A stretch of 64,000 bases of DNA from Streptosporangiales bacterium (GTDB lineage: Bacteria > Actinomycetota > Actinomycetes > Streptosporangiales > WHST01). Where the stretch lies: NCBI GenBank assembly GCA_009379955.1, contig WHST01000013.1, positions 8,941-72,940 of the forward strand, written 5' to 3'. The position numbers and the translations under genes are program-made. Below, one piece after another: positions 1 to 64,000 of this stretch. The stretch's first letter is position 1, and every line of letters begins with the position of its first letter. Below the pieces are notes generated by a model, which was not told the DNA's origin, did no database searches, and worked only from the letters and a program-made list of their open reading frames with translations.

Positions 1-1245
1 CGGCGTGAGTCCGGCCGCCTTCCAGCCGATCGCGCCGCCGGTGTCGGCGTAGATCTGGTTCTCCGGCGGCGCGCCCCACCGGTTCATCGCCGCGACGAAC
101 CCGTCCCAGCTCGTGGCGCTCAAGGAGTCCATGCTGCCGAGGTACGGCGCCATGCCCTGCTCGAGCCATGCGGCGCGGACGGCGAACGCGGTGCCGCGGT
201 CGGCGTCCGCGTGGATCACCGGACCGTGCCTGGTGAACACGAGCTCGACGTCCACGGGCGCGGCGTCTCTGATCGGGACGCTCTCGCGGACGACGCGCAT
301 CGGCTCCCAGCGGCCGTCGTACCGGTACGCCCGCGAGTCGTCGGGACAGGTCTCGTAGACGTAGAGGTCCTCCTGGTCGATCGGGTGGATCGTCACGCCG
401 AACGCCGCGTGCCCGTTGTGGCCGATGGAGATGCCGGGAAGGGCGGGTTCACCACCGCCGATGACGTCGAGGCCGGGTGCCGACAGGTGGGCCAGGTAGC
501 GCAGCGACGGCAGCGACACCGCGCGGTGCGGGTCGTTCGCGAGCATCGGACGTCCCGTCGCGGTGCGCGCGGCCGACAGCACCCAGCTGTTGCTGCCCTC
601 GGGCGACTCGGCGGGGAACATCGGCGGCAGCGTGGCGAGGTCGTACACGCGGAGCACGTCGCCGGGGATGGCGTCGAGGTCGAGCCCTTCGGGGACGACG
701 AGGTCGCCCGCGGGCTCCCAGTGGCGACACAGCTCCTCCACCTCGGGACCGAAGTCACGGAGCACCAGCGCCCGCGCCACCTCGTGCCGCAGGTTGCGGA
801 ACAGGCCGTGGCTGCGGATGCGTGCGACGTCCTCGGGTGACCAGAGCGCCGGCTCGTACGCGAGGTCGCGGAACTCGGGCGGCAGCAGCGCCGGGTCGTC
901 GCGGGTCAGCCGGACGTAGGCGTTGACGCCGGCGACGAAGGCGGTGCACACGCGCTTGGTGTCGGACCCGTACGCGAGCCACTCGCCGTGCATGTCGCCG
1001 CGGTAGAGGAACAGCCGCGCCGCCCTGTCGTGCTCGACGTACGCCGCGCCGAACGCATCGGCGAGCAGACCGAGGCCGCGCCGGCGCCAGAAGTCGAGCT
1101 GCCACAGTCGGTCGCGGGCAGCGTTGAAGCCCTGCACGAGGAACGCGTCGTACCGCGACGACGCGTAGACGTGCGGGACACCCCAGCGGTCGACGAGGAT
1201 CTCGGCGGGACCGGTCAGGCCGGGGACCTCGTACGACTCAGCCAT
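1..1245 (-). CDS. penicillin acylase / Ntn-hydrolase family protein (N-terminal 415 codons; C-terminus runs off window start)
   Basis: The minus frame is open from the window edge to the ATG at 1243-1245. It is absent from the ORF track because it has no stop in the window. My translation gives MAESYEVPGLTGPAEILVDRWGVPHVYASSRYDAF... and an internal ...PAESPEGSNSWV... at 583-600. GSNSW is the autoprocessing Ser-nucleophile motif of penicillin/AHL acylases. Confidence 0.75.
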   Translation of the reverse strand, partial: MAESYEVPGLTGPAEILVDRWGVPHVYASSRYDAFLVQGFNAARDRLWQLDFWRRRGLGLLADAFGAAYVEHDRAARLFLYRGDMHGEWLAYGSDTKRVCTAFVAGVNAYVRLTRDDPALLPPEFRDLAYEPALWSPEDVARIRSHGLFRNLRHEVARALVLRDFGPEVEELCRHWEPAGDLVVPEGLDLDAIPGDVLRVYDLATLPPMFPAESPEGSNSWVLSAARTATGRPMLANDPHRAVSLPSLRYLAHLSAPGLDVIGGGEPALPGISIGHNGHAAFGVTIHPIDQEDLYVYETCPDDSRAYRYDGRWEPMRVVRESVPIRDAAPVDVELVFTRHGPVIHADADRGTAFAVRAAWLEQGMAPYLGSMDSLSATSWDGFVAAMNRWGAPPENQIYADTGGAIGWKAAGLTP

Positions 1246-1261
1246 CGGGGATGCCGCGACG

Positions 1262-2428
1262 TCAGGCCGCACGCAGGGAGAGCGTGAGCGCCTCGACGGC
1301 GAGGAGCGGGTTGACGTTGAGGTCGATGCGTTCGCGACACAGCACGATCGCCTCGAGGCGGCGGAGGGTGGCCGCCTGGGTGGACGACTCGGCGACGGTG
1401 CGCAGGTCGTCGTGGATCTCCTCGTTGCACAGCTCGACCCGCGCGCCGACCTGCAGGATCAGGACGTCGCGGTAGAACGACGCGAGGTCGAGGAGCGCGC
1501 GGTCGAGGCTGTCGCGCTTGACGCGGGTGGCGCGCGACTTCTGATGGCGCTCGAGATCGTTCAGTGCGCCCTTGGTGCCGCGGGGCATCGCCCGGCCCTC
1601 GGTGCCCTCCCCCAGGGCGCGGCGCAGCGCCGCGGTCTCGGGGGCGTCGAGCTCGCCGGAGGTCGTCGAGGCGTCGACCTGCGCGTCGTCGACGAGCCCG
1701 GCCGCGGCCGCGAAGCTGCTGCCGATGCCCTGCACCCGCAGCGGTACGCCGAGCACGGCGGACCGGCGGGAGCGGGAGCGCTCGTCGGTCGCGAGCCGGC
1801 GGGCGCGTCCGACGTGCCCCTGCGCGGCGCGGGCGGCGAACGCGGCCATCTCGGGCTCGACGCCGTCCCTGCGGGTGAGCACCTCGGCGACGGCCTCGGT
1901 GGGCGGGGTGCGCAGGGTCACCAGGCGGCACCTCGACCGGATCGTCACGACGAGGTCGTCGGGAGCCGGGGTGCAGAGCAGCCAGACCGTGCGCCTGGGG
2001 GGTTCCTCGATGGCCTTGAGCAGCGCGTTGGCCGCCTGCTCGGTCATGCGGTCGGCGTCCTCGAACAGGACGATCTGCCAGCGGCGCCCGGACGGCGACA
2101 TCGCGGCGCGGTGAACGAGCTGGCGCGCCTCGGCCACCGAGAACGACAGGCCCTCCGGCCGGACGACCTGGACGTCGGCGTGGGTGCCGGTGAGCACCGT
2201 GTGGCAGGAGTCGCACTCGCCGCAGCCCGACCACTCGCACTGCAGCGCCGCGGCGAACGCCCGCGCGGCCGTCGACCTGCCGGACCCCGGCGGGCCGGTG
2301 AACAGCCAGGCGTGCGTCATGCCGCGCCCGTCGGCGCCACCGAGCACCTCCACCGCTGCCGTCGCGGTGGCCCGGAGCTCGGCGACGGCGGACTCCTGAC
2401 CCACGAGGTCGTCGAACACGCTGCCCAC
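1262..2428 (-). CDS. holB: DNA polymerase III subunit delta-prime
   Basis: 388-aa ORF with Walker A GPPGSGRST, a Cys cluster CEWSGCGECDSC and the SRC motif TIRSRC, all typical of the clamp-loader delta-prime subunit. Confidence 0.9.
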   Translation of the reverse strand: MGSVFDDLVGQESAVAELRATATAAVEVLGGADGRGMTHAWLFTGPPGSGRSTAARAFAAALQCEWSGCGECDSCHTVLTGTHADVQVVRPEGLSFSVAEARQLVHRAAMSPSGRRWQIVLFEDADRMTEQAANALLKAIEEPPRRTVWLLCTPAPDDLVVTIRSRCRLVTLRTPPTEAVAEVLTRRDGVEPEMAAFAARAAQGHVGRARRLATDERSRSRRSAVLGVPLRVQGIGSSFAAAAGLVDDAQVDASTTSGELDAPETAALRRALGEGTEGRAMPRGTKGALNDLERHQKSRATRVKRDSLDRALLDLASFYRDVLILQVGARVELCNEEIHDDLRTVAESSTQAATLRRLEAIVLCRERIDLNVNPLLAVEALTLSLRAA

Positions 2429-2476
2429 GGCGTCAGCGTAACCGGCGCCGCCGTCACCCCCGCGATGTGTCGGGGC

Positions 2477-3349
2477 TCAGCCCTTGATGCCGGTCTGGGC
2501 GACGCCCTGGACGAGCCAGCGCTGCAGGAACGCGAAGACCAGGACGAGCGGCAGGATCGACACGGCGGCCGCGAGGCAGAGCTGGCTGATGTTGATCGTC
2601 TGCGCGGTGAGGAACGTCGACAGCACGACCTGCACCGTCCAGGACGACTCCTCCTGGCCGATGACCAGCGGCCAGAGGAAGGCGTTCCAGCTGCCGATGA
2701 ACGTGATCACCGCGATGGCCGCCACGAAGTTCAGTGAGTTGGGGATGACGATCCGCCAGAACGCCCCCCAGTAGCCGAGGCCGTCGACGCGGGCCGACTC
2801 CTCGAGCTCCCTGGGGAAGCTGAGGAAGTACTGCCGGAAGAGGAACGTCGCGAACGCGCTGAACAGCCCCGGCACGATGAGGCCGCGCAGCGAGCTCACC
2901 CAGCCGAGCGACGACACCAGCACGAACGTCGGCACGAACGTCACCGCGCTCGGGATCATCAGCGTCGCGAGCACCATGTAGAAGATCTTGTTTGCGTGCC
3001 GGAATGGTATCCGCGCGAGGCCGTACCCCGCCAGCGCGGCGAAGAACAGCTGGCCGACCGTCTGGACGACGCCGATGATCGCGGAGTTCTTCAACCCCGT
3101 GAGCAACGGGATCTCGCCACCGAACAACGCGGTGACGTTCTCCCAGTGCAGGTCGGTCGGGAAGAGCTGCCACTCGGGCGCGGTGATGTCGCGGTCGGTC
3201 GACAGGCCGTTGCGGACGATCAGGTAGAAGGGGACGAGGAACAGCACGAGGGCGACCACGAGCGCCGAGTACCTCGCCACCCCCGCGGCGACCGCGCCCG
3301 AGCGCGACCGTCCGGTCACTCCGCCGGTCTCCGCCGTCATCGCGCCCAC
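2477..3349 (-). CDS. carbohydrate ABC transporter permease (MalG-like)
   Basis: 290-aa multi-TM ORF with EAA loop EESARVDGLGYWGAFWRIVIP. Last gene of an SBP-permease-permease operon. Confidence 0.9.
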   Translation of the reverse strand: MGAMTAETGGVTGRSRSGAVAAGVARYSALVVALVLFLVPFYLIVRNGLSTDRDITAPEWQLFPTDLHWENVTALFGGEIPLLTGLKNSAIIGVVQTVGQLFFAALAGYGLARIPFRHANKIFYMVLATLMIPSAVTFVPTFVLVSSLGWVSSLRGLIVPGLFSAFATFLFRQYFLSFPRELEESARVDGLGYWGAFWRIVIPNSLNFVAAIAVITFIGSWNAFLWPLVIGQEESSWTVQVVLSTFLTAQTINISQLCLAAAVSILPLVLVFAFLQRWLVQGVAQTGIKG

Positions 3350-3350
3350 C

Positions 3351-4313
3351 TCACCGTTCCGCGTCCGGGGTGCGCCCGAGCCCGAGCACCCTGCCCTGGA
3401 GCAGGCTGATCAGCACGATCAGCAGCCCGAGCATCAGCGCGCCGGCACTGCCGTGGCCGAAGTCCTGCACGTCGCCGAGCGCGGTGTAGTACAGGTAGAC
3501 CAGCGGCGGCCGCGCGAACGGCACGTTGCCGAGCAGGTTGTAGAACTCGTCGAACGCCTGGTACGCCGCGATCAGGTTCAGCAGCAGCACCGCCACCGAC
3601 GTCGTTCGGATCTGCGGCAGCGTGATGTTCCAGAACGTCTGCCAGCCGGGCTTCGCGCCGTCGACGTACGCCGCCTCGTACAGCTCGCGCGGGATGCGCT
3701 GCAGCGCGGCGAGGAACAGGATCATGTAGAAGCCCGACTGCAGCCACAGCCGCGCGGTGAGGATCGGCAGCCAGTACAGCGGCGGGTCGACGGTGGCGAG
3801 CCACGCGACGGGCTCCTGGCCGAACCAGCCGAGCACGGTGTTCGCGAGCCCGAACCGCACCCCGTTGAAGATCGAGAGCTTCCACACCAGGCACGCGACG
3901 ACGTACGAGCACGCCGTCGGCAGGAAGAACACCGACCGGAAGAACCCGCGCAGGAACCGGGCCCGGTGGAGCAGCAGCGCGAGCGCGAGCGACAGCGCGA
4001 ACGTGCCCGGCACGATGAACAGCGCGAACAGGCTGAACGTGACGAGCGACGAGATGAAGTTGCCGTTCGTCAGCATGTCGACGTAGTTGCGCACGCCGAC
4101 GAACTCGGTCGGGGTCACGGTGTTCTGCGCCTCGAAGAAGCTCAGGACCGCGCTCCACACCAGCGGCACGTAGGTGAAGACGAGCAGCCCGATCAGGAAC
4201 GGCCCGACGAAGATCCAGAACCACAGGGTGTTGCCGCGGATGCCCTTGCCGCGCACCCGCGACGGCGCGGGCGGAGGGGTGACAGGCTGTGGCTTGGCGG
4301 CGATCTGACTCAT
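3351..4313 (-). CDS. carbohydrate ABC transporter permease (MalF-like)
   Basis: 320-aa multi-TM ORF with EAA loop YEAAYVDGAKPGWQTFWNITLP. Only a 1-nt gap to the next permease. Confidence 0.9.
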   Translation of the reverse strand: MSQIAAKPQPVTPPPAPSRVRGKGIRGNTLWFWIFVGPFLIGLLVFTYVPLVWSAVLSFFEAQNTVTPTEFVGVRNYVDMLTNGNFISSLVTFSLFALFIVPGTFALSLALALLLHRARFLRGFFRSVFFLPTACSYVVACLVWKLSIFNGVRFGLANTVLGWFGQEPVAWLATVDPPLYWLPILTARLWLQSGFYMILFLAALQRIPRELYEAAYVDGAKPGWQTFWNITLPQIRTTSVAVLLLNLIAAYQAFDEFYNLLGNVPFARPPLVYLYYTALGDVQDFGHGSAGALMLGLLIVLISLLQGRVLGLGRTPDAER

Positions 4314-4323
4314 GACGCCGCCG

Positions 4324-5583
4324 TCAGCCCGCGAGTTCCTTACGCACCTTGGCGGCCACCTTCGTCATCTCGGTCTGCGGCTTCGTGCCCTTGCGGACGA
4401 TCCTGTTGACCGCGTCGTTGAAGGCGGTACGCATGGTCGGGGTCCACGCGGGGAAGTCGGCGATGCCCCGCTCGGAGTTGAGCCGCACGGCCTCGGCCGC
4501 GGGCCCGCTCTGCAGCTTCTCGGCCTTCTCGGCGAGGCTCTTGCGCGGCGGGATATGGAACCCGTAGCTGAGGCACCAGTCCTCCTGGAAGTCGGTCTTG
4601 TCGACCCACAGCCACTTGAGGTACGCCTTGGCCGCGTCGACGTCCTTGGCCTTGGCGGAGACGAACGCCGTCCAGCCGCCCGAGTAGACGCTGGCCTTTC
4701 CCTCATCGTCCAGTGCCGGGAACGGGAGCACGCCGAAGTCGTCGCCGAACGCCTTCTGCACCGCCGGCATCGCCCACAGGCCGAGCCACTGCATCGCCAC
4801 GAGCTCCTGGGTGAACGCGGACGGGTCGGTCCAGTCGGTGGGGTTGCCGACCAGCAGGCTCTTGTCGACGTACATCTGCCGCAACGCCGACAGCGCCTTC
4901 GCCGTGCGCGCGTTGGCGAGGTCGGGCTCCGGCCGGTCTCCCTCGGTCAGCAGGTCGTGCCCGGCCGCCACCAGAGCCACCTGGCCGAGTGGCAACCCTG
5001 GGTCATTGCCGGCGAACAGGCCCTTGCGCTTGTCCCTGGTCAGGGCCTTCGCCGCGGCGACGAGCTTGTCGACGGTGTCCGGCGGCTCGATGCCCGCCTT
5101 GCTCAGCAGGCTCTTGCGGTAGTAGATCAGCTGCGGGTCGTCGATCATCCTGATGCCGTACAGCTTGCCCTCGTACGTGTTCGTCGCCAGGTCGATCTCG
5201 TTGAAGTCGTCCTTGACGTCCGCGACGACGTCGTCGAGTGCGACGACCTGCTTCGCCTTCGCCAGGCTCTGGTTGAACTGGTACTCGAAGACGTCGGGAC
5301 CGTCGCTCGACAGCAGGCCGGACGACAGCTTCTTGGCATAGTCGCCCGGCACCCACTGCACCGAGACGCTCGCGTCCTTGTACGCCTTCGCGTAGCGCTT
5401 CGCCGCCTGCTGCGTGCCCGCCTCGCCGTACTGGTGGTACCACTGCGAGAGGCCGGTGGTGTCCTCCTGGGGCCGCCCGGTGTTGCTGCCACAGGCCGCG
5501 AGCGCGCCGAGCGCCGCGAGCCCACCCGCTCCACGGAGGACGTCACGTCGGCTGGGGCCGGGGAGGGAGTGCTGCGCCGTCAT
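4324..5583 (-). CDS. sugar ABC transporter extracellular solute-binding lipoprotein
   Basis: 419-aa ORF with Tat/lipobox leader SRRDVLRGAGGLAALGALAACGS and a family-1 solute-binding layout. Confidence 0.9.
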   Translation of the reverse strand: MTAQHSLPGPSRRDVLRGAGGLAALGALAACGSNTGRPQEDTTGLSQWYHQYGEAGTQQAAKRYAKAYKDASVSVQWVPGDYAKKLSSGLLSSDGPDVFEYQFNQSLAKAKQVVALDDVVADVKDDFNEIDLATNTYEGKLYGIRMIDDPQLIYYRKSLLSKAGIEPPDTVDKLVAAAKALTRDKRKGLFAGNDPGLPLGQVALVAAGHDLLTEGDRPEPDLANARTAKALSALRQMYVDKSLLVGNPTDWTDPSAFTQELVAMQWLGLWAMPAVQKAFGDDFGVLPFPALDDEGKASVYSGGWTAFVSAKAKDVDAAKAYLKWLWVDKTDFQEDWCLSYGFHIPPRKSLAEKAEKLQSGPAAEAVRLNSERGIADFPAWTPTMRTAFNDAVNRIVRKGTKPQTEMTKVAAKVRKELAG

Positions 5584-5605
5584 CGGATGCCTCCAGGGGT
5601 TGGTC

Positions 5606-5619
5606 GTACAACGTTGTAC
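5606..5619. promoter_or_regulatory. perfect 14-bp palindrome GTACAACGTTGTAC, candidate LacI/GalR-type operator upstream of the sugar SBP gene
   Basis: Read directly from the sequence. It lies 23-36 nt upstream of the start codon at 5583 and has the central AACGTT core typical of LacI-family operators. Confidence 0.4.
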
Positions 5620-5665
5620 AGACCCATGGGAGATTTCTAGGCAACGCGAACGGTCAAGTCAAGGG

Positions 5666-6466
5666 CTACGACGCCTCGGGCCGCACCAACCACGGGGTCA
5701 GGCGTGCCTCCACGCGCTTCAGCAGCGTGTAGAGGGCGAAGCCGACGGCCATCAGCAGGACGACGGGGACCAGCGACTCCGCCATGTCGAAGCGCCGGGA
5801 GAACCGCAGGATCAACGACCCGAGACCGGTGACGGCCGTCGAGAACTCCGCGACCACGACCGCGATGAGCGCCCGGCCGACGGCGAGCCGCAGGCCCGTG
5901 ACGATGTACGGGAGCGCGCCGGGGATGAGGACGTCGCGCCACGCCTGCAGCTCGGTCGAGCAGTACGACCTGGCGAGCTCGTCGAGGTCGCGCGGGACGC
6001 TGCGCACGCCGGTGGCGGCGTTGAGCGCCACCGGGAAGAACGCGAACATCGCGACGATGACCACCTTGGCCTGCAGGCCGAAGCCCAGGGCCACGATGAG
6101 CACCGGGATCACCGCGACGAGCGGGGTCGCGTAGAGCGCGGAGATGTACGGGTCGAGGACGACATCGACGGAACGGAACCGGCCGACCAGGATGCCGACG
6201 AGCAGGCCCACCGCCGTGCCGCAGCCGATGCCGAGGACGAAGACGAGCATGCTCGACGACGCCGCGGACAGCAGCTCACCGCGCGCGACGAGGTCGACCG
6301 CGGCGACCGCGACCTCGGCGGGCCCGACGATCAGCGGGCTCTCGGAGAACCACGAGAAGACCTGCCAGACGACCGGGATGAGCAACAGCCCTGCCCACCA
6401 CAGCAGGCGTCGCTGGGTCGCGCTCTCGGCGCGGCGGCGCGGTCGTACCGCGACCTGCTGCGTCAT
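5666..6466 (-). CDS. ABC transporter permease (NitT/TauT nitrate/sulfonate/taurine type)
   Basis: 266-aa, roughly 6-TM ORF with a BPD_transp_1-type layout. Its ATG overlaps the stop of the upstream mini-ORF (ATGA). Confidence 0.85.
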   Translation of the reverse strand: MTQQVAVRPRRRAESATQRRLLWWAGLLLIPVVWQVFSWFSESPLIVGPAEVAVAAVDLVARGELLSAASSSMLVFVLGIGCGTAVGLLVGILVGRFRSVDVVLDPYISALYATPLVAVIPVLIVALGFGLQAKVVIVAMFAFFPVALNAATGVRSVPRDLDELARSYCSTELQAWRDVLIPGALPYIVTGLRLAVGRALIAVVVAEFSTAVTGLGSLILRFSRRFDMAESLVPVVLLMAVGFALYTLLKRVEARLTPWLVRPEAS

Positions 6467-6576
6467 GAGCCGCCCTCCAAAGTGAGCATCGCAGCGAGGA
6501 CGGAGCCCGCACGCCCGATGCTGAGCGCGCCTGAGCGAGGAGCGGAGCGGAGGAGGGCGGCGGGAGGCACAGTCAT
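6463..6576 (-). repeat. MIRU-like 114-nt intergenic mini-ORF repeat, copy 1
   Basis: The ATG at 6576 overlaps the TGA of the upstream permease (ATGA). The TGA at 6463-6465 overlaps the ATG of the downstream permease (ATGA). It encodes MTVPPAALLRSAPRSGALSIGRAGSVLAAMLTLEGGS, about 24/37 identical to the copy at 44152-44265. Terminal inverted repeats are GCCGCCCTCC (6469-6478) and GGAGGGCGGC (6552-6561). Confidence 0.6.
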
Positions 6577-7340
6577 GGTCCCGCCTGCCAGGGCGAGAGC
6601 CGGCGCTGGAACCACTTGAGGAGGCCCGCGACCGCGATCCCGGTGACGGCGAGCACCACCACAGGCCCGAGCGCGGCGGCGATGTCGAACTGGTTGGAGT
6701 ACTTGATGATCAGGTAGCCGAAGCCGCTGGCGCCCGCGTAGAAGTCGGCGAGCACGGCGCCGACGAGCGCGTGGACGAGACCGAGCCGGAGTCCGGTCAT
6801 GACCGCGGGCAGCGCGCCGGGGACGATGACGTCGCGCCAGACCGTCCACTCCCTGGCGCAGTACGACCGCGCGAGCTCGAAGAGGTCGGCGTCGACCGTG
6901 CGGACGCCCACCGTGGTGTTGATGAGCACGGGCAGCACCGTGAACAGGAAGACGATGATGACCTTCGCCGTGGTGTTGAAGCCGACGATCACCAGGATGA
7001 ACGGGATCAGTGCGACGAGCGGCGTGGTGTACAGGATGTTGACCGGCGCCTCGGTCAGCCAGTAGAGGCGACGGAACCTTCCGACGAGCAACCCCATCGG
7101 CACGCCCACGAGCACGCCGAACCCCGCGCCGATGCCGAGGATGTGGGCCGTCGGCTTCAGGAAGGCGAGGAACTCGCCCGCGCGTACCGACTCGGCGATG
7201 CCGGCGCCGATCTTGTCCGGCGTCGCGAGGAACAGCCTGCTCGTCGTGTTCGCGAGGACGTACCACGCGACGAGGAGCAGGGCGGCGAAGCAGATCCGCA
7301 GGGTCCACAGCCGGCGCCTCGACATGCGCCGGTCAGTCAC
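6573..7340 (-). CDS. ABC transporter permease (NitT/TauT type)
   Basis: 255-aa multi-TM ORF, paralogous to 5666-6466. It overlaps the ATPase gene by 8 nt. Confidence 0.85.
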   Translation of the reverse strand: MTDRRMSRRRLWTLRICFAALLLVAWYVLANTTSRLFLATPDKIGAGIAESVRAGEFLAFLKPTAHILGIGAGFGVLVGVPMGLLVGRFRRLYWLTEAPVNILYTTPLVALIPFILVIVGFNTTAKVIIVFLFTVLPVLINTTVGVRTVDADLFELARSYCAREWTVWRDVIVPGALPAVMTGLRLGLVHALVGAVLADFYAGASGFGYLIIKYSNQFDIAAALGPVVVLAVTGIAVAGLLKWFQRRLSPWQAGP

Positions 7341-8118
7341 CCGAGATCCCCCCGGCCGCGTGCTCGGGAGCGGGCTCCTGGCGCAGCAGCGACCACATCC
7401 GCGCCCTCAGCTCGGTGAACCTCGGGTCGAGCCTGATCCGCGGAGCGTCGCGCGGGCGCTCGAACGGGATGGCGATGTCGTCGACGATCCGGCCGGGCCC
7501 CGCCTGCATCACGATGACCCGGTCGGACAGCACGATCGCCTCGTCGATGGCGTGCGTGACGAACAGGACGGTCTTGCGGTCGGTGTGCCAGATGCGCAGC
7601 AGCTCCTCCTGCATCTGCTCGCGCGTCTGCGCGTCGAGCGCGCCGAACGGCTCGTCCATCAGCAGCAGCGCGGGGTCGATGGCAAGGGCCCTGGCCAGAC
7701 CCACGCGCTGCTGCATGCCACCGGAGAGCTGGTACGGATACTTCTTCTCCCAGCCCTCGAGGCCGACCATCGCGATGTAGCGCCCGACCTGCTCGCGCGC
7801 GGCCTTCCTGCCGCCACCGCGCAGCCGCACGCCGTACGCGACGTTGTCCTCGACGGTGCGCCACGGCAGCAGCCGGAAGTTCTGGAACACCACGGCCATG
7901 TTCGGGCGCGGACCCGTCACCTCCTCGTCGCTGACCCGCAACGAGCCCGCAGTGGGGTCTTCGAGCCCGGCGACCAGGCGCAGCAGCGTGGTCTTGCCGC
8001 AACCGCTCGGGCCGAGGATCGACACGAACTCGTCGTCGGCGACGTCGAGGTGCAGGTCGTCGAAGACCCGCAGGGCCCCGAAGTGCTTCGCGAGCCCGTC
8101 GATCGCCACACTCGCCAC
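7333..8118 (-). CDS. ABC transporter ATP-binding protein (NitT/TauT type)
   Basis: Walker A GPSGCGKTT, signature LSGGMQQRV, Walker B LLLMDEPF. Confidence 0.9.
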   Translation of the reverse strand: MASVAIDGLAKHFGALRVFDDLHLDVADDEFVSILGPSGCGKTTLLRLVAGLEDPTAGSLRVSDEEVTGPRPNMAVVFQNFRLLPWRTVEDNVAYGVRLRGGGRKAAREQVGRYIAMVGLEGWEKKYPYQLSGGMQQRVGLARALAIDPALLLMDEPFGALDAQTREQMQEELLRIWHTDRKTVLFVTHAIDEAIVLSDRVIVMQAGPGRIVDDIAIPFERPRDAPRIRLDPRFTELRARMWSLLRQEPAPEHAAGGISGD

Positions 8119-8131
8119 TGTTCGCGGCTCC

Positions 8132-9187
8132 TCAGCTCTGCTGGTCGACGAGCTTCTTCGCGTCGTCGAAGATGGTGCCGTCGACGAGGTCGTCGTACGA
8201 CGGCTTCTCGCCTTCGTCGAGCGTGCCCAGCTCCACCTGCTGGTCGGCGGTGTAGTCGACCATCTTCCGCGGGTACCCGTTGTCGGTCGGCCACATCTCG
8301 TCCTCGATGAACGTGTCGTACGTGGTCGAGAGGATCTTGCGGTCGAGCTCGGTGACCTCGACCGCCGTGTCGAGCACCTTCGCCTTGTTGGCCGTGTCGC
8401 GCATGAACGCGTTGGCCTTGATGTTGGCCGCGGTGAACGCGACCATCTCGTCGCGCTTGTCGTCGAGGATCTTCTGCGGCGCGGCGTAGCCGGCGTAGTG
8501 CCAGTCGGGGTCGGTGTCCCACAGGTTGACGAGCGGCCGGAGCTTCGCCTTGGGGAACTGCTGCATGACGCCCTTGGCCTCGTCGATGTGCAGGATTCCC
8601 GACACGGCCTGCCCCTGCGCCATCGCCTGCCCCTCGGCGCCGGGGAAGTTGCCGTACTTGAGGTCGGACTGCCTCAGCCCGCAGGAGCTGTAGTACTTCC
8701 TGGTCAGCACCTCGGCGAACCCGCCGACCTCGTCGACGCCGACGACCTTGCCGCGCAGATCCGCGCACTTCTTGATGTCGGGCGAGACGACGAGCTGCGC
8801 GTCGAGCTTCGGCGAGTAGGTGTAGAAGCCCTTCGCCGTGCCACCCTTCGCCACCGCGTTGATGAGCGTGGGCGTCGGCACGGCGGCGATGTCGGCCGAG
8901 CCGGCCTCGGCGCCGCGCAAGGCCGTGACACCGGTGTCGAGGCTGACGATCTCGACGTCGAGGCCGAAGTCCTCGTAGAAGCCCTGCTCCTGCGCGACCC
9001 ACACCATCACGTGCACGAAGTTCGGCGGGATGACGGGCATGCTCACCTTGATCGGCTCGAGCTCACCGCCGCCGTCGTCGCCACCCCCCGAGCACGCCGA
9101 GACGAGGGCGAGCAGCCCGGCCGCCACCAGGGCCACCCCTCGGTGCCGCCGCCACCACGTCCTGCCGGATCCGTCGCCTGCGTCCAT
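8132..9187 (-). CDS. ABC transporter substrate-binding lipoprotein (NMT1/THI5-SsuA-like)
   Basis: 351-aa ORF with lipobox LLALVSACSGG. First gene of the SBP-ATPase-permease-permease operon. Confidence 0.85.
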   Translation of the reverse strand: MDAGDGSGRTWWRRHRGVALVAAGLLALVSACSGGGDDGGGELEPIKVSMPVIPPNFVHVMVWVAQEQGFYEDFGLDVEIVSLDTGVTALRGAEAGSADIAAVPTPTLINAVAKGGTAKGFYTYSPKLDAQLVVSPDIKKCADLRGKVVGVDEVGGFAEVLTRKYYSSCGLRQSDLKYGNFPGAEGQAMAQGQAVSGILHIDEAKGVMQQFPKAKLRPLVNLWDTDPDWHYAGYAAPQKILDDKRDEMVAFTAANIKANAFMRDTANKAKVLDTAVEVTELDRKILSTTYDTFIEDEMWPTDNGYPRKMVDYTADQQVELGTLDEGEKPSYDDLVDGTIFDDAKKLVDQQS

Positions 9188-9200
9188 CGGATGCCTCTTT

Positions 9201-9212
9201 GCAATCGATTGC
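9201..9212. promoter_or_regulatory. perfect palindrome GCAATCGATTGC, candidate LacI-type operator
   Basis: Lies 14 nt upstream of the SBP start codon, next to the RBS AAGAGG. Related sites are at 10331-10344 and 18686-18697. Confidence 0.4.
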
Positions 9213-9251
9213 TATGTGACGGTAGTCGACGCCGCCGGAGACCGTCAAGTG

Positions 9252-10313
9252 TCAGTGGTCCGAAAGCTGGACCGTCATCCAGTCCGCCGTCTTCTGCCGG
9301 TGCCTGGCCGCGACGTTCATGCAGCCGTGGTTGCCGTCGTCGAGCAGCAGCAACGTCGTCTGGCCGGCCGCCTCGCTCGCGAGACGCTCGGCGTCGCGGT
9401 ACGGGATCAGCCGGTCGAGCCTGCCGGTCACGACGAGCAGAGGGCAGCGGATCGACGCCGTGCGCCCGTCCAGGCTCAGCGTGTGCGCCACCCCGCGCGC
9501 CTCGTCGTCGTCCGCCGACCACGACCGCACCCGGAACGCGTCACGCGTCAGCGCCGGCAGCTGGTCCCAGCAGGCGCCGAAGTCGTACGGACCCGCGAGG
9601 GCGACGCACGCCCGTACGCGCGGGTCGCCGCTCGCGATCCGCGGCGCGTAGTAGCCACCGAGGCTCACGCCCCACACACCGATGCGCGACGCGTCGACCC
9701 CGTCGAGCGCGGAGACGGCGTCGAGGATCACGGCACCGGGGACCTCCCAGTCCCCCTGGATGGGCAGGTCGTACTCGGCCTCACCCTGGCCGGGTCCGTC
9801 GACGCTGAACGTGCCGAGGCCGCGCTCGAGGAACAGCGCCTCCGTCGACCTGAACTCCTCCTTGGCGGAGTCGAGGCCGGGCACCATGACCACCAACGGA
9901 TGCGGCCCGTCACCCGCCGGCAGTCGCAGGATCCCCACCAGCGTCGATCCGCGGTAGGGGATCTCGACGCGCCGGCCCGGCGGGTCGAGATGCGGCAGCG
10001 CGAGGTCGAGGCAGCGCACCGCGGAGGCGTGGGCGACGCGCATCTGGTCGACGTCGTGCACGTAGAGGTACTTGGCGAAGTGGAAGTAGACGGCGGCCTG
10101 CGCGTAGTGCTGGCCCGCCGACCGCAGCCGCTCCTCCGCGAGCGCCTCGGCGGCGATCTCCTCGTGCTCGGCCGCCACCGCGGACCACGAGGAGCACCAG
10201 TCGTCCCAGGTCTCCAGCGCCTTCGTGACCCGTTCGAAGTCGCTGACCGCCACGCCGTTCGTGGTGAACCGGGGTGCCCAGTTCGCGATCGCCGACGCGA
10301 CGCGTTCGTCCAT
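9252..10313 (-). CDS. alpha/beta hydrolase (FrsA / dihydroxypseudooxynicotine-hydrolase-like layout)
   Basis: The track ORF 9252..10994 was trimmed to the ATG at 10313 (MDERVASAIANW...). The discarded N-terminal part is Ser/Ala/Arg-rich and antisense to the M24 gene. Nucleophile elbow GVSLGG. Confidence 0.8.
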   Translation of the reverse strand: MDERVASAIANWAPRFTTNGVAVSDFERVTKALETWDDWCSSWSAVAAEHEEIAAEALAEERLRSAGQHYAQAAVYFHFAKYLYVHDVDQMRVAHASAVRCLDLALPHLDPPGRRVEIPYRGSTLVGILRLPAGDGPHPLVVMVPGLDSAKEEFRSTEALFLERGLGTFSVDGPGQGEAEYDLPIQGDWEVPGAVILDAVSALDGVDASRIGVWGVSLGGYYAPRIASGDPRVRACVALAGPYDFGACWDQLPALTRDAFRVRSWSADDDEARGVAHTLSLDGRTASIRCPLLVVTGRLDRLIPYRDAERLASEAAGQTTLLLLDDGNHGCMNVAARHRQKTADWMTVQLSDH

Positions 10314-10330
10314 GAATGACCTCCACCACT

Positions 10331-10344
10331 TGCAATCGAGTGCA
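10331..10344. promoter_or_regulatory. near-palindrome TGCAATCGAGTGCA, candidate LacI-type operator in a 40-bp divergent region
   Basis: One mismatched pair. Lies between the divergent starts at 10313 (-) and 10354 (+). Confidence 0.35.
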
Positions 10345-10353
10345 TAGTTTCCG

Positions 10354-11547
10354 ATGATCGTTCCTGTGTCAACGACGACAACACGGGTCGGCGGACCACC
10401 GCCGCCGTTCAGCGCGGAGGAGCTGCGCGACCGCCGGAGACGCCTGAGCGAGGCGGCGGCCGCGCAGGGCGCCGACGTCGTCGTCGCGTACGGCGCGAAC
10501 CGCGCGGGCAGCTCCGTCGGCTGGCTCACGACCTGGCCGGTCACCAGAGAGGCCGTCGTCCTGCTCGATCCCGACGGGTCGGCGCGGCTGTTCGTCGGCT
10601 TCCCCAACCACGTACCGGACGCGCGGCGGACCGTCGAGGCCGCGGGTCTCGGCGATGAGGTGGGCGTGCTCGACGACGACACCGCGGCCGTCGTGGCCGA
10701 CGCGCTGAACCACGGTGGACCACGGCGGAGGATCGGCGTGATCGGCCCGGCACCGGGCCCCGTCCGCGCCGCTCTCGCGTCACGCGGCACGGACGTCGTC
10801 GGGCTCGACGCGGCGTACACCCGCCTGCGCACGACCAAGTCGGTGGAGGAGCTGGCGTGGCTGGAGCACGCCGCCGCGCTGACCGACCTGGCCGCCGGCG
10901 CGCTGCTCGACGCCGCGGGCGAGGGCGCGAGCGAGCGCGAGATGGTCGCCGCCGCGGAGCGCTCGTACCGGCCGGCGGGCGGCACGCACCACATCTGCTA
11001 CGTGACGACGACGCCGATGGCGGCGCCCGACCGGTGCGTCCCCGCCCAATGGCCGGGCGACCGCAGGGCCGAGCCGGGCTCGGTCGTCGTGTTCGAGCTG
11101 AGCGCGGGCTGGGGCGCGGACTACCCCGCCCAGCTGCTGCGCACCGCCACCGTCGCCTCTCCGCCGACGCCCCTGTACGCCCACCTGCACTGGGCGGCCG
11201 CAACGATCCTCGACGACCTGCTCGCCCGCATCCGTCCCGGCGTGCGGCCCGCCGACCTGCTCGACGTCCTCGACCCGTTGCGCGCGGAGGGGCTCACCCT
11301 CGTCGACGACCTCGTGCACGGCCTCGGCGGCGGCTACCTCCCGCCGGTGCTGAGCGGCCGTACGTCGCGGCCCACGGGCCTGCACGCCGAGCCGCTGTGC
11401 GCCGGCATGACGATCGTCGTCCAACCGAACGTGTGCACGGCCGACCTGTCGGCCGGGGTGCAGACCGGCGAGATGGTCGTCGTCACCGAGGACGGCTGCC
11501 GGTCGCTGCACGCGTTCCGGCCCGGGCTCCTGCGGGTCCCGCGGTGA
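10354..11547 (+). CDS. M24 family (creatinase/prolidase-like) protein
   Basis: 397-aa ORF with a creatinase/prolidase-type N-domain and pita-bread C-domain layout. The canonical HxxGHxxGLxxHE metal motif is not evident (VHGLGGGY), so it may be a non-peptidase member. Confidence 0.75.
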   Translation: MIVPVSTTTTRVGGPPPPFSAEELRDRRRRLSEAAAAQGADVVVAYGANRAGSSVGWLTTWPVTREAVVLLDPDGSARLFVGFPNHVPDARRTVEAAGLGDEVGVLDDDTAAVVADALNHGGPRRRIGVIGPAPGPVRAALASRGTDVVGLDAAYTRLRTTKSVEELAWLEHAAALTDLAAGALLDAAGEGASEREMVAAAERSYRPAGGTHHICYVTTTPMAAPDRCVPAQWPGDRRAEPGSVVVFELSAGWGADYPAQLLRTATVASPPTPLYAHLHWAAATILDDLLARIRPGVRPADLLDVLDPLRAEGLTLVDDLVHGLGGGYLPPVLSGRTSRPTGLHAEPLCAGMTIVVQPNVCTADLSAGVQTGEMVVVTEDGCRSLHAFRPGLLRVPR

Positions 11548-11683
11548 AGGGCGTCGGAAGCGGCGGCGGCCCGGGAGCACAGGAGCTCGACGAGCGCCGC
11601 GGAGGTGGGAGCCGCGATGTGACAGGAGGTCGCGTGAACGTCACCGCGGCTGCCGCCGGAGCAGAGCGAGGAGGCGGGCGCGC

Positions 11684-12760
11684 ATGAGCACAGAGGCGCG
11701 GAAGGGCCGCCGCAAGGCGGCCGCATACGATGCGGGCGTGCGACGACCGACTCTACGCGACGTGGCGACCCGTGCCGGGGTGCACCCGGCGACAGCGTCA
11801 CGCGCTCTCAACCCCGCGACCCGGCACCTGGTCAACGACGAGACGGCCGACCGCGTCGACGGGATCGCGCAGTCGCTGGGCTACCGACCCAACCCCATCG
11901 CGCGGAGCCTCAAGACCGCCAGGTCCGCGAGCGTGGGCCTGCTCATCCCCGACCTGACCAACCCGCTGTTCCCACCCATCGTGCGCGGCATCGAGGACTT
12001 CCTCTCCCACGTGGGCTACAACGCCTGGATCGTCAACACCGACAACGACGCCGAGCGCGAGGCCGCCGCCGTCGACTCGCTGCGCGACCGCAACGTCGAG
12101 GGGTTCGTGTTCGCCACCGCCCGGCTCGACCACCGGCTGCTCGAAGATCTCGCGGCGGCCGACACCCCCATGGTGCTCGTCAACCGGCGCGTGGCGAAGA
12201 CCGACATCCCGTCCGTCACAGCCGACGATGCCGCCGGGGTCGCGCTGGCGATGCGCCACCTCGCGGAGCTCGGGCACCGCACGATCGCCCACCTGGCGGG
12301 GCCACAGGACACCTCGACCGGCGTCAACCGGCTCCGCGCGTTCCGCCAGGCGCTCGACGACCACGACCTGCCGAACGTGCCCGAGCGCATCGCCGTCTGC
12401 GACGCGTGGACGGAGACGGCGGGCGCCGACGGCCTGCGGCGACTCCTCGACGCGACCGACGACTTCACGGCGATCCTCGCCGGCAACGACCTGATCGCGC
12501 TCGGCTGCTACGACGTCTTCGCCGAGCGCGGCATGCGCATCCCACAGCACGTCTCCATCGTCGGGTTCAACGACATCCCGGTGATGGACAAGCTCCAACC
12601 GGCGCTCACCACCGTCCGCATCCCGCAGTACGACATCGGTGCCGAGGCCGCGCGGCTGCTGCTCGACGAGCTCGAGCAGCCGAGCCGGCACCCGCGCTCG
12701 GTGCTGCTCCCCCTCAGCCTCGTCGTGCGCCGCTCCACCGCCGCCCCCACCCGCAGCTAG
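11684..12760 (+). CDS. LacI family transcriptional regulator
   Basis: HTH PTLRDVATRAGVHPATASRALN followed by a periplasmic-binding-fold effector domain. RBS GAGGAGG. Confidence 0.9.
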   Translation: MSTEARKGRRKAAAYDAGVRRPTLRDVATRAGVHPATASRALNPATRHLVNDETADRVDGIAQSLGYRPNPIARSLKTARSASVGLLIPDLTNPLFPPIVRGIEDFLSHVGYNAWIVNTDNDAEREAAAVDSLRDRNVEGFVFATARLDHRLLEDLAAADTPMVLVNRRVAKTDIPSVTADDAAGVALAMRHLAELGHRTIAHLAGPQDTSTGVNRLRAFRQALDDHDLPNVPERIAVCDAWTETAGADGLRRLLDATDDFTAILAGNDLIALGCYDVFAERGMRIPQHVSIVGFNDIPVMDKLQPALTTVRIPQYDIGAEAARLLLDELEQPSRHPRSVLLPLSLVVRRSTAAPTRS

Positions 12761-12846
12761 GTCCACGTTGATCACGTCAACGTGATCAACAGGGACTTCA
12801 CCTCGTGCCGGGACGAGGTGCAGTCCACGTTCACGAGGTGAGGTGC
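12761..12846. repeat. double-hairpin dispersed repeat, copy 1 (fills a convergent intergenic gap; probable bidirectional terminator)
   Basis: Hairpin 1: GTTGATCACG (12767-12776), loop TCAA, CGTGATCAAC (12781-12790). Hairpin 2: GGACTTCACCTCGT (12793-12806), 6-nt loop, ACGAGGTGCAGTCC (12813-12826), with 1 mismatch. The roughly 63-nt core is about 92% identical to 30921-30983. Confidence 0.6.
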
Positions 12847-13890
12847 CTACGAGGCGAGCTCGCTCACCAGGCGGTCGGCGTTGCCGCCCAGGATGAGGGC
12901 GCGCTGCTCGTCGTCGAGGCCGGGGATCGCCTCGACCGTGGCCACCGGGTCGGGGTCGCCCATCTCGAACGGGTAGTCGCTGCCGAGCAGGACGTGGTCG
13001 GCGCCGACGATGTCGACGAGCACCGCCAGCAGCGCCGGGTCGTGGAGCACCGTGTCGAAGTAGAGGCGCCTGAGCCACTCGCTCGGCGGCCGGGTCAGGT
13101 GCGCCGCGGTGTGCTTCGGCACCGCCGCGAAACCGCGGTCGAGACGTCCCGACTGGTACGGCAGGAAGCCGCCTCCGTGGACGACGCAGACACGGAGGGC
13201 GGGAAAGCGTTCGAGCACGCCGCCGAAGACCAGATGCGCCACGGCGATCGTGCTCTCGGCCGGGTTGCCGACGAGGTTGCGCAGGAAGTACCGGGGCAGC
13301 GAGCGTCCGGCGAGCGACTCGTACGGGTGGACGAGTACGAGGCAGCCGAGCTCCTCGGCCGTGCGCCAGAACGGCGTGAGCTCGGGATCGTCGAGCTCGC
13401 GGCCGTCGACGGTCGTCGCGATCTCGACACCGACCATGCCGAGGACCTCGACGGCGTGCCTGAGCTCGTCGCTCGCGTGCGACCCCGACTGCAACGGCGC
13501 GGTGCCGAGCGCGAGGAACCGCTCCGGGTGCAGCGCGGCGGTCTCGGCGAGCAGCTCGTTGAACATCCGCGCGTAGCGCGCACCCTCCGGCACGGGTAGG
13601 GCGTACGCCGTCAGGTCGATCCAGCTCGACAGGATCTGGGTGTGGACGCCGGCGCGGTCCATCGCGGCGATCCGGGCGTCGACGTCCTCGAAGTCCGCGC
13701 GCAGCGGGCCCGCGTCGACCCGGCCCGCGATCCGCGCCGTGCGCGTGCCGTCGCGGGTGACGATCTCGATGCCGTAGCGGTCTCCGTCTCGTCGCAGCGC
13801 CTCCACGAGACCCACCGGCATGCAGTGGGCATGTACGTCGGTCGTCGCCCTGTGCATGCCAGTGGAACTCGGACGCCCTCTCGACGTCAC
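12847..13890 (-). CDS. amidohydrolase_2 family protein (ACMSD-type metal-dependent hydrolase/decarboxylase)
   Basis: 347-aa ORF with N-terminal HxH motif (DVHAHC). Overlaps the upstream gene by 4 nt. Confidence 0.85.
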   Translation of the reverse strand: MTSRGRPSSTGMHRATTDVHAHCMPVGLVEALRRDGDRYGIEIVTRDGTRTARIAGRVDAGPLRADFEDVDARIAAMDRAGVHTQILSSWIDLTAYALPVPEGARYARMFNELLAETAALHPERFLALGTAPLQSGSHASDELRHAVEVLGMVGVEIATTVDGRELDDPELTPFWRTAEELGCLVLVHPYESLAGRSLPRYFLRNLVGNPAESTIAVAHLVFGGVLERFPALRVCVVHGGGFLPYQSGRLDRGFAAVPKHTAAHLTRPPSEWLRRLYFDTVLHDPALLAVLVDIVGADHVLLGSDYPFEMGDPDPVATVEAIPGLDDEQRALILGGNADRLVSELAS

Positions 13891-15056
13891 GACCGCGCCT
13901 CCGCCATGCGTGCGGCGAGCCCGTCGTCGGGCTCGAGGATCGAGACCCCGCCGGTCACCCGGTCGGACACGTAGACGCGGAGGTCCTCGTCGACGAACAG
14001 GTCGTTGGACTGGACGGCCTCCTGGCCGGACGGCGTGTCGGGCACCCAGTGCGCGACCTCCTCGGGGGCCGACGGATCCGCGAGGTCGTACACCCGTACT
14101 CCGGCGTTGAAGTACGTGGCGAGGACGATCCGCTCGCTGCGGTAGCTGCCCGGCCGGTTCTCGTGCAGGTTGTGCGGACCGAAGCGCAGACCGCGCTCAC
14201 AGAAGTCGCCCTCGGGCGTCGGGCAGACGCCGACGACGCGAGGGGCCTGCTCGTCACTCACGTCGACGACGCGGATGTGGTGGGGCTCCGCTGCACACCT
14301 GTCGACCACCACCTCGTCGGTGACGACTACGAGGTCGCGGCCCGGCAGCGGCAGCACGGTGTGCGTGTCACCGCCCGGCGACCAGTTCAGCCGGGAGACC
14401 TCCTTGGGCGCTGTCGGGTCGGCGATGTCGAGGATCACCATGCCGGCGTCGCCGTATCCGAGGTACGCGCGGTCACCTGACACGAGCGCATGGTGCGCCG
14501 CGTAGCGCTTGCCCGCGGGGGAGTCGGGCACCTCGCCGCCGCCCGCCCAGGTGCCTGGCCACCACCACCGCCCGGCCTCGACCGGCCGCTCCGGGTCGCG
14601 CATGTCGACCACGACCCAGATGCGGTCGTCGAAGCCCTCGGGGATCGCCGACACGTACGCGTGGTCGCCGCCCGTCCAGACGATGCGGTGCACGCCCTGC
14701 CCGGTCGACCTGAAGTAGCCGACCGGGCGCGGGTAGAACGGATCCTCGAGTGAGTACACGGCCATGCCCGCGGCGTACGGGTCGCCGCCGCGGAACCGTT
14801 CGTGGTTCACCAGCAGCAGGCCGTCGGCGACCTGCACCTTGTGCGAGTGGCTGCCGGTCGGCGCCGGCCACTGCTCGACGAGGACGGGCGCGGTCGGGTC
14901 GGTCACGTCGAGCACCGACGTGCCCATGCCGCTCGGCCCGAAGTGGCCGACGTACAGGGCGTCGCCCGCGCGCATGACCTGCATGCCGTCGCCGTATCCG
15001 CCGAGGTCGCTGTGCCCGACGGTACGCAGACCGCGGGCGTCGGCGGTTCCCGTCAC
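13887..15056 (-). CDS. LVIVD-repeat beta-propeller-like protein, function unknown
   Basis: 389-aa ORF with repeated hydrophobic-D-(x)-xDPxxP units (SVLDVTDPTAP, MVILDIADPTAP, RVVDVSDEQAP, RVYDLADPSAP). Confidence 0.7.
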   Translation of the reverse strand: MTGTADARGLRTVGHSDLGGYGDGMQVMRAGDALYVGHFGPSGMGTSVLDVTDPTAPVLVEQWPAPTGSHSHKVQVADGLLLVNHERFRGGDPYAAGMAVYSLEDPFYPRPVGYFRSTGQGVHRIVWTGGDHAYVSAIPEGFDDRIWVVVDMRDPERPVEAGRWWWPGTWAGGGEVPDSPAGKRYAAHHALVSGDRAYLGYGDAGMVILDIADPTAPKEVSRLNWSPGGDTHTVLPLPGRDLVVVTDEVVVDRCAAEPHHIRVVDVSDEQAPRVVGVCPTPEGDFCERGLRFGPHNLHENRPGSYRSERIVLATYFNAGVRVYDLADPSAPEEVAHWVPDTPSGQEAVQSNDLFVDEDLRVYVSDRVTGGVSILEPDDGLAARMAEARS

Positions 15057-15060
15057 CCGG

Positions 15061-16101
15061 TCAGCCCTCTTCCGACTTCGGATTCACCTTCAGCTTCAGC
15101 TTCTCCTGCGCCTGCCGGAGACAACTGAGATCGGCGTGGTCACGCCACTTGTAGCCCTTCGGCACGTCGCCCGCGGTGATCATGTCGCGGGTCCACTCGT
15201 CGAACCCCTCCGCAGGCGCACCGCCGTCGAGCGACCAGTTCTTGGTCATCTCGTTGGCCCACTGCTCGACCTCGCCCGCGGACGGCTCGTGTCCGTACTC
15301 CTTGCCGAGCGCGATCGCGGCGTCCCTGTTGGTCACGTGGTCCTTGCCCGCGGAGAGCCACTGCTTCGCGGCGACCCGGCCCTCGACGAACGCGCACACG
15401 GCGTCCTTGTTCTCCTTCATGGTCTTTGCCGTGACGACCCAGACCTCCTGCGGCAGGGCCTTGTAGTTCTCGTAGATCATCGTGCCGCCACCCTTCTTCA
15501 GCTGCGTGAGGTGACGAGGCTGGAGCACGGCAACGTCGATCTTGCCAGCGAGCAGCACCTGCAGCCGGTCGTCGGCGCCACCGGGCACCGAGACCCACTT
15601 CATCTTGTCCGGGTCGACGCCTTCCGCGGTGAGCGCCTGCCGACCGACCGCGATGTTGCGGTCACCCGCCGCACCGCCGCTGATCCGCAGTCCCTCGAGC
15701 TTGTTCGGGTCGACGCCCTTACGGATGCCGAGGAACTGGGCCTCGGTGTCCTTCTCGACCCCGATGATCTTGAGGTCGACGCTACCCTCGGCGGTCGCCG
15801 GCCAGATGTCAGAGCTCTCGCCCTGGGCCACCCACACGTCGCCGCCGATCAGACCCGCCATGTAGTCAGCGGTGGCGACGACCTTTGCCTTCTCGCCGAA
15901 CCCGAGATCGGGCCAGTAGCGCTTCTCGGCCGCGATCCAGCCGATCTGGTTCATGAAGTCGTCGTTGTCCATCGCCATGCGCACCTGGTCGAGCGACAAC
16001 GACGATCCCTCGTCGTCACCGCCACCCGAGCCGCACGCCGTGCCGAGGAGGGCCACCACCATCGCCAACCCGACGAACTTCACTCGCTTGATCCCTGGCA
16101 T
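15061..16101 (-). CDS. ABC transporter substrate-binding lipoprotein (NMT1/SsuA-like)
   Basis: Track ORF trimmed to the ATG at 16101, preceded by GAGGTGG. Lipobox VVALLGTACGSGG. Confidence 0.8.
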   Translation of the reverse strand: MPGIKRVKFVGLAMVVALLGTACGSGGGDDEGSSLSLDQVRMAMDNDDFMNQIGWIAAEKRYWPDLGFGEKAKVVATADYMAGLIGGDVWVAQGESSDIWPATAEGSVDLKIIGVEKDTEAQFLGIRKGVDPNKLEGLRISGGAAGDRNIAVGRQALTAEGVDPDKMKWVSVPGGADDRLQVLLAGKIDVAVLQPRHLTQLKKGGGTMIYENYKALPQEVWVVTAKTMKENKDAVCAFVEGRVAAKQWLSAGKDHVTNRDAAIALGKEYGHEPSAGEVEQWANEMTKNWSLDGGAPAEGFDEWTRDMITAGDVPKGYKWRDHADLSCLRQAQEKLKLKVNPKSEEG

Positions 16102-16175
16102 CTGGAGCCACCTCACTCGTTGGTCCCCCCGGTACTGTGCCGATGCTCGATTACGTCGTTGTACGGATCGCTGGC

Positions 16176-17003
16176 TCATACCGACCGCCAGCGAGATGCC
16201 CTGCCCTCCAACCACTGGGTGAGTCCCACGACCGCGACGCTGAAGGCGACGAAGACGAACAGCATCAGGTAGACGCGCGCGGAGTCGAAGCTCCGACCCG
16301 CGGTCACCATGACGTAGCCGACGCCGTTCGCGGCGGTGAAGAGCTCACCGATGAACAGGCCGATGAGGCCGCGCGAGACGCCCATGCGCACCGCCGTCGC
16401 GACGAACGGGACGGTCGAGGGGAGTACGACGCGGGTGAACACGAGCCTGCGGTCGGCGCAGAACGCCCGCGCCGCCTTGAGCAGCGTGCTGTCGACGGTC
16501 TTCACACCGTCCATGACGACCACCATGATCGCGGGCACCGCGCTGAGGACGATCAGCAGCACGCGCGCGGTGTCGTTGATGCCCACCCACAGCAGGATCA
16601 GCGGCATCAGGATCAGTCGGGGCAGGGTGTTGAGCGCCCAGACGTACGGCGCGATGGTGCGGTCGAGCGCCTTGACACCGCCGATCACCATGCCGAGCGG
16701 AAGACCGACGACGATCGAGATGACCATGCCGATGCCGTACATCTTCAGGCTCACCGCGATGTTGGCCCACAGCACGCCCTCGCGGTGCATCACCGGGATC
16801 TCGGCGAGCACCGAGCTGAACGTCGGGACGAGCAGGCTCGGGATGCCGGTGATCCTGACGAACAGCTCCCATGCCACGCAGAAGAGCAGCAAGTTGACGA
16901 TCGTGAAGACGACCTTCTGCCGGCGGGTAAATCTGCGGCGGTTCAGCGCGCGCAACGACTTGACGGTGGCCGTACCTCGTTCGCGCACCGGTGTCGTCGT
17001 CAC
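16176..17003 (-). CDS. ABC transporter permease (NitT/TauT type)
   Basis: 275-aa multi-TM ORF with a 4-nt overlap with the upstream permease. Confidence 0.85.
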   Translation of the reverse strand: MTTTPVRERGTATVKSLRALNRRRFTRRQKVVFTIVNLLLFCVAWELFVRITGIPSLLVPTFSSVLAEIPVMHREGVLWANIAVSLKMYGIGMVISIVVGLPLGMVIGGVKALDRTIAPYVWALNTLPRLILMPLILLWVGINDTARVLLIVLSAVPAIMVVVMDGVKTVDSTLLKAARAFCADRRLVFTRVVLPSTVPFVATAVRMGVSRGLIGLFIGELFTAANGVGYVMVTAGRSFDSARVYLMLFVFVAFSVAVVGLTQWLEGRASRWRSV

Positions 17004-17818
17004 AGCGACACTTCCTCACGCCAGCGCGACGTCAGCGACTCCAGCCGCTTCGACAGCGTGATGAGCACCACCGCGATGAGGACGAGCACGGCGACGAACG
17101 CGAACATCCGCGCGGTGTTGAACTGCCGCATCGCGTACATGACCTCGCGGCCGAGCCCGTCGGTGCCCACCGTCATCTCGACCACGAGCACGCCGACGAA
17201 CCCGCGCGAGATGCCGTTGCGGATGCCCGTCGCGATGGACGGGACCGTGCTGGGCACGATCACCTTGAGGAACAGATCGCGCCGGTTCGAGCAGAACGAC
17301 ACGGCCGCCCGGACGAGCGACATGTCGATCGAACGGACGCCGTCCTTGCAGCTGAGGGCGAGCGGGATCATCACGGCGAGGAAGACCATGCCGACCTTGG
17401 TCGTCGCGCCGAACCCGAACCAGAGGATGACGATCGGCACGAGCGCGATGTCGGGGGTCGAGAACACACCCCACATGTACGGCGAGGCGACGAGGTCGAT
17501 CCTCGGCAGCATCCCCACCAGCAGGCCGAGCAGCAGTCCGGCCACGACACCGAGCACCAGGCCGAGCCCGAGCGCGTACATCGTCGACAGGAACGCCGAC
17601 TGCAGCAGGCCGATCTGCCACACCTCGCCGAGCTGCTCGGCCACGAGACCGGGACCCGGCAGGAGGACGGGCTGGATGTCGCCGACCGAGACGACCACCT
17701 GCCACAGCACGACGAGCGCCACGAGCAGCGCGAGACCTGGCAGTCGCGCGACGACGGCCTTGCGGCCCGAGGCCGCGGGTCGGGGACCGCGGGGCGCGAG
17801 GTCGGGGACGGCGGCCAT
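17000..17818 (-). CDS. ABC transporter permease (NitT/TauT type)
   Basis: 272-aa multi-TM ORF, paralogous to 16176-17003. Confidence 0.85.
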   Translation of the reverse strand: MAAVPDLAPRGPRPAASGRKAVVARLPGLALLVALVVLWQVVVSVGDIQPVLLPGPGLVAEQLGEVWQIGLLQSAFLSTMYALGLGLVLGVVAGLLLGLLVGMLPRIDLVASPYMWGVFSTPDIALVPIVILWFGFGATTKVGMVFLAVMIPLALSCKDGVRSIDMSLVRAAVSFCSNRRDLFLKVIVPSTVPSIATGIRNGISRGFVGVLVVEMTVGTDGLGREVMYAMRQFNTARMFAFVAVLVLIAVVLITLSKRLESLTSRWREEVSL

Positions 17819-17820
17819 GG

Positions 17821-18630
17821 TCAGACGCTCGCCTCGACCTGGGCGGTGGACGCGGGCGCCTCGGCGGCGAGCAGGGACCAGACGCGCTCGCGCAGCTCGA
17901 TGTACTCCTTGCGGTTGCGGACGCTCTTGCCCCGTGGCTTGGCGAGGTCGACGTGCACGATCTCCTTGATGCGGCCCGGCCGGTTGGTGACCACCGCGAC
18001 GCGGTCGCCGAGGGTGAGCGCCTCGTCGACGCTGTGCGTGATGAACAGGACGGCCGCGCCCGTGGTCGCCACGATCCTGGCCAGCTCGTCCTGCATCAGC
18101 TCGCGGGTCATCGCGTCGACCGCCGCGAGCGGCTCGTCCATGAGCAGGATGCGCGGCTCGGTGAGGAGTGCGCGCGCGAGTCCCACCCGCTGGCGCATGC
18201 CGCCGGAGAGCTCGCGCGGGTAGGCGCGCTCGAAGCCGGCGAGACCGACCATCCTGATGTAGTGCGCGACCCTGTCGGACGTGGCGTCGTCAGTGCGACG
18301 CTGCATCTCGAGGCCGAACCTGACGTTCGCCTCGACAGTGCGCCACGGCATCAGAGCGTAGTCCTGGAAGACGACCGCCCGCTCGGGGCCCGGCCCGTCG
18401 ACAGGGCTGCCCTCGACGAGTACTTCACCCGTGGTGGGGGTGACCAGACCGGCGACGACGTTGAGGAACGTGCTCTTGCCACAGCCGCTCGGCCCGACCA
18501 CCGCGAGGAACTCCCCCGCCGCGATCTCGACGTCGAAGTCTCGAAGCGCGACCAGCGAGTCCTTCTCCCGCGCCCGGGAGAACTCGACGGTCACCCCTCT
18601 CGCCTGCACCGCTGGAGGCGTGTCCTGCAC
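17821..18630 (-). CDS. ABC transporter ATP-binding protein (NitT/TauT type)
   Basis: Walker [10 protein letters not shown], signature LSGGMRQRV, Walker B LLMDEPL. Start set at the GTG at 18630 (GAAGGGG upstream). The longer track ORF would overlap the LacI gene. Start is uncertain. Confidence 0.8.
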
Positions 18631-18685
18631 GGGCGTCACCCCTTCTACCGGCGCCGTCGGCGGAGCCGTGGTGAGCCAAACCAGA

Positions 18686-18697
18686 GCAATCGTTTGC
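18686..18697. promoter_or_regulatory. GCAATCGTTTGC, candidate LacI-type operator upstream of the ABC operon
   Basis: Imperfect palindrome of the GCAAnCGnTTGC type, 56 nt upstream of the proposed ATPase start. Confidence 0.35.
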
Positions 18698-18790
18698 AGT
18701 GGAGTATAGGAAGCTCTGCGAGAGGTGTAAAGGGACGGCGCCCCGAATGTGCACAACCGATTGCGGCCTGCGAGCCGCAATCCCGGGTAC

Positions 18791-19870
18791 TCATCTCGCT
18801 CCCGCGGGCGGCGCCGTCGAGTCACGTGCGACGAGCTCGGGACGCAGGGAGACCGAGCGAGGCGGGCGGTCCTTGTTCGTCGTGAGCTCGAGCAGCAGCT
18901 CGGCCGCGGTGACCCCGATGTGGTACTGCGGCACCTGGACGCTGGTGAGCGAGGGCGCGAACCGGTCACAGAACGGGATGCCGTTGTAACCCACGACCGA
19001 CACGTCCTCGGGGACCCGGATGCCGTGGCGCTTGAAGACGTCGTAGCCGCCCAGCGCGATCAGGTCGTTGCCGCACACGACGGCGGTGAACGCGACGCCA
19101 CGGGCGAGCAGCTCCTCGAAGGCTTCGACGCTGCGTTCCTCCTGGAAGCTCTCGGCGAAGCAGATGCTTCGGTCGTCCACCTCCAGGCCCTCGCCGTGCA
19201 TGCTGGAGACAAAGGCCTGATGGCGATGAAGACCGGTGGACAGGGTGCGAGGACCGCCGACATAGGCGATCCTGCGATGCCCGAGCGAGGCGAGGTGGCT
19301 GACGGCGAGTCCGACGCCGATGTAGTCGTCGGAGGTCACCGCGGACACCGACGGGCGCTCGCTCGCCCGGTTGACGAGCACGACCGGCATCCCGGTGCCC
19401 ATCACGTCGTCGAGGAGCGGGTAGTCCCGACGTGCGGTGGCGAGAATGAGGCCGTCGACGTGCTGGGCGAGCATGTTCCCCAGCAGCTCGCCCTCCTTGT
19501 CCACGTCGTTGTCCGTGTTCGTGATCAGCAGGGTCCAGCCGGCCTCGCGCAACCGGTCCTCGATGCCCCTGACGATCGGCGGGAAGAGCGGGTTGGTGAG
19601 ATCGGGGATCAGCATGCCGACCGTGGACGTGCTCCCGATCTTCAGTCCGCGGGCGAGGGGGTTCGGCTGGTAGCCGAGCTTCCGCGCGGCGTCGAGGACT
19701 CGACTCACCGTCGCAGGGCTCACCTTGCCCCGCGCCTCGGGGTTCAGTGCCCGCGACACCGTCGAGGGGTGGACGGACGCGAGGCCGGCGACGTCGATGA
19801 TCGTCGGCTTGCCGCTTCGCCATCCCGTCGCCATCGAGCTGAGCATAGGCACCCGCCACCGCCTGTGCAA
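18791..19870 (-). CDS. LacI family transcriptional regulator
   Basis: [25 protein letters not shown] plus an effector domain. The true start may be an internal ATG at 19846 or 19834. Confidence 0.85.
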
Positions 19871-19880
19871 CGCTCATCAT

Positions 19881-19890
19881 CCAAACGTTT
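19881..19890. promoter_or_regulatory. palindrome CAAACGTTTG, candidate autoregulatory LacI operator
   Basis: Lies just upstream of the LacI ORF in the divergent 19871-20067 region. Confidence 0.35.
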
Positions 19891-19991
19891 GCTCTCGCGT
19901 TGCGCCGCACCGGCGATCTCTCGACGCGGTGCATGCTTCCCCACAGTGCCTTGCCTACGCGCAGATGGCGGGCACACGCGCCTCTGAGGCG

Positions 19992-20021
19992 TTGACAGCA
20001 CGCAGGAGGCGGCCCTAGCGT
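19992..20021 (+). promoter_or_regulatory. candidate sigma-70/HrdB-type promoter of the flavoprotein-Tct operon
   Basis: -35 TTGACA (19992-19997), 18-nt spacer, -10 TAGCGT (20016-20021). An operator follows at 20037-20050. Confidence 0.45.
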
Positions 20022-20036
20022 GTGCTGCACTCGTCG

Positions 20037-20050
20037 TGCAGACGTTTGCA
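20037..20050. promoter_or_regulatory. TGCAGACGTTTGCA, candidate LacI operator overlapping the 5' UTR
   Basis: Near-palindrome with one mismatched pair, 16 nt downstream of the -10 box and 18 nt upstream of the ATG at 20068. Confidence 0.4.
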
Positions 20051-20067
20051 CACCCACGGGAGGCTCG

Positions 20068-21780
20068 ATGCGTGCCGCGCCCACTCGCCTGGAGACCGAC
20101 GTCCTGGTGGTCGGTGGCGGCGTGGCCGGGTGCCTTGCCGCGCTCGAGGCCCGCGAGGCCGGCGCCCGCGTCCTCGTGGTCGACAAGGCCCGCTTCCTCG
20201 AACGGGCCGGCAGCGTCGGGGGTGGCGTCGACCAGTACCTGACTCCCATGAACTCGGGCCCGGAGTGGGACACGCCGGAGTACCTGCTCATGCACATCCC
20301 CGAGCTGACCGACGGCCTGGTCGACATCGACGTCGCCGAGCGCGTGGTGCACGAGATGCCTCGCATCCTGCGCAAGCTCGAGGGCATCGGCATCGACTTC
20401 CGTGACCCCGACACCGGGGAGTACCTCCGCACCCGGGCCTTCGGCCTGCCCGGCGAGTACCACCTGAACTTCGACGGCAAGCGGTTCAAGTACAAGATCG
20501 GCCGGCACGTGATGGGGTCGGGCGTCACGTTCCTCCCACGGACGATGGTCACCGACGTCCTCGTCGACCAGTCCACGGGAACGGTCTGCGCTGCGGTCGC
20601 CTTTCACATCCGCGACGACGAGTGGTACGTCATCGGAGCCCGATCCGTCGTCGTGGCCACGGGTGACGTCAACCGCATCTCGCGCAACGCGTCGGGCATG
20701 CCCTTCGACAGCTGGCACTACCCGTACAACACCGGCGACGGCCACGCCATGGGCTTTCGCGCGGGCGCGGACCTGACCAACATGGAGTTCGTCGAGGCGA
20801 CTCTCACGCCCAAGGGATTCTCCACCCAGGGCACCAACTCGTACGCGGGCCTCGGCGCCCACTTCGTCAACCGGCACGGCGAGCGTTTCATGTTCAAGTA
20901 CGACCCGAAGGGCGAGAAGGCTCGCCGGACGGCGCTGGTGGACGGGGTGATCCAGGAGGTGCTCCTCGGCAACGAGCCGCTCAGCGTCGATCTCCGACAT
21001 CTGCCCGACGAGGTGCTCGACCATTTCGTGCGGACGCTCGGCGTCGACCGCCATACGCTGCCCGGCTACTTCGCACAGCGGCAGGTCGACATCCGCACCG
21101 ATCCGATCCCCCTGTCGATCTCGGAGCTGTCCATCCGCCGAGGCGGCGTCTACTTCCGCGGAAGTGGACTGATGGTCGACACGGGTGGGGAGACCAACGT
21201 CGGGTCGTTCTTCGCCGCCGGCGACTGCTCGATCGTCAGCGGTGGGATCGCGGGTGCGGCCGCGATGGGCGCCGTCGCGGGGAGGGCTGCCGCCAGGAAG
21301 GCCGCCACGATCGGCGACCTTCCGCCCCCACCGGAGGACGCGGTGTCGGCAGCCGCGGAGCGACTGCACGCGCCTCTGGGCCGGGGGACGGGGACACGCT
21401 GGCGAGAGTTCGAGGACCGCGTCAGGCAGACCGTCACCGACTACGTCGGCGTCCGCAGGACGGACCGCGGACTGCGCAAGGCACTCGCGGTGTTCGCCGA
21501 GCTGCGCGCTCTGGAGGACCATCTCGCGGCCGGCGAGCGGCACGAGCTCATGCGTGTCCACGAGGCGAAGAACATCCGACTCGCCGTCGAGCTGATGGCG
21601 ATCGCCGCGCTCGAGCGACGCGAGTCCCGTTCCGCGGCGGCGCACCGGCGCCTCGACTTCCCCGACACCGACGACGAGCGGTGGCGCAAGCTGCTCGTGC
21701 TCAGCCGTGACGATCGAGGGGAGGCCGTCCTGCGCCACCAGGCGGCGCAGGTCGAGATGACGAGCGGAGGGAGACCATGA
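20068..21780 (+). CDS. FAD-binding oxidoreductase, succinate dehydrogenase/fumarate reductase/AprA-like flavoprotein
   Basis: Dinucleotide fold DVLVVGGGVAGCLAALEA. Start set at the ATG at 20068 after GGGAGG. About 570 aa. Confidence 0.8.
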   Translation: MRAAPTRLETDVLVVGGGVAGCLAALEAREAGARVLVVDKARFLERAGSVGGGVDQYLTPMNSGPEWDTPEYLLMHIPELTDGLVDIDVAERVVHEMPRILRKLEGIGIDFRDPDTGEYLRTRAFGLPGEYHLNFDGKRFKYKIGRHVMGSGVTFLPRTMVTDVLVDQSTGTVCAAVAFHIRDDEWYVIGARSVVVATGDVNRISRNASGMPFDSWHYPYNTGDGHAMGFRAGADLTNMEFVEATLTPKGFSTQGTNSYAGLGAHFVNRHGERFMFKYDPKGEKARRTALVDGVIQEVLLGNEPLSVDLRHLPDEVLDHFVRTLGVDRHTLPGYFAQRQVDIRTDPIPLSISELSIRRGGVYFRGSGLMVDTGGETNVGSFFAAGDCSIVSGGIAGAAAMGAVAGRAAARKAATIGDLPPPPEDAVSAAAERLHAPLGRGTGTRWREFEDRVRQTVTDYVGVRRTDRGLRKALAVFAELRALEDHLAAGERHELMRVHEAKNIRLAVELMAIAALERRESRSAAAHRRLDFPDTDDERWRKLLVLSRDDRGEAVLRHQAAQVEMTSGGRP

Positions 21781-22073
21781 CGGAACAGGGGACGGACACG
21801 GAACCGCACAACCCGATCCGCATCGACCCGGTGGCATGCATCCGCTGCATGATCTGCGACTACGTCTGCCCCGGGGACATCATCCACAAGAAGCCGAGGA
21901 ACCGTGACCTCCCGGTCGTCAAGTTCCCCGACGAGTGCTGGTACTGCGGCCTGTGCGAGCAGGCCTGCCCGACCGACGCGATCACGATCGTCTTCCCCGA
22001 GCACATGCTTCGCTGCGAGACCCCGGTGCACAGCCTTCTCGGGGTGACCGACGAGGAGGAACCACCCGCGTAG
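21777..22073 (+). CDS. 2x[4Fe-4S] ferredoxin, AprB-like
   Basis: Motifs CIRCMICDYVCP and CWYCGLCEQACP. ATGA overlap with the flavoprotein stop. Confidence 0.8.
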   Translation: MTEQGTDTEPHNPIRIDPVACIRCMICDYVCPGDIIHKKPRNRDLPVVKFPDECWYCGLCEQACPTDAITIVFPEHMLRCETPVHSLLGVTDEEEPPA

Positions 22074-22122
22074 TACCCGCTGAGGAAAGTCACCGTCGCC
22101 TTTCCGGAAGGAAGACGCGCCC

Positions 22123-23670
22123 GTGTTGGACGCCGCCCTGGACGGCCTGCTGGCCCTCCTGACCCCGCAGTCGCTGCTGTTCATGGCGATCGGGGTCGCG
22201 TTCGGCATCGTGATCGGTTTCCTGCCCGGTGTCGGTGGTGTGGTGGCGATGGCCCTGCTCCTGCCCTTCATCTTCGGCAGGGATCCCGCGGCCGCCATGG
22301 CGCTGCTGCTCGGAGCACACGTCGCGACGATCTACAACGACGCGATCACCGGCATCCTCTTCGGCGTCCCCGGATCGGCCAAGGGTGTGGCCCTGTGCTT
22401 CGACGGGTATCCCATGACCCAGCGCGGCGGCGCCGCCCGCGCGCTCGGCATCACGGCGATGTCCTCGCTCCTCGGCGGCCTCGTCGGCGTGGCGTTCCTC
22501 ATCGCCATCCTCCCCGTCGTCCGCGCCCTGATGCTGGCCCTCGGTCCTCCCGAGTACTTCATCATGGGTCTCTGGGGCCTGTCGGTCATCGCGCTGTTCA
22601 GCAAGGGCTCGGTCTTCAAGGGCCTAGCGGCGGGCGGACTCGGCCTGCTCCTCGCGACCGTCGGTGAAGACCCCGTCAGCTCGACGCAACGCTTCACCTT
22701 CGGCAGCCTGTACCTGGCCGACGGCGTCGACTTCGCCGTGGCCGCCATCGGCCTCTTCGCCGTGTCGCAGATGATCTCCCTCTACGTCAAGGGCGGCACC
22801 ATCGTCACGCGTCGTCCGTCGAGCGACCAGCGGAGCACGGTGTGGCACGGCGTGCGCGACGTGTTCCGGCACAAGCGCGTGCTCGTGCAGTCGAGCGCGC
22901 TCGGCGTCTTCATCGGCGCGCTGCCCGGTGTCGGCGCGGCCGTCGGCGGCATCGCGGCGTACGGCCAGGTCGCGCGCTCGTCTCGCGACTCGTCCCAGTT
23001 CGGCAAGGGCGACGTCCGCGGCATCGTCGCGCCGGCGGCCACCCTGGGCGCGAACGAAGGCGGCGGGCTGCTCCCGACGCTCGGCTTCGGGATCCCCGGC
23101 GGCGAGAGCGGGGCCATCCTGCTCTCCGCACTCCTGGTGATCGGCGTCGCTCCGGGCCCCGAGCTGCTGACGTCGGGCCTCGACCTGGTCTTCTCGATGA
23201 TCTGGGTGATCGTCCTCGCCAACCTCCTGACGACCGGGGCCGGCCTGTTCACGGCGCCAATCTTCGCGCGGATGACGACGGTGCCCGGCAGCCGCCTCGT
23301 ACCGCTGATCCTCGCCGTCTGCTTCACCGGCGTCTACGCGATCAACCAGCGCGTCGAGGACGTCGTGCTGTGCGCACTCCTCGGCGTCGTGGGCTACTTC
23401 CTCAAGAAGTACCGGTACCCGCTGGCCGGCGTGGCGATCGGCCTCGTCCTCGGACCGATCCTCGAACGCTATCTCCATGTCTCGGTCTCGTTGTACGGCT
23501 CGCTCTTCTGGCTCGAGCGCCCGGTCTCGCTTCTCCTCCTGATCTTCGTGATCGGCACGGTCGTCGCGTCACCCGCGCGGGCCGCCTGGGCGACGTGGCG
23601 GCGACGACGCACCGGTGGCGGCGACGGGTCGGACGTCGACGCGGAGTCCGTGAGGGGCGCACCCCGATGA
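22123..23670 (+). CDS. tctA: tripartite tricarboxylate transporter permease TctA family
   Basis: 515-aa polytopic membrane ORF, followed by small TctB-like and TctC-like genes. Confidence 0.9.
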   Translation: MLDAALDGLLALLTPQSLLFMAIGVAFGIVIGFLPGVGGVVAMALLLPFIFGRDPAAAMALLLGAHVATIYNDAITGILFGVPGSAKGVALCFDGYPMTQRGGAARALGITAMSSLLGGLVGVAFLIAILPVVRALMLALGPPEYFIMGLWGLSVIALFSKGSVFKGLAAGGLGLLLATVGEDPVSSTQRFTFGSLYLADGVDFAVAAIGLFAVSQMISLYVKGGTIVTRRPSSDQRSTVWHGVRDVFRHKRVLVQSSALGVFIGALPGVGAAVGGIAAYGQVARSSRDSSQFGKGDVRGIVAPAATLGANEGGGLLPTLGFGIPGGESGAILLSALLVIGVAPGPELLTSGLDLVFSMIWVIVLANLLTTGAGLFTAPIFARMTTVPGSRLVPLILAVCFTGVYAINQRVEDVVLCALLGVVGYFLKKYRYPLAGVAIGLVLGPILERYLHVSVSLYGSLFWLERPVSLLLLIFVIGTVVASPARAAWATWRRRRTGGGDGSDVDAESVRGAPR

Positions 23671-24227
23671 CGACACGAGTGCGAGAGAACGTGGCGGCGA
23701 CCGCGATGACGCTGGTGTTCGTCGCCGTGCTCCTCGTGAGCCTCGGCTACGGTTCGCAGGCGCGACTCATCCCGTCGACCGTCGCCGTGGCGTCGATCGT
23801 GCTGATGCTGATCCAGCTCGTGGTGCAGAACCTGCCGGGGCGCGGCGCCCAGCTCAGTGGCCGCAGCTACCTGGGCGTCGACGAGGACGACTCCCCCGTC
23901 CCCGTCCCCGTCCCCGTCCCCGAGGCCGACGCCGACGCCGACGCGACGGACGAGCCCGAACTGGAGCACGAGCCGGGTGGCTCGATCGCCGGTGGAATAG
24001 CGGTGGTCGCGTCGTTCGTGGTGGGCATCGTGCTCGTCGGGATCCTCCCGGCGGTGCTGCTCTTCGTCTTCGGCTACGTCCTGCGCGTCGGCAGGTCACG
24101 GCTGCTGCCGGCCGCGGCGTACGCCGTCGGCACCTGGGGAGTGCTCTACGTGCTGTTCGTGCTCTTCCTCCGTCTCCCCATGTACGGCGGAATCGTCGGT
24201 ATCTGGATCCCCTATGTGTCGGGATGA
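23667..24227 (+). CDS. tctB: tripartite tricarboxylate transporter TctB family protein with acidic low-complexity insert
   Basis: The ATG at 23667 overlaps the tctA stop (ATGA). 186 aa, 4 TM segments, with the insert SPVPVPVPVPEADADADATDEPELEHE. Confidence 0.7.
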   Translation: MTTRVRENVAATAMTLVFVAVLLVSLGYGSQARLIPSTVAVASIVLMLIQLVVQNLPGRGAQLSGRSYLGVDEDDSPVPVPVPVPEADADADATDEPELEHEPGGSIAGGIAVVASFVVGIVLVGILPAVLLFVFGYVLRVGRSRLLPAAAYAVGTWGVLYVLFVLFLRLPMYGGIVGIWIPYVSG

Positions 24228-24281
24228 CATCACGGCGACGTCCAAGTCCACCGTCAACGAACACCGGAATGGAGCAGGGTC

Positions 24282-25313
24282 ATGAGGCGACGACCACACG
24301 TTCGAGGCCTGGCCCTGATGTTCGCCGTGTGCCTGGCACTCGTCGCGTGCGCGAACCAGGGTGCAGGCGGGCCCGACCGCGACACGGGCTTCAAGGGAAA
24401 GCGGATCACGCTGATCATCCCCAACCAGCCCGGGCAGTCGATGGACTCGTACGGACGGATGATCGCCCCGTACCTCAACACCTGCCTGGGATCGTCGCGC
24501 ATCGACGTGCGGAACCTGACCGGTGCGGGCGGGGTCCGCGGCACCAACCAGCTGTGGCGCAGCAAGGCCGACGGGCTCACGATCGCGTTCGCGAGCGTGC
24601 CGTCGATCATCCTGTCCGACCTCGCCGAGAGCGAGGGCGTGACGTTCGAGGCGAAGCGGTTCACCTACCTCGGGCGCGTGTCGACCGAGCCGCGGGTGCT
24701 CGCCGTCGGCGGCAAGTCCTCACTCGGGTCCGTCGACGACCTCCGCGGCCTCGACAGACCGTTCGTGTTCCCGTCACAGGGGACCGACGAGGACTTCTTC
24801 ACGATGGCCGTGCTCGCTGACTCCCTCGGCTTCCCGCTTAAGATCGTGACCGGATTCCAGGGCAACGGCGACACGGCACTGGCCGTCGTCAGCGGCAAGG
24901 CCGACGGGCAGATCACCGCGCTATCCGACGCCCAGCCGATGATCGAGGCGGGCGACAAGAAGCCGATACTCATGGTGGGATCCGAACGGGCCGAGGGCTA
25001 TCCGGACACCCCGACCGCCACGGAGACGGTCACCGGAGACGGCAAGGGCCCGGTCGAGGCGATCGTGTCGATGCTCGAGATGCACAGGAGCTTCTTCGCT
25101 CCGCCGGACATGGACGAGACCGCCACCACGAAGCTCCGTGAGGCGGTGGCGTGCGCACTCGCCAAGCCCGAGCTGCGCGACGAGGCCAAGACGGCCAAGC
25201 TGCCGCTGGCACCCCTCGACGGAGGCGAGGTACAGGAGAAGGTGGGTTCGGTCTACGCCGAGAACGCGTCGCTCGCGCCGATCCTGAAGAATGCGCTCGA
25301 ATCGATCCAGTGA
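24282..25313 (+). CDS. tctC: tripartite tricarboxylate transporter substrate-binding protein (TctC/Bug family) lipoprotein
   Basis: 343-aa ORF with lipobox CLALVACANQG. Confidence 0.85.
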   Translation: MRRRPHVRGLALMFAVCLALVACANQGAGGPDRDTGFKGKRITLIIPNQPGQSMDSYGRMIAPYLNTCLGSSRIDVRNLTGAGGVRGTNQLWRSKADGLTIAFASVPSIILSDLAESEGVTFEAKRFTYLGRVSTEPRVLAVGGKSSLGSVDDLRGLDRPFVFPSQGTDEDFFTMAVLADSLGFPLKIVTGFQGNGDTALAVVSGKADGQITALSDAQPMIEAGDKKPILMVGSERAEGYPDTPTATETVTGDGKGPVEAIVSMLEMHRSFFAPPDMDETATTKLREAVACALAKPELRDEAKTAKLPLAPLDGGEVQEKVGSVYAENASLAPILKNALESIQ

Positions 25314-25342
25314 GCCGGCATCGCCGGGAGGAAGGGACGTAC

Positions 25343-26308
25343 ATGTCGACATCCGTCGTGGCGATACTCGGGACGCGCTACGCCGACCTCTCCGTCGAGG
25401 AGGAGGCGTTCGCGCCGCTCGGCGTCCGGCTGGTGTCGGGTGACGGCGCGAGCGCAGCGCGCATCGTCGAGACGGCGGGTGACGCCGACGTCGTCCTCGT
25501 CGGCTCCCGGCCCCGACTCGACGCAGAGGTGCTCGAACGGTTGCGCTGTCGCGCCATCGTGCGTTGCGGCATCGGCGTCGAGAACATCGACCTGCCCGCC
25601 GCGCGACGACTCGGCATGACCGTCGCGCGGGTCGCCGACTACGGCACCGAGGCGGTCGCCTTCCACGCGGTGTCGATGGCCGGCGCGTGCCTGCGCCGTC
25701 TCGCGGAGGCCGACCGCACGGTACGCGACGGCGGCTGGGGGGTCGCGGGACTACGCCCCCTCCACCTGCCGAGCGCCATGACCGCCGGAGTCATCGGCTA
25801 CGGGCGCATCGGCAGGCAGACCGCACGCAACCTCGCCGGTCTCGGCTTCCGCGTCGTCGCGCACGACGAGTTCGTCCAGGTCGACGACGCGGACGGCGTC
25901 ACCCCGGCCGGACTCGGCGAGCTGCTCGAGACCAGCGACGTCGTGAGCCTGCACGTGCCGGGCGATCCCGGTGGTCGCCCGCTGCTCGGCACCGCCGAGA
26001 TCGCGCGCATGAAGCCAGGCTCTGTCCTGGTGAACACCGCCCGCGGCACGCTCGTCGACACCGCAGCCCTGGTCGCCGGGCTCGCGGCGGGGCGGCCGGC
26101 GTCGGCGGCGTTGGACGTCTACCCCACCGAGCCTCCCGGCCTCGACGAGTTCGCCGACGTGGGTGACCGGGTGCTGCTGTCGCCGCACATGGCCTGGTAT
26201 ACCGAGGAGTCCGAGCTCGACCTGCGCAGGAAGTCCGCTCGCGAGGCGGTGCGGCTGCTCCGTGGCGAGGCCCCTGCCGACCCGGTCCAGGAGGCGGTGG
26301 ACTCATGA
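25343..26308 (+). CDS. D-isomer-specific 2-hydroxyacid dehydrogenase family protein
   Basis: Start set at the ATG at 25343 after GGAAGGGA. NAD fold GVIGYGRIGRQTARNLAGLG. Confidence 0.85.
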   Translation: MSTSVVAILGTRYADLSVEEEAFAPLGVRLVSGDGASAARIVETAGDADVVLVGSRPRLDAEVLERLRCRAIVRCGIGVENIDLPAARRLGMTVARVADYGTEAVAFHAVSMAGACLRRLAEADRTVRDGGWGVAGLRPLHLPSAMTAGVIGYGRIGRQTARNLAGLGFRVVAHDEFVQVDDADGVTPAGLGELLETSDVVSLHVPGDPGGRPLLGTAEIARMKPGSVLVNTARGTLVDTAALVAGLAAGRPASAALDVYPTEPPGLDEFADVGDRVLLSPHMAWYTEESELDLRRKSAREAVRLLRGEAPADPVQEAVDS

Positions 26309-27195
26309 GCGCAGGAGCTGACGAGCGAGCCGGAGGTAGGGGCCGCGACATGACCGTGACCGGAATCGACGTTACCGCGGCACCTGCCGGAGGCGAGGGA
26401 GGAAGCGGGCGCGTGGAGGCACCGAACGCGCACGACCTGTCGCGGCTGACGAGTCCCGAGGCCGACGAGGTGACGCGCGACAACGGCATCGCGGTCATCC
26501 CACTCGGCAGCGTCGAGCAGCACGGCCCGCACCTGCCGAACGGCACAGACACGATCGCGGCCGAGCTGGTGGCCAGGGCCGTGGCGGCACGCCTCGGTGC
26601 GCTGTACGTCCCGTTCGCCCCGTACGGCGTCACCCCGATCCACGCGGGGTGGCCGGGCACGATCAGCCTCCGGCGCGAGACGTTCGAGGCGCTGCTGACC
26701 GACGTCTGCACCGAGCTGACCGGGCTCGGGACGAGGGCCTTCGTCCTCGTCAACTGGCACGAGGGCAACATCGCGTCCATGGACGCCGTCGCCACGAAGG
26801 TCCAGGCGGAGCTCGGCGCGACGTTCGTCTCCGCGCAGGCCTGCTACGTCGCGCAACGGCTCTACCGCGAGCAGGGCGGCGAGCTCACCCACGGTGGCGG
26901 CATCGAGGCGCTCGCGGTCATGGCGCACGACGCGTCACTGGTCCGGCTCGACCGCGCCGGCGAGCCGCACCGCCCGCCGGGCGCGGCGGAACTCGACGAG
27001 ATGCGCAGGTCGCGCGAGGTGTACGGCTACGTCACCGACGTAGGCGAGCTGACCGAGGAGGGCTGGTACGGCGAGCCGCACTGGGCGAAGCCGGATCTCG
27101 CGGCGGAGTTCGCCGACACTGTCGCCGACGGCGTCGTCGAGCTGGTCGAGTCGGTGCTGAAGGCCAGACAGCGTTCTGACGACACGGAAGGTTAG
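26305..27195 (+). CDS. creatininase family amidohydrolase
   Basis: ATGA overlap with the upstream stop. Motif IPLGSVEQHGPHLPNGTD and ...VNWHEGN... are typical of the creatininase/deformylase fold. Confidence 0.8.
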   Translation: MSAGADERAGGRGRDMTVTGIDVTAAPAGGEGGSGRVEAPNAHDLSRLTSPEADEVTRDNGIAVIPLGSVEQHGPHLPNGTDTIAAELVARAVAARLGALYVPFAPYGVTPIHAGWPGTISLRRETFEALLTDVCTELTGLGTRAFVLVNWHEGNIASMDAVATKVQAELGATFVSAQACYVAQRLYREQGGELTHGGGIEALAVMAHDASLVRLDRAGEPHRPPGAAELDEMRRSREVYGYVTDVGELTEEGWYGEPHWAKPDLAAEFADTVADGVVELVESVLKARQRSDDTEG

Positions 27196-27202
27196 GGAGA
27201 CC

Positions 27203-28258
27203 ATGGAGGATCGGGTCAGGCTCGCGCCCGTCGGGCTGGGCCGCTGGGCGCGGGTGCTCGCGCGCGGCGCGCAGCGCGGCGACGTCGTCGAGCTGGTGAG
27301 CTGCTTCAGCCGCGACGAGGCGAGGCGCACGGCGTTCCAGGACGAGTTCGGCATCGCGCGCGGCGCGGCGTCGTACGAGGAGCTGCTCGGCGACCCCGAG
27401 GTCGAGGGCGTCATCGTCACCACCCCCAACGACACCCACCGCGACGTCATCGTGCAGGCGCTGGAGGCCGGCAAGGCCGTGTACACGGACAAGCCGATCG
27501 CGCACACGCTCGAGCACGCGAACGCGATCGCGGCGGCGGCGCGCGACGTCGGCGGGGTGTTCGCGGTCGGGCACAGCGCGCGCAGGCTGTCGGGGCACCG
27601 CGAGATGGCGCGCTGGGTCGCCGACGGACGCCTCGGCGACGTGTCGCTCGTCGAGGCGAACTTCTCCAACGAGCGCGGGCTCGAGTTGACCCCCGACACC
27701 TGGCGGTTCTTCGCGGCCAAGAGCCCCGGCGGTGCGTTCATCCAGCTGGGCGTCCACCACGCCGATACGTTGCAGGCCCTGCTCGGGCCCATCAGGACGG
27801 TCTCCGCGCACGTCCGGCGGCTCTTCACCAAGGCCGAGGTGCCCGACGCCGTCATGGCGATCTGCGAGTTCGAGAGCGGCGCGCTCGGCTACCTCGGCAC
27901 CGGCTGGGCCTCGCCCGGCGTGTACCGGATGAGCGTCCTCGGCACCAAGGCCGCGCTCAACTACGACCTCGACTTCACCAAGTGGGACGAGTCGCACCTC
28001 GCCGACGACTGGTCGCGCCTGGAGGCGCAGTACTATGGGCAGTCGGAACGCGAGACGCTCGACCTGCCGCGTACCGACATGTTCCGGGAGCAGCTCGACG
28101 AGTTCGCGCTGGCGATCCGCGGGCAGGCCGAGGTCGAGGTCGGCGCGGACGAGGCGGTACGCGCGCTCGCCGTCGTCCACGCCGCGCTGCTGTCGTCGGA
28201 GCGCGCAGGCGCCGCCGTGCCGCTGGCCGAGGTCATCGAGGCCGCGGGGAAGGGCTGA
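27203..28258 (+). CDS. Gfo/Idh/MocA family oxidoreductase
   Basis: 351-aa ORF with an N-terminal Rossmann region and the typical EKP-like segment (DKPIAHTLEHA). Confidence 0.85.
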   Translation: MEDRVRLAPVGLGRWARVLARGAQRGDVVELVSCFSRDEARRTAFQDEFGIARGAASYEELLGDPEVEGVIVTTPNDTHRDVIVQALEAGKAVYTDKPIAHTLEHANAIAAAARDVGGVFAVGHSARRLSGHREMARWVADGRLGDVSLVEANFSNERGLELTPDTWRFFAAKSPGGAFIQLGVHHADTLQALLGPIRTVSAHVRRLFTKAEVPDAVMAICEFESGALGYLGTGWASPGVYRMSVLGTKAALNYDLDFTKWDESHLADDWSRLEAQYYGQSERETLDLPRTDMFREQLDEFALAIRGQAEVEVGADEAVRALAVVHAALLSSERAGAAVPLAEVIEAAGKG

Positions 28259-28261
28259 CGC

Positions 28262-28657
28262 GTGCCGGTCGTCACGGGCGACGCGGTGCGGTTCGCCGAA
28301 CTGCCCGGCCGGCTGTCGGCCGACCCGCTGGCCGGCGACCTGCGCGATGCGGCGCACGACGCCTCGGCGAGCGTGCGTGTCGTCCGCATCGCGCCCGGAT
28401 CCCCTCGCACGCCCCACCGCCACCCGCGCAGCGCCGAGGTGACCTGGATCGCGGAGGGAGAGGGGATCGCCTGGGAGGACGGCACCCGCACGCCGGTGGC
28501 GGCGGGCGACCTGATCCTGCTCCCCGCGGGCGTCCCGCACGCGACGCTGCCGGGACCGTCCGGCCTGGTGCTCGTGTGCTTCTTCCCCGACCCCGACCTC
28601 GCCACCAACACCGAGGAGCTCGACGCCCCGCTCCTGACCTGGACGCCGCCGCCCTGA
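28262..28657 (+). CDS. cupin domain protein
   Basis: 131-aa ORF with cupin motifs PHRHPRSAEVTWIAEGEG and LLPAGVPHA. Confidence 0.7.
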   Translation: MPVVTGDAVRFAELPGRLSADPLAGDLRDAAHDASASVRVVRIAPGSPRTPHRHPRSAEVTWIAEGEGIAWEDGTRTPVAAGDLILLPAGVPHATLPGPSGLVLVCFFPDPDLATNTEELDAPLLTWTPPP

Positions 28658-28685
28658 GCCAGCGGCACCCCCGGGACCAGATCCG

Positions 28686-28759
28686 CCACGTCACATGGCA
28701 CTACCGGGGGCGAAGTGGGGCATTCCCGTCATTCGGCCAGGTGGTGCCATGTGACGTGG
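28686..28759. repeat. long inverted repeat (16 bp perfect, 20 bp with one mismatch) between the convergent cupin and tmk genes; candidate terminator or MITE-like insert
   Basis: CCACGTCACATGGCAC (28686-28701) and GTGCCATGTGACGTGG (28744-28759) are exact reverse complements, separated by 42 nt. The right arm lies inside the last codons of the tmk fusion ORF. Confidence 0.45.
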
Positions 28760-30839
28760 GCGAAGTCTCGGGCCTGGGCTCGGGCTCGACCGCCGGCAGC
28801 CGGGGCTCGAGGCGGGCGCGGACGGCGGCGGCGACCGCGTCGGGCGACTGGGACGCGTCGACCACCAGGTAGCGCTCGGGCTCGCGGCCGGCGAGGTCGA
28901 GGAAGCTCCTGCGAACTCGCTCGTGGAAGTCGAGCGACTCCTGCTCGAGGCGGTCGGCCGCACCGCTCCGGCGGGCCGCCGCGACGTCGGGCGCGATGTC
29001 GAGGACCACCGTGAGGTCGGGGACGAGCCCGCTCGTCGCCCACTCCGAGAGGCGGCCGACGTCGTCCTCCGACAGCTCGCGTCCCGCGCCCTGGTACGCC
29101 CGCGAGGAGTCGGCGTACCTGTCGGACGCGACGACCGCGCCACGCGCCAGCGCCGGCTTCACGACCTCGGCGACGTGCTGCGCGCGGTCGGCGGCGTACA
29201 GCATCGCCTCCGCGCGCGCGTCGAGGTCGCCCGTCGCCGGGTCGAGCAGCAGCGCGCGCAGCTTGCCGCCGACGGCGGTGTTGCCCGGCTCCCGCGTGCT
29301 GACGACCTCGTGTCCGGCCGCGCGCAGCCAGTCGCCGAGCAGCGCCACCTGGGTCGACTTGCCCGACCCGTCGCCGCCCTCGAACGCGACGAAGACCCCG
29401 GTACGCGGCTCCGCCTCCGGAGCGGTCAGCTGCCCGCGGAACGCTCCGAGCAGGTCACGCCAGATCGGCACGCCGCGCCGGTCGTCCATCTGCCGGAACG
29501 ACACGATGCCCATGCCGAACGCGAGCACCGCGGCCAGCAGGATCACCGCGTTGGAGCCGTCGAAGCGCAGCAGGAAGTCGAGCACCCGGATGTCGTGCGC
29601 GCCGATCGCGCCGGCGATCAGCGGCGCCAGCGCCAGCACCGCGATGAGGACGATGCGCACCATCGTCTGCAGGAAAGCGAACGTGCGCCCGCGCAGCCGA
29701 TCGTCGACCTCGAGCCCGACGAGTGTGTAGCCGACGACCCAGGCCATGCCGGCGAACGCGCCGACGAGCAGGACGAAGATCACCGCGAGCACCAGCTCGT
29801 TGATGAGCGCGACGGCGACGAGCATCACGCCCGCACCGACGAGGCACAGGCCGAACAGCCGCCGCCTGCTGAACCCGCGCAGCAGCCGCGGCCCGACGAA
29901 CATGCCCGTCGCGAGGCCCACGAACACCGTGCCGAACAGCACGCCGTACGCCGCGTCGCCGGCGTCCATGCGGCCGACGTACACCCGGCCGACGCCGATG
30001 ACGGCACCGCCCGCGGCGAACGCGCCGAGCATGCCGATGACGAGCCCGCGGACGAGTCTCGTGCGGCCGACGTACGCCCAGCCCTCCGTGATCTGCCTGG
30101 CCACGCCCGGCTGCGTCTCGTGCTCGTGCCTGGTGCGCGGGATGTCCTTCATCCGGAAGACGGTGAAGGCCGCGAAGAGGAAGGTCGCCGCGTTGACGTA
30201 CAGGGCGAGGTGGACGGGGTTGGTCTCGAAGAAGTCGTTCCAGGTGCGCCCGAGCAGGCTGCTCGCGGTCGCGAGGAAGGTGAAGATGGCCGCGGCGATG
30301 GGCGCGCTGCCGTAGGTGGTGACCAGGCTGAGCTGGTTGGCGGCCTCGAGGCGTTCGCGGGGCAGCAGGTTGGGGACCGTCGCCTCCTTGGCGGGGTTCC
30401 AGAAGATCGACGCGCACTCGGTGACGAGCGTCGCGACGAACAGCCACCACCAGGTGCCCACGATCGGGATCGACGCGTACATGGCGAACCGGACGATGTC
30501 GCTGACGACCATCAGCCTGCGCCGGTCGAACCTGTCGACCCACACGCCCGCGATCGGGCCGAGCACCAGGGCGGGCAGCATGCGCAGGATGAGCACGCCG
30601 CCGACGGCGAAGTTGGCGAGCATGTAGTTCTCGCCGCCGTACGACGCGGCGAGCGCCGTGGTCGCGAGGAACCCCAGCCAGTCGCCGAGGCTGGAGAAGC
30701 CCAGCGACACCCACAGTCGGCGGAACGACGTGAACCTGAGCAGGCCGCGCAGGTCGTGGGACGCCACGACGGCGCCCTGCACTCCCACGCTCTCGGTCAC
30801 GCCTTCAGGGTATAGACGCCGGCCTGGAGTGCTCTGCAA
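28701..30839 (-). CDS. tmk: bifunctional MFS transporter / dTMP (thymidylate) kinase
   Basis: 712-aa ORF. The N-terminal ~480 aa are polytopic and MFS-like. The C-terminal part is Tmk, with P-loop FEGGDGSGKSTQ and STREPGNTAVGGKLRALLLD. Confidence 0.85.
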   Translation of the reverse strand: MQSTPGRRLYPEGVTESVGVQGAVVASHDLRGLLRFTSFRRLWVSLGFSSLGDWLGFLATTALAASYGGENYMLANFAVGGVLILRMLPALVLGPIAGVWVDRFDRRRLMVVSDIVRFAMYASIPIVGTWWWLFVATLVTECASIFWNPAKEATVPNLLPRERLEAANQLSLVTTYGSAPIAAAIFTFLATASSLLGRTWNDFFETNPVHLALYVNAATFLFAAFTVFRMKDIPRTRHEHETQPGVARQITEGWAYVGRTRLVRGLVIGMLGAFAAGGAVIGVGRVYVGRMDAGDAAYGVLFGTVFVGLATGMFVGPRLLRGFSRRRLFGLCLVGAGVMLVAVALINELVLAVIFVLLVGAFAGMAWVVGYTLVGLEVDDRLRGRTFAFLQTMVRIVLIAVLALAPLIAGAIGAHDIRVLDFLLRFDGSNAVILLAAVLAFGMGIVSFRQMDDRRGVPIWRDLLGAFRGQLTAPEAEPRTGVFVAFEGGDGSGKSTQVALLGDWLRAAGHEVVSTREPGNTAVGGKLRALLLDPATGDLDARAEAMLYAADRAQHVAEVVKPALARGAVVASDRYADSSRAYQGAGRELSEDDVGRLSEWATSGLVPDLTVVLDIAPDVAAARRSGAADRLEQESLDFHERVRRSFLDLAGREPERYLVVDASQSPDAVAAAVRARLEPRLPAVEPEPRPETSPTSHGTTWPNDGNAPLRPR

Positions 30840-30914
30840 CCCCGCCGCGGGCGTGACCGCACCGTGACGTGACCGGACCCTCGCGCGCAGTGCCCCGTCC
30901 GCGCCTAGGCCCCT

Positions 30915-31010
30915 CCCTGCTGATCACGTCAACGTGATCAGCAGGGACTTCACCTCGTGCAGGGACGAGGTGAAGTCCACGTTCGCGACGTTAACGTGAT
31001 CGACAGGGAC
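30915..31010. repeat. double-hairpin dispersed repeat, copy 2 (about 1.5 units, perfect stems) in a divergent promoter region
   Basis: Hairpin 1: CCCTGCTGATCACG (30915-30928), loop TCAA, CGTGATCAGCAGGG (30933-30946). Hairpin 2: GGACTTCACCTCGT (30945-30958), 6-nt loop, ACGAGGTGAAGTCC (30965-30978). A partial second unit ACGTTAACGTGATCGACAGGGAC follows. Confidence 0.6.
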
Positions 31011-31218
31011 GCCGCCGCGCCCTCGTTGTAGTAGTCGGCGATCTCGTCCCTCATGGATCCACCCTGTCGTACCGTCCCGAGGGGGCGCGACCGGTTACTC
31101 CGTGGAACGGCGCCGGTGGCGCGAATGCCCTCCGGTCCACCCGGCGCGCGGTCGGCGCGGATCGCCCCTACCATGATCGGCATCGGGGGCAGCAGCCAGG
31201 TGAAGGAGCACTCCTACC

Positions 31219-32577
31219 GTGAACCGGAACGTTCTCGCCGTCGCGGGCATCGCGACGGTAGCCATGACCCTGGCAGCAGCGTGCGCGCCCGGGTCGAACT
31301 CCGAGCAGCCGTCCAAGAAGCCCACGTCCGCGGTGTCGACCGACGTCGCCAAGGCCGGCAAGGTCACCCTGAACGTGTGGGACCAGGAGGTCCGCGGCGG
31401 GCAGCACGAGGCCGTGGAGCAGCTCAACAAGGAGTTCCAGGAGAAGTACCCGAACGTCACCATCAAGCGCACGTCGAAGTCGTTCGAAGACCTCAAGACC
31501 ACCCTGAAGCTCGCGCTCAACGGCGAGAACCCGCCCGACGTCGTGCAGGCGAACCAGGGCTACCCCGACATGGGTGCGTTCGTCGAGGCCGGCATGCTGA
31601 CGTCGCTGAAGCCGTACGCCGACGTGTACAAGTGGAACGACAGGTACTCCAAGACGCTGCTCAACCTGAACAGCTTCACCGACGACGGCAAGACGTTCGG
31701 CCAGGGCAACCTGTACGGCGTCAGCCAGACCGGTGAGATCGTCGGCATCTTCTACAGCAAGAAGAAGCTCGCCAAGCTCGGCGTGTCCGAGCCGAAGACC
31801 TGGGGCGAGTTCACCAAGCAGCTCGGCACGGCGAAGAGCAAGGGCGAGACGCCGATCGTGTTCGGCAACAAGGACCAGTTCCCCGCGATCCACACCTTCG
31901 GCGTGCTGCAGAACCGGAACAACCCCCAGCAGGAGATTGTCGACACGATCTTCAGTCGCGACGGCAAGACGTGGGACACCCCGGGCAACGAGAAGGCCGC
32001 GGCCACCCTGCAGGACTGGGTGAAGAAGGGCTACGTCAGCAAGGGTGCCAACGGTCTCGGTTACGACCAGGCGGGTGCCGACTTCGCCAAGGGCGAGGGC
32101 GTCTTCCTGATGACCGGCACCTGGCTCTACGCCGACCTCGCGAAGACGATGAAGAAGGATCTCGGCTTCATCGCCCCGCCCCCGGTCAAGGCCGGCGAGC
32201 CCGCGTACACGACCGGCGGCCAGGGCCTGTCCTGGTCGGTCACGTCGAAGTCCAAGAACCAGGACGTGGCGGCCGCGTACCTCGACTTCATCACCAACCC
32301 GCACGCCGCGGACGTGATCACCGAGTCCGGCGGGCTGCCGGCGATCGCGCCGGAGTCGGCGAAGCCCGAGGCGGGCACCGCGCTCGAGCAGATCTTCGCC
32401 GACTGGAAGACGCTCAACGAGACCGACAGCCTGGTGCCGTACCTCGACTACACGACGCCGGACTTCTACGACACGCTCTCGGTGCAGCTGCAGCGCCTCA
32501 TCGGCGAGAAGGCGACACCGAAGCAGTGCGTCGCGGCCGTCCAGAAGGACTACGCGTCGTTCCAGGAAGGCAAGTAG
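31219..32577 (+). CDS. sugar ABC transporter extracellular solute-binding lipoprotein
   Basis: 452-aa ORF with a GTG start after GAAGGAG and lipobox TLAAACAPGS. Confidence 0.9.
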   Translation: MNRNVLAVAGIATVAMTLAAACAPGSNSEQPSKKPTSAVSTDVAKAGKVTLNVWDQEVRGGQHEAVEQLNKEFQEKYPNVTIKRTSKSFEDLKTTLKLALNGENPPDVVQANQGYPDMGAFVEAGMLTSLKPYADVYKWNDRYSKTLLNLNSFTDDGKTFGQGNLYGVSQTGEIVGIFYSKKKLAKLGVSEPKTWGEFTKQLGTAKSKGETPIVFGNKDQFPAIHTFGVLQNRNNPQQEIVDTIFSRDGKTWDTPGNEKAAATLQDWVKKGYVSKGANGLGYDQAGADFAKGEGVFLMTGTWLYADLAKTMKKDLGFIAPPPVKAGEPAYTTGGQGLSWSVTSKSKNQDVAAAYLDFITNPHAADVITESGGLPAIAPESAKPEAGTALEQIFADWKTLNETDSLVPYLDYTTPDFYDTLSVQLQRLIGEKATPKQCVAAVQKDYASFQEGK

Positions 32578-32625
32578 CGACAAGTCGCCGACGACGGACA
32601 TACGGCGCATCTCGGCCGTACGATG

Positions 32626-32657
32626 CCCTGAGCGTGATGATCCGGTCACGCTCAGGG
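32626..32657 (+). terminator. GC-rich hairpin after the first SBP gene (intrinsic-terminator-like, no U-tract)
   Basis: CCCTGAGCGTGA (32626-32637), 8-nt loop, TCACGCTCAGGG (32646-32657). Confidence 0.45.
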
Positions 32658-32773
32658 CGTCGGGCCGGGGCGGTGTGGGGGCTGTCCCGGCGAGGCGGCA
32701 GTATTAGCCCCGCGCCAGGCGCGGTACGTCCGTTATCCCCTCGCGTCGCAGCGTCCGCCCGATGACGGCGGAG

Positions 32774-32830
32774 GACTCGCGGCGTCTCGTCACCTGCTGA
32801 GCACGGGGTGACGACGACTCGCCGCGAGTC
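32774..32830 (+). promoter_or_regulatory. two-tier hairpin in the leader of the second SBP gene
   Basis: Outer stem GACTCGCGGCG (32774-32784) / CGCCGCGAGTC (32820-32830). Inner stem TCGTCACC (32787-32794) / GGTGACGA (32807-32814). Ends 16 nt before the RBS AGAGGAG. Confidence 0.35.
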
Positions 32831-32858
32831 TGAGAACGACCATGCCAGAGGAGTCACC

Positions 32859-34253
32859 GTGCACCGGAGGGTCCGTCCCGGTAGGCGACCACGCACCCGC
32901 CGCCTCGTGGCCGCCGTGGCCGCGCTGACCGCGGTCGCCGTCGGCGCCTCGTGCACTCCCGGGTCGCCCACCCAGGGCAGCGAGACCCCCCGCCAGCCGC
33001 GCTCGGCGGTGTCGACGGACCCGTCCAAGGCCGGCAAGGTCACGCTCACGGTCTGGGACCAGGAGGTCCGCGGCAGCCAGAACGTCGCGATGACCAACCT
33101 CAACAACGAGTTCATGAAGAAGTACCCGAACATCACGATCAAGCGCGTGGCGAAGTCGTTCACCGACCTCAAGACCACGCTGAAGCTCGCGCTCTCCGAC
33201 GACAACCCGCCCGACGTCGTGCAGGCCAACCAGGGCTACCCCGACATGGGCACGTTCGTCGACGCCGGCATGCTGCAGCGCCTCGACCCGTACGCCAATG
33301 CGTACGGCTGGCGCAAGCGCTACTCCAAGACCCTCCTCGACCTCAACAGCTTCACGCCGAACGGCAAGCAGTTCGGCCAGGGCTACCTGTACGGGATCAG
33401 CCAGACCGGCGAGATCGTCGGCGTCTACTACAACAAGAAGAAGCTCGCCGCGCTCGGCCTGGCGCAGCCGAAGACGTGGGGCGAGTTCACCAAGCAGCTC
33501 GCCACCATCAAGTCCAAGGGCGAGCTGCCGATCATGTTCGGCAACAAGGATGCGTTCCCCGCGATCCACACGTACGGCATGATCCAGAACCGCACCAACC
33601 CGCAGCAGGAGATCGTCGACACCGTCTTCACCCGGCCGGGCAAGAAGTGGGACACCACCGGCAACGAGAACGCCGCGGCCACGATGCAGGACTGGGTCGA
33701 GAAGGGCTACTTCAGCGAGGGCGCGAACGGCCTCGGCTACGACCAGGCCGCGGCCGACTTCGCCAACGGCAAGGGCGTCTTCCTGATGACCGGTACCTGG
33801 CTCTACGCCGACCTCGCGAAGACGATGAAGAAGGACCTCGGCTTCATGCCGCCGCCGCCGGTGAAGGCGGGCGGCGTCCCGTACGCCACCGGTGGGCAGG
33901 GCCTGTCGTGGTCGATCACCTCGCGGTCGGAGCACTCCGACGTGGCGGGGGCGTACCTCGACTTCATCACCAGCCCGCACGCGGCCGACGTCGTGACGAA
34001 GGCGGGCGGCCTACCGGCGATCGCGCCCGAGTCCGCCAAGCCGGAGGCCGGCACGGCGCTGGCGCAGATCTTCACCGAGTGGACGCGGCTGAACGACGCC
34101 AACGGGCTCGTGCCGTACCTCGACTACACCACGCCGAACTTCTACGACACGCTCTCGGTGCAGCTGCAGCGCCTCATCGGCGAGAAGGCCACACCGCAGC
34201 AGTGCATCGGCGAGATGCAGAAGGACTACGGCGATTTCCAGGCCCACAAGTAG
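32859..34253 (+). CDS. sugar ABC transporter extracellular solute-binding lipoprotein (tandem paralog of 31219-32577)
   Basis: Start set at the GTG at 32859 after AGAGGAG. Lipobox VAVGASCTPGS. Roughly three quarters of the residues are identical to the upstream SBP by eye. Confidence 0.85.
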   Translation: MHRRVRPGRRPRTRRLVAAVAALTAVAVGASCTPGSPTQGSETPRQPRSAVSTDPSKAGKVTLTVWDQEVRGSQNVAMTNLNNEFMKKYPNITIKRVAKSFTDLKTTLKLALSDDNPPDVVQANQGYPDMGTFVDAGMLQRLDPYANAYGWRKRYSKTLLDLNSFTPNGKQFGQGYLYGISQTGEIVGVYYNKKKLAALGLAQPKTWGEFTKQLATIKSKGELPIMFGNKDAFPAIHTYGMIQNRTNPQQEIVDTVFTRPGKKWDTTGNENAAATMQDWVEKGYFSEGANGLGYDQAAADFANGKGVFLMTGTWLYADLAKTMKKDLGFMPPPPVKAGGVPYATGGQGLSWSITSRSEHSDVAGAYLDFITSPHAADVVTKAGGLPAIAPESAKPEAGTALAQIFTEWTRLNDANGLVPYLDYTTPNFYDTLSVQLQRLIGEKATPQQCIGEMQKDYGDFQAHK

Positions 34254-34265
34254 GAGCCGGCCCAG

Positions 34266-35171
34266 GTGACCCATCCGCGGCGGAGCGCGACCCACACCGC
34301 CGAACCCCCGGGTGAGCCGCGCCGTATCGGCTACCTGTACCTCATCCCCGCGCTGCTGGTGTACGGCGGGTTCATGCTGTTCCCGCTCGGCCACAGCTTC
34401 TGGATCTCGCTGTTCGACTGGAACGGCCAGACCCTCGCGACCTGGGTCGGCGTCGGCAACTACGTCGACCTCGTCACCGACGGAGAGCTGCTCGCGTCGT
34501 TCCGGCACGCGCTCACCCTCATCGTCTTCTACTCCGTGCTGCCCATCGTGCTCGCCCTCGGCCTCACCGCCACGATGTCGCGCGCCCGCGTACGCGGCCT
34601 CACCTTCTTCCGCACCGCGCTGTTCCTGCCGCAGGTGATCGCCATGGTCGTCGTCGCGACGGCGTGGAGCGCGATCTACGCGCCCGACGGCGTGCTCAAC
34701 GTCGTTCTGCGCGCGTTCGGCCTCGACGTCCTCACCAGGGCCTGGCTCGGCGACTTCACCTGGGCGCTGCCGGCGGTCGGACTCATCGGCACCTGGTTCG
34801 AGATCGGCCTCGCCGTCGTCCTGTTCATGGCCGGCGTCCAGCGCATTCCCGTCGAGCTGTACGAGGCGGCGCGCCTCGACGGCGCCGGATCCATCCGGGA
34901 GTTCTTCGCCATCACCCTGCCGTCGCTGCGCGGCGAGATCAGCGTCGCGCTGACACTCACCATCGTCGCCGCACTGCGGACGTTCGACCTCGTCTACGTC
35001 GCCACCAACGGGGGGCCGGCGAGGGAGACGAGCGTGCCCGCATTCGAGGTCTACCACCGGGCGTTCGAGACCAACGAGGTCGGCTCGGCCTGCGCGATCG
35101 GCGTCACACTCGCGCTCGTCATCCTGGTGCTGACCGTCCTGGTCAACCGACTCGCGGAACGAGAGAGCTAG
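34266..35171 (+). CDS. carbohydrate ABC transporter permease (MalF-like)
   Basis: 301-aa multi-TM ORF with EAA loop YEAARLDGAGSIREFFAITLP. Confidence 0.9.
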   Translation: MTHPRRSATHTAEPPGEPRRIGYLYLIPALLVYGGFMLFPLGHSFWISLFDWNGQTLATWVGVGNYVDLVTDGELLASFRHALTLIVFYSVLPIVLALGLTATMSRARVRGLTFFRTALFLPQVIAMVVVATAWSAIYAPDGVLNVVLRAFGLDVLTRAWLGDFTWALPAVGLIGTWFEIGLAVVLFMAGVQRIPVELYEAARLDGAGSIREFFAITLPSLRGEISVALTLTIVAALRTFDLVYVATNGGPARETSVPAFEVYHRAFETNEVGSACAIGVTLALVILVLTVLVNRLAERES

Positions 35172-35175
35172 CGCC

Positions 35176-36003
35176 GTGCAGACGTCCCGGATCGAGCAGC
35201 TGGCGACGTACGTCATCCTCGTGCTGTTCACCGTGATTGCACTGTTCCCGCTCGTCGGCATCGCGTTGTCGGCGGTGGCTCCGCCCGAGGACGCCATCGG
35301 CGGGTTCAGCATCCCGAGCGGGATACACCTGCAGAACTTCGCCGAGGCCTGGGTGCGCGGCAACTTCTCCCGCTACCTGGCGAACAGCCTGTTCGTCGGC
35401 CTCACCGTCGTCGCGGTCACCGCGGTGCTCGCCACGATGGCGGGATACGCGTTCGGCACGATGCGCTTCCGGTTCGCGACGCCGCTGTTCTACCTGTTCC
35501 TGCTCGGCCTGATGGTGCCGCAGGAGGCGATCGTCGTCCCGCTGTTCTACGACCTGCGCGACCTCGGCCTCACCGACACCTACTGGGCGCTGATCCTGCC
35601 CCAGATCGCCCAGTCCCTGTCGTTCGGCACGTTCTGGATGCGCACGTACTTCCGCAGCTCCCCACGCGCGCTCATCGAGGCCGCGCGGCTCGACGGTGCG
35701 TCGAGCTGGACGACCCTGTGGCGCATCCTGCTGCCGATGGGGCGCCCGGCTCTCACCACGATGGTCGTGCTCGTCTTCATGTGGACGTGGAACGAGTTCT
35801 TCCTCGCCCTGGTGATGGTGCCGAGCAACGAGGACCTACGCACCGCGCCGCTCGGCCTGGCGTTCTTCCAGGGTCAGCACTCCTCCGACTTCGCGCTGCT
35901 CGCGGCGGCCTCGGTGATCGTCGCCGCGCCCGTCGTGATCGCGTACATCGTGCTGCAGCGGCGCTTCATCGCCGGCATGCTCTCCGGCGCGATCCGCGAG
36001 TAG
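35176..36003 (+). CDS. carbohydrate ABC transporter permease (MalG-like)
   Basis: 275-aa multi-TM ORF with EAA loop IEAARLDGASSWTTLWRILLP. Confidence 0.9.
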   Translation: MQTSRIEQLATYVILVLFTVIALFPLVGIALSAVAPPEDAIGGFSIPSGIHLQNFAEAWVRGNFSRYLANSLFVGLTVVAVTAVLATMAGYAFGTMRFRFATPLFYLFLLGLMVPQEAIVVPLFYDLRDLGLTDTYWALILPQIAQSLSFGTFWMRTYFRSSPRALIEAARLDGASSWTTLWRILLPMGRPALTTMVVLVFMWTWNEFFLALVMVPSNEDLRTAPLGLAFFQGQHSSDFALLAAASVIVAAPVVIAYIVLQRRFIAGMLSGAIRE

Positions 36004-36954
36004 CCCACACCGTCCGCACACCGGACGGGTGCGCACGCGGTACGACAGGGCGGCGACGCCGAGCCCGATGCCCCACACGAGGTACGCCGGCTCGGCGACC
36101 CAGCCGAACCACGCGGGGAGCCCCGCCATCTCGAGGCCACCCTCCGCGACCATCTGCACCACACCGGTGCCGAAGTAGGTGGTGAGGGCACCGGACACCA
36201 GGAGCGCGGGGACGAGCGACAGCAGCCGCGGCACGCGCCGCCCGCCGAGCACCGGCAACCGGCGCGGCAGCACCTGACCGAACCCGTGCACCAGCGCGAC
36301 GGGCAGCAGCGTCCCCGCCAGCGCGATGCAGACGAGGAACGCGACGACCGATGCCCCGCCCGTGGCGAACCCGTCAGGGACGCTGCGCATGCCCACCGCG
36401 TACTGCGCCGCAAACCGTGTCACGCACCCCGCGACGGCCGCGTACGCCGCGACCACGGCCCACCACGGCGCCGCGACGGCCACCCGCGACCCGCGCGGCA
36501 CGCCCGGCACCCACCGCGTCCTGCCGCACCGCACGCATGCACCGCGCACCTCTCGCAGGTCGGCGCGCGTCACGACCGCGACGAGCACGGCGCCGACCAG
36601 ACAGGCCCCGCGGCTCGCGAACGCCCCCGGATGCACGGCCAGGATGCCGGGGAACAGCAGACCCACCACGTCGAGCAGCAGCAGGACCGGCGCCACCGTC
36701 AACCCCACCGTGGTCACCGCGCCGGCGACCACACGGACCCACCCGAGCCCGCGGGACGTCGACCGCGCGAACGATGCCGCACCCAGCCCCAACGCCAAGG
36801 CACAGAGCGCGACCACGCCCCAGTCCGAGAACACCATGAGGTCGTCCCCCACCGGAGGCAGCTGCGGCCGGTGCCCGAGCGCCCAGTACGTGCGCAGCCC
36901 TCCGTACCCCAGCGCCCACACCACGAGCGCCGCCCGCGCCCACCGTCCTGTCAT
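35836..36954 (-). CDS. hypothetical polytopic membrane protein with two CxxC motifs
   Basis: Track ORF trimmed to the ATG at 36954 after GGAGGAGG. Multiple hydrophobic segments, plus CVRCG and CGRCG motifs. The 3' end overlaps the convergent permease gene by 168 nt, so the true stop and extent are uncertain. Confidence 0.45.
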   Translation of the reverse strand: MTGRWARAALVVWALGYGGLRTYWALGHRPQLPPVGDDLMVFSDWGVVALCALALGLGAASFARSTSRGLGWVRVVAGAVTTVGLTVAPVLLLLDVVGLLFPGILAVHPGAFASRGACLVGAVLVAVVTRADLREVRGACVRCGRTRWVPGVPRGSRVAVAAPWWAVVAAYAAVAGCVTRFAAQYAVGMRSVPDGFATGGASVVAFLVCIALAGTLLPVALVHGFGQVLPRRLPVLGGRRVPRLLSLVPALLVSGALTTYFGTGVVQMVAEGGLEMAGLPAWFGWVAEPAYLVWGIGLGVAALSYRVRTRPVCGRCGLLADRAGEHAGDEAPLQHDVRDHDGRGDDHRGRREQREVGGVLTLEERQAERRGA

Positions 36955-37091
36955 CACCGCCTCCTCCACGCGCCCACCGCGGACGCGTCCATGACGACTC
37001 TCCAGGACGGGCGCACACGCGACCTCCCTCGCACGACCGACCTCCTGTCGGCCGATCGACCGACCCACCACCGGCCGGTTACGTTCGTACC

Positions 37092-37523
37092 GTGACATGG
37101 GAGCCCACCGCGGCAGGGGTGCTGCGCCTGCCCTCCGGCCGGCTCGTCCGTGGCCGCACCCTGCGCCGGCCGCTCCCCGCCGGCCCGCAGCCCGCCTTCG
37201 CGCTCTACCTGTCAGGCCGCCGGCCGCCGCCCGTCGCCTGGGAGAGCCGATGGCTACGCTGGCCCGACTTCCGGCTCCCGTCCGACCGCCCGGCAGCCAT
37301 CGCCGCCCTGCGCGAGACCTGGACCCGCGCCGAGACCGAACGCGTCGAGATCGCCTGCGGCGGCGGCCGCGGACGCACCGGCACCGCGCTGGCCTGCCTG
37401 GCCGTGCTCGACGGAGTACCCCACCACGAGGCCGTCGCCTACGTCCGCGAGCACTACGACCGGCACGCCGTCGAGACACCTTGGCAACGCCGCTTCGTCT
37501 CCCACTTTCAGGTGTCGCCGTAG
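37092..37523 (+). CDS. protein-tyrosine/dual-specificity phosphatase-like protein
   Basis: 143-aa ORF with a GTG start and a CX5R P-loop, IACGGGRGRTGT. Confidence 0.6.
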   Translation: MTWEPTAAGVLRLPSGRLVRGRTLRRPLPAGPQPAFALYLSGRRPPPVAWESRWLRWPDFRLPSDRPAAIAALRETWTRAETERVEIACGGGRGRTGTALACLAVLDGVPHHEAVAYVREHYDRHAVETPWQRRFVSHFQVSP

Positions 37524-37641
37524 TCATGGGTCGTTGGGTGTAGGTACGTCGGGCGGGTGAGGTCCAGGTGACGGTCCGTCTGGGGCTCGTACCGGCCGGG
37601 AGTATGTAATGTGATTCAGCCCCGACTGCTCAGGAGCGGAG

Positions 37642-38450
37642 ATGCCGACAATCGATGCCAACCGGACCACGCTCTACTACGAGATCAGGGGGCGGGGCCG
37701 CCCGTCCTGCTGATCATGGGAGCGACGGGAGACGGCGGCCATTTCGACGCGCTCGCCGACCAGTTGGCCGATGAGTTCATGGTCGTCAGCTATGACCGGC
37801 GCGGCAACGGGCGTAGTTCCGTTCCCGACAATTGGCAGACGACATCGCCAGAGGAGCAGGCCGACGACGCGGCGGCCCTGTTGAACGCGCTCGGGACCGG
37901 TCCTGCGGCGGTCCTCGGTACGAGCGGTGGCGGGAACTTCGCGCTCTGTCTCATGATCCGTCACCCCGGATCGGTGCGCGGCGCAATCCTGCACGAGCCG
38001 GGGTTGTTTGCCTTGGTCGACAACATCGACGCGGTTCCAGCCCCGGTGAGGGCGTTGGTCCAGAAAGCGATGGAAGTCGGCGGGCCGCCCGCTGCGGTGG
38101 AGCAGTTCTGGTGCCACGTGGCCGGGGACGACGGCTGGGACCGGCTCGCACCTGCCCTTCGTGAGCGCCTGCGCGACACCGCCAGCACGTTGTTCGGGAT
38201 CGAGCTGGGGACCTACGAGCTGTACATGCCCGACGGTGAGACGTTGGCCGCCATCGCCGTGCCGGTGCGCCTGATCGTCAGCGAGGACGGTCTTCCCGTC
38301 TTCGCGGAGATCGCCGGCCGTCTCGGCAAGCGTCTTGGCGTGGATGTCGCCACCGTCCCGGGCACGCACGCGACCTATCACGACCACCCTCACGAGCTCG
38401 CGGAGGCCATCCGCCCATTTCTCCGTGAGGTCAGTGGGCTGAGAGTCTAA
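37642..38450 (+). pseudogene. alpha/beta hydrolase interrupted by a 1-nt frameshift near codon 19
   Basis: The ATG at 37642 (after AGGAG) reads MPTIDANRTTLYYEIRGRGRPSC and stops at 37711-37713. The remainder (...GPPVLLIMGATGDGGHF...GTSGGG...) continues in the track ORF frame (37611..38450). The total of 809 nt is one nt short of being in frame. Confidence 0.6.
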
Positions 38451-38505
38451 GAGCGACTGGGGGCACGTTCGGACGAGCAGGATCACATGGTACGTGCTGA
38501 GCTTG

Positions 38506-39070
38506 TCATCTGGCCGGGATCTCAGATGCTCCGACATGGGTATCGAGCCATGCCTTGACCGGCGTCGCCGCGCGCCAGATCGAGCGGACCCTGTCGAGAA
38601 CGTCGGGGGTGTGCATCCAGTCGGCCCTGTCGTTCTCCGCGATGACGGCGGCGCCCTTCCAGCGGAGGAGCTCCGCGCGGGGATGGTCGGCCGGGTATCC
38701 GCGTGGCACGTCTTTCGACGGTGACTCGATTCCGGGCGAGAGCGGGAGTGGCACCGCGGCAAGCGCCCTACGCAGTCGCGGAGACCTCGATGTAGTAGCC
38801 GATGCCGCCGACAGCTCGCGATTCGCTGGTCGCGCCGATCCACAGTTTGTAGGGAGACTTGTCCTTCGAGAACCGCACGTCACGATGTGGGCGGAACATC
38901 CTCAGCGGGCCGAACTCGTCCTCGAGTACGTCGAGCAGGGCTCGCATGGGGTCGCGGACGTTCTGTTCCCATTCGGTCTTGTTCGCGTCCCAGAACGCCT
39001 TCGAATTGTCCTTCTCCAGTTCCTCGAAGAACGAGAACAGTTCGGGTGGGAACCCTCGGCACCCGCTCAT
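38506..39070 (-). pseudogene. DUF2461 (TIGR02453-type) family protein, frameshifted
   Basis: The N-terminal part (38768..39070) contains FFEELEKDNSKAFWDANK...HRDVRFSKDKSPYK...GYYIEVS. The C-terminal part (other frame, 38506..) contains VPRGYPADHPRAELLRWKG. The frames differ by one nt around 38765-38790. Confidence 0.6.
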
Positions 39071-39420
39071 CTTCGGTTCCCTGCTGTAGTCCGGTTGTAG
39101 TCCAGAGCGACGTCGAGCCAGAAGGACAGGCGCGCCTCGGTGTCGATGGACTGCGCGGACACCGATATCCAGCCGGGCCCCATCGACCGGCCGGCTCCCA
39201 TCTCGGCTTGTGTGGCGCCGGGATGTGCGGTCAGCTCGTCGTGCCGTTTGGCTGGAATGCGGACCAGTAGATCGCCCGTTTTCAACGCGCTGACGACCAT
39301 CTTTTCGTTGACCATGAACGACCGTCCGCCGAACATCGCCACCTCGCGGGTCGATGGTTCGTCCGCGAGCAGGGTACGCAGGCGTTCGATCAGCTCGGAT
39401 TGCGGTGTCGTCACCGTCAT
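39067..39420 (-). CDS. TfoX/Sxy N-terminal domain protein
   Basis: Trimmed to the ATG at 39420 (MTVTTPQSELIERL...). Motif REVAMFGGRSFMVNEKM. Confidence 0.65.
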   Translation of the reverse strand: MTVTTPQSELIERLRTLLADEPSTREVAMFGGRSFMVNEKMVVSALKTGDLLVRIPAKRHDELTAHPGATQAEMGAGRSMGPGWISVSAQSIDTEARLSFWLDVALDYNRTTAGNRR

Positions 39421-39427
39421 CACATCC

Positions 39428-39787
39428 TTACGCCTCTGTCGGCGGTCCGAACGAGAGGCGGTCGAACACCAGGACGCTCTCGACGATCTTGCCGTCGCGG
39501 ACGGTGAAACACTCACCGGCGGGCGCGGTCGTGGTCGTGGCGGTCTGCGGGTAGTAGAACAGGGCGACGCGCTCTCGGTCCGCGAAGTCGGCGATATCCG
39601 CCACTCTCGTGAGCATGGGAGCGAAGCCTGCGATGTATTCGCGGTAGGCATCCTTGCCGGTAAGGTCCTCACCCGGGGCACGACAGGTGACGTCAACCGC
39701 AACCAGAGCCATGGCCCCGTCGATGTCACCGCTCGTCCATGCCCGGTGGTATTCCTGAACGATCGCGCGCGTGGAGGTCTGTGTCAT
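39428..39787 (-). CDS. SnoaL-like / NTF2-fold protein
   Basis: Trimmed to the ATG at 39787 after AAGGAG. 119 aa, beginning MTQTSTRAIVQEYHRAWTSGDIDGAMALV. Confidence 0.65.
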   Translation of the reverse strand: MTQTSTRAIVQEYHRAWTSGDIDGAMALVAVDVTCRAPGEDLTGKDAYREYIAGFAPMLTRVADIADFADRERVALFYYPQTATTTTAPAGECFTVRDGKIVESVLVFDRLSFGPPTEA

Positions 39788-39816
39788 GGCGTACTCCTTT
39801 GACTTGGGGCTCAGGC

Positions 39817-40251
39817 TCACCCGTCGACCGGGTGCCAGGGGTCCGGGCCGGGGTCTCCACCGGAGGCGGCGATCCGCAACCGGGGCACGAAGTGCTCCCA
39901 ACCGTCCTTGTGGCCGGCCAGTGCGGTGTCGGGCAGGTTCGAGTGGATCAGTTCGACGCGCGTGCCGTGCTCGATCGCGGTCAGCCGGAACTCGACGGTC
40001 GAGGCTCCAGCCGGGAGGTCCGAGGTTCCCACGATGCCCCACGAAACGACCACGCGGGTGGGCGGTTCGACGTGCAGGTACTCGCCCCTGATCGCATACC
40101 CCGCGATATCGACGGCGAACCCTCCCCCTGGACGCGGGTCGAGGCTGGCGTGCTGGCCCATCCACGCGGTCATGCCGACGTCGGTGGTCAGATACTCGAA
40201 CACCACCTCCGGCGGCGCATCGACCTCGATCGAGGTCTCGTACTCAGCCAT
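39817..40251 (-). CDS. SRPBCC (AHSA1/START-like) family protein
   Basis: 144-aa ORF with SIEVDAPPEVVFEYLT... Overlaps the ArsR gene stop by 8 nt. Confidence 0.8.
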   Translation of the reverse strand: MAEYETSIEVDAPPEVVFEYLTTDVGMTAWMGQHASLDPRPGGGFAVDIAGYAIRGEYLHVEPPTRVVVSWGIVGTSDLPAGASTVEFRLTAIEHGTRVELIHSNLPDTALAGHKDGWEHFVPRLRIAASGGDPGPDPWHPVDG

Positions 40252-40579
40252 GATCGTCTTTCTCGCGTGCTTCGATCGCGGTCTTGAGGGCCGAAAGCTT
40301 CGTCGGCCAGAAGTCGTCCAGATATGACCGCACCGCCGCCAGCCCGTCCGTGTTCACCACGAACAGATGCCGAGTGCCGTCCTTGGTGCGGCTCGCCAAC
40401 TCCGCCGAGTGAAGGACGCCGAGGTGGTGAGAGGTCGTCTGCTGCGACAGGCCGACTTCTTCGGCGATCTGGCCTACGGTGCGCGGCCCGGTCCGCACCA
40501 CGGCCAGGATCGCCCGACGGTTCGAGTCGGCCAGCGCCCGCAGCGCCAGGTCGAGATCGACAGCAGGTTCTGCGTTCAC
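40244..40579 (-). CDS. ArsR/SmtB family transcriptional regulator
   Basis: Start set at the GTG at 40579 after AGAGGA. Winged HTH LADSNRRAILAVVRTGPRTVGQIAEEVGLSQQTTSHHLGVL. Confidence 0.8.
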   Translation of the reverse strand: MNAEPAVDLDLALRALADSNRRAILAVVRTGPRTVGQIAEEVGLSQQTTSHHLGVLHSAELASRTKDGTRHLFVVNTDGLAAVRSYLDDFWPTKLSALKTAIEAREKDDHG

Positions 40580-40843
40580 GACCGTCCTCTCGCTCAGTCT
40601 CAACGACAAGATCAGCCTAACACAAGTCAAGGTTTGTACTTACAGCGATGAGTGTAAGGCCTCGGCGGCGGCGGGCCGGAGAACAGTGGCCCTTGACCAC
40701 CCCGGGGGCCCTGACCATGCTCTGATCACCGCAGCCTTGGAGCGGGGTGCCCTGATTCCCTTACGTGGCAAGGGGAATTCGCGCACAAGCCAGCATCGCA
40801 GACGAGCCAGGCAGCGAGGCAGCGGCCAACAAGAGGCAGCCCG

Positions 40844-43543
40844 TCAGCCCTTCTTAGAAGGCTTCTTGGCCGCCGCCTTCTTCGAGGTCTTCTTAGCCGC
40901 AGTCTTCTTGGCAGCCTTCTTCGCCGTCTTCTTCGCAGCCTTCTTCCGCGGCGCCGGCCCCTTGGCCCTCTTCTCCACGAGCAGGTCGTACGCCCGCTCC
41001 GCGGTGAGGGACTCGGGATCATCCCCCCGCGGGACGGTCACGTTGGTCTCGCCGTCGGTGATGTACGGACCGAACCGGCCGTCCTTGACCACCACGGGCT
41101 TGCCCGTGACGGGGTCGTTGCCGAACTCGCGCAGCGGCGGCGCCGCGGCGTTGCGGCCGCGCCGCTTCGGCTGGGCGAAGATCGCGAGGGCCTCGTCGAG
41201 GGTGACCGTGAAGAGCTTCTCCTCGCTGTCGAGTGAGCGCGAGTCGGTGCCCTTGCGCAGGTACGGGCCGTACCTGCCGTTGAGGGCCGTGATCTCGTCG
41301 CCCTCGGGCGTGGAGCCGACGACGCGGGGCAGCGAGAGCAGCCGCAGCGCGTCGTCGAGGGTCACGGTGTCGGGCGTCATCGAGCTCAGCAACGAGCCGG
41401 TGCGCGGCTTCTCCTTCGCGCCTTCGGGCAGCACCTCGGTGACGTACGGTCCGTACCGGCCGCTCTTGAGGACGATCTCGCGGCCGGTCTCAGGGTCGGT
41501 GCCCAGCTCGCGGCCGCCGTTGCCGGCGCTGATGAGCTCCTCGGCCTTCGCGGCGTCGAGCTCGTCGGGTGGCATCTCGTCGGGGATGTTGGAGCGCTGG
41601 CCATCGCGGTCGAGGTAGGCGCCGTAACGTCCGACGCGGACGACGATGTCGGTGCCCTCGACGGGGAACGAGCTGATCTCGCGCGCGTCGATGTCGCCGA
41701 GATCGGACACCATTTCCTTGAGGCCCTCGACGGTACCGGCGTCGTCGGCCTCGGCGTCACCGAAGTAGAACTTGGTGAGCCAGTCGACCATGCCGGCCTC
41801 GCCGCGCGAGATGTCGTCGAGCACGTCCTCCATCCGTGCGGTGAACGCGTAGTCGACGAGGTTGGCGAAGTGCTCCTCGAGCAGCCGCACCACCGCGAAC
41901 GCGAGCCAGGTGGGCACAAGCGCGGTGCCCTTCTTGAAGACGTAGTCGCGCGCGAGGATCGTCGCGATGATCGAGGCGTACGTCGACGGCCGGCCGATCT
42001 CGCGTTCCTCGAGCTCGCGCACGAGGCTCGCCTCGGTGTAGCGCGCCGGCGGCTTGGTCTGGTGGCCCTCGGCGGCGAGCCCGACGGCCGTGAGCGGGTC
42101 GTTCTCCGCGACGTCGGGCAGCCGGCGCTCGCTGGAGTCGAGCTCGGCGTTCGGGTCGTCGGAGCCCTCGACGTACGCGCGCAGGAACCCGTGGAACGAG
42201 ATGACCTTGCCGGACGCGGAGAACGTGCACCGCTCCCCCGCGCTGCTCGCGCCCTCGGCGCGCACGGACACCGACTGGCCGGTGGCGTCCTTCATCTGCG
42301 AGGCGACCGTGCGCTTCCACACCAGCTCGTAGAGGCGGAACTCGTCGCCGTGCAGACCGGTCTGCGCGGGCGTACGGAAGCTGTCGCCCGCGGGCCTGAT
42401 CGCCTCGTGCGCCTCCTGCGCGTTCTTGACCTTGGACTGGTACCGGCGCGGCTGGTCGGGCACGTACTCCGAGCCGTACAGCTCGGCGGCCTGTGTGCGC
42501 GCCGCCGCGATCGCCTGCTCGGCGAGCGTGACGGAGTCGGTACGCATATAGGTGATGTAGCCGTTCTCGTACAGCCGCTGCGCCACCTGCATGGTGCGCG
42601 CCGGGCTGAAGCCGAGCTTGCGCGCCGCCTCCTGCTGCATGGTCGTGGTGCGGAACGGCGCGTACGGCGAGCGCCGGTACGGCTTGCGCTCGACCGACGC
42701 CACGTGGAAGCGGGCACCGGTCAGCCGCTCCGCGAGTGCACCCGCGGTCTGCTCGTCCAGATGGCGTACGCCGGCGGACTTGAGCTGCCCGCGGCTGTCG
42801 AAGTCGCGTCCCTGCGCGATGCGCTCACCGTCGACCGACGTGAGCGTCGCCTGGAAGGCGTGCAGATCCTCGTCCCTGCCGGTGTCGAACGTCGCCTGCA
42901 GATCCCAGTACGACGCGTCACGGAACGCGATGCGGTCGCGTTCGCGCTCGACGACCAGGCGGACGGCGACCGACTGCACGCGTCCGGCGGACAGTCGCGG
43001 CATGACCTTGCGCCACAGGACGGGCGAGACCTCGTAGCCGAACAGCCGGTCGAGGATGCGCCTGGTCTCCTGGGCGTCGACGAGTCCCTGGTGGATGTCG
43101 CGCGGGTTGTCGATGGCCTCGCGGATGGCGTCCCTGGTGATCTCGTGGAAGACCATCCGGCGCACCGGCACCTTGGGGTTGAGCACCTCGGACAGGTGCC
43201 ACGCGATGGCCTCGCCCTCGCGGTCCTCGTCCGTCGCGAGGTAGAGCTCGTCGGCCGAGGCGAGCGCCTTCTTCAGGCGGGTGACCTGCTGCTTCTTCTG
43301 GCTGCTGACGACGTAGAGCGGCTCGAACGAGTCGTCGACGTTGACGCCGAGACGCGCCCACGCCTCCTTCTTGTACTTCGCCGGGATCTCGGCGGCCGTG
43401 TCGGGCAGGTCGCGGATGTGACCCACACTCGACTCGACGACGTAGCCCTTGCCGAGGTATCCCGCGATCGTCCGTGCTTTGGCTGGCGACTCCACGATGA
43501 CCAGACGCCGGCCGGCGCCATTGGTCTGGCGCGAACTTGCCAC
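40844..43543 (-). CDS. topA: type I DNA topoisomerase with Lys-rich C-terminal tail
   Basis: Start set at the GTG at 43543 after AGGAG. The N-terminus RRLVIVESPAKARTIAGYLG is the Toprim start. 899 aa, with tail KKAAKKTAKKAAKKTAAKKTSKKAAAKKPSKKG. Confidence 0.92.
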   Translation of the reverse strand: MASSRQTNGAGRRLVIVESPAKARTIAGYLGKGYVVESSVGHIRDLPDTAAEIPAKYKKEAWARLGVNVDDSFEPLYVVSSQKKQQVTRLKKALASADELYLATDEDREGEAIAWHLSEVLNPKVPVRRMVFHEITRDAIREAIDNPRDIHQGLVDAQETRRILDRLFGYEVSPVLWRKVMPRLSAGRVQSVAVRLVVERERDRIAFRDASYWDLQATFDTGRDEDLHAFQATLTSVDGERIAQGRDFDSRGQLKSAGVRHLDEQTAGALAERLTGARFHVASVERKPYRRSPYAPFRTTTMQQEAARKLGFSPARTMQVAQRLYENGYITYMRTDSVTLAEQAIAAARTQAAELYGSEYVPDQPRRYQSKVKNAQEAHEAIRPAGDSFRTPAQTGLHGDEFRLYELVWKRTVASQMKDATGQSVSVRAEGASSAGERCTFSASGKVISFHGFLRAYVEGSDDPNAELDSSERRLPDVAENDPLTAVGLAAEGHQTKPPARYTEASLVRELEEREIGRPSTYASIIATILARDYVFKKGTALVPTWLAFAVVRLLEEHFANLVDYAFTARMEDVLDDISRGEAGMVDWLTKFYFGDAEADDAGTVEGLKEMVSDLGDIDAREISSFPVEGTDIVVRVGRYGAYLDRDGQRSNIPDEMPPDELDAAKAEELISAGNGGRELGTDPETGREIVLKSGRYGPYVTEVLPEGAKEKPRTGSLLSSMTPDTVTLDDALRLLSLPRVVGSTPEGDEITALNGRYGPYLRKGTDSRSLDSEEKLFTVTLDEALAIFAQPKRRGRNAAAPPLREFGNDPVTGKPVVVKDGRFGPYITDGETNVTVPRGDDPESLTAERAYDLLVEKRAKGPAPRKKAAKKTAKKAAKKTAAKKTSKKAAAKKPSKKG

Positions 43544-43894
43544 TCTTTCTCCTGTTCTGTCTGCCGTCCCCCTCCGGCCACACGAGACGGTACCTCGGGC
43601 GCGTCGGTACTCGACGCACCGGGGCCCGGATTCCTGGCAACGTTTCGCGGACGGGGGTGTGTTCCATGATGACCCGGCGACAGGCGCGGAGCCCGCGAAA
43701 TGGTCCGGATGGCGAGACGTGGTCGTCCCGCTACACGAGCGGAAGCCAGGGGGTGCCCGTCCAGCGTACTGCCTGGGCCGCGGCAGGTCCCGCCCGCTCC
43801 CGTTACTGTGGACGGCGGACGTGATCAGAGCCACGCGCCCCGGACGAGATGCGCGCCGTACCCGGACGGCCAAGACGACGCGCGGGGAGGATCG

Positions 43895-44155
43895 ATGGCG
43901 CAGGCCGTCCAGATCGTCGGCGCACTGCTCGTGCTCTCCGGGTTCGTCCTGGCACAGCTCGACGTGCTCGACCAGCGCTCGTACACCTATCTCGTGCCCA
44001 ACCTCGCCGGCTCGGCCGCGATGACCGTGACCGGCACGCTCTCCGGGGACTGGGGCTTCGTCTTCCTCGAGGGCGTCTGGGCGATCGTCTCGGTCGTCGG
44101 CATCGTGCAGCGACTGCGCGGAGTCGATCCGAGACGTACGGAGGACGGCTCGTGA
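43895..44155 (+). CDS. small (86 aa) 3-TM membrane protein
   Basis: ATG at 43895 after GGGGAGG. Paralogous to 44262-44516, with shared WGFV.L.GVW.IV. Confidence 0.5.
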   Translation: MAQAVQIVGALLVLSGFVLAQLDVLDQRSYTYLVPNLAGSAAMTVTGTLSGDWGFVFLEGVWAIVSVVGIVQRLRGVDPRRTEDGS

Positions 44156-44265
44156 CTGTGCACCCCGCCGCCCTCCGCCGCTCCGCTCCTCACTCACTGA
44201 CGGCGACCGCCGGACCTGTGGGTTGCGTTCTCGCTGCGATGCTCACTCTGGAGGACGGCTCGTGA
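44152..44265 (+). repeat. MIRU-like 114-nt intergenic mini-ORF repeat, copy 2
   Basis: The GTG at 44152 overlaps the upstream TGA (GTGA). The TGA at 44263-44265 overlaps the downstream GTG (GTGA). It encodes VTVHPAALRRSAPHSLTATAGPVGCVLAAMLTLEDGS. Inverted repeats are GCCGCCCTCC (44167-44176) and GGAGGACGGC (44250-44259). Confidence 0.6.
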
Positions 44266-44516
44266 TTATTGCGCTCGAGTTCGTCGGCGCGCTCGGCATC
44301 CTCGTGCCCTTCGCGCTGTTCCAGCTGGGCAGGACGTCGCAGCACTCGCGGCTCTACCTCTGGCTGAACCTGTTCGGGTCGAGCCTGCTCACCATCGTGG
44401 CAGTACTCCACCACCAGTGGGGCTTCGTGATCCTGCAGGGCGTCTGGACCATCGTGACGACCTGGAGCATCCTCAGGCAGCTCAGGCGCCCCCGTCCGGG
44501 GTCGGAGGAGCGGTAG
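44262..44516 (+). CDS. small (84 aa) 3-TM membrane protein, tandem paralog
   Basis: GTG at 44262 after GGAGGACGG. Begins VIIALEFVGALGILVPFALFQLG... Confidence 0.5.
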   Translation: MIIALEFVGALGILVPFALFQLGRTSQHSRLYLWLNLFGSSLLTIVAVLHHQWGFVILQGVWTIVTTWSILRQLRRPRPGSEER

Positions 44517-45671
44517 CCGGCTTCGGCGTGCGTCCCGCCTGCAGCGCGCGGTGCCGCTCGCCGATCTTGCCCTCGGCGACGAGCGTGCCGAGGACGTCCA
44601 TGATCGCGCGGCAGCCGAGCTGCGCGGTCACGTCGCTGACGTCGTACGGCGGAGCGATCTCGACGACCTCCATGCCGCAGATCCCCTCCTTGGCGATCAT
44701 CCGCAGTGCCTTGAGGGCCTCCCGCGGCAACAGCCCACCTGGCTCGGGCGAGCCGGTACCCGGCGCTATGCCGCCGTCGACCGAGTCGATGTCGAACGAC
44801 AGGAACACCGCGTCTGCGTCCTCCCACGCGACCTCGAGCGCGATCTCGACGGCCTTCTCGATGCCGAGCTCCTCGATGTCGCCGATGGTCATGACGGTCG
44901 TGTCCTTCTCGCGGGCGGACGCGATGCCCGGGCGCGACCCGTACCAGCCGCCGATGCCCATCTGCACGAGGTTGCCCGGAGGGACGTTCGGGATGTTCGT
45001 CGCGTGGAACCAGTGGGTGGTGTGCATCCGCTCGTCCATGTCGGACTCCTGGATGTCGATGTGGCGGTCGAAGTGGATGATGCCGACCTTGCCGTCGACG
45101 TGCTTGGCTAGCGCCCTGACGTCGGCATAGCCGATCGAGTGGTCGCCGCCGACGATCACGGGGAACACGTTCTCCGACGCCACGTGCGAGACGGCGCGGT
45201 CGATCTGGTCGAACGTCTTCTCGATGTTCGAGGGGATGACGAACACGTCACCGGCGTCGCACAGCGACAGCTCCTCCACAGGTCGACGGCGAGGTCGAGG
45301 CTGTAGGAGTCGTAGAGCGCCGATATTCGGCGGACGGCCTGCGGTCCGAACCGGCAGCCGGACCGGTAGGTCGTGCCCATGTCGAACGGCGCACCGAGGA
45401 ACGCGACGTCGTACCTGCCGATGTCGTGGACGTCCTCGCAGTACGGCGCCTTGAGGAACGTGTTGATGCCCGCGAACGCCGGCTGGGCGCCGCGGGAGAA
45501 CGTGGAGATCCGGCGGTCCTGCACCGAGGGCGCGGCCTCGAGACCGTAGTCCAGCCCACGCTCGACCTCTTCGCGCTGCTTGCGGTCGCTGATGTCCGCC
45601 AGCCTGCGCAGGCCGCGCATTCCCTGGAGCTGACTGCGGTCGAAACCGCTCCTGGTGCGATGGTCAGCCAT
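44482..45671 (-). pseudogene. agmatinase/guanidinobutyrase (ureohydrolase, SpeB family) interrupted by a 1-nt frameshift
   Basis: The N-terminal part (45156..45671 frame) reads ...GAPFDMGTTYRSGCRFGPQAVR...SLDLAVDL. The C-terminal part (44482..45279 frame) reads VEELSLCDAGDV...GGDHSIGY...FDRHID...SFDIDSVD, carrying the Mn-binding motifs. 1190 nt is one nt short of being in frame. The junction is at about 45277-45281. Confidence 0.7.
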
Positions 45672-45683
45672 CTCTCCTCCGTT

Positions 45684-47195
45684 TCACGGCGTCCCCGCGG
45701 ACGCCTCGTCCGTGATCGCGACACCCGGCTCGACGCCGCCGCCGTGCGCCAGGTCGGGCCGCCGAGCCGCGAAGTAGACCGCGCCGACCACGCCGAACAC
45801 GGCCATGCCGACGAGCACGGCCCAGTTCTGGTACCACGGCGCGTCGGGAGTCCTCGGCCACGCGATGTTCACGAGCTCGAAGGTCAGCCAGACGGCGGCG
45901 GCGACGTTCACCACGAAGGCCACGGTGTTGCCCGCCCGGCTCCGCGCCGTTCCCTGCCAGGTCCCCCGGAGCCGCCGGACGAGCAGCGCGACGACCGGAC
46001 TCAGGAACCCCACGTAGTACGCGCCGGTGGCGAACGCGACGAGCACCGACAGTGCGTTGGCGTAGACGAAGGCGAGGGACGCGAGCGCCGCGACGAGCAG
46101 CACCGCGTAGACCGGGGACTGGTTGACGCGCGAGACGCGGCGCCACACCTTCGACAGCGGGATCATGCCGTCCCTGGAGTACGAGTACACGACGCGCACG
46201 CCGGTCGCCTGGACGGCGATCCCGCACGCGACGAACGCCACGACCACGACGGCGAGGAACGGCTTCTCCGCCCACGACCCGAGACCCGCGACGACCGCCA
46301 CGGACACCGGGTCGGCGACCGCGCCGGACAGCACGGCACCGATGTCGGGCGAGGCGAGGATCAGCGCCACGGCGGCCAGGAGGTCGACGAGGCCGACCGT
46401 CACCAGCGAGATGAGGATCGCTCGCGGCACCTCGCGGGTCGGGTTGCGCGTCTCCTCCGCGACGCTGCCGCACGAGTCGAAGCCGAGGATCACCCAGCCG
46501 GCGATGCCCACCGCGGCGATGAACGCGGGGAGGAACGGCGCGTTGCCGGGCGTCGCCTGCGTGTCGACGAGGACGCCGAACGGCTGCTCGCGGAAGAACG
46601 AGATCAGCGCGATCCCGATGCCGACGCTCGCCACCAGCTCGCAGGCGATGCCGATGTTCACGACCCACCGCAGCAGGTTGAGGCCGATCACGTTCACCGT
46701 CGTGAAGAGCGCCATCACGATCAGCGCGAGGACCACGCCGACCCAGGGCGCGTCGTCCTGCCAGCCGATCAGGTGTCCGAGGAAGAAGCCGCCGCTGTAC
46801 GCCACGGTCGAGAGGGTCAGGATGAGCGCCCACAGGTAGATCCACCCGGACCACCAGCCGTACGCGGGACCGGCGAGGCGGCGCGACCACTGGTAGATGC
46901 CGCCGGCGATCGGCCAGCGCCTGGCCAGCTCCATGTACACCAGGCCGACGAGGATCTGGCCGACGACCACGACGGGGATCGCCCACACCCAGGCCGGGCC
47001 GGCCGTCTGCGCGCCGAGCGCGACCACGGTGTACAGGCCGACGATCGGCGAGATGAACGCGAACCCGAGCGCCCAGCTTGTCCAGAAACGCAGGATCCTG
47101 GGCAGCTCCTGTCGATAACCCAGCTCCTCCAGGAGCCTCTCGTCGTCGGGGGCGGCGGTCGCCTCGGCGGTCGCGCGTTCACGTGAGCGGTCCAT
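45684..47195 (-). CDS. APC family amino acid/polyamine permease
   Basis: 503-aa, roughly 12-TM ORF. It is 13 nt upstream of the ureohydrolase gene on the same strand. Confidence 0.9.
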   Translation of the reverse strand: MDRSRERATAEATAAPDDERLLEELGYRQELPRILRFWTSWALGFAFISPIVGLYTVVALGAQTAGPAWVWAIPVVVVGQILVGLVYMELARRWPIAGGIYQWSRRLAGPAYGWWSGWIYLWALILTLSTVAYSGGFFLGHLIGWQDDAPWVGVVLALIVMALFTTVNVIGLNLLRWVVNIGIACELVASVGIGIALISFFREQPFGVLVDTQATPGNAPFLPAFIAAVGIAGWVILGFDSCGSVAEETRNPTREVPRAILISLVTVGLVDLLAAVALILASPDIGAVLSGAVADPVSVAVVAGLGSWAEKPFLAVVVVAFVACGIAVQATGVRVVYSYSRDGMIPLSKVWRRVSRVNQSPVYAVLLVAALASLAFVYANALSVLVAFATGAYYVGFLSPVVALLVRRLRGTWQGTARSRAGNTVAFVVNVAAAVWLTFELVNIAWPRTPDAPWYQNWAVLVGMAVFGVVGAVYFAARRPDLAHGGGVEPGVAITDEASAGTP

Positions 47196-47260
47196 GGCTG
47201 CACCCGGCCTTCGTCATGGCCCCCGCTGTGTCCTGTCACTTCGGGCCTGTCACCTGCTGC

Positions 47261-47282
47261 AGACAACTGGGACCAGTTGTCT
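47261..47282. promoter_or_regulatory. perfect inverted repeat AGACAACTGG-GA-CCAGTTGTCT, candidate GntR/HutC operator
   Basis: Lies in the divergent region between the permease start (47195) and the GntR start (47420). The ACTGG/CCAGT half-sites resemble HutC/DasR-type sites. Confidence 0.45.
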
Positions 47283-47419
47283 GGTGGCTCTGTCTACGGG
47301 AGCCGGAATCCGGCGTCAATACCTGGAATGGCCAGCTGACGTGGCGCCCGCGACGTGACATCGCGGCCTGTCCGATGGAGACTTGTCCGGTTGTCCTAAC
47401 CGAGCCGGGAGGTGCCGGT

Positions 47420-48232
47420 GTGCGAACGACCAGGCAGGAGCGACCGGGGCCGGCGACCGAGAACACCCTTGTCCGGTCGAGCTTCGTCCCCTTGTACTAC
47501 CAGCTGCAGGAGATCCTCAAGGAGCAGATCGAATCCGGCGTCTGGGGTCCCGGCGACGCGCTCCCGTCCGAGCCGACGCTCGCCACCCGCTACCAGGTCA
47601 GCCGCGTCGTCGTCCGGCAGGCACTGGCGATCCTCGAGGACGACCACCAGATCGTCCGGATCAGGGGTCGCGGCACGTTCGTCACCGAGCCGAAGATCGA
47701 CATGCCCGCCGGCGGCCTGTCGCGGCTGCTGACCGAGGCGCGCGACCCGGAGCTGTGCATCCTCGTGCTCGACAAGAGCCACCCGGTGGTCGAGCAGAGC
47801 ATCCGCACCCACCTCGACGCGCGCGACGACGACGACATCCTGCGGGTGACCACGCTGCTCTCCCTGCGCGACAAGCCGTTGGCCATCACCTACTCGTTCT
47901 TCCGGCGCGACGACGTCGACTGGCTCGACCGGCGTACGCAGGCGGGCCGGGCGCTCGCGTCCGACCTGACGCTCGCGGAGCACGATCTCGAGCTGTCGAC
48001 CTCCCACGTCTCGATCGAGACGAGCCACTGCGGCCAGTTCGAGGCCGACCGCTTCGGCATCGCAGTGCGGTCCGGCGTCTTCCTCGTGCACTCGACGGAG
48101 TACGTCCCCACGCCGGGCGGCAGCCGACCGCTGGAGTTCGCCCGCGCCGAGTACCGCGGCGACATGGTGCAGTTCCGGCTGTGCAGCAACACCGAGGCGT
48201 GCTGGTTCAGCACCGGCCTGACCGTCCGCTGA
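47420..48232 (+). CDS. GntR family (HutC subfamily, UTRA domain) transcriptional regulator
   Basis: Start set at the GTG at 47420 after GGGAGG. wHTH LPSEPTLATRYQVSRVVVRQALAILEDDHQIVRIRGRGTFV. Confidence 0.85.
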   Translation: MRTTRQERPGPATENTLVRSSFVPLYYQLQEILKEQIESGVWGPGDALPSEPTLATRYQVSRVVVRQALAILEDDHQIVRIRGRGTFVTEPKIDMPAGGLSRLLTEARDPELCILVLDKSHPVVEQSIRTHLDARDDDDILRVTTLLSLRDKPLAITYSFFRRDDVDWLDRRTQAGRALASDLTLAEHDLELSTSHVSIETSHCGQFEADRFGIAVRSGVFLVHSTEYVPTPGGSRPLEFARAEYRGDMVQFRLCSNTEACWFSTGLTVR

Positions 48233-48250
48233 CCGGGCGGGAAGCCCCGT

Positions 48251-48290
48251 GGGGCCGTGCGCCGCAAGGCCCCGAGAAGCGCACGGCCCC
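48251..48290 (+). terminator. GC-rich hairpin downstream of the GntR gene
   Basis: GGGGCCGTGCGC (48251-48262), 16-nt loop, GCGCACGGCCCC (48279-48290). Begins 19 nt after the stop. Confidence 0.45.
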
Positions 48291-48429
48291 ACCTCCGACC
48301 GCGGAGACACCTCACGCGGCGGCGACCGAGAGGCCACCTGATGGCGGCTCCTCGGTTGCGGCAGCTTACGGCTCCGGCGTCATGCTCACAGAGGAAACAT
48401 CGATACACACGCTGCGTGACCGGTGACCC

Positions 48430-48579
48430 TCAGTCGTCGGGCCCGGGGACCTCCGTGCCGCAGTCCGCGCACCGGGTCGGCGGCTCGTCGTCGGCGAGCC
48501 GGCCGCAGGCCGGACAGACCCGGTTGGCCCAGCAGGCGGCGTCGCCGCCCTCGTCACCGGGATCGGGCGTCATCACCAC
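48430..48579 (-). CDS. small zinc-ribbon-like protein (hypothetical)
   Basis: This is the terminal part of the long track ORF. It reads VVMTPDPGDEGGDAACWANRVCPACGRLADDEPPTRCADCGTEVPGPDD, with paired CxxC motifs. AGGAGG lies 7 nt upstream of the GTG at 48579. Confidence 0.35.
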   Translation of the reverse strand: MVMTPDPGDEGGDAACWANRVCPACGRLADDEPPTRCADCGTEVPGPDD

Positions 48580-48735
48580 GCGACAGCCTCCTGACCTCAC
48601 CCGGCTGCGGGAACCGGACCCGGTGTCGTCGCCGTCTGGCTCCGCATGAGCCTGCCGGTCGCCAACCGCACGCACGACCACGATAATGCCGTCGGCGCCG
48701 GGATCCGGCGCCACCGTCACGACGACGAGGTGGCC

Positions 48736-49791
48736 ATGCGTACCGCGAATGACCCTGGGATCGCGCCGGGCGCGATCGTCTGGGGAGCGCTCGGCCTCAT
48801 CCTGGGCATCATCTCCGTCGCCGTCCCGTGGTCGGGGACATGGAGCTCCGCCGGCGGCAGCCTCGAGGAAACGACCGTCGGTTTCGTGGACATGGGCGCC
48901 GGTGCGGTCCTGTTCGCCGGCGCCATGCTCCTCGCGGCCGCGTCGATCCCGGTGGTCCTCAAGTGCAACGGGACGGCGCGCACCATCGTCGCCCTCGGGG
49001 GCATGGGCGCCGCGGCGGTCGCCGCGGTGGGTCTCGGGCTCGCACAGCTGCGGCTCCGCGCGATGCACCTGGAGCTGACCAGGAGTTGGGCACAGCTCGC
49101 CGACGACGCCGGTGAGACCCACATCGCGGTGCAGATGGGCCCGGCGATCGCCGGCCTGTGCCTGGCCCTCCTGGTGGTCGCGATCACCCGCGCGGCGTGG
49201 CCGGCGCAGCCCGTGCGGTGCTACGGCCTGGCCTCGCTCGCCGCACTGATCATCAGCTTCATGTACCCGTGGGGATACCAGCGCGCGGCGTTCGGCACGG
49301 ACGTCGTGATCCGCGACGTCTGGTTCATCAGCTTCGGCTTCCTCGGCTTTGCCATCGCGGCGGCGGGCGCGTACGCCGTCGTCGCGGTGATCCTCACCGT
49401 CTACTTCGAGCGGCGGGCCTGGTGGCCGGCCGTCGCCGCGGTCTCCGCGCCTCTGATCCTCCTCGTGGTCGCGGTGGGCTTCGTCGACAACGACCAGATC
49501 GCGACCACCTTCGAGGGCGCCAGCAAGGTCGACGGCCCGGTGGACAACACCTACATCGCCTGCCTCTACCTGCTGGTCGGCCTCGTGACCGCGATCTGCC
49601 TGCTCGTCACCGCCGTGCGCGCGGACCGGCGCCCGACCACCGTCACCGTCCCGGCAATCGACCCGCGATCCGGTCCGCCGCCGATGCCGATGCACCCTCC
49701 CTACGCCCCGCCGGCATCCCCGTACGTCCAGCCGGGACCGCCGCCCGGCCCTCAGGCGCCGCCTCCACCGGGCCCACGGCAGCCCTGGTAG
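48736..49791 (+). CDS. hypothetical polytopic membrane protein with Pro-rich C-terminal tail
   Basis: Start set at the ATG at 48736. About 8 hydrophobic segments, with tail PPPMPMHPPYAPPASPYVQPGPPPGPQAPPPPGPRQPW. Confidence 0.55.
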   Translation: MRTANDPGIAPGAIVWGALGLILGIISVAVPWSGTWSSAGGSLEETTVGFVDMGAGAVLFAGAMLLAAASIPVVLKCNGTARTIVALGGMGAAAVAAVGLGLAQLRLRAMHLELTRSWAQLADDAGETHIAVQMGPAIAGLCLALLVVAITRAAWPAQPVRCYGLASLAALIISFMYPWGYQRAAFGTDVVIRDVWFISFGFLGFAIAAAGAYAVVAVILTVYFERRAWWPAVAAVSAPLILLVVAVGFVDNDQIATTFEGASKVDGPVDNTYIACLYLLVGLVTAICLLVTAVRADRRPTTVTVPAIDPRSGPPPMPMHPPYAPPASPYVQPGPPPGPQAPPPPGPRQPW

Positions 49792-49845
49792 CGACCCCGG
49801 GGATCCGCTGGAACCGAACGCGGCGGCGGTGCCGTCTGTGGGGGC

Positions 49846-50136
49846 ATGAGTTCGCTGGTCGCCTCCCGCAGCACGGTTGTCACCCACAAGATCATCGGCA
49901 TCGCCGCACTCGCGACCGCACTCCTGCCGGCTCTCGCCCTCACCTTCCTGCACCTGCGGGTCAGGGCTGCCGCCATGCGCACCGCGGAGCGGTGGAGCGA
50001 CGTCCAGCGTCAGGCATCGGAGCTGAGCGCATCCGTCGTGTCCACCGGTCAGGCCGCGCCGCTGCTCGCCGTTATCGCGATGCTCGCCGTCATCGTCGCG
50101 CTTGCCCTGACCAGGGCGGCACGACTCGACGGCTGA
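49846..50136 (+). CDS. hypothetical small membrane protein (2 TM)
   Basis: 96-aa ORF with two hydrophobic helices flanking a charged loop. Confidence 0.4.
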   Translation: MSSLVASRSTVVTHKIIGIAALATALLPALALTFLHLRVRAAAMRTAERWSDVQRQASELSASVVSTGQAAPLLAVIAMLAVIVALALTRAARLDG

Positions 50137-50148
50137 GCGGTACCGGCG

Positions 50149-52431
50149 TCAGGCGGCCGCCGCCTGCTGCGGCTGCTCCTCGTTGTCGTCCGAGCCCATC
50201 GAGACCGGCCTGCGCTTCGAGATGAGCACGGCCGCCACCAGGATCCCCACCGCGACCAACGCGACCACGACGCGCAGCCCGATGTTGTCCGCATACGCGA
50301 CCACGGACGGAGCGATGAGCAACGCGACGAGGTTCATCACCTTGAGTAGCGGGTTGATCGCGGGCCCCGCGGTGTCCTTGAACGGGTCGCCGACCGTGTC
50401 GCCGATCACCGTCGCCTCGTGCGCCGGCGAGCCCTTGCCGCCGTGGAAGCCGTCCTCGACGAGCTTCTTCGCGTTGTCCCAGGCGCCGCCGGAGTTGGCG
50501 AGGAAGACCGCCATCAGCGTGCCGCACGCGATCGCGCCGCCGAGATAGGCGCCGAGCGGCGCGTAGCCGAGGCCGAAGCCGACCGCGATCGGGGCGAGTA
50601 CGGCGAGCAGGCCCGGCGTCGCGAGCTCGCGCAGCGAGTCCTTCGTGCAGATGTCGACGACACGGCTGTAGTCGGGCCGCTCGGAGAAGTCCATGATCCC
50701 CGGGTGCTCGCGGAACTGCTTGCGTACCTCGAACACGACCCGACCCGCGGCGCGACTGACCGCCGTGATCGCGAGTCCGGCGAAGAAGAACACGACCGCG
50801 GCGCCGATCATCAGGCCGACGAGGATGTTGGGGCTGTCGATGGAGAGCCCGAACGTCTCACCCTCGGGCAGGGCACCCTCGACCGCGGACTTGAACGAGC
50901 CGAACAGCGCCGTGGCGGCGAGCACGGCGGTCGCGATCGCGATGCCCTTGGTGATCGCCTTGGTGGTGTTGCCCACGGCGTCGAGGCGGGTCAGCACCTC
51001 GGCGCCCTCGCCCTTCACGTCGCCGGACATCTCGGCGATGCCCTGGGCGTTGTCGGAGACCGGGCCGAAGGTGTCGGACGACACGATCACGCCGACCGTC
51101 GTCAGCAGACCGGTGCCTGCGAGCGCCACGGCGAAGAGCGCGACCTGGGCGTTGCCCGAGCCGAGCAGGAACGCGCCGTAGACGGCGGCGCCGATGAGCA
51201 GCGCGGTGTAGACGGCCGACTCGAGGCCGACCGAGATACCGGCCAGGATCACCGTCGCGGGACCGGTGCGCGAGGTCTCGCCGATCTCCCTGACCGGGCG
51301 GCGGTTGGTCTCGGTGAAGTAGCCGGTGAGCACCTGGATGACGCTGGCGAGCAGGAGGCCGATGACGACCGCACCGATCGCGATGAAACGTGGGTTGCCG
51401 TCGAAGTCCGCGACCTCGCTGTTGGTGAGCTGGTCGAAGCTGTTCGGCAGGAAGACGAAGGCGGCGATCACCACGAGGATCGCGGAGATGATCGCGGAGA
51501 CGAAGAAGCCGCGGTTGATCGCGGTCATGCCGCTGCGGTCACGTGCCCGCGGCGAGACGACGAAGATGCCGACGACGGCGGTGATGACACCGATCATGGG
51601 GACGATGAGCGGGAAGATGAGGCCCGCGTCGCCGAACGCGATCTTGCCGAGGATCAGGGACGCGACGAGGACGACGGCGTACGACTCGAACAGGTCGGCG
51701 GCCATGCCCGCGCAGTCGCCGACGTTGTCGCCCACGTTGTCGGCGATCGTCGCGGCGTTGCGCGGGTCGTCCTCGGGGATGCCCTGCTCGACCTTGCCCA
51801 CCAGGTCGGCGCCGACGTCGGCGGCCTTGGTGTAGATGCCGCCGCCGACCCGCATGAACATCGCGAGCAGCGCGGCGCCGAAGCCGAAGCCCTCGAGAAC
51901 GGTGGGGGCGTCGGAGTGGTAGACGAACACGACGATCGCGGCACCGAGCAGGCCCAACCCGACGGTGAACATGCCCGCGACCCCGCCGGTGCGGAACGCG
52001 ATCCGCATCGCCCTGTGCTCGCCGTCCGCCTCGCGGGCGGCCGCGGCGACGCGGACGTTGCCGCGCACGGCGAGCCACATGCCGGCGAAGCCGGTGAGGG
52101 CGGAGAACCCGGCGCCGACGATGAAGAACGCGGAGCGGCCGATGCGGACGGACATCGACTCGGCCGGCAGCAGCGACAGCAGCACGACGAGGATGACCAC
52201 GAACGGCGCGAGGGTGAGGAACTGGCGCTTGAGGTACGCCGCCGCGCCCTCCTGCACCGCGCCCGCGATGTTCTGCATGCGCTCGGTGCCCTGGCCGGCC
52301 GCGAGCACCTCGCGGACCAGCGCACCTGCGACGGCGAGTGCCAGGAGCGCCACCACACCGACGATCACGACGATCGTGATGTTCGCGCCGCTCAGGCTGA
52401 AGCTCTCGGCGCTGAGGGTCAGGCCGGACAT
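50149..52431 (-). CDS. hppA: membrane-bound ion-translocating inorganic pyrophosphatase
   Basis: 760-aa polytopic ORF with hallmark motifs GGIYTKAADVGADLVGK, DNVGDNVGD and AWDNAKK. Confidence 0.95.
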   Translation of the reverse strand: MSGLTLSAESFSLSGANITIVVIVGVVALLALAVAGALVREVLAAGQGTERMQNIAGAVQEGAAAYLKRQFLTLAPFVVILVVLLSLLPAESMSVRIGRSAFFIVGAGFSALTGFAGMWLAVRGNVRVAAAAREADGEHRAMRIAFRTGGVAGMFTVGLGLLGAAIVVFVYHSDAPTVLEGFGFGAALLAMFMRVGGGIYTKAADVGADLVGKVEQGIPEDDPRNAATIADNVGDNVGDCAGMAADLFESYAVVLVASLILGKIAFGDAGLIFPLIVPMIGVITAVVGIFVVSPRARDRSGMTAINRGFFVSAIISAILVVIAAFVFLPNSFDQLTNSEVADFDGNPRFIAIGAVVIGLLLASVIQVLTGYFTETNRRPVREIGETSRTGPATVILAGISVGLESAVYTALLIGAAVYGAFLLGSGNAQVALFAVALAGTGLLTTVGVIVSSDTFGPVSDNAQGIAEMSGDVKGEGAEVLTRLDAVGNTTKAITKGIAIATAVLAATALFGSFKSAVEGALPEGETFGLSIDSPNILVGLMIGAAVVFFFAGLAITAVSRAAGRVVFEVRKQFREHPGIMDFSERPDYSRVVDICTKDSLRELATPGLLAVLAPIAVGFGLGYAPLGAYLGGAIACGTLMAVFLANSGGAWDNAKKLVEDGFHGGKGSPAHEATVIGDTVGDPFKDTAGPAINPLLKVMNLVALLIAPSVVAYADNIGLRVVVALVAVGILVAAVLISKRRPVSMGSDDNEEQPQQAAAA

Positions 52432-52455
52432 CCGTCCTCCTTGGTGAGGTGCACG

Positions 52456-52492
52456 CCCGGAACGTGTTCGAAGACGAACGTGCCGTTCCGGG
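52456..52492. promoter_or_regulatory. two-tier hairpin in the hppA leader / divergent promoter region
   Basis: Outer stem CCCGGAACG (52456-52464) / CGTTCCGGG (52484-52492). Inner stem GTTCG / CGAAC. Lies 25-61 nt upstream of the hppA start. Confidence 0.3.
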
Positions 52493-52664
52493 GTTCAAGT
52501 ACCGACGAGTGGCCGCGAATGGGCGGCTGCGCGGCGAGTGTAGCGGCCACCCGCGCCCGCACGACAGCGGGGACCGGGCGTGATGCCCCCACATCCGGGC
52601 GAGCGGATGGGATCATCGGTGCCGACACGGCCGATCCGCCGTACCCCGCGAGAGGAAGATCACA

Positions 52665-54323
52665 ATGTCCGACGAGTGGCGCTGGTGGCTCGGTAACCGC
52701 GATTACTTCCTGCGTGACCGCACCGAGCAGCTGGCCGACGAGCTGTCGCGCGCGTCGTCGGAGACGAGCCGCATCTCGTCCCAGCTGCGCCACGTCCAGG
52801 GCACGCTCGAGCAACGCGTGAACCGCCTCGCCACCGCGTTCGACGCCTTCATCGAGCTCTCCGACCTGCGCACCGACCTCAACGCGTTCACCGACGCCGC
52901 CGCGGCCAGGCACCGGGTACGCCGCATCGTCGTCGGCGGCATCGAGGGCGACAGCGCGCTCGCCGACGACCTCGAGGACGTCGACGGGTACTGGCTCGTC
53001 CCGGCCGCGCGGGCGTTCGCCGCCCTGGGCAGGGGCGACGAGTCCGCGGCCGCGGTCCCGCTCGCGGAGGCCACCCGCCTCGACGCGACGCGCACCCGGC
53101 TCTTCCTCCTCACCGCCCTCGGCGTCGCCAAGGCTCCGGCGCTCGCGCTGCCCTGGCTGGGCGAGGCGCTCGGCGAGCTCACCCCGGGGCCGGTGACCCA
53201 CGCGCAGCGGGCACTCTGGCTGGCGGCGGCGGAGGGCCGCTTCGGCCCGGAGGGTCGCGCACTCCTCACCGAGCGGCTCGCCCGCGCCGTCGGCGCCCTC
53301 CCGGCCGACCAGGTGGAGGTCGAGACGAAGGCCTGGCTGGACACGATCCGCCACCTGCCCTCGCCCCGGACGAGCCGGCTACCCGACCAGTTCGCCAGGG
53401 ACGCCAGGTACGGCACGGCGCTGAGCGCCGCGGCGGTGCTCGGCGCCCTGCGCCTGCACTGCGAACAGACCCTCATGCCGTCGACCGGCGTCACCGAGGA
53501 CGCCGCCGTCCAGCGCGCGCCGCAGCGTCAGCTGCCTCCGGCGGTCTTGCGACAGTCCACCGACGCGCCCCCCGCCGGGACCGATCCGGCTCCCGGGCAG
53601 GACGACGACCCGCTGCGCGACATCGTGGTCACGCTCGTCGACGAGGGCAGCCCCGACGAGGCACCGGTGCTCCGGCGGGTCGCCGAGCTCAGGCGGGTCA
53701 TCTCGTCCAACGGACAGGCACCGTCGGAGGAGACACGCCCGGGCTGGCGCGACGAGGCCGGCGACCTCGTCACCTTCGTCCGCCAGGACGCGTTCGACCG
53801 CGACGCCGGAGTCGCCATGGCGGCCGGGGTGGCGCTGCGCGCCTGCGCGCCGCTCGCCGATGCCGTCGCGGAACGCCTCGCCGCCGACACCGTGATCGCG
53901 GTGCCCGACGAGTCGACCGTGACGATCGAGGGCGTCGCCGTCCGGGTCACGGCGGAGGGCCCGCGGTCAGCGGACGTCCGCGCGCTCGACGAGGCCATCG
54001 CCGAGCGCGCGCCGGGCGCCACACCCGAGCGCCTCGGCTACGGCATCGCCGCGGTCGGCGTCCTGCTGTTCGTCGCGGGTCTCGCGACCGAGGTGGGTCT
54101 CGTCGTCCTCGGTGTGCTCGCCGTGGTCGCCGGTGGGGGCTACGGGATCTACGCGACAAGGACCCGCCTCGCCGCCCGCGCCGAGAGCCGCGTCACGCAG
54201 GATCTCGCGCACGGTCGTGCCGACACGGCCGCGAAGGCGGTCGGCGAGCTCGCCGGCGTGATGCGGGACGGCACGGCGAACGTCGCCGACGACAAGACCG
54301 CGGTCCACGCTCTGCTGTCGTAG
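52665..54323 (+). CDS. hypothetical protein, coiled-coil-like N-terminus and two C-terminal TM helices
   Basis: 552-aa ORF after GAGAGGAAG. I recognised no domain. The TM pair is LGYGIAAVGVLLFVAGLATEVGLVVLGVLAVVAGGGYGIYA. Confidence 0.6.
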   Translation: MSDEWRWWLGNRDYFLRDRTEQLADELSRASSETSRISSQLRHVQGTLEQRVNRLATAFDAFIELSDLRTDLNAFTDAAAARHRVRRIVVGGIEGDSALADDLEDVDGYWLVPAARAFAALGRGDESAAAVPLAEATRLDATRTRLFLLTALGVAKAPALALPWLGEALGELTPGPVTHAQRALWLAAAEGRFGPEGRALLTERLARAVGALPADQVEVETKAWLDTIRHLPSPRTSRLPDQFARDARYGTALSAAAVLGALRLHCEQTLMPSTGVTEDAAVQRAPQRQLPPAVLRQSTDAPPAGTDPAPGQDDDPLRDIVVTLVDEGSPDEAPVLRRVAELRRVISSNGQAPSEETRPGWRDEAGDLVTFVRQDAFDRDAGVAMAAGVALRACAPLADAVAERLAADTVIAVPDESTVTIEGVAVRVTAEGPRSADVRALDEAIAERAPGATPERLGYGIAAVGVLLFVAGLATEVGLVVLGVLAVVAGGGYGIYATRTRLAARAESRVTQDLAHGRADTAAKAVGELAGVMRDGTANVADDKTAVHALLS

Positions 54324-54338
54324 CGTGACCGGACCGAC

Positions 54339-54680
54339 TCAAGTGCTCGCGGCGACCGCCTCATCGACGGTCTTGTGCAGCGGGAAGACCTTGGTCAGGC
54401 CCGTGACGCGGAAGATCTTGAGGATCCTGTCCTGCGTGCACACCAGGCGCAGCGTGCCGTCGTGGGCGCGTACCCGCTTGAGCCCGCCGACGAGGACGCC
54501 GAGGCCGGTGGAGTCGAGGAACTCGACGCGCTCCATGTCGACGACGATGTGGTAGGTGCCGTGGGCCACCAGGTCGATGAACACCTCGCGGAGCTTCGGT
54601 GCCGTGTAGACGTCGACCTCCCCCGCGACCTCCACCACGGTGCGGTCGTCCACGACACGGGTGGTCAGCGACAGGTCCAC
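54339..54680 (-). CDS. STAS-domain anti-sigma-factor antagonist (BldG/RsbV-like)
   Basis: Start set at the GTG at 54680 after GGAGGA, giving 113 aa. Contains [10 protein letters not shown]...[28 protein letters not shown]...LRLVC...[15 protein letters not shown]. Confidence 0.85.
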
Positions 54681-54843
54681 GGGTCCTCCGTCGTCTCTGC
54701 GGGAGCCTTCACGGCATTCAACCACGCGCCCGACCACGCAGCCGCACCCGTGAGGGGCACTCCGACCGGGTCAGGTCACGGTGAGGGTGCCCCTCACCGG
54801 CGCGATCGCGGCTGTCGGTCGCGGCGAGGACAATGGGGGCAGC

Positions 54844-57184
54844 GTGAACGAAGCCACCCGTACCCGAGACCCCGCGGCCCTGCTCGAGCAGCTCGCCGGT
54901 CGACGCGGCACCCCCGACCAGCCCGTGCTGACGCACGTCGAGCAGGTCGCCGCACGCGGTGGCGACGTGACGGACTGGCCCGCCTGGCTGCCACCCACGC
55001 TGCACGACGCGATCGCCGAGCTGGGCATCGAGGCGCCGTGGCGCCACCAGGTCGAGGCGGCGGAGCACGCCCGCGCCGACCGATCCGTGGTGGTGGCGAC
55101 GGGCACGGCATCGGGCAAGTCGCTCGCGTACCTGATGCCCGTGCTCACCGCCGTGGCGGACGACGACGCGACGGCGCTCTACCTCGCGCCGACGAAGGCC
55201 CTCGCCCGCGACCAGCTGCGCGCGATGCTCGCGCTCGACGTGCCCGGCATGCATCCCGCGGTCTACGACGGCGACACCGAACCCGAGGAACGGCAATGGG
55301 TCCGGCGGCACGCGGACTACGTGCTCACCAACCCCGACATGCTGCACCACAGCATGCTGGCGCGCCACGAGCAGTGGAGCTCCTACCTGCGCCGGCTGCG
55401 CTACGTCGTCGTCGACGAGTGCCACCACTACCGCGGCGTGTTCGGCTCGCACGTTGCGCAGGTGCTGCGCAGGCTGCGCCGGGTCTGCGCCCGGTACGGC
55501 AGCACGCCGTCGTTCGTGCTCGCCTCCGCGACGGTGTCGGCACCGGAACGGGCGGCCGAGCGCCTCACCGGCCTGCCCGTCGTCGCGGTGACCGACGACA
55601 CGTCGCCGCGTGGCTCGACCGCGTTCGCGCTGTGGGAGCCGCCGCTCACCGACCTCACCGGCGAGCACGGTGCGCCCGTCCGCAGGAGCGCGAACGCCGA
55701 GGCGGCCGACCTGCTCGCCGATCTCGTCTGCGCGCACGTGCGCACACTGGCGTTCGTCAGGTCGCGCCGCTCGGCCGAGGTCATCGCGGTCGAGGCCCGC
55801 CGCCACGTGGCCGCCGCGGTGCCCGAGCTCGGCCCGCGGGTCGCCGCGTACCGCGGCGGCTACCTGCCCGACGAGCGCCGCGAGCTGGAGCGCCGGCTGG
55901 CGTCCGGGTCGCTGCTGGGAATGGCCACCACCAACGCGCTCGAGCTGGGCATCGACATCAGCGGGCTCGACGCCGTCCTCGTCGTCGGCTGGCCGGGCAC
56001 GCGCGCGTCGTTGTGGCAGCAGGTCGGCCGTGCGGGACGCGGCGGCCGGCACGCCCTGGCGATCCTCGTCGCGCGGGACGACCCGCTCGACACGTACCTC
56101 GTCCACCATCCCGAGGCGCTCTTCGGGCAGCCGGTCGAGGAGACCGTCCTCGATCCGGACAACCCGTACGTCCTCGCGCCGCACCTGTGCTCCGCGGCCG
56201 CCGAACGCCCGCTCACCGACGACGACCTCGTCCTGTTCGGGCCGGCGGCGCCCGCCGTCGTCGAGGAGCTCGAACGCGACGGGCACCTGCGGCGCCGCAG
56301 GGCCGGGTGGTTCTGGACCGGTCACGGCAGGCCACACGACCTCGCCGACCTGCGCGGTGCGGGCGGGCCGCCGGTGAGCCTGGTCGAGGAGACGACAGGG
56401 CGCCTGCTCGGCACGGTCGACGCCGCGACCGCGCCCGCGCAGGTGCACGACGGCGCGGTGTACCTGCACCAGGGCGAGACATACCTCGTGCGGCAGCTCG
56501 ACCTCGACGACGCGGTCGCGTTCGTCGAGCGGGCCGAGCCCGACTACACCACGATGGCACGCGAGACGACCGACATCGCGATCATCGGAGTCGGCGAGCG
56601 CACGTCCTGGGGCGACGCGGAGCTGTGCGTCGGCACGGTCGAGGTGACCCAGCAGGTGACCGGGTTCCTGCGCCGCAGGCTCCCGACCGGCGAGGTGATC
56701 GGCGAGGAACCGCTCGACCTGCCGCCTCGCATGCTCCGGACGCGCGGTGTGGTGGAGCATGCCCGCGTCGGCGATCGAGGCCGGCGGCATCGCGGCGGCC
56801 GACCTCCCCGGCGCCGCGCACGCCGCGGAGCACGCCTCGATCGGCCTGCTGCCGCTGTTCGCCACCTGCGACCGGTGGGACATCGGCGGCGTCTCGACCG
56901 CGCTGCACGAGGACACCGGGAGGCCGACGGTGTTCGTGTACGACGGACACGCGGGCGGCGCGGGCTTCGCCGAACGCGGCTACGCCGCGGCCGGCGACTG
57001 GTTGCGCGCGACGCGGGAGGCCATCGCGTCGTGCGGATGCGAGACCGGCTGCCCGTCCTGCGTACAGTCACCCAAATGCGGCAACGGTAACGAGCCTCTC
57101 CACAAGCGGGCGGCGGTTCGCCTGCTCGACCTGCTGCTCGCCGGGCACACTTCTCGTGACCGCTCCGCACCCGACGGCATGTGA
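54844..57184 (+). pseudogene. DEAD/DEAH-box helicase with C-terminal MrfA/DUF1998 Zn-ribbon domain, interrupted by a 1-nt frameshift
   Basis: Motifs ATGTASGKS, DECH (VVVDECHHY) and SAT lie in the frame of 54781..57090. The C-terminal part WWSMPASAIE...CGCETGCPSCVQSPKCGNGNEPL lies in the frame of 56747..57184. 2341 nt is one nt too many for a single frame. The junction is at about 56738-56746. The start (GTG at 54844 or 54781) is uncertain. Confidence 0.8.
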
Positions 57185-57513
57185 AAGGCAGACCCGCGAT
57201 GGTCGTGCTCGGGCTCATCTTCGTCGTCCTGGCGATCGCGTGCGGTGTGGGCGTCCTGCTCGGCAACGGGAACGCGGTGTCGCCGGAGTGGTACGGCCTG
57301 ACGCTCGACGGCTTCAGCGTGCTGTCGGTCTACGTGGCGGGACTCGTCACCATGCTCGTGCTGCTGCTCGGTGTGTGGCTGATGCGACGAGGCGTCCGCA
57401 GGACCGTGCACGCCCGCAGGACGCGTGGCGGCTCAGCGCCGGCGCGATCTCGCGCGGTGAGCGCCGGCGGCGACGACCCGGCCGAAGACGCCGCGCCGCA
57501 GCCCCGCACGTGA
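57181..57513 (+). CDS. hypothetical small membrane protein
   Basis: 110-aa ORF. Its GTG overlaps the helicase stop (ATGTGA). Two hydrophobic helices. The 3' end overlaps a convergent gene by 81 nt. Confidence 0.4.
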   Translation: MKGRPAMVVLGLIFVVLAIACGVGVLLGNGNAVSPEWYGLTLDGFSVLSVYVAGLVTMLVLLLGVWLMRRGVRRTVHARRTRGGSAPARSRAVSAGGDDPAEDAAPQPRT

Positions 57514-58593
57514 CCAGAGCACCACGTGGCCGCCGACGAGAAGGAGCACGAGACCCATGGCGACGGGCACGGCCACGTCACCGCGCAGGTTGCCGTAGGC
57601 GAGCGGCTCGATGGCCCGGTTCTTGGCCGCCGTGCGCTCGGTGGTCACCGGCGCGACCTTGGGGCGCACGCCGAACGACGGGTACGGGTTGCTGGACGGC
57701 AGGCCGTCGTCGGGCCAGCTCGCTCCCGGCACCTGGCCGCCGGGCCCGAGCTCGGGCGTGGGGAACGCGCCTTCGCGTCCACCACCTGTCGATGATCCAC
57801 CGCGACCGGGGACCTGCCCGGCCGTCGAGCGCTCCCGCGCGGCGGTAGGAACCTCGACGGAGTCCTTGGCCGTGCCCGAGGAGAGGCCACCACCTGGCGC
57901 CTGCCGCGTCGCGGCCACCCCGACGGCGGTGCGGCCGCCGGACGCCGGCGCCGTGAGCGTCGCCGAGCACGAGCTGCCGTCGCACGCCTCACCGACGCCG
58001 ACCTTCTCGGCGCGGTCGCCGACGGCGACGGTGTACGAGGTGAGGTCGGGTTCGGCGCCCTTGCGCCAGTCGACCTTCACCTTGCGGGACGAGACCGCGT
58101 CGGCGTCGACGCCCTTCGGCGTCGCCGGCGGCGCCTTGACCACGAACGACGACTCCGACCCGCTGCCGAGCACGAGGACGTTCGCACCGAAGGTGACGGT
58201 CCACCTGCCGTTGCGCGCCGGGGTCTGGCGACCGTCCTCGACGCACGAGCCGTCGAAGTCGGGGCACGAGAGCGAGAGGGTGTAGGAAAGGGTCTTGGGG
58301 CCGTCGCCCTTCGCCACGGTGACCGGCTTGCTGCCACCGGGTGGGGTCAGGCCGAGCTTGCCGTGCTCGAGCAGCCCGAGCTTGACGCTGATGGTCACCT
58401 CGTCGGAGCGGGAGGTGAGGGTGGAGTCGGACACCGAGATGCGTCCCGCCTCCGCCGGCGCGGCGGTGATCACGCTGCCGACGAGGACGGCCGTGGCCGC
58501 CACCGGCAGCACGACGCATGCCGCAGCCAGCCTGGCGCGCCAGGTGCGCCCCCCACGCCCTACGAACACGTCCGGTCCTCCCGCTGGGTGCAT
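57433..58593 (-). CDS. secreted, C-terminally anchored protein with FN3-like segment (hypothetical)
   Basis: Trimmed to the ATG at 58593. Signal-like LAAACVVLPVAATAVLVGSVITAAPAEA. FN3-like segment PKGVDADAVSSRKVKVDWRKGAEPDLTSYTV. C-terminal TM VAVPVAMGLVLLLVGGHVVLW. Confidence 0.55.
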   Translation of the reverse strand: MHPAGGPDVFVGRGGRTWRARLAAACVVLPVAATAVLVGSVITAAPAEAGRISVSDSTLTSRSDEVTISVKLGLLEHGKLGLTPPGGSKPVTVAKGDGPKTLSYTLSLSCPDFDGSCVEDGRQTPARNGRWTVTFGANVLVLGSGSESSFVVKAPPATPKGVDADAVSSRKVKVDWRKGAEPDLTSYTVAVGDRAEKVGVGEACDGSSCSATLTAPASGGRTAVGVAATRQAPGGGLSSGTAKDSVEVPTAARERSTAGQVPGRGGSSTGGGREGAFPTPELGPGGQVPGASWPDDGLPSSNPYPSFGVRPKVAPVTTERTAAKNRAIEPLAYGNLRGDVAVPVAMGLVLLLVGGHVVLWSRAGLRRGVFGRVVAAGAHRARSRRR

Positions 58594-58710
58594 GGCGTTC
58601 GTCGTGGGCAACGACGCCGTGTGCGGCAGGTTACGCCACAGTAGCCATGGCGCGGATGCCGTGAGGTGCTGTGTCACATCCGAAATCACGCATCGTGAGG
58701 AGTGGTAACG

Positions 58711-59079
58711 ATGATCACCGGCGTTCACGGACTCATCTACACCGAGGACACCGAGGGCGTGCGTGCGTTCTTCCGCGACGTGCTGGGCTTCGCCCATGTC
58801 GACGCGGGAGACGGGTGGCTGATCTTCGCGCTGCCGCCTGCCGAGCTCGGCGTGCATCCGAGCGGGGGCAACGGCGTCGGCAGCGGCGGGCACCAGCTCT
58901 TCCTGATGTGCGACGACATCGCGGCGACCGTCGCGGAGCTCGAGGGCCGGGGGGTGACCTTCGCCCAACCACCGACCGACGAGGGCTTCGGCATCGTGGC
59001 CGTCATGCGGATCCCCGGTGACGGCACCCTCGGCATCTACCAACCCCATCATCCGACGGCACTCGGCCTCACCCCCTGA
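58711..59079 (+). CDS. VOC/glyoxalase-bleomycin-resistance family protein
   Basis: ATG at 58711 after GAGGAG. Begins MITGVHGLIYTEDTEGVRAFFRDVLGF... Confidence 0.8.
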   Translation: MITGVHGLIYTEDTEGVRAFFRDVLGFAHVDAGDGWLIFALPPAELGVHPSGGNGVGSGGHQLFLMCDDIAATVAELEGRGVTFAQPPTDEGFGIVAVMRIPGDGTLGIYQPHHPTALGLTP

Positions 59080-59082
59080 CCC

Positions 59083-59505
59083 GTGCGCATCGACACGGCC
59101 GAGGCACGCCGCCGGTTCGCCGCCGCCCGGGTGGCCCGACTCGCCTCGGCGGACCCGGACGGACGGCCGCACCTCGTGCCGGTCACCTTCGTGCTCGACG
59201 GTGACCGGCTGCTGCACGTCGTCGACGAGAAGCCGAAGCGGAGCAGGGACCTGCGGCGGGTGCGCAACCTCCGCGCCGACCCGCGGGCCGGCATGCTCGC
59301 CGACCACTACGACGACGACTGGTCGCACCTGTGGTGGGTGCGTGCCGACGGCGAGGCGACCGTGTCCGACGACGGGGAGCAGATCGCGCGGGCGGTGGAC
59401 CTGCTGGCGGCCAAGTACCCGCAGTACCACGAGCAGCGGGTGTTCGGCCCGCTCGTGGCGCTCACGGTGCACCGATGGACCGGCTGGGCGGCGGCGCATC
59501 AGTAG
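59083..59505 (+). CDS. PPOX-class (pyridoxamine 5'-phosphate oxidase-like) probable F420-dependent enzyme
   Basis: 140-aa ORF with ARLASADPDGRPHLVPVTF...DDDWSHLWWVRADG. Confidence 0.75.
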   Translation: MRIDTAEARRRFAAARVARLASADPDGRPHLVPVTFVLDGDRLLHVVDEKPKRSRDLRRVRNLRADPRAGMLADHYDDDWSHLWWVRADGEATVSDDGEQIARAVDLLAAKYPQYHEQRVFGPLVALTVHRWTGWAAAHQ

Positions 59506-60287
59506 ACCGAGACGTGGACGTGGTCGAGGTGGCGCAGCGTCGGGTTCGACGTGTCACCGCTCGGGTGGCGGTACGCGTGCCAGCCACGCCCTGGCGTCCA
59601 GATGCGGTCGCGGTAGATCACGTACTTCACGTGCAACGGTCGCGCGTTGCCGACGACCCAGGAGGCGAGGCGCCAGCCCTTCGCGACCCGGGCCGGGCTC
59701 CGCCAGGGCGTGATCATCACGTCGACCGCCCGCCCCGAGTAGTGGTCGCTGCCTGCGATGTGACCGCTGCTGCAGCCACCTGGGCAGTACCCACCGATGT
59801 CCGACTCACCGAACTCGGACCGGATCAGGTCGCGGACCCGGCGTGCGCGGGGCGTGAGCCCGTCGGCGCCCATCGGTCCGGCACCGGCGTCACCCTCGAC
59901 CGTCGACGCGACGGCGAACGGGCCGCCGACGGTCCCGGGCACGGCCCGTGCCCTCGCTCGCGCGTCGCCGAGCCGAGTCAACGCGCCGCCGAGTCGCACC
60001 CGCGTCGAGATGTCGGCGACGCCGTTGGACGTCAGGCAGCCGGTGAGCCGGGCGCCGTTGCGCCGTGCCACCTCGGCGGCCGTCCGGCACGGCTCGCCGG
60101 CCTTGCCCGTCCACAGGCGGTCGGCCGCCGCCAGTGCGGCGAGGTCGGCCGCCGCCGAGGCGCGGTGCCGCGCGGTCGCCGCCGAGCCGTACAGGCCGAC
60201 GACCACGGCGACGGCGAGGACCACCGCACCCATCGCGAGCACCCAGATCGACGCGGCGCCGCGTTCCCGGTCGGGTCGCCGAGTCAC
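59499..60287 (-). CDS. TadE-like (Rv3654c-type) pilus-associated protein fused to a C-terminal LAS/M15-like metallohydrolase-type domain
   Basis: The GTG at 60287 overlaps the upstream stop (GTGA). N-terminal TM IWVLAMGAVVLAVAVVV followed by AAADLAALAAAD. The C-terminal part carries SDHYSGRAVDV and HLDHVHVSV, in one uninterrupted frame. Confidence 0.6.
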   Translation of the reverse strand: MTRRPDRERGAASIWVLAMGAVVLAVAVVVGLYGSAATARHRASAAADLAALAAADRLWTGKAGEPCRTAAEVARRNGARLTGCLTSNGVADISTRVRLGGALTRLGDARARARAVPGTVGGPFAVASTVEGDAGAGPMGADGLTPRARRVRDLIRSEFGESDIGGYCPGGCSSGHIAGSDHYSGRAVDVMITPWRSPARVAKGWRLASWVVGNARPLHVKYVIYRDRIWTPGRGWHAYRHPSGDTSNPTLRHLDHVHVSVY

Positions 60288-60661
60288 GGCACGCCACCCG
60301 TCGTGGTCGCGTCGTCCTCGACCGCGGCGACCGAGCGCGAGGTCACCCGCATCGCCCGCAGCCCGGCGACCCGCACCGACGCCGCGCACCGCACCTCCGC
60401 CATGCCGTCGTCGCGCGCGACGTCGATCGCGGCGCCGCGGGGAGCGGCCGTGGCGGCGGCGGCCACGACCGCGGTCATCGGCTCGCCACGCGCCAGTGCC
60501 CGCGCGGCCGACCTCGTCGCGTCGTGACATCGCAGCGATGCGCTCGCGGAGGCGATGACCAGCAGGCCGCAGGCGACGAGCACGAGCAGCGACGGCAGCG
60601 CCACCGCGAGCTCGGCCGTGTAGGCGCCGCGTGTGCGCCGGTGCCGATCGGTGCGGCTCAC
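60284..60661 (-). CDS. TadE/TadG-like pseudopilin family protein
   Basis: 125-aa ORF with N-terminal GAYTAELAVALPSLLVLVACGLLV. GTGA overlap with the upstream pilin stop. Confidence 0.75.
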   Translation of the reverse strand: MSRTDRHRRTRGAYTAELAVALPSLLVLVACGLLVIASASASLRCHDATRSAARALARGEPMTAVVAAAATAAPRGAAIDVARDDGMAEVRCAASVRVAGLRAMRVTSRSVAAVEDDATTTGGVP

Positions 60662-60849
60662 GGGGTCACCTGCATGATCAGCCAGCCCTCACGGACGATC
60701 TGGTCGAGCAACTGGTAGACCCGCTGACTGGTCAGCACCTTGACCAGGCAGGTGCCGAAGCCCACCGTGGCGACGCAGCCGACGACGTACTCGGCGGTGG
60801 TCATGCCGTCGTCGGAGCCGGCCCCGGGCGGCATCCGCAGGTTCTTCAT
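60658..60849 (-). CDS. Flp-like pilin (DUF4244/Rv3656c-type)
   Basis: 63-aa ORF after GGAGG. Processing-type motif G/MTTAEYVVG followed by a hydrophobic helix. Confidence 0.7.
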   Translation of the reverse strand: MKNLRMPPGAGSDDGMTTAEYVVGCVATVGFGTCLVKVLTSQRVYQLLDQIVREGWLIMQVTP

Positions 60850-60983
60850 GTCGACCTCCGGAAGGAATGCCGGCTGTCGGCCGGCCCGAGATCCCGCCCA
60901 CTCGCGGGATCACCTCGTACGTCGGCACCGGGGCCCGGCGTCTGTAGCCCACCGGCGGGATCTGGGGACAACGCGAACGCGCC

Positions 60984-61011
60984 GGTGCCCCCGGCGTCGA
61001 CCGGGGGCACC
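60984..61011 (-). terminator. GC-rich hairpin between the two pilin genes (attenuator/terminator-like)
   Basis: GGTGCCCCCGG (60984-60994), 6-nt loop, CCGGGGGCACC (61001-61011). Begins about 20 nt downstream of the pilin-2 stop. Confidence 0.4.
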
Positions 61012-61030
61012 GACACGAGGTGGACACGAC

Positions 61031-61237
61031 TCACACGAAGGCTTCGACGGCCTTCTGGATGATCGTCCAGATGAGCTCCTGCACCTCTGGAGAGGTCAGC
61101 AGCTTGTAGAGGATGCCGGCGAGACCGACGGCGGCGACCGTGCCGACGGCGTACTCTGCCGTCGTCATGCCCGAGTCGCCGCGAGCACGCCGACGGCGAG
61201 TCGGCAGCGCACGGGCAGGGCGGGGAACCGGAAGCAT
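61031..61237 (-). CDS. Flp-like pilin (DUF4244/Rv3656c-type), second copy
   Basis: Trimmed to the ATG at 61237 after GGGAGG. 68 aa with motif G/MTTAEYAVGTVAAVGLAGIL. Confidence 0.7.
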   Translation of the reverse strand: MLPVPRPARALPTRRRRARGDSGMTTAEYAVGTVAAVGLAGILYKLLTSPEVQELIWTIIQKAVEAFV

Positions 61238-61361
61238 GGTACCTCCCGAAAGAGCCGACGACCGGTCGGTGCGGGATGCTCGGAGACGCCGAGCCTCACC
61301 CCATGAGTCGGCACGAGCACGGCCGATCCGCAGTCCCACCAACCGATCTGGGGATGCCGCA

Positions 61362-61823
61362 TTGACCACGTATCCCGCCGCCACGGACGACGACCGCCGG
61401 CTGCTGCGCACGGCGATCGAGCTGTCACGTCGGTGTCCGGCGTCGGATACCGCGTTCTCCGTCGGCGCGGTCGTGGTCGGCGCGACCGGCGAGGTGCTCG
61501 GCACCGGCTACTCGAGGGAGACCGACGCCCACGTCCACGCCGAGGAGGCCGCGCTGGCGAAACTCGGCACGGTGGACGTCGCGGGCGCGACGATCTACAG
61601 CTCGCTCGAACCCTGCGGCGCCCGCGCGTCGCGGCCCACCTCCTGCGCCTCGCTCATCGCGGCGAGCGGCATCCGGCGGGTGGTCTTCGCGCTGCGCGAG
61701 CCGTCCCTCTTCGTCGAGGGGTGTGGCGCCGAGCTGCTGGTCGACGCGGGCGTGGAGGTCGTCGAGCTGGCCGAGCTCGGCGGCGAGGTGCGCGAGGTGA
61801 ACGGTCACCTGTTCGGCGCGTGA
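61362..61823 (+). CDS. cytidine/deoxycytidylate deaminase-fold (RibD-N/nucleoside deaminase-like) protein
   Basis: Zinc motifs HAEEAAL and EPCGARASRPTSC. The start (TTG at 61362) is tentative. Confidence 0.65.
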   Translation: MTTYPAATDDDRRLLRTAIELSRRCPASDTAFSVGAVVVGATGEVLGTGYSRETDAHVHAEEAALAKLGTVDVAGATIYSSLEPCGARASRPTSCASLIAASGIRRVVFALREPSLFVEGCGAELLVDAGVEVVELAELGGEVREVNGHLFGA

Positions 61824-62078
61824 GGACGTCACGACGGCCGGCGTCACGATCCGCGCACGGATGCCGACAGTACGTAACCGCCCGGCCCGGCGCGCACGCT
61901 CGGTCGGTGACGGTCCCGCTGAGCGGCCCGGCGATCGCGAACGGCAGGACATGCCCACCACCCGGTCGGCACCATGAGGCGATGATCCCGGTCGCGCGAC
62001 GGGGCGTGCCGTGGGTCAGTGCCAGCTGCCTCCGGCGGTCTGGCGACAAAGGGGTGAGTGGCCGTGGGCGAGACGAGG

Positions 62079-64000
62079 ATGCGCGGCCGGCTGCTGGAGC
62101 GGGAGACCCATCTCGAGACCCTGTCGGCGGCGGTCGCGGCCGCGCACCTGGGTCGGAGCTCGGCGCTCCTCGTTTCCGGTGAGGCGGGGATCGGCAAGAC
62201 CAGCCTGATCCGCGCGTTCGTCGAGCGGACCCGTACGCGGGTGCTCCTCGGCGGCTGCGACGACCTCCGCACGTCCCGCACGCTCGGACCTCTGCGCGAC
62301 GCCGCGCTCGGCTCCGGCGGGCCGCTGGAGCACGCGCTCACGGCGGGCGCCGGTGGCGACGCGGTCTTCGACGCGGTGGCGACGGAGCTGTCGGGTCCTG
62401 AGCCGACCGTGCTCGTGGTGGAGGACATCCACTGGGCGGACGACGCCACGATCGACGTCCTGCGCTTCCTCGGCCGCAGGCTCGACCGGCTGCGGACGGT
62501 GCTCGTCCTGACGTTCCGCGACGACGCCCTCGATGGCGGACACCCGCTGCGGCACCTGCTGTCCACGGTCGCGCCGGGTCCGGTGTCGCGGCTGGCGCTC
62601 GCTCCGCTGTCGCCCGCGGCGGTGGAGACCCTCGCCGCACACTCCGACTGGTCGGCGGCCGAGCTGTACGAGCTCACCCGCGGCAACCCGTTCTACGTGA
62701 CAGAGGCCGTCGCCACACCCGACGGCGTGGTACCTGCCTCCGTCGTGGACGCCGTCCGGTCGCGGCTCCATCGGCTCGACGCGGCGGGCGTCGCGGTCGT
62801 CGAACAGCTCAGCGTGATCCCGTCGCCCATCGACCTGTCGCTCGCCGACGCCCTCGTCGGCGACCGGTGGGACAGGCTGACGGCCGCGGAGGAGGCGGGC
62901 GTCCTCGAGTTGCGCGAGAGGGCCGGGGGACCCGCGATCGTGTTCCGGCACGAGATCGCCCGCCGGGCCGTCGAGAGCAGCCTGCCGCACACGAGGCGCC
63001 GGTCGCTGAACCGCGCCGTCGTCGACGCGTTGCTCGCCACCGATCGCGAGCCCGACCTGGCGAGGCTCGTCCACCATGCCACCGAGGCCGGAGACGGGAA
63101 CACGCTGCTGCGGTACGCGCCGCTCGCCGGGAGCCAGGCGGCAGTCGCCGGATCGCACCGGCAGGCGCTGGCGCATTTCGAGGGGGCGTTGCCGTACGCC
63201 GACCGGCTCGCCCTCGCGGAACGCGCGGAGCTCGTCGACGCGTACGCGTGGGAGCTGCACATCGCGCACCGCAACGGGGAGGCGGTGCAGGCGGCCTCCG
63301 CGGCGGTGGCGCTGCGCGGTGAGGTCGGCGAGCCCGTTCCACTCGTCGAGACGCTCGTCCGCGAGTCGCGCCTGCTGTACATCGCCGGTGACACCGCGGG
63401 TGCCATGGCCGCGGTAGCACGGGCGATCGAGGTGGCGCGGCCGACCGGCTCGGTCTCGGCCCTCGCGGTGGCCGAGAGCTACCGCGGCGCGATGCTGACC
63501 CTGACGATGGACGCGGAGCAGGCGGTACCCGTCCTCGAGGACGCCCGCCGGCTGGCGGGTGAGGCCGGCCGGACCGACCTCGCCGCCCTGTGCCTCAACT
63601 ACCTCGGCATCGCCCACTGCGATCTCGGTGAGCGGCGTGGTCTGCTGTGCCTCAGGGACAGCCTGGCGATGGCGACGGGGAACGGTGACCACGAATCGAC
63701 GGCCCGTGCGTACACGAACCTGGTGGAGGTGCTCTACCGGTACGGCGACCACGACGAGATGAGCGCCGTACTCGACGACGGCCTCACGTTCATGGCCGAA
63801 CGCGGCTTCTGGTCCCACGCGTACAACCTCGAGGTACACACGGCCCTGCTCCTCACACGGCGCGGAGACCTCACGGGTGCCGAGGAGGGACTGCGAGCGC
63901 TCTTCGAAGGAGTGGACGACCCCGGGATGCTGTACGTCTACAGCGCTCCGGCACTGGGACGACTGCTGGCAAGGCAGGGTGATCCCGAGGCCGGCCCGCT
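62079..64000 (+). CDS. large AAA/STAND ATPase regulator (LuxR/LAL-type N-terminal architecture), 3' end off window
   Basis: The frame is open to the window end and so is not in the ORF track. My translation gives MRGRLLERETHLETLSAAVAAAHLGRSSALLVSGEAGIGKTSLIRAFVE... (Walker A), VLVVEDIHWADDATIDVLRFL (Walker B) and a TPR-like region. The start could be the GTG at 62058 or 62064. The C-terminal HTH is not visible. Confidence 0.7.
   Translation, partial: MRGRLLERETHLETLSAAVAAAHLGRSSALLVSGEAGIGKTSLIRAFVERTRTRVLLGGCDDLRTSRTLGPLRDAALGSGGPLEHALTAGAGGDAVFDAVATELSGPEPTVLVVEDIHWADDATIDVLRFLGRRLDRLRTVLVLTFRDDALDGGHPLRHLLSTVAPGPVSRLALAPLSPAAVETLAAHSDWSAAELYELTRGNPFYVTEAVATPDGVVPASVVDAVRSRLHRLDAAGVAVVEQLSVIPSPIDLSLADALVGDRWDRLTAAEEAGVLELRERAGGPAIVFRHEIARRAVESSLPHTRRRSLNRAVVDALLATDREPDLARLVHHATEAGDGNTLLRYAPLAGSQAAVAGSHRQALAHFEGALPYADRLALAERAELVDAYAWELHIAHRNGEAVQAASAAVALRGEVGEPVPLVETLVRESRLLYIAGDTAGAMAAVARAIEVARPTGSVSALAVAESYRGAMLTLTMDAEQAVPVLEDARRLAGEAGRTDLAALCLNYLGIAHCDLGERRGLLCLRDSLAMATGNGDHESTARAYTNLVEVLYRYGDHDEMSAVLDDGLTFMAERGFWSHAYNLEVHTALLLTRRGDLTGAEEGLRALFEGVDDPGMLYVYSAPALGRLLARQGDPEAGP

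Follow-up and report, generated by a model that had tools for sequence, protein, structure and literature searches.

The 106-nt spacer between two ABC permease genes on the minus strand of the window (the whole 64-kb stretch of DNA analysed) is, as judged by comparison of related sequences, a recent insertion that landed exactly on the ATGA/GTGA stop/start overlap of operon genes, and the inserted element is a short repeat that had not been described before and is widely distributed among high-GC actinobacteria. Its best explanation, to which we assign a probability of about 75%, is that a non-autonomous repeat inserted at the RTGA of coupled genes and duplicated this tetranucleotide, so that coupling was kept. 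An earlier reading made from the letters alone (hereafter the sequence-only reading) had put the spacer at 107 nt; it had also described a minus-strand element at 6463-6576 overlapping both permease genes by ATGA, and a second copy at 44152-44265 of the same 114-nt length, with RTGA at both ends and a peptide identical at 24/37 positions. Apart from the spacer length, these features are present as it described them, and are laid out as follows.

6573-7340, minus strand: gene upstream of copy 1, ABC permease (BPD_transp_1)
6463-6576, minus strand: copy 1, the whole element with its two ATGA, that is, the 110-nt insertion plus the shared ATGA; mini-ORF MTVPPAALLRSAPRSGALSIGRAGSVLAAMLTLEGGS and stop
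6573-6576, minus strand: 5' ATGA of copy 1, combining the stop codon (TGA) of the upstream permease with the mini-ORF start (ATG)
6552-6561, minus strand: 5' stem arm of copy 1, GCCGCCCTCC, holding the anti-Shine-Dalgarno CCTCC; mini-ORF codons 6-9
6533-6551, minus strand: conserved core of copy 1, 5' half, TCCGCTCCGCTCCTCGCTC
6499-6532, minus strand: variable centre of copy 1, 34 nt, missing in canonical 80-83-nt units; 18/34 identity to copy 2
6481-6498, minus strand: conserved core 18-mer of copy 1, CTCGCTGCGATGCTCACT
6469-6478, minus strand: 3' stem arm of copy 1, GGAGGGCGGC, whose GGAGG (6474-6478) is the Shine-Dalgarno, 7 nt before the ATG of the downstream permease
6463-6466, minus strand: 3' ATGA of copy 1, combining the mini-ORF stop (TGA) with the start codon (ATG) of the downstream permease
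5666-6466, minus strand: gene downstream of copy 1, ABC permease (BPD_transp_1) of NitT/TauT type
43895-44155, plus strand: gene upstream of copy 2, CBU_0592-family membrane protein, 86 aa
44140-44155, plus strand: 16-nt direct repeat GGAGGACGGCTCGTGA, identical to the element 3' end (44250-44265); last codons of the gene upstream of copy 2
44152-44265, plus strand: copy 2, the whole element with its two GTGA; mini-ORF VTVHPAALRRSAPHSLTATAGPVGCVLAAMLTLEDGS and stop
44167-44176, plus strand: 5' stem arm of copy 2, GCCGCCCTCC
44230-44247, plus strand: core 18-mer of copy 2, CTCGCTGCGATGCTCACT
44250-44259, plus strand: 3' stem arm of copy 2, GGAGGACGGC, with Shine-Dalgarno GGAGG at 44250-44254 and a single mismatch (C-A) against the 5' arm
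44262-44516, plus strand: gene downstream of copy 2, CBU_0592-family membrane protein, 84 aa

Lying on opposite DNA strands, the two copies are each sense to their own flanking genes and each contain a 37-codon open frame. They are identical at 90/114 nucleotides (79%, ungapped), with the conserved flanks and diverged centre that had been noted before (5' part 39/44, centre 18/34, 3' part 33/36); as anticipated, they align better than shuffled sequence (global alignment z = 13.6 against 1000 dinucleotide shuffles), and the chance expectation for the conserved blocks of both copies in the window is 0. The complementary arms recognised by the sequence-only reading match perfectly in copy 1 (GCCGCCCTCC / GGAGGGCGGC) and with one mismatch in copy 2. 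Searching the 64-kb window with an nhmmer core profile returned no third copy beyond the two known ones, and promoter and terminator scans found nothing within copy 1 or copy 2.

Both copies are regarded as insertions that duplicated RTGA because the corresponding sites of relatives are empty, with genes that overlap directly by ATGA or GTGA, as had been predicted for orthologous operons without the element. Copy 1 is missing in contigs L147-L151, whose flanks are ~94% identical and whose permease protein is 97% identical; their empty site reads ...GGGACCATGACGCAG..., relative to which the window has 110 nt more. Copy 2 is missing in L154-L156 (flanks ~86-94% identical) as well as in L157/L158, which have a direct overlap of the two genes, and outgroups at ~80% identity are also empty at both sites. 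The R of RTGA is identical at both element ends in 26/30 loci, and the bases that follow RTGA match the start of the downstream gene with a score of 1.87, versus 0.81 in cross-controls (p < 2e-4), as a target duplication extending beyond RTGA would produce. Compared with the known empty site, the duplication at copy 1 comprises CATGAC only; the 16-nt direct repeat flanking copy 2 is at odds with a simple 4-nt duplication.

The family to which the two copies belong is defined by a nearly invariant core of ~45 nt. A scan with the core 18-mer located at least 120 loci in many actinobacterial families, in agreement with the expectation of further copies in other genomes; among the matches listed, nearly all are from Actinomycetota, the hosts being Geodermatophilaceae, Jatrophihabitans, Nakamurella, Pseudonocardiales, Micromonosporaceae, Streptosporangiales and unclassified Actinomycetota MAGs, with Mycobacterium represented in the same matches by a single contig labelled Mycobacterium sp. 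(L087) and Mycobacteriales MAGs by two. The core is common to elements of at least six actinobacterial orders and occurs in both orientations relative to the flanking genes; the finished genome OY970235.1 has at least 3 copies. Among the listed genome loci with both flanks called, the flanks are co-oriented in 62/67, both being antisense to the core in 51 and sense in 11, with the remaining 5 divergent or convergent; the orientation opposite to that of the window copies thus constitutes a second architecture (class R) that is commoner than the window type (class F). Class F elements lie between co-oriented genes, and the prediction of RTGA junctions in sense orientation holds for this subtype; a class F-specific pattern recovered 26 additional metagenome loci. 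Their canonical unit measures 80-87 nt and lacks the 34-nt centre of the window copies, which are long class F variants with a 110-nt period, and they precede rpsH, nuoJ, nuoL, cysD, pyrF, trpE and ABC ATPase genes.

Whereas the window copies are single units, the family also includes tandem arrays in which 2-5 units, each 80 nt long, follow one another, and their number differs between assemblies at one locus (2 units in L142 versus 5 in L144) and at another (2 in L131 versus 1 in L137). The sequence family, which the sequence-only reading did not recognise, has no match in papers, Rfam or protein families: core 14- to 16-mers of both strands occur in no paper of the literature searched, which also contains no paper connecting interspersed repetitive units with these host genera, and Rfam gives nothing for the element when the whole window is scanned at gathering thresholds or both copies at E <= 10, where noise matches (E 0.08 to 10) all fall below the family thresholds. 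Viral contigs contain the core 18-mer 0 times, and a blastn search of 72,556 plasmids with the canonical unit gave no match.

In class F, the frame runs from RTGA to an in-frame RTGA in 47/50 copies, and each of the ten length classes (77 to 131 nt) is 2 mod 3. An open frame as evidence of coding was rejected, since the other two frames are open as well (in 25-26/28 copies); frame openness alone being uninformative for this reason, the 3n+2 length rule was used instead. A functional small protein of 27-37 aa as the product of the mini-ORF is very hard to credit, even if retention of the frame in 47/50 copies and the recurrent peptide segments LRSAPRS and LAAMLT would fit such a product. The host codon bias is missing, with a GC3 of ~0.70 within the element versus 0.93-0.97 in neighbouring genes (~0.95); conservation is at the nucleotide level and extends to all codon positions, and the peptide is altered wherever the stem covaries. 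Tandem arrays of 2-5 copies and the absence of the copy from close relatives also argue against a protein, as does the lack of any protein family or similar predicted protein: the peptide has no NCBIfam match and no similar protein among 1.84 billion representatives, a search in which a 37-aa query has low power.

Within the 10-bp stem, the CCUCC of the 5' arm faces the GGAGG of the 3' arm, 7 nt before the downstream start, and the arms enclose a non-palindromic core of 46 to ~100 nt. Stem cells are paired in 91% of cases, while shuffles reach 79% and slid controls 35-51%; compensatory changes are found at 6/10 stem pairs, a result equalled by 0/500 shuffles, and reach the Shine-Dalgarno itself (CCCCC/GGGGG, CTTCC/GGAAG). 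The anti-Shine-Dalgarno/Shine-Dalgarno stem that the sequence-only reading had proposed is thus backed by covariation as a pairing of arms. Mismatches on the sense strand comprise 14 A-C versus 7 G-U; this comparison of RNA and DNA pairing gives no support for sense-RNA wobble, so that it speaks no more for a stem in the sense mRNA than for one in DNA or on the opposite strand. The folding energy of the whole element is no better than that of shuffled sequence (z = -0.07 and +1.24).

These properties leave some room for the view, which we consider possible but doubtful, that the stem is chiefly a DNA feature, namely a hairpin or inverted repeat recognised in copying or insertion and likened to REP/RAYT and IS200/IS605-type substrates or to MITE inverted repeats, its overlap with the Shine-Dalgarno being secondary. 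Because the arms covary, their pairing or mutual identity is what is kept; such a role would also agree with the lack of a G-U preference, with the fixed tetranucleotide as insertion point, and with a core that hardly varies between actinobacterial orders, the conservation expected of a recognition site. However, it would not account for a 3' arm that is always GGAGG-like and exactly 7 nt ahead of the downstream RTG, or for class R elements, which share the core but by eye have no obvious self-complementary arms; moreover, to our knowledge, IS200/IS605 and REP elements make no target duplication. As for a MITE, both an RTGA duplication and 10-nt complementary arms exist, but instead of inverted repeats at the very ends, the 5' arm is preceded by 11 nt of the element, and the arms covary rather than being conserved. 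A stem acting as DNA is compatible with a coupling role of the mini-ORF.

In the insertion and coupling mechanism that we prefer, the mini-ORF spans the element, with the first RTG as its start and the second TGA as its stop, so that a ribosome ending the upstream gene could restart on the mini-ORF, proceed to the second TGA and restart there on the downstream gene, aided by the element-borne GGAGG 7 nt before its start. The downstream gene is probably still translatable, because the element carries its own small frame and ribosome-binding site. As GGAGG is also the 3' arm of the stem, the downstream ribosome-binding site is likely exposed only while the mini-ORF is translated, by which means the genes would stay coupled and the insertion would be nearly harmless; the ~45-nt invariant core, in turn, is the presumed recognition target in copying. 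In this picture the insertion, the RTGA duplication, the conserved frame, the stem, the Shine-Dalgarno spacing, the family and its variable arrays are demonstrated, and we infer mini-ORF translation, masking of the Shine-Dalgarno in mRNA and the route of copying.

It is improbable that the element has instead been co-opted as a regulator, with the stem setting the translation ratio of the flanking genes or making it respond to temperature or ribosome traffic, in which case it would not be a mere neutral passenger. The placement of the Shine-Dalgarno within a conserved stem and the persistence of copies in dosage-sensitive operons (rpsN-rpsH, nuo, paired permeases) could be taken in this sense, but operons and taxa that are unrelated carry the same sequence, its presence differs among 94%-identical relatives and the number of units varies at one locus, all of which argues against a locus-specific selected function.

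Mycobacterial interspersed repetitive units (MIRUs) are described as short sense-oriented repeats in operons that contain a small ORF with 4-nt stop/start overlaps and form head-to-tail arrays with a strain-dependent number of units (Supply et al. 1997, summarised in PMC12548453); MIRU292 is 53 nt long, hence 2 mod 3, and has an ATGA...ATGA frame on the reverse strand (PMC7977185). The present family resembles MIRUs, for which 40-100 bp is the defining size, in being a short intergenic repeat of tens of nt, its location within operons, in sense orientation for class F, and a unit length of 2 mod 3; in the overlap of both ORF ends with a stop/start (ATGA/ATGA in copy 1, GTGA/GTGA in copy 2); and in its variable head-to-tail arrays, seen in the family and not in the window. 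Unlike MIRUs, it is hosted mostly by non-mycobacterial Actinomycetota, the C/U-rich strand of its core is sense in the window type but antisense in MIRU292 and class R, and the window type has, in addition, a 10-bp anti-Shine-Dalgarno/Shine-Dalgarno stem that covaries and a GGAGG of its own. These features are not known to have been described for MIRUs. Local alignment to MIRU292, the sole MIRU sequence compared, gives z of -0.2 to 0.7 relative to dinucleotide shuffles and, being no better than these, was not taken as homology. The MIRU-like character claimed by the sequence-only reading therefore stands as regards architecture, and the element is not a demonstrated MIRU in terms of sequence homology. 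Motifs CCGCTCCTC and TCGCTGCG are shared with MIRU292, and class R has the same 53-nt unit length, resemblances that are suggestive only.

In synthetic bicistronic designs and other short-leader-ORF couplers, the downstream Shine-Dalgarno lies in the 3' end of an ORF whose stop overlaps the next start, and ribosomes translating this ORF open nearby structure and bring themselves to that start (PMC12548453). The element likewise has a short ORF with the downstream Shine-Dalgarno at its 3' end and a stop/start overlap; unlike the engineered design, it is natural, repeated and inserted, and is known here from sequence alone. Like the element, REP/BIME, ERIC-type and Correia/NEMIS repeats are short and non-autonomous, have inverted-repeat potential and lie in the transcribed spacers of operons, but we know of no stop-to-start bridging ORFs or RTGA-overlap targeting among them. 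REPs are imperfect palindromes of 20-40 nt with a conserved tetranucleotide head and are associated with RAYT, whereas the element lacks a compact palindrome and has a single stem around a non-palindromic core. Rickettsia palindromic elements (RPE) insert within protein-coding genes with preservation of the frame and end up as a segment of the encoded protein; the element, too, preserves the frame upon insertion into translated sequence, but remains a separate mini-ORF between genes.

MIRUs are used worldwide in tuberculosis strain typing, and since 1997 we know of no explanation for how they spread and are tolerated within operons. Their design, a repeat whose own small frame spans a stop/start overlap, recurs here in a family of soil actinobacteria that is large and apparently undescribed, and whose copies occur in operons for ribosomal proteins, NADH dehydrogenase and biosynthesis. 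The family also displays clear recent insertions, sites that are empty in relatives, tandem arrays of varying size and, over the ribosome-binding site, a stem backed by covariation. More tentatively, the ~45-nt core may be the recognition site of a widely conserved copying machinery that places elements at stop/start overlaps, with the window type acting as a self-contained natural bicistronic design cassette; if true, the cassette would combine a mini-ORF, a Shine-Dalgarno and a stem masking it, making insertion into essential operons harmless, and filled and empty alleles between ~94%-identical genomes would therefore provide the first tractable system for MIRU-type movement. The copies also offer natural test cases for translational coupling and possible typing markers for the host genera, and they call for caution in annotating genomes, where the elements make "intergenic" spacers longer and may be mistaken for small genes or for extensions of genes.

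Finally, exact look-ups of proteins encoded in the window found no record; their nearest named relatives are Nocardioidaceae and Propionibacteriales MAG proteins, and a guanidine-III riboswitch precedes the two CBU_0592-family genes that flank copy 2.

Two 114-nt elements related in sequence, lying exactly where the sequence-only reading had placed them, separate consecutive operon genes in the window (70.5% GC). These copies and their surroundings are:

6463-6576, minus strand: copy 1, between BPD_transp_1 ABC permease genes 6573-7340 and 5666-6466
43825-43884, plus strand: guanidine-III riboswitch (41.5 bits against a gathering score of 36), directly 5' of the CBU_0592 pair
43895-44155 and 44262-44516, plus strand: CBU_0592-family genes (~85 aa; NF047864 / PF26604) flanking copy 2
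44152-44265, plus strand: copy 2, between these paralogous membrane protein genes

Each element is bounded by RTGA (ATGA or GTGA), with the stop of the upstream gene in the 5' tetranucleotide, the start of the downstream gene in the 3' one and an open frame of 37 codons in between. Ungapped, the copies agree at 90 of 114 positions, distributed as 39/44 in the 5' part, 18/34 in the center and 33/36 in the 3' part; as anticipated, they are more alike than shuffled sequence (z-score 13.6 against dinucleotide shuffles), and the chance expectation of their conserved blocks in the window is 0. A core profile search of the 64 kb recovered only these two copies, and sequence scans detected neither promoter-like nor terminator-like sites inside either copy. 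The closest named homologues of the window's proteins belong to Nocardioidaceae and Propionibacteriales MAGs.

Comparison with empty sites shows that the element is a repeat inserted at an RTGA stop/start overlap, which is duplicated in the process. P0001, a homologue of the permease downstream of copy 1, is 97% identical to it; direct overlap of the permease genes (...GGCAGGCGGGACCATGACGCAGG...) is seen in five independent metagenome contigs (L147-L151), which match the window at ~94% identity across 1.1 kb to one side and 0.8 kb to the other. The alignment is interrupted exactly at the element; the window therefore carries 110 extra nt, with ATGA (formally CATGAC) on both sides. Likewise, contigs L154-L156, whose flanks are ~86-94% identical to those of copy 2, lack the element and their CBU_0592 genes overlap by GTGA, so that the direct overlap expected of orthologous operons is seen at both loci. 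Because the sites are also empty in more distant relatives (~80% identity; L152/L153 and L157/L158), insertion in the window's lineage is more parsimonious than repeated precise loss. Across the family, the two ends carry the same RTGA purine in 26/30 loci, as duplication of the target tetranucleotide would predict.

The duplication may extend further in places. A 16-nt sequence, GGAGGACGGCTCGTGA, is repeated perfectly and in direct orientation at 44140-44155 and 44250-44265, flanking copy 2, and its upstream member forms the final codons of the preceding gene; the nearest relative's empty site reads GGAGGCGCGCGCGTGA instead, so that the last four codons of that gene look element-like. The repeat could derive from target duplication beyond RTGA, from conversion by the 3' end of the element or from what is left of a second unit. 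Across loci, similarity to the downstream gene's start is higher in the bases just 3' of the 5' RTGA than in cross-controls; copy 1 shows CATGAC only. At locus L113 (element at ~7600-7760, reverse complement), the first codons of PyrF (MTVPPA...) match those of the element, and at L112 both the downstream gene and its element begin ATGACTGAGC. These cases hint either that a target gene can acquire its N-terminus from the 5' sequence of an element, or that longer target duplications can arise.

The further copies that had been predicted are abundant: a scan for the 18-mer CTCGCTGCGATGCTCACT in one genome per species recovered at least 120 loci, and a class F-specific pattern (see below) matched 26 further metagenome loci. 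Among the matches listed, 18-mer hosts are nearly all Actinomycetota (Blastococcus, Modestobacter, Geodermatophilus, Jatrophihabitans, Nakamurella, Pseudonocardiales, Micromonosporaceae, Streptosporangiales and many unclassified MAGs). One 10-Mb genome holds at least three copies (L017, L083, L112), and searches found none in viral contigs (with the 18-mer) or plasmids (with the canonical unit). Typical copies also occur on high-GC contigs (L026, L056, L097) of a MAG labeled as the cyanobacterium Oscillatoria nigro-viridis, and a copy in L087, labeled Mycobacterium sp., closely resembles those of Blastococcus capsensis; these carriers probably reflect binning or labeling contamination rather than real host range.

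All loci have in common a nearly invariant core of ~45 nt, CGCTCCGCTCCTCGCTCG-(3-6 nt)-CTCGCTGCGATGCTCACTC. When flanking coding strands were called from codon-position GC content, both neighbors were antisense to the core at 51 of the matches listed and sense at 11, including both window copies, with only 5 divergent or convergent cases; thus, one core serves two architectures. The sense orientation originally proposed holds for class F, the window type, but not for class R, whose core is antisense to the genes and which is ~5 times commoner among the matches listed. On the sense strand, class R units (53-83 nt) read RTGAGTGAGCATCGCAGCGAG...GAGCGAGGAGCGGAGCGA...RTGA and often form arrays, sometimes with an extra module, GCTCTTCGCGCGAGCGCTCATCGC; a strict test found RTGA-to-RTGA mini-ORFs in 26/60 units. 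Examples are:

L099, 1367-1490: class R
L025, 3580-3760: class R
L014, 1130-1313: class R

The canonical class F unit has a period of 80-83 nt and the layout RTGA-C(C/T)GTGC..-CC-(5' arm, e.g. GGCGGCCTCC)-TCCGCTCCGCTCCTCGCTCG..-CTCGCTGCGATGCTCACT-NN-(3' arm, e.g. GGAGGCCGCC)-TC-RTGA. The window copies are long variants (110-nt period) with a poorly conserved 34-nt center between the core halves, where L133 and L113 carry other inserts. RTGA leads to an in-frame RTGA in 47 of 50 class F copies; other frames are also open in 25-26 of 28, so an open frame alone is uninformative. However, all ten length classes (77, 80, 83, 86, 89, 92, 98, 107, 110 and 131 nt) are 2 mod 3, so no indel has put the last TGA out of frame with the first RTG. 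An ordinary gene was considered and rejected: GC3 is ~0.70 in the element against 0.93-0.97 in flanking genes, core conservation extends to all codon positions, and the peptide alters wherever the arms do. The peptide has no NCBIfam match and no similar protein among 1.84 billion representatives.

The 3' arm supplies the displaced downstream gene with a Shine-Dalgarno GGAGG always 7 nt before its RTG, and the element maintains a stem between this motif and CCUCC near the mini-ORF start. Across 18 aligned sequences, 91% of cells in the 10-bp helix formed by the arms are paired (79% in shuffles, 35-51% in slid controls), with compensatory changes in 6 of 10 pairs and covariation that 0 of 500 shuffles reached. 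Even the Shine-Dalgarno positions compensate (CCCCC/GGGGG in L017, CTTCC/GGAAG in L016). Covariation thus supports the proposed anti-Shine-Dalgarno stem; whole elements fold no better in energy than shuffled sequence. Among 28 unique arm pairs, the non-Watson-Crick cells on the sense strand comprise 7 G-U and 14 A-C, and thus give no sign of the G-U tolerance expected of a sense-RNA helix; additionally or instead, the stem may be a DNA-level substrate for the element's copying process, and the obvious candidate for a recognition site is the invariant core, which occurs in both orientations. In copy 1, the variable center (6499-6532, minus strand) contains AGCATCG, complementary to CGATGCT of the conserved 18-mer, and the predicted minimum-energy fold pairs the two; copy 2 has no counterpart.

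In a translational-coupling role, ribosomes ending the upstream gene would reinitiate on the mini-ORF, open the stem while crossing it, terminate at the second TGA and start again on the downstream gene. The original coupling would thereby be preserved and insertion would be cheap, which would explain tolerance in essential operons. Class F elements lie directly upstream of genes for ribosomal protein S8, NuoJ, NuoL, CysD, PyrF, TrpE, a MaoC dehydratase and ABC ATPases, within classic operons. They also form head-to-tail arrays in which adjacent units have an RTGA in common, and orthologous loci in metagenome assemblies differ in unit number (80-nt units: two in L142, 5195-5360, versus five in L144, 745-1090; 83-nt units: two in L131, 368-480, versus one in L137, 7735-7760), a VNTR behavior like that of MIRU loci.

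The element has the architecture of mycobacterial MIRUs as outlined in a review citing Supply et al. (PMC12548453); in function, its closest analogue is the synthetic bicistronic design that this review discusses. Read on the reverse strand, the 53-nt MIRU292 of M. avium subsp. paratuberculosis (PMC7977185) yields an ATGA...ATGA frame, the layout of class R, which also has 53-nt units; homology to MIRUs is unproven because sequence similarity is no better than with shuffled sequence. No Rfam family matched either copy, and in the literature outside subscription journals we found no paper containing the core or describing MIRU-like repeats in these genera. The finding is real, and the initial interpretation is supported in its main points: the best description of the element is a widespread MIRU-type variant with an added Shine-Dalgarno-containing stem.

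Two further features of the window were observed. Besides the preceding riboswitch, the CBU_0592 pair has as convergent neighbors a ureohydrolase/agmatinase-family gene and an APC-type permease (to 47195); this arrangement, kept in L154, suggests that the pair forms a guanidine-related exporter. A second, unrelated 78-nt intergenic repeat (12762-12839 and 30914-30991, 90% identical) consists of two adjacent near-perfect hairpins (e.g. CCCTGCTGATCACGTCAACGTGATCAGCAGGG) immediately 3' of a stop codon, resembling a palindromic element of the REP or terminator type.
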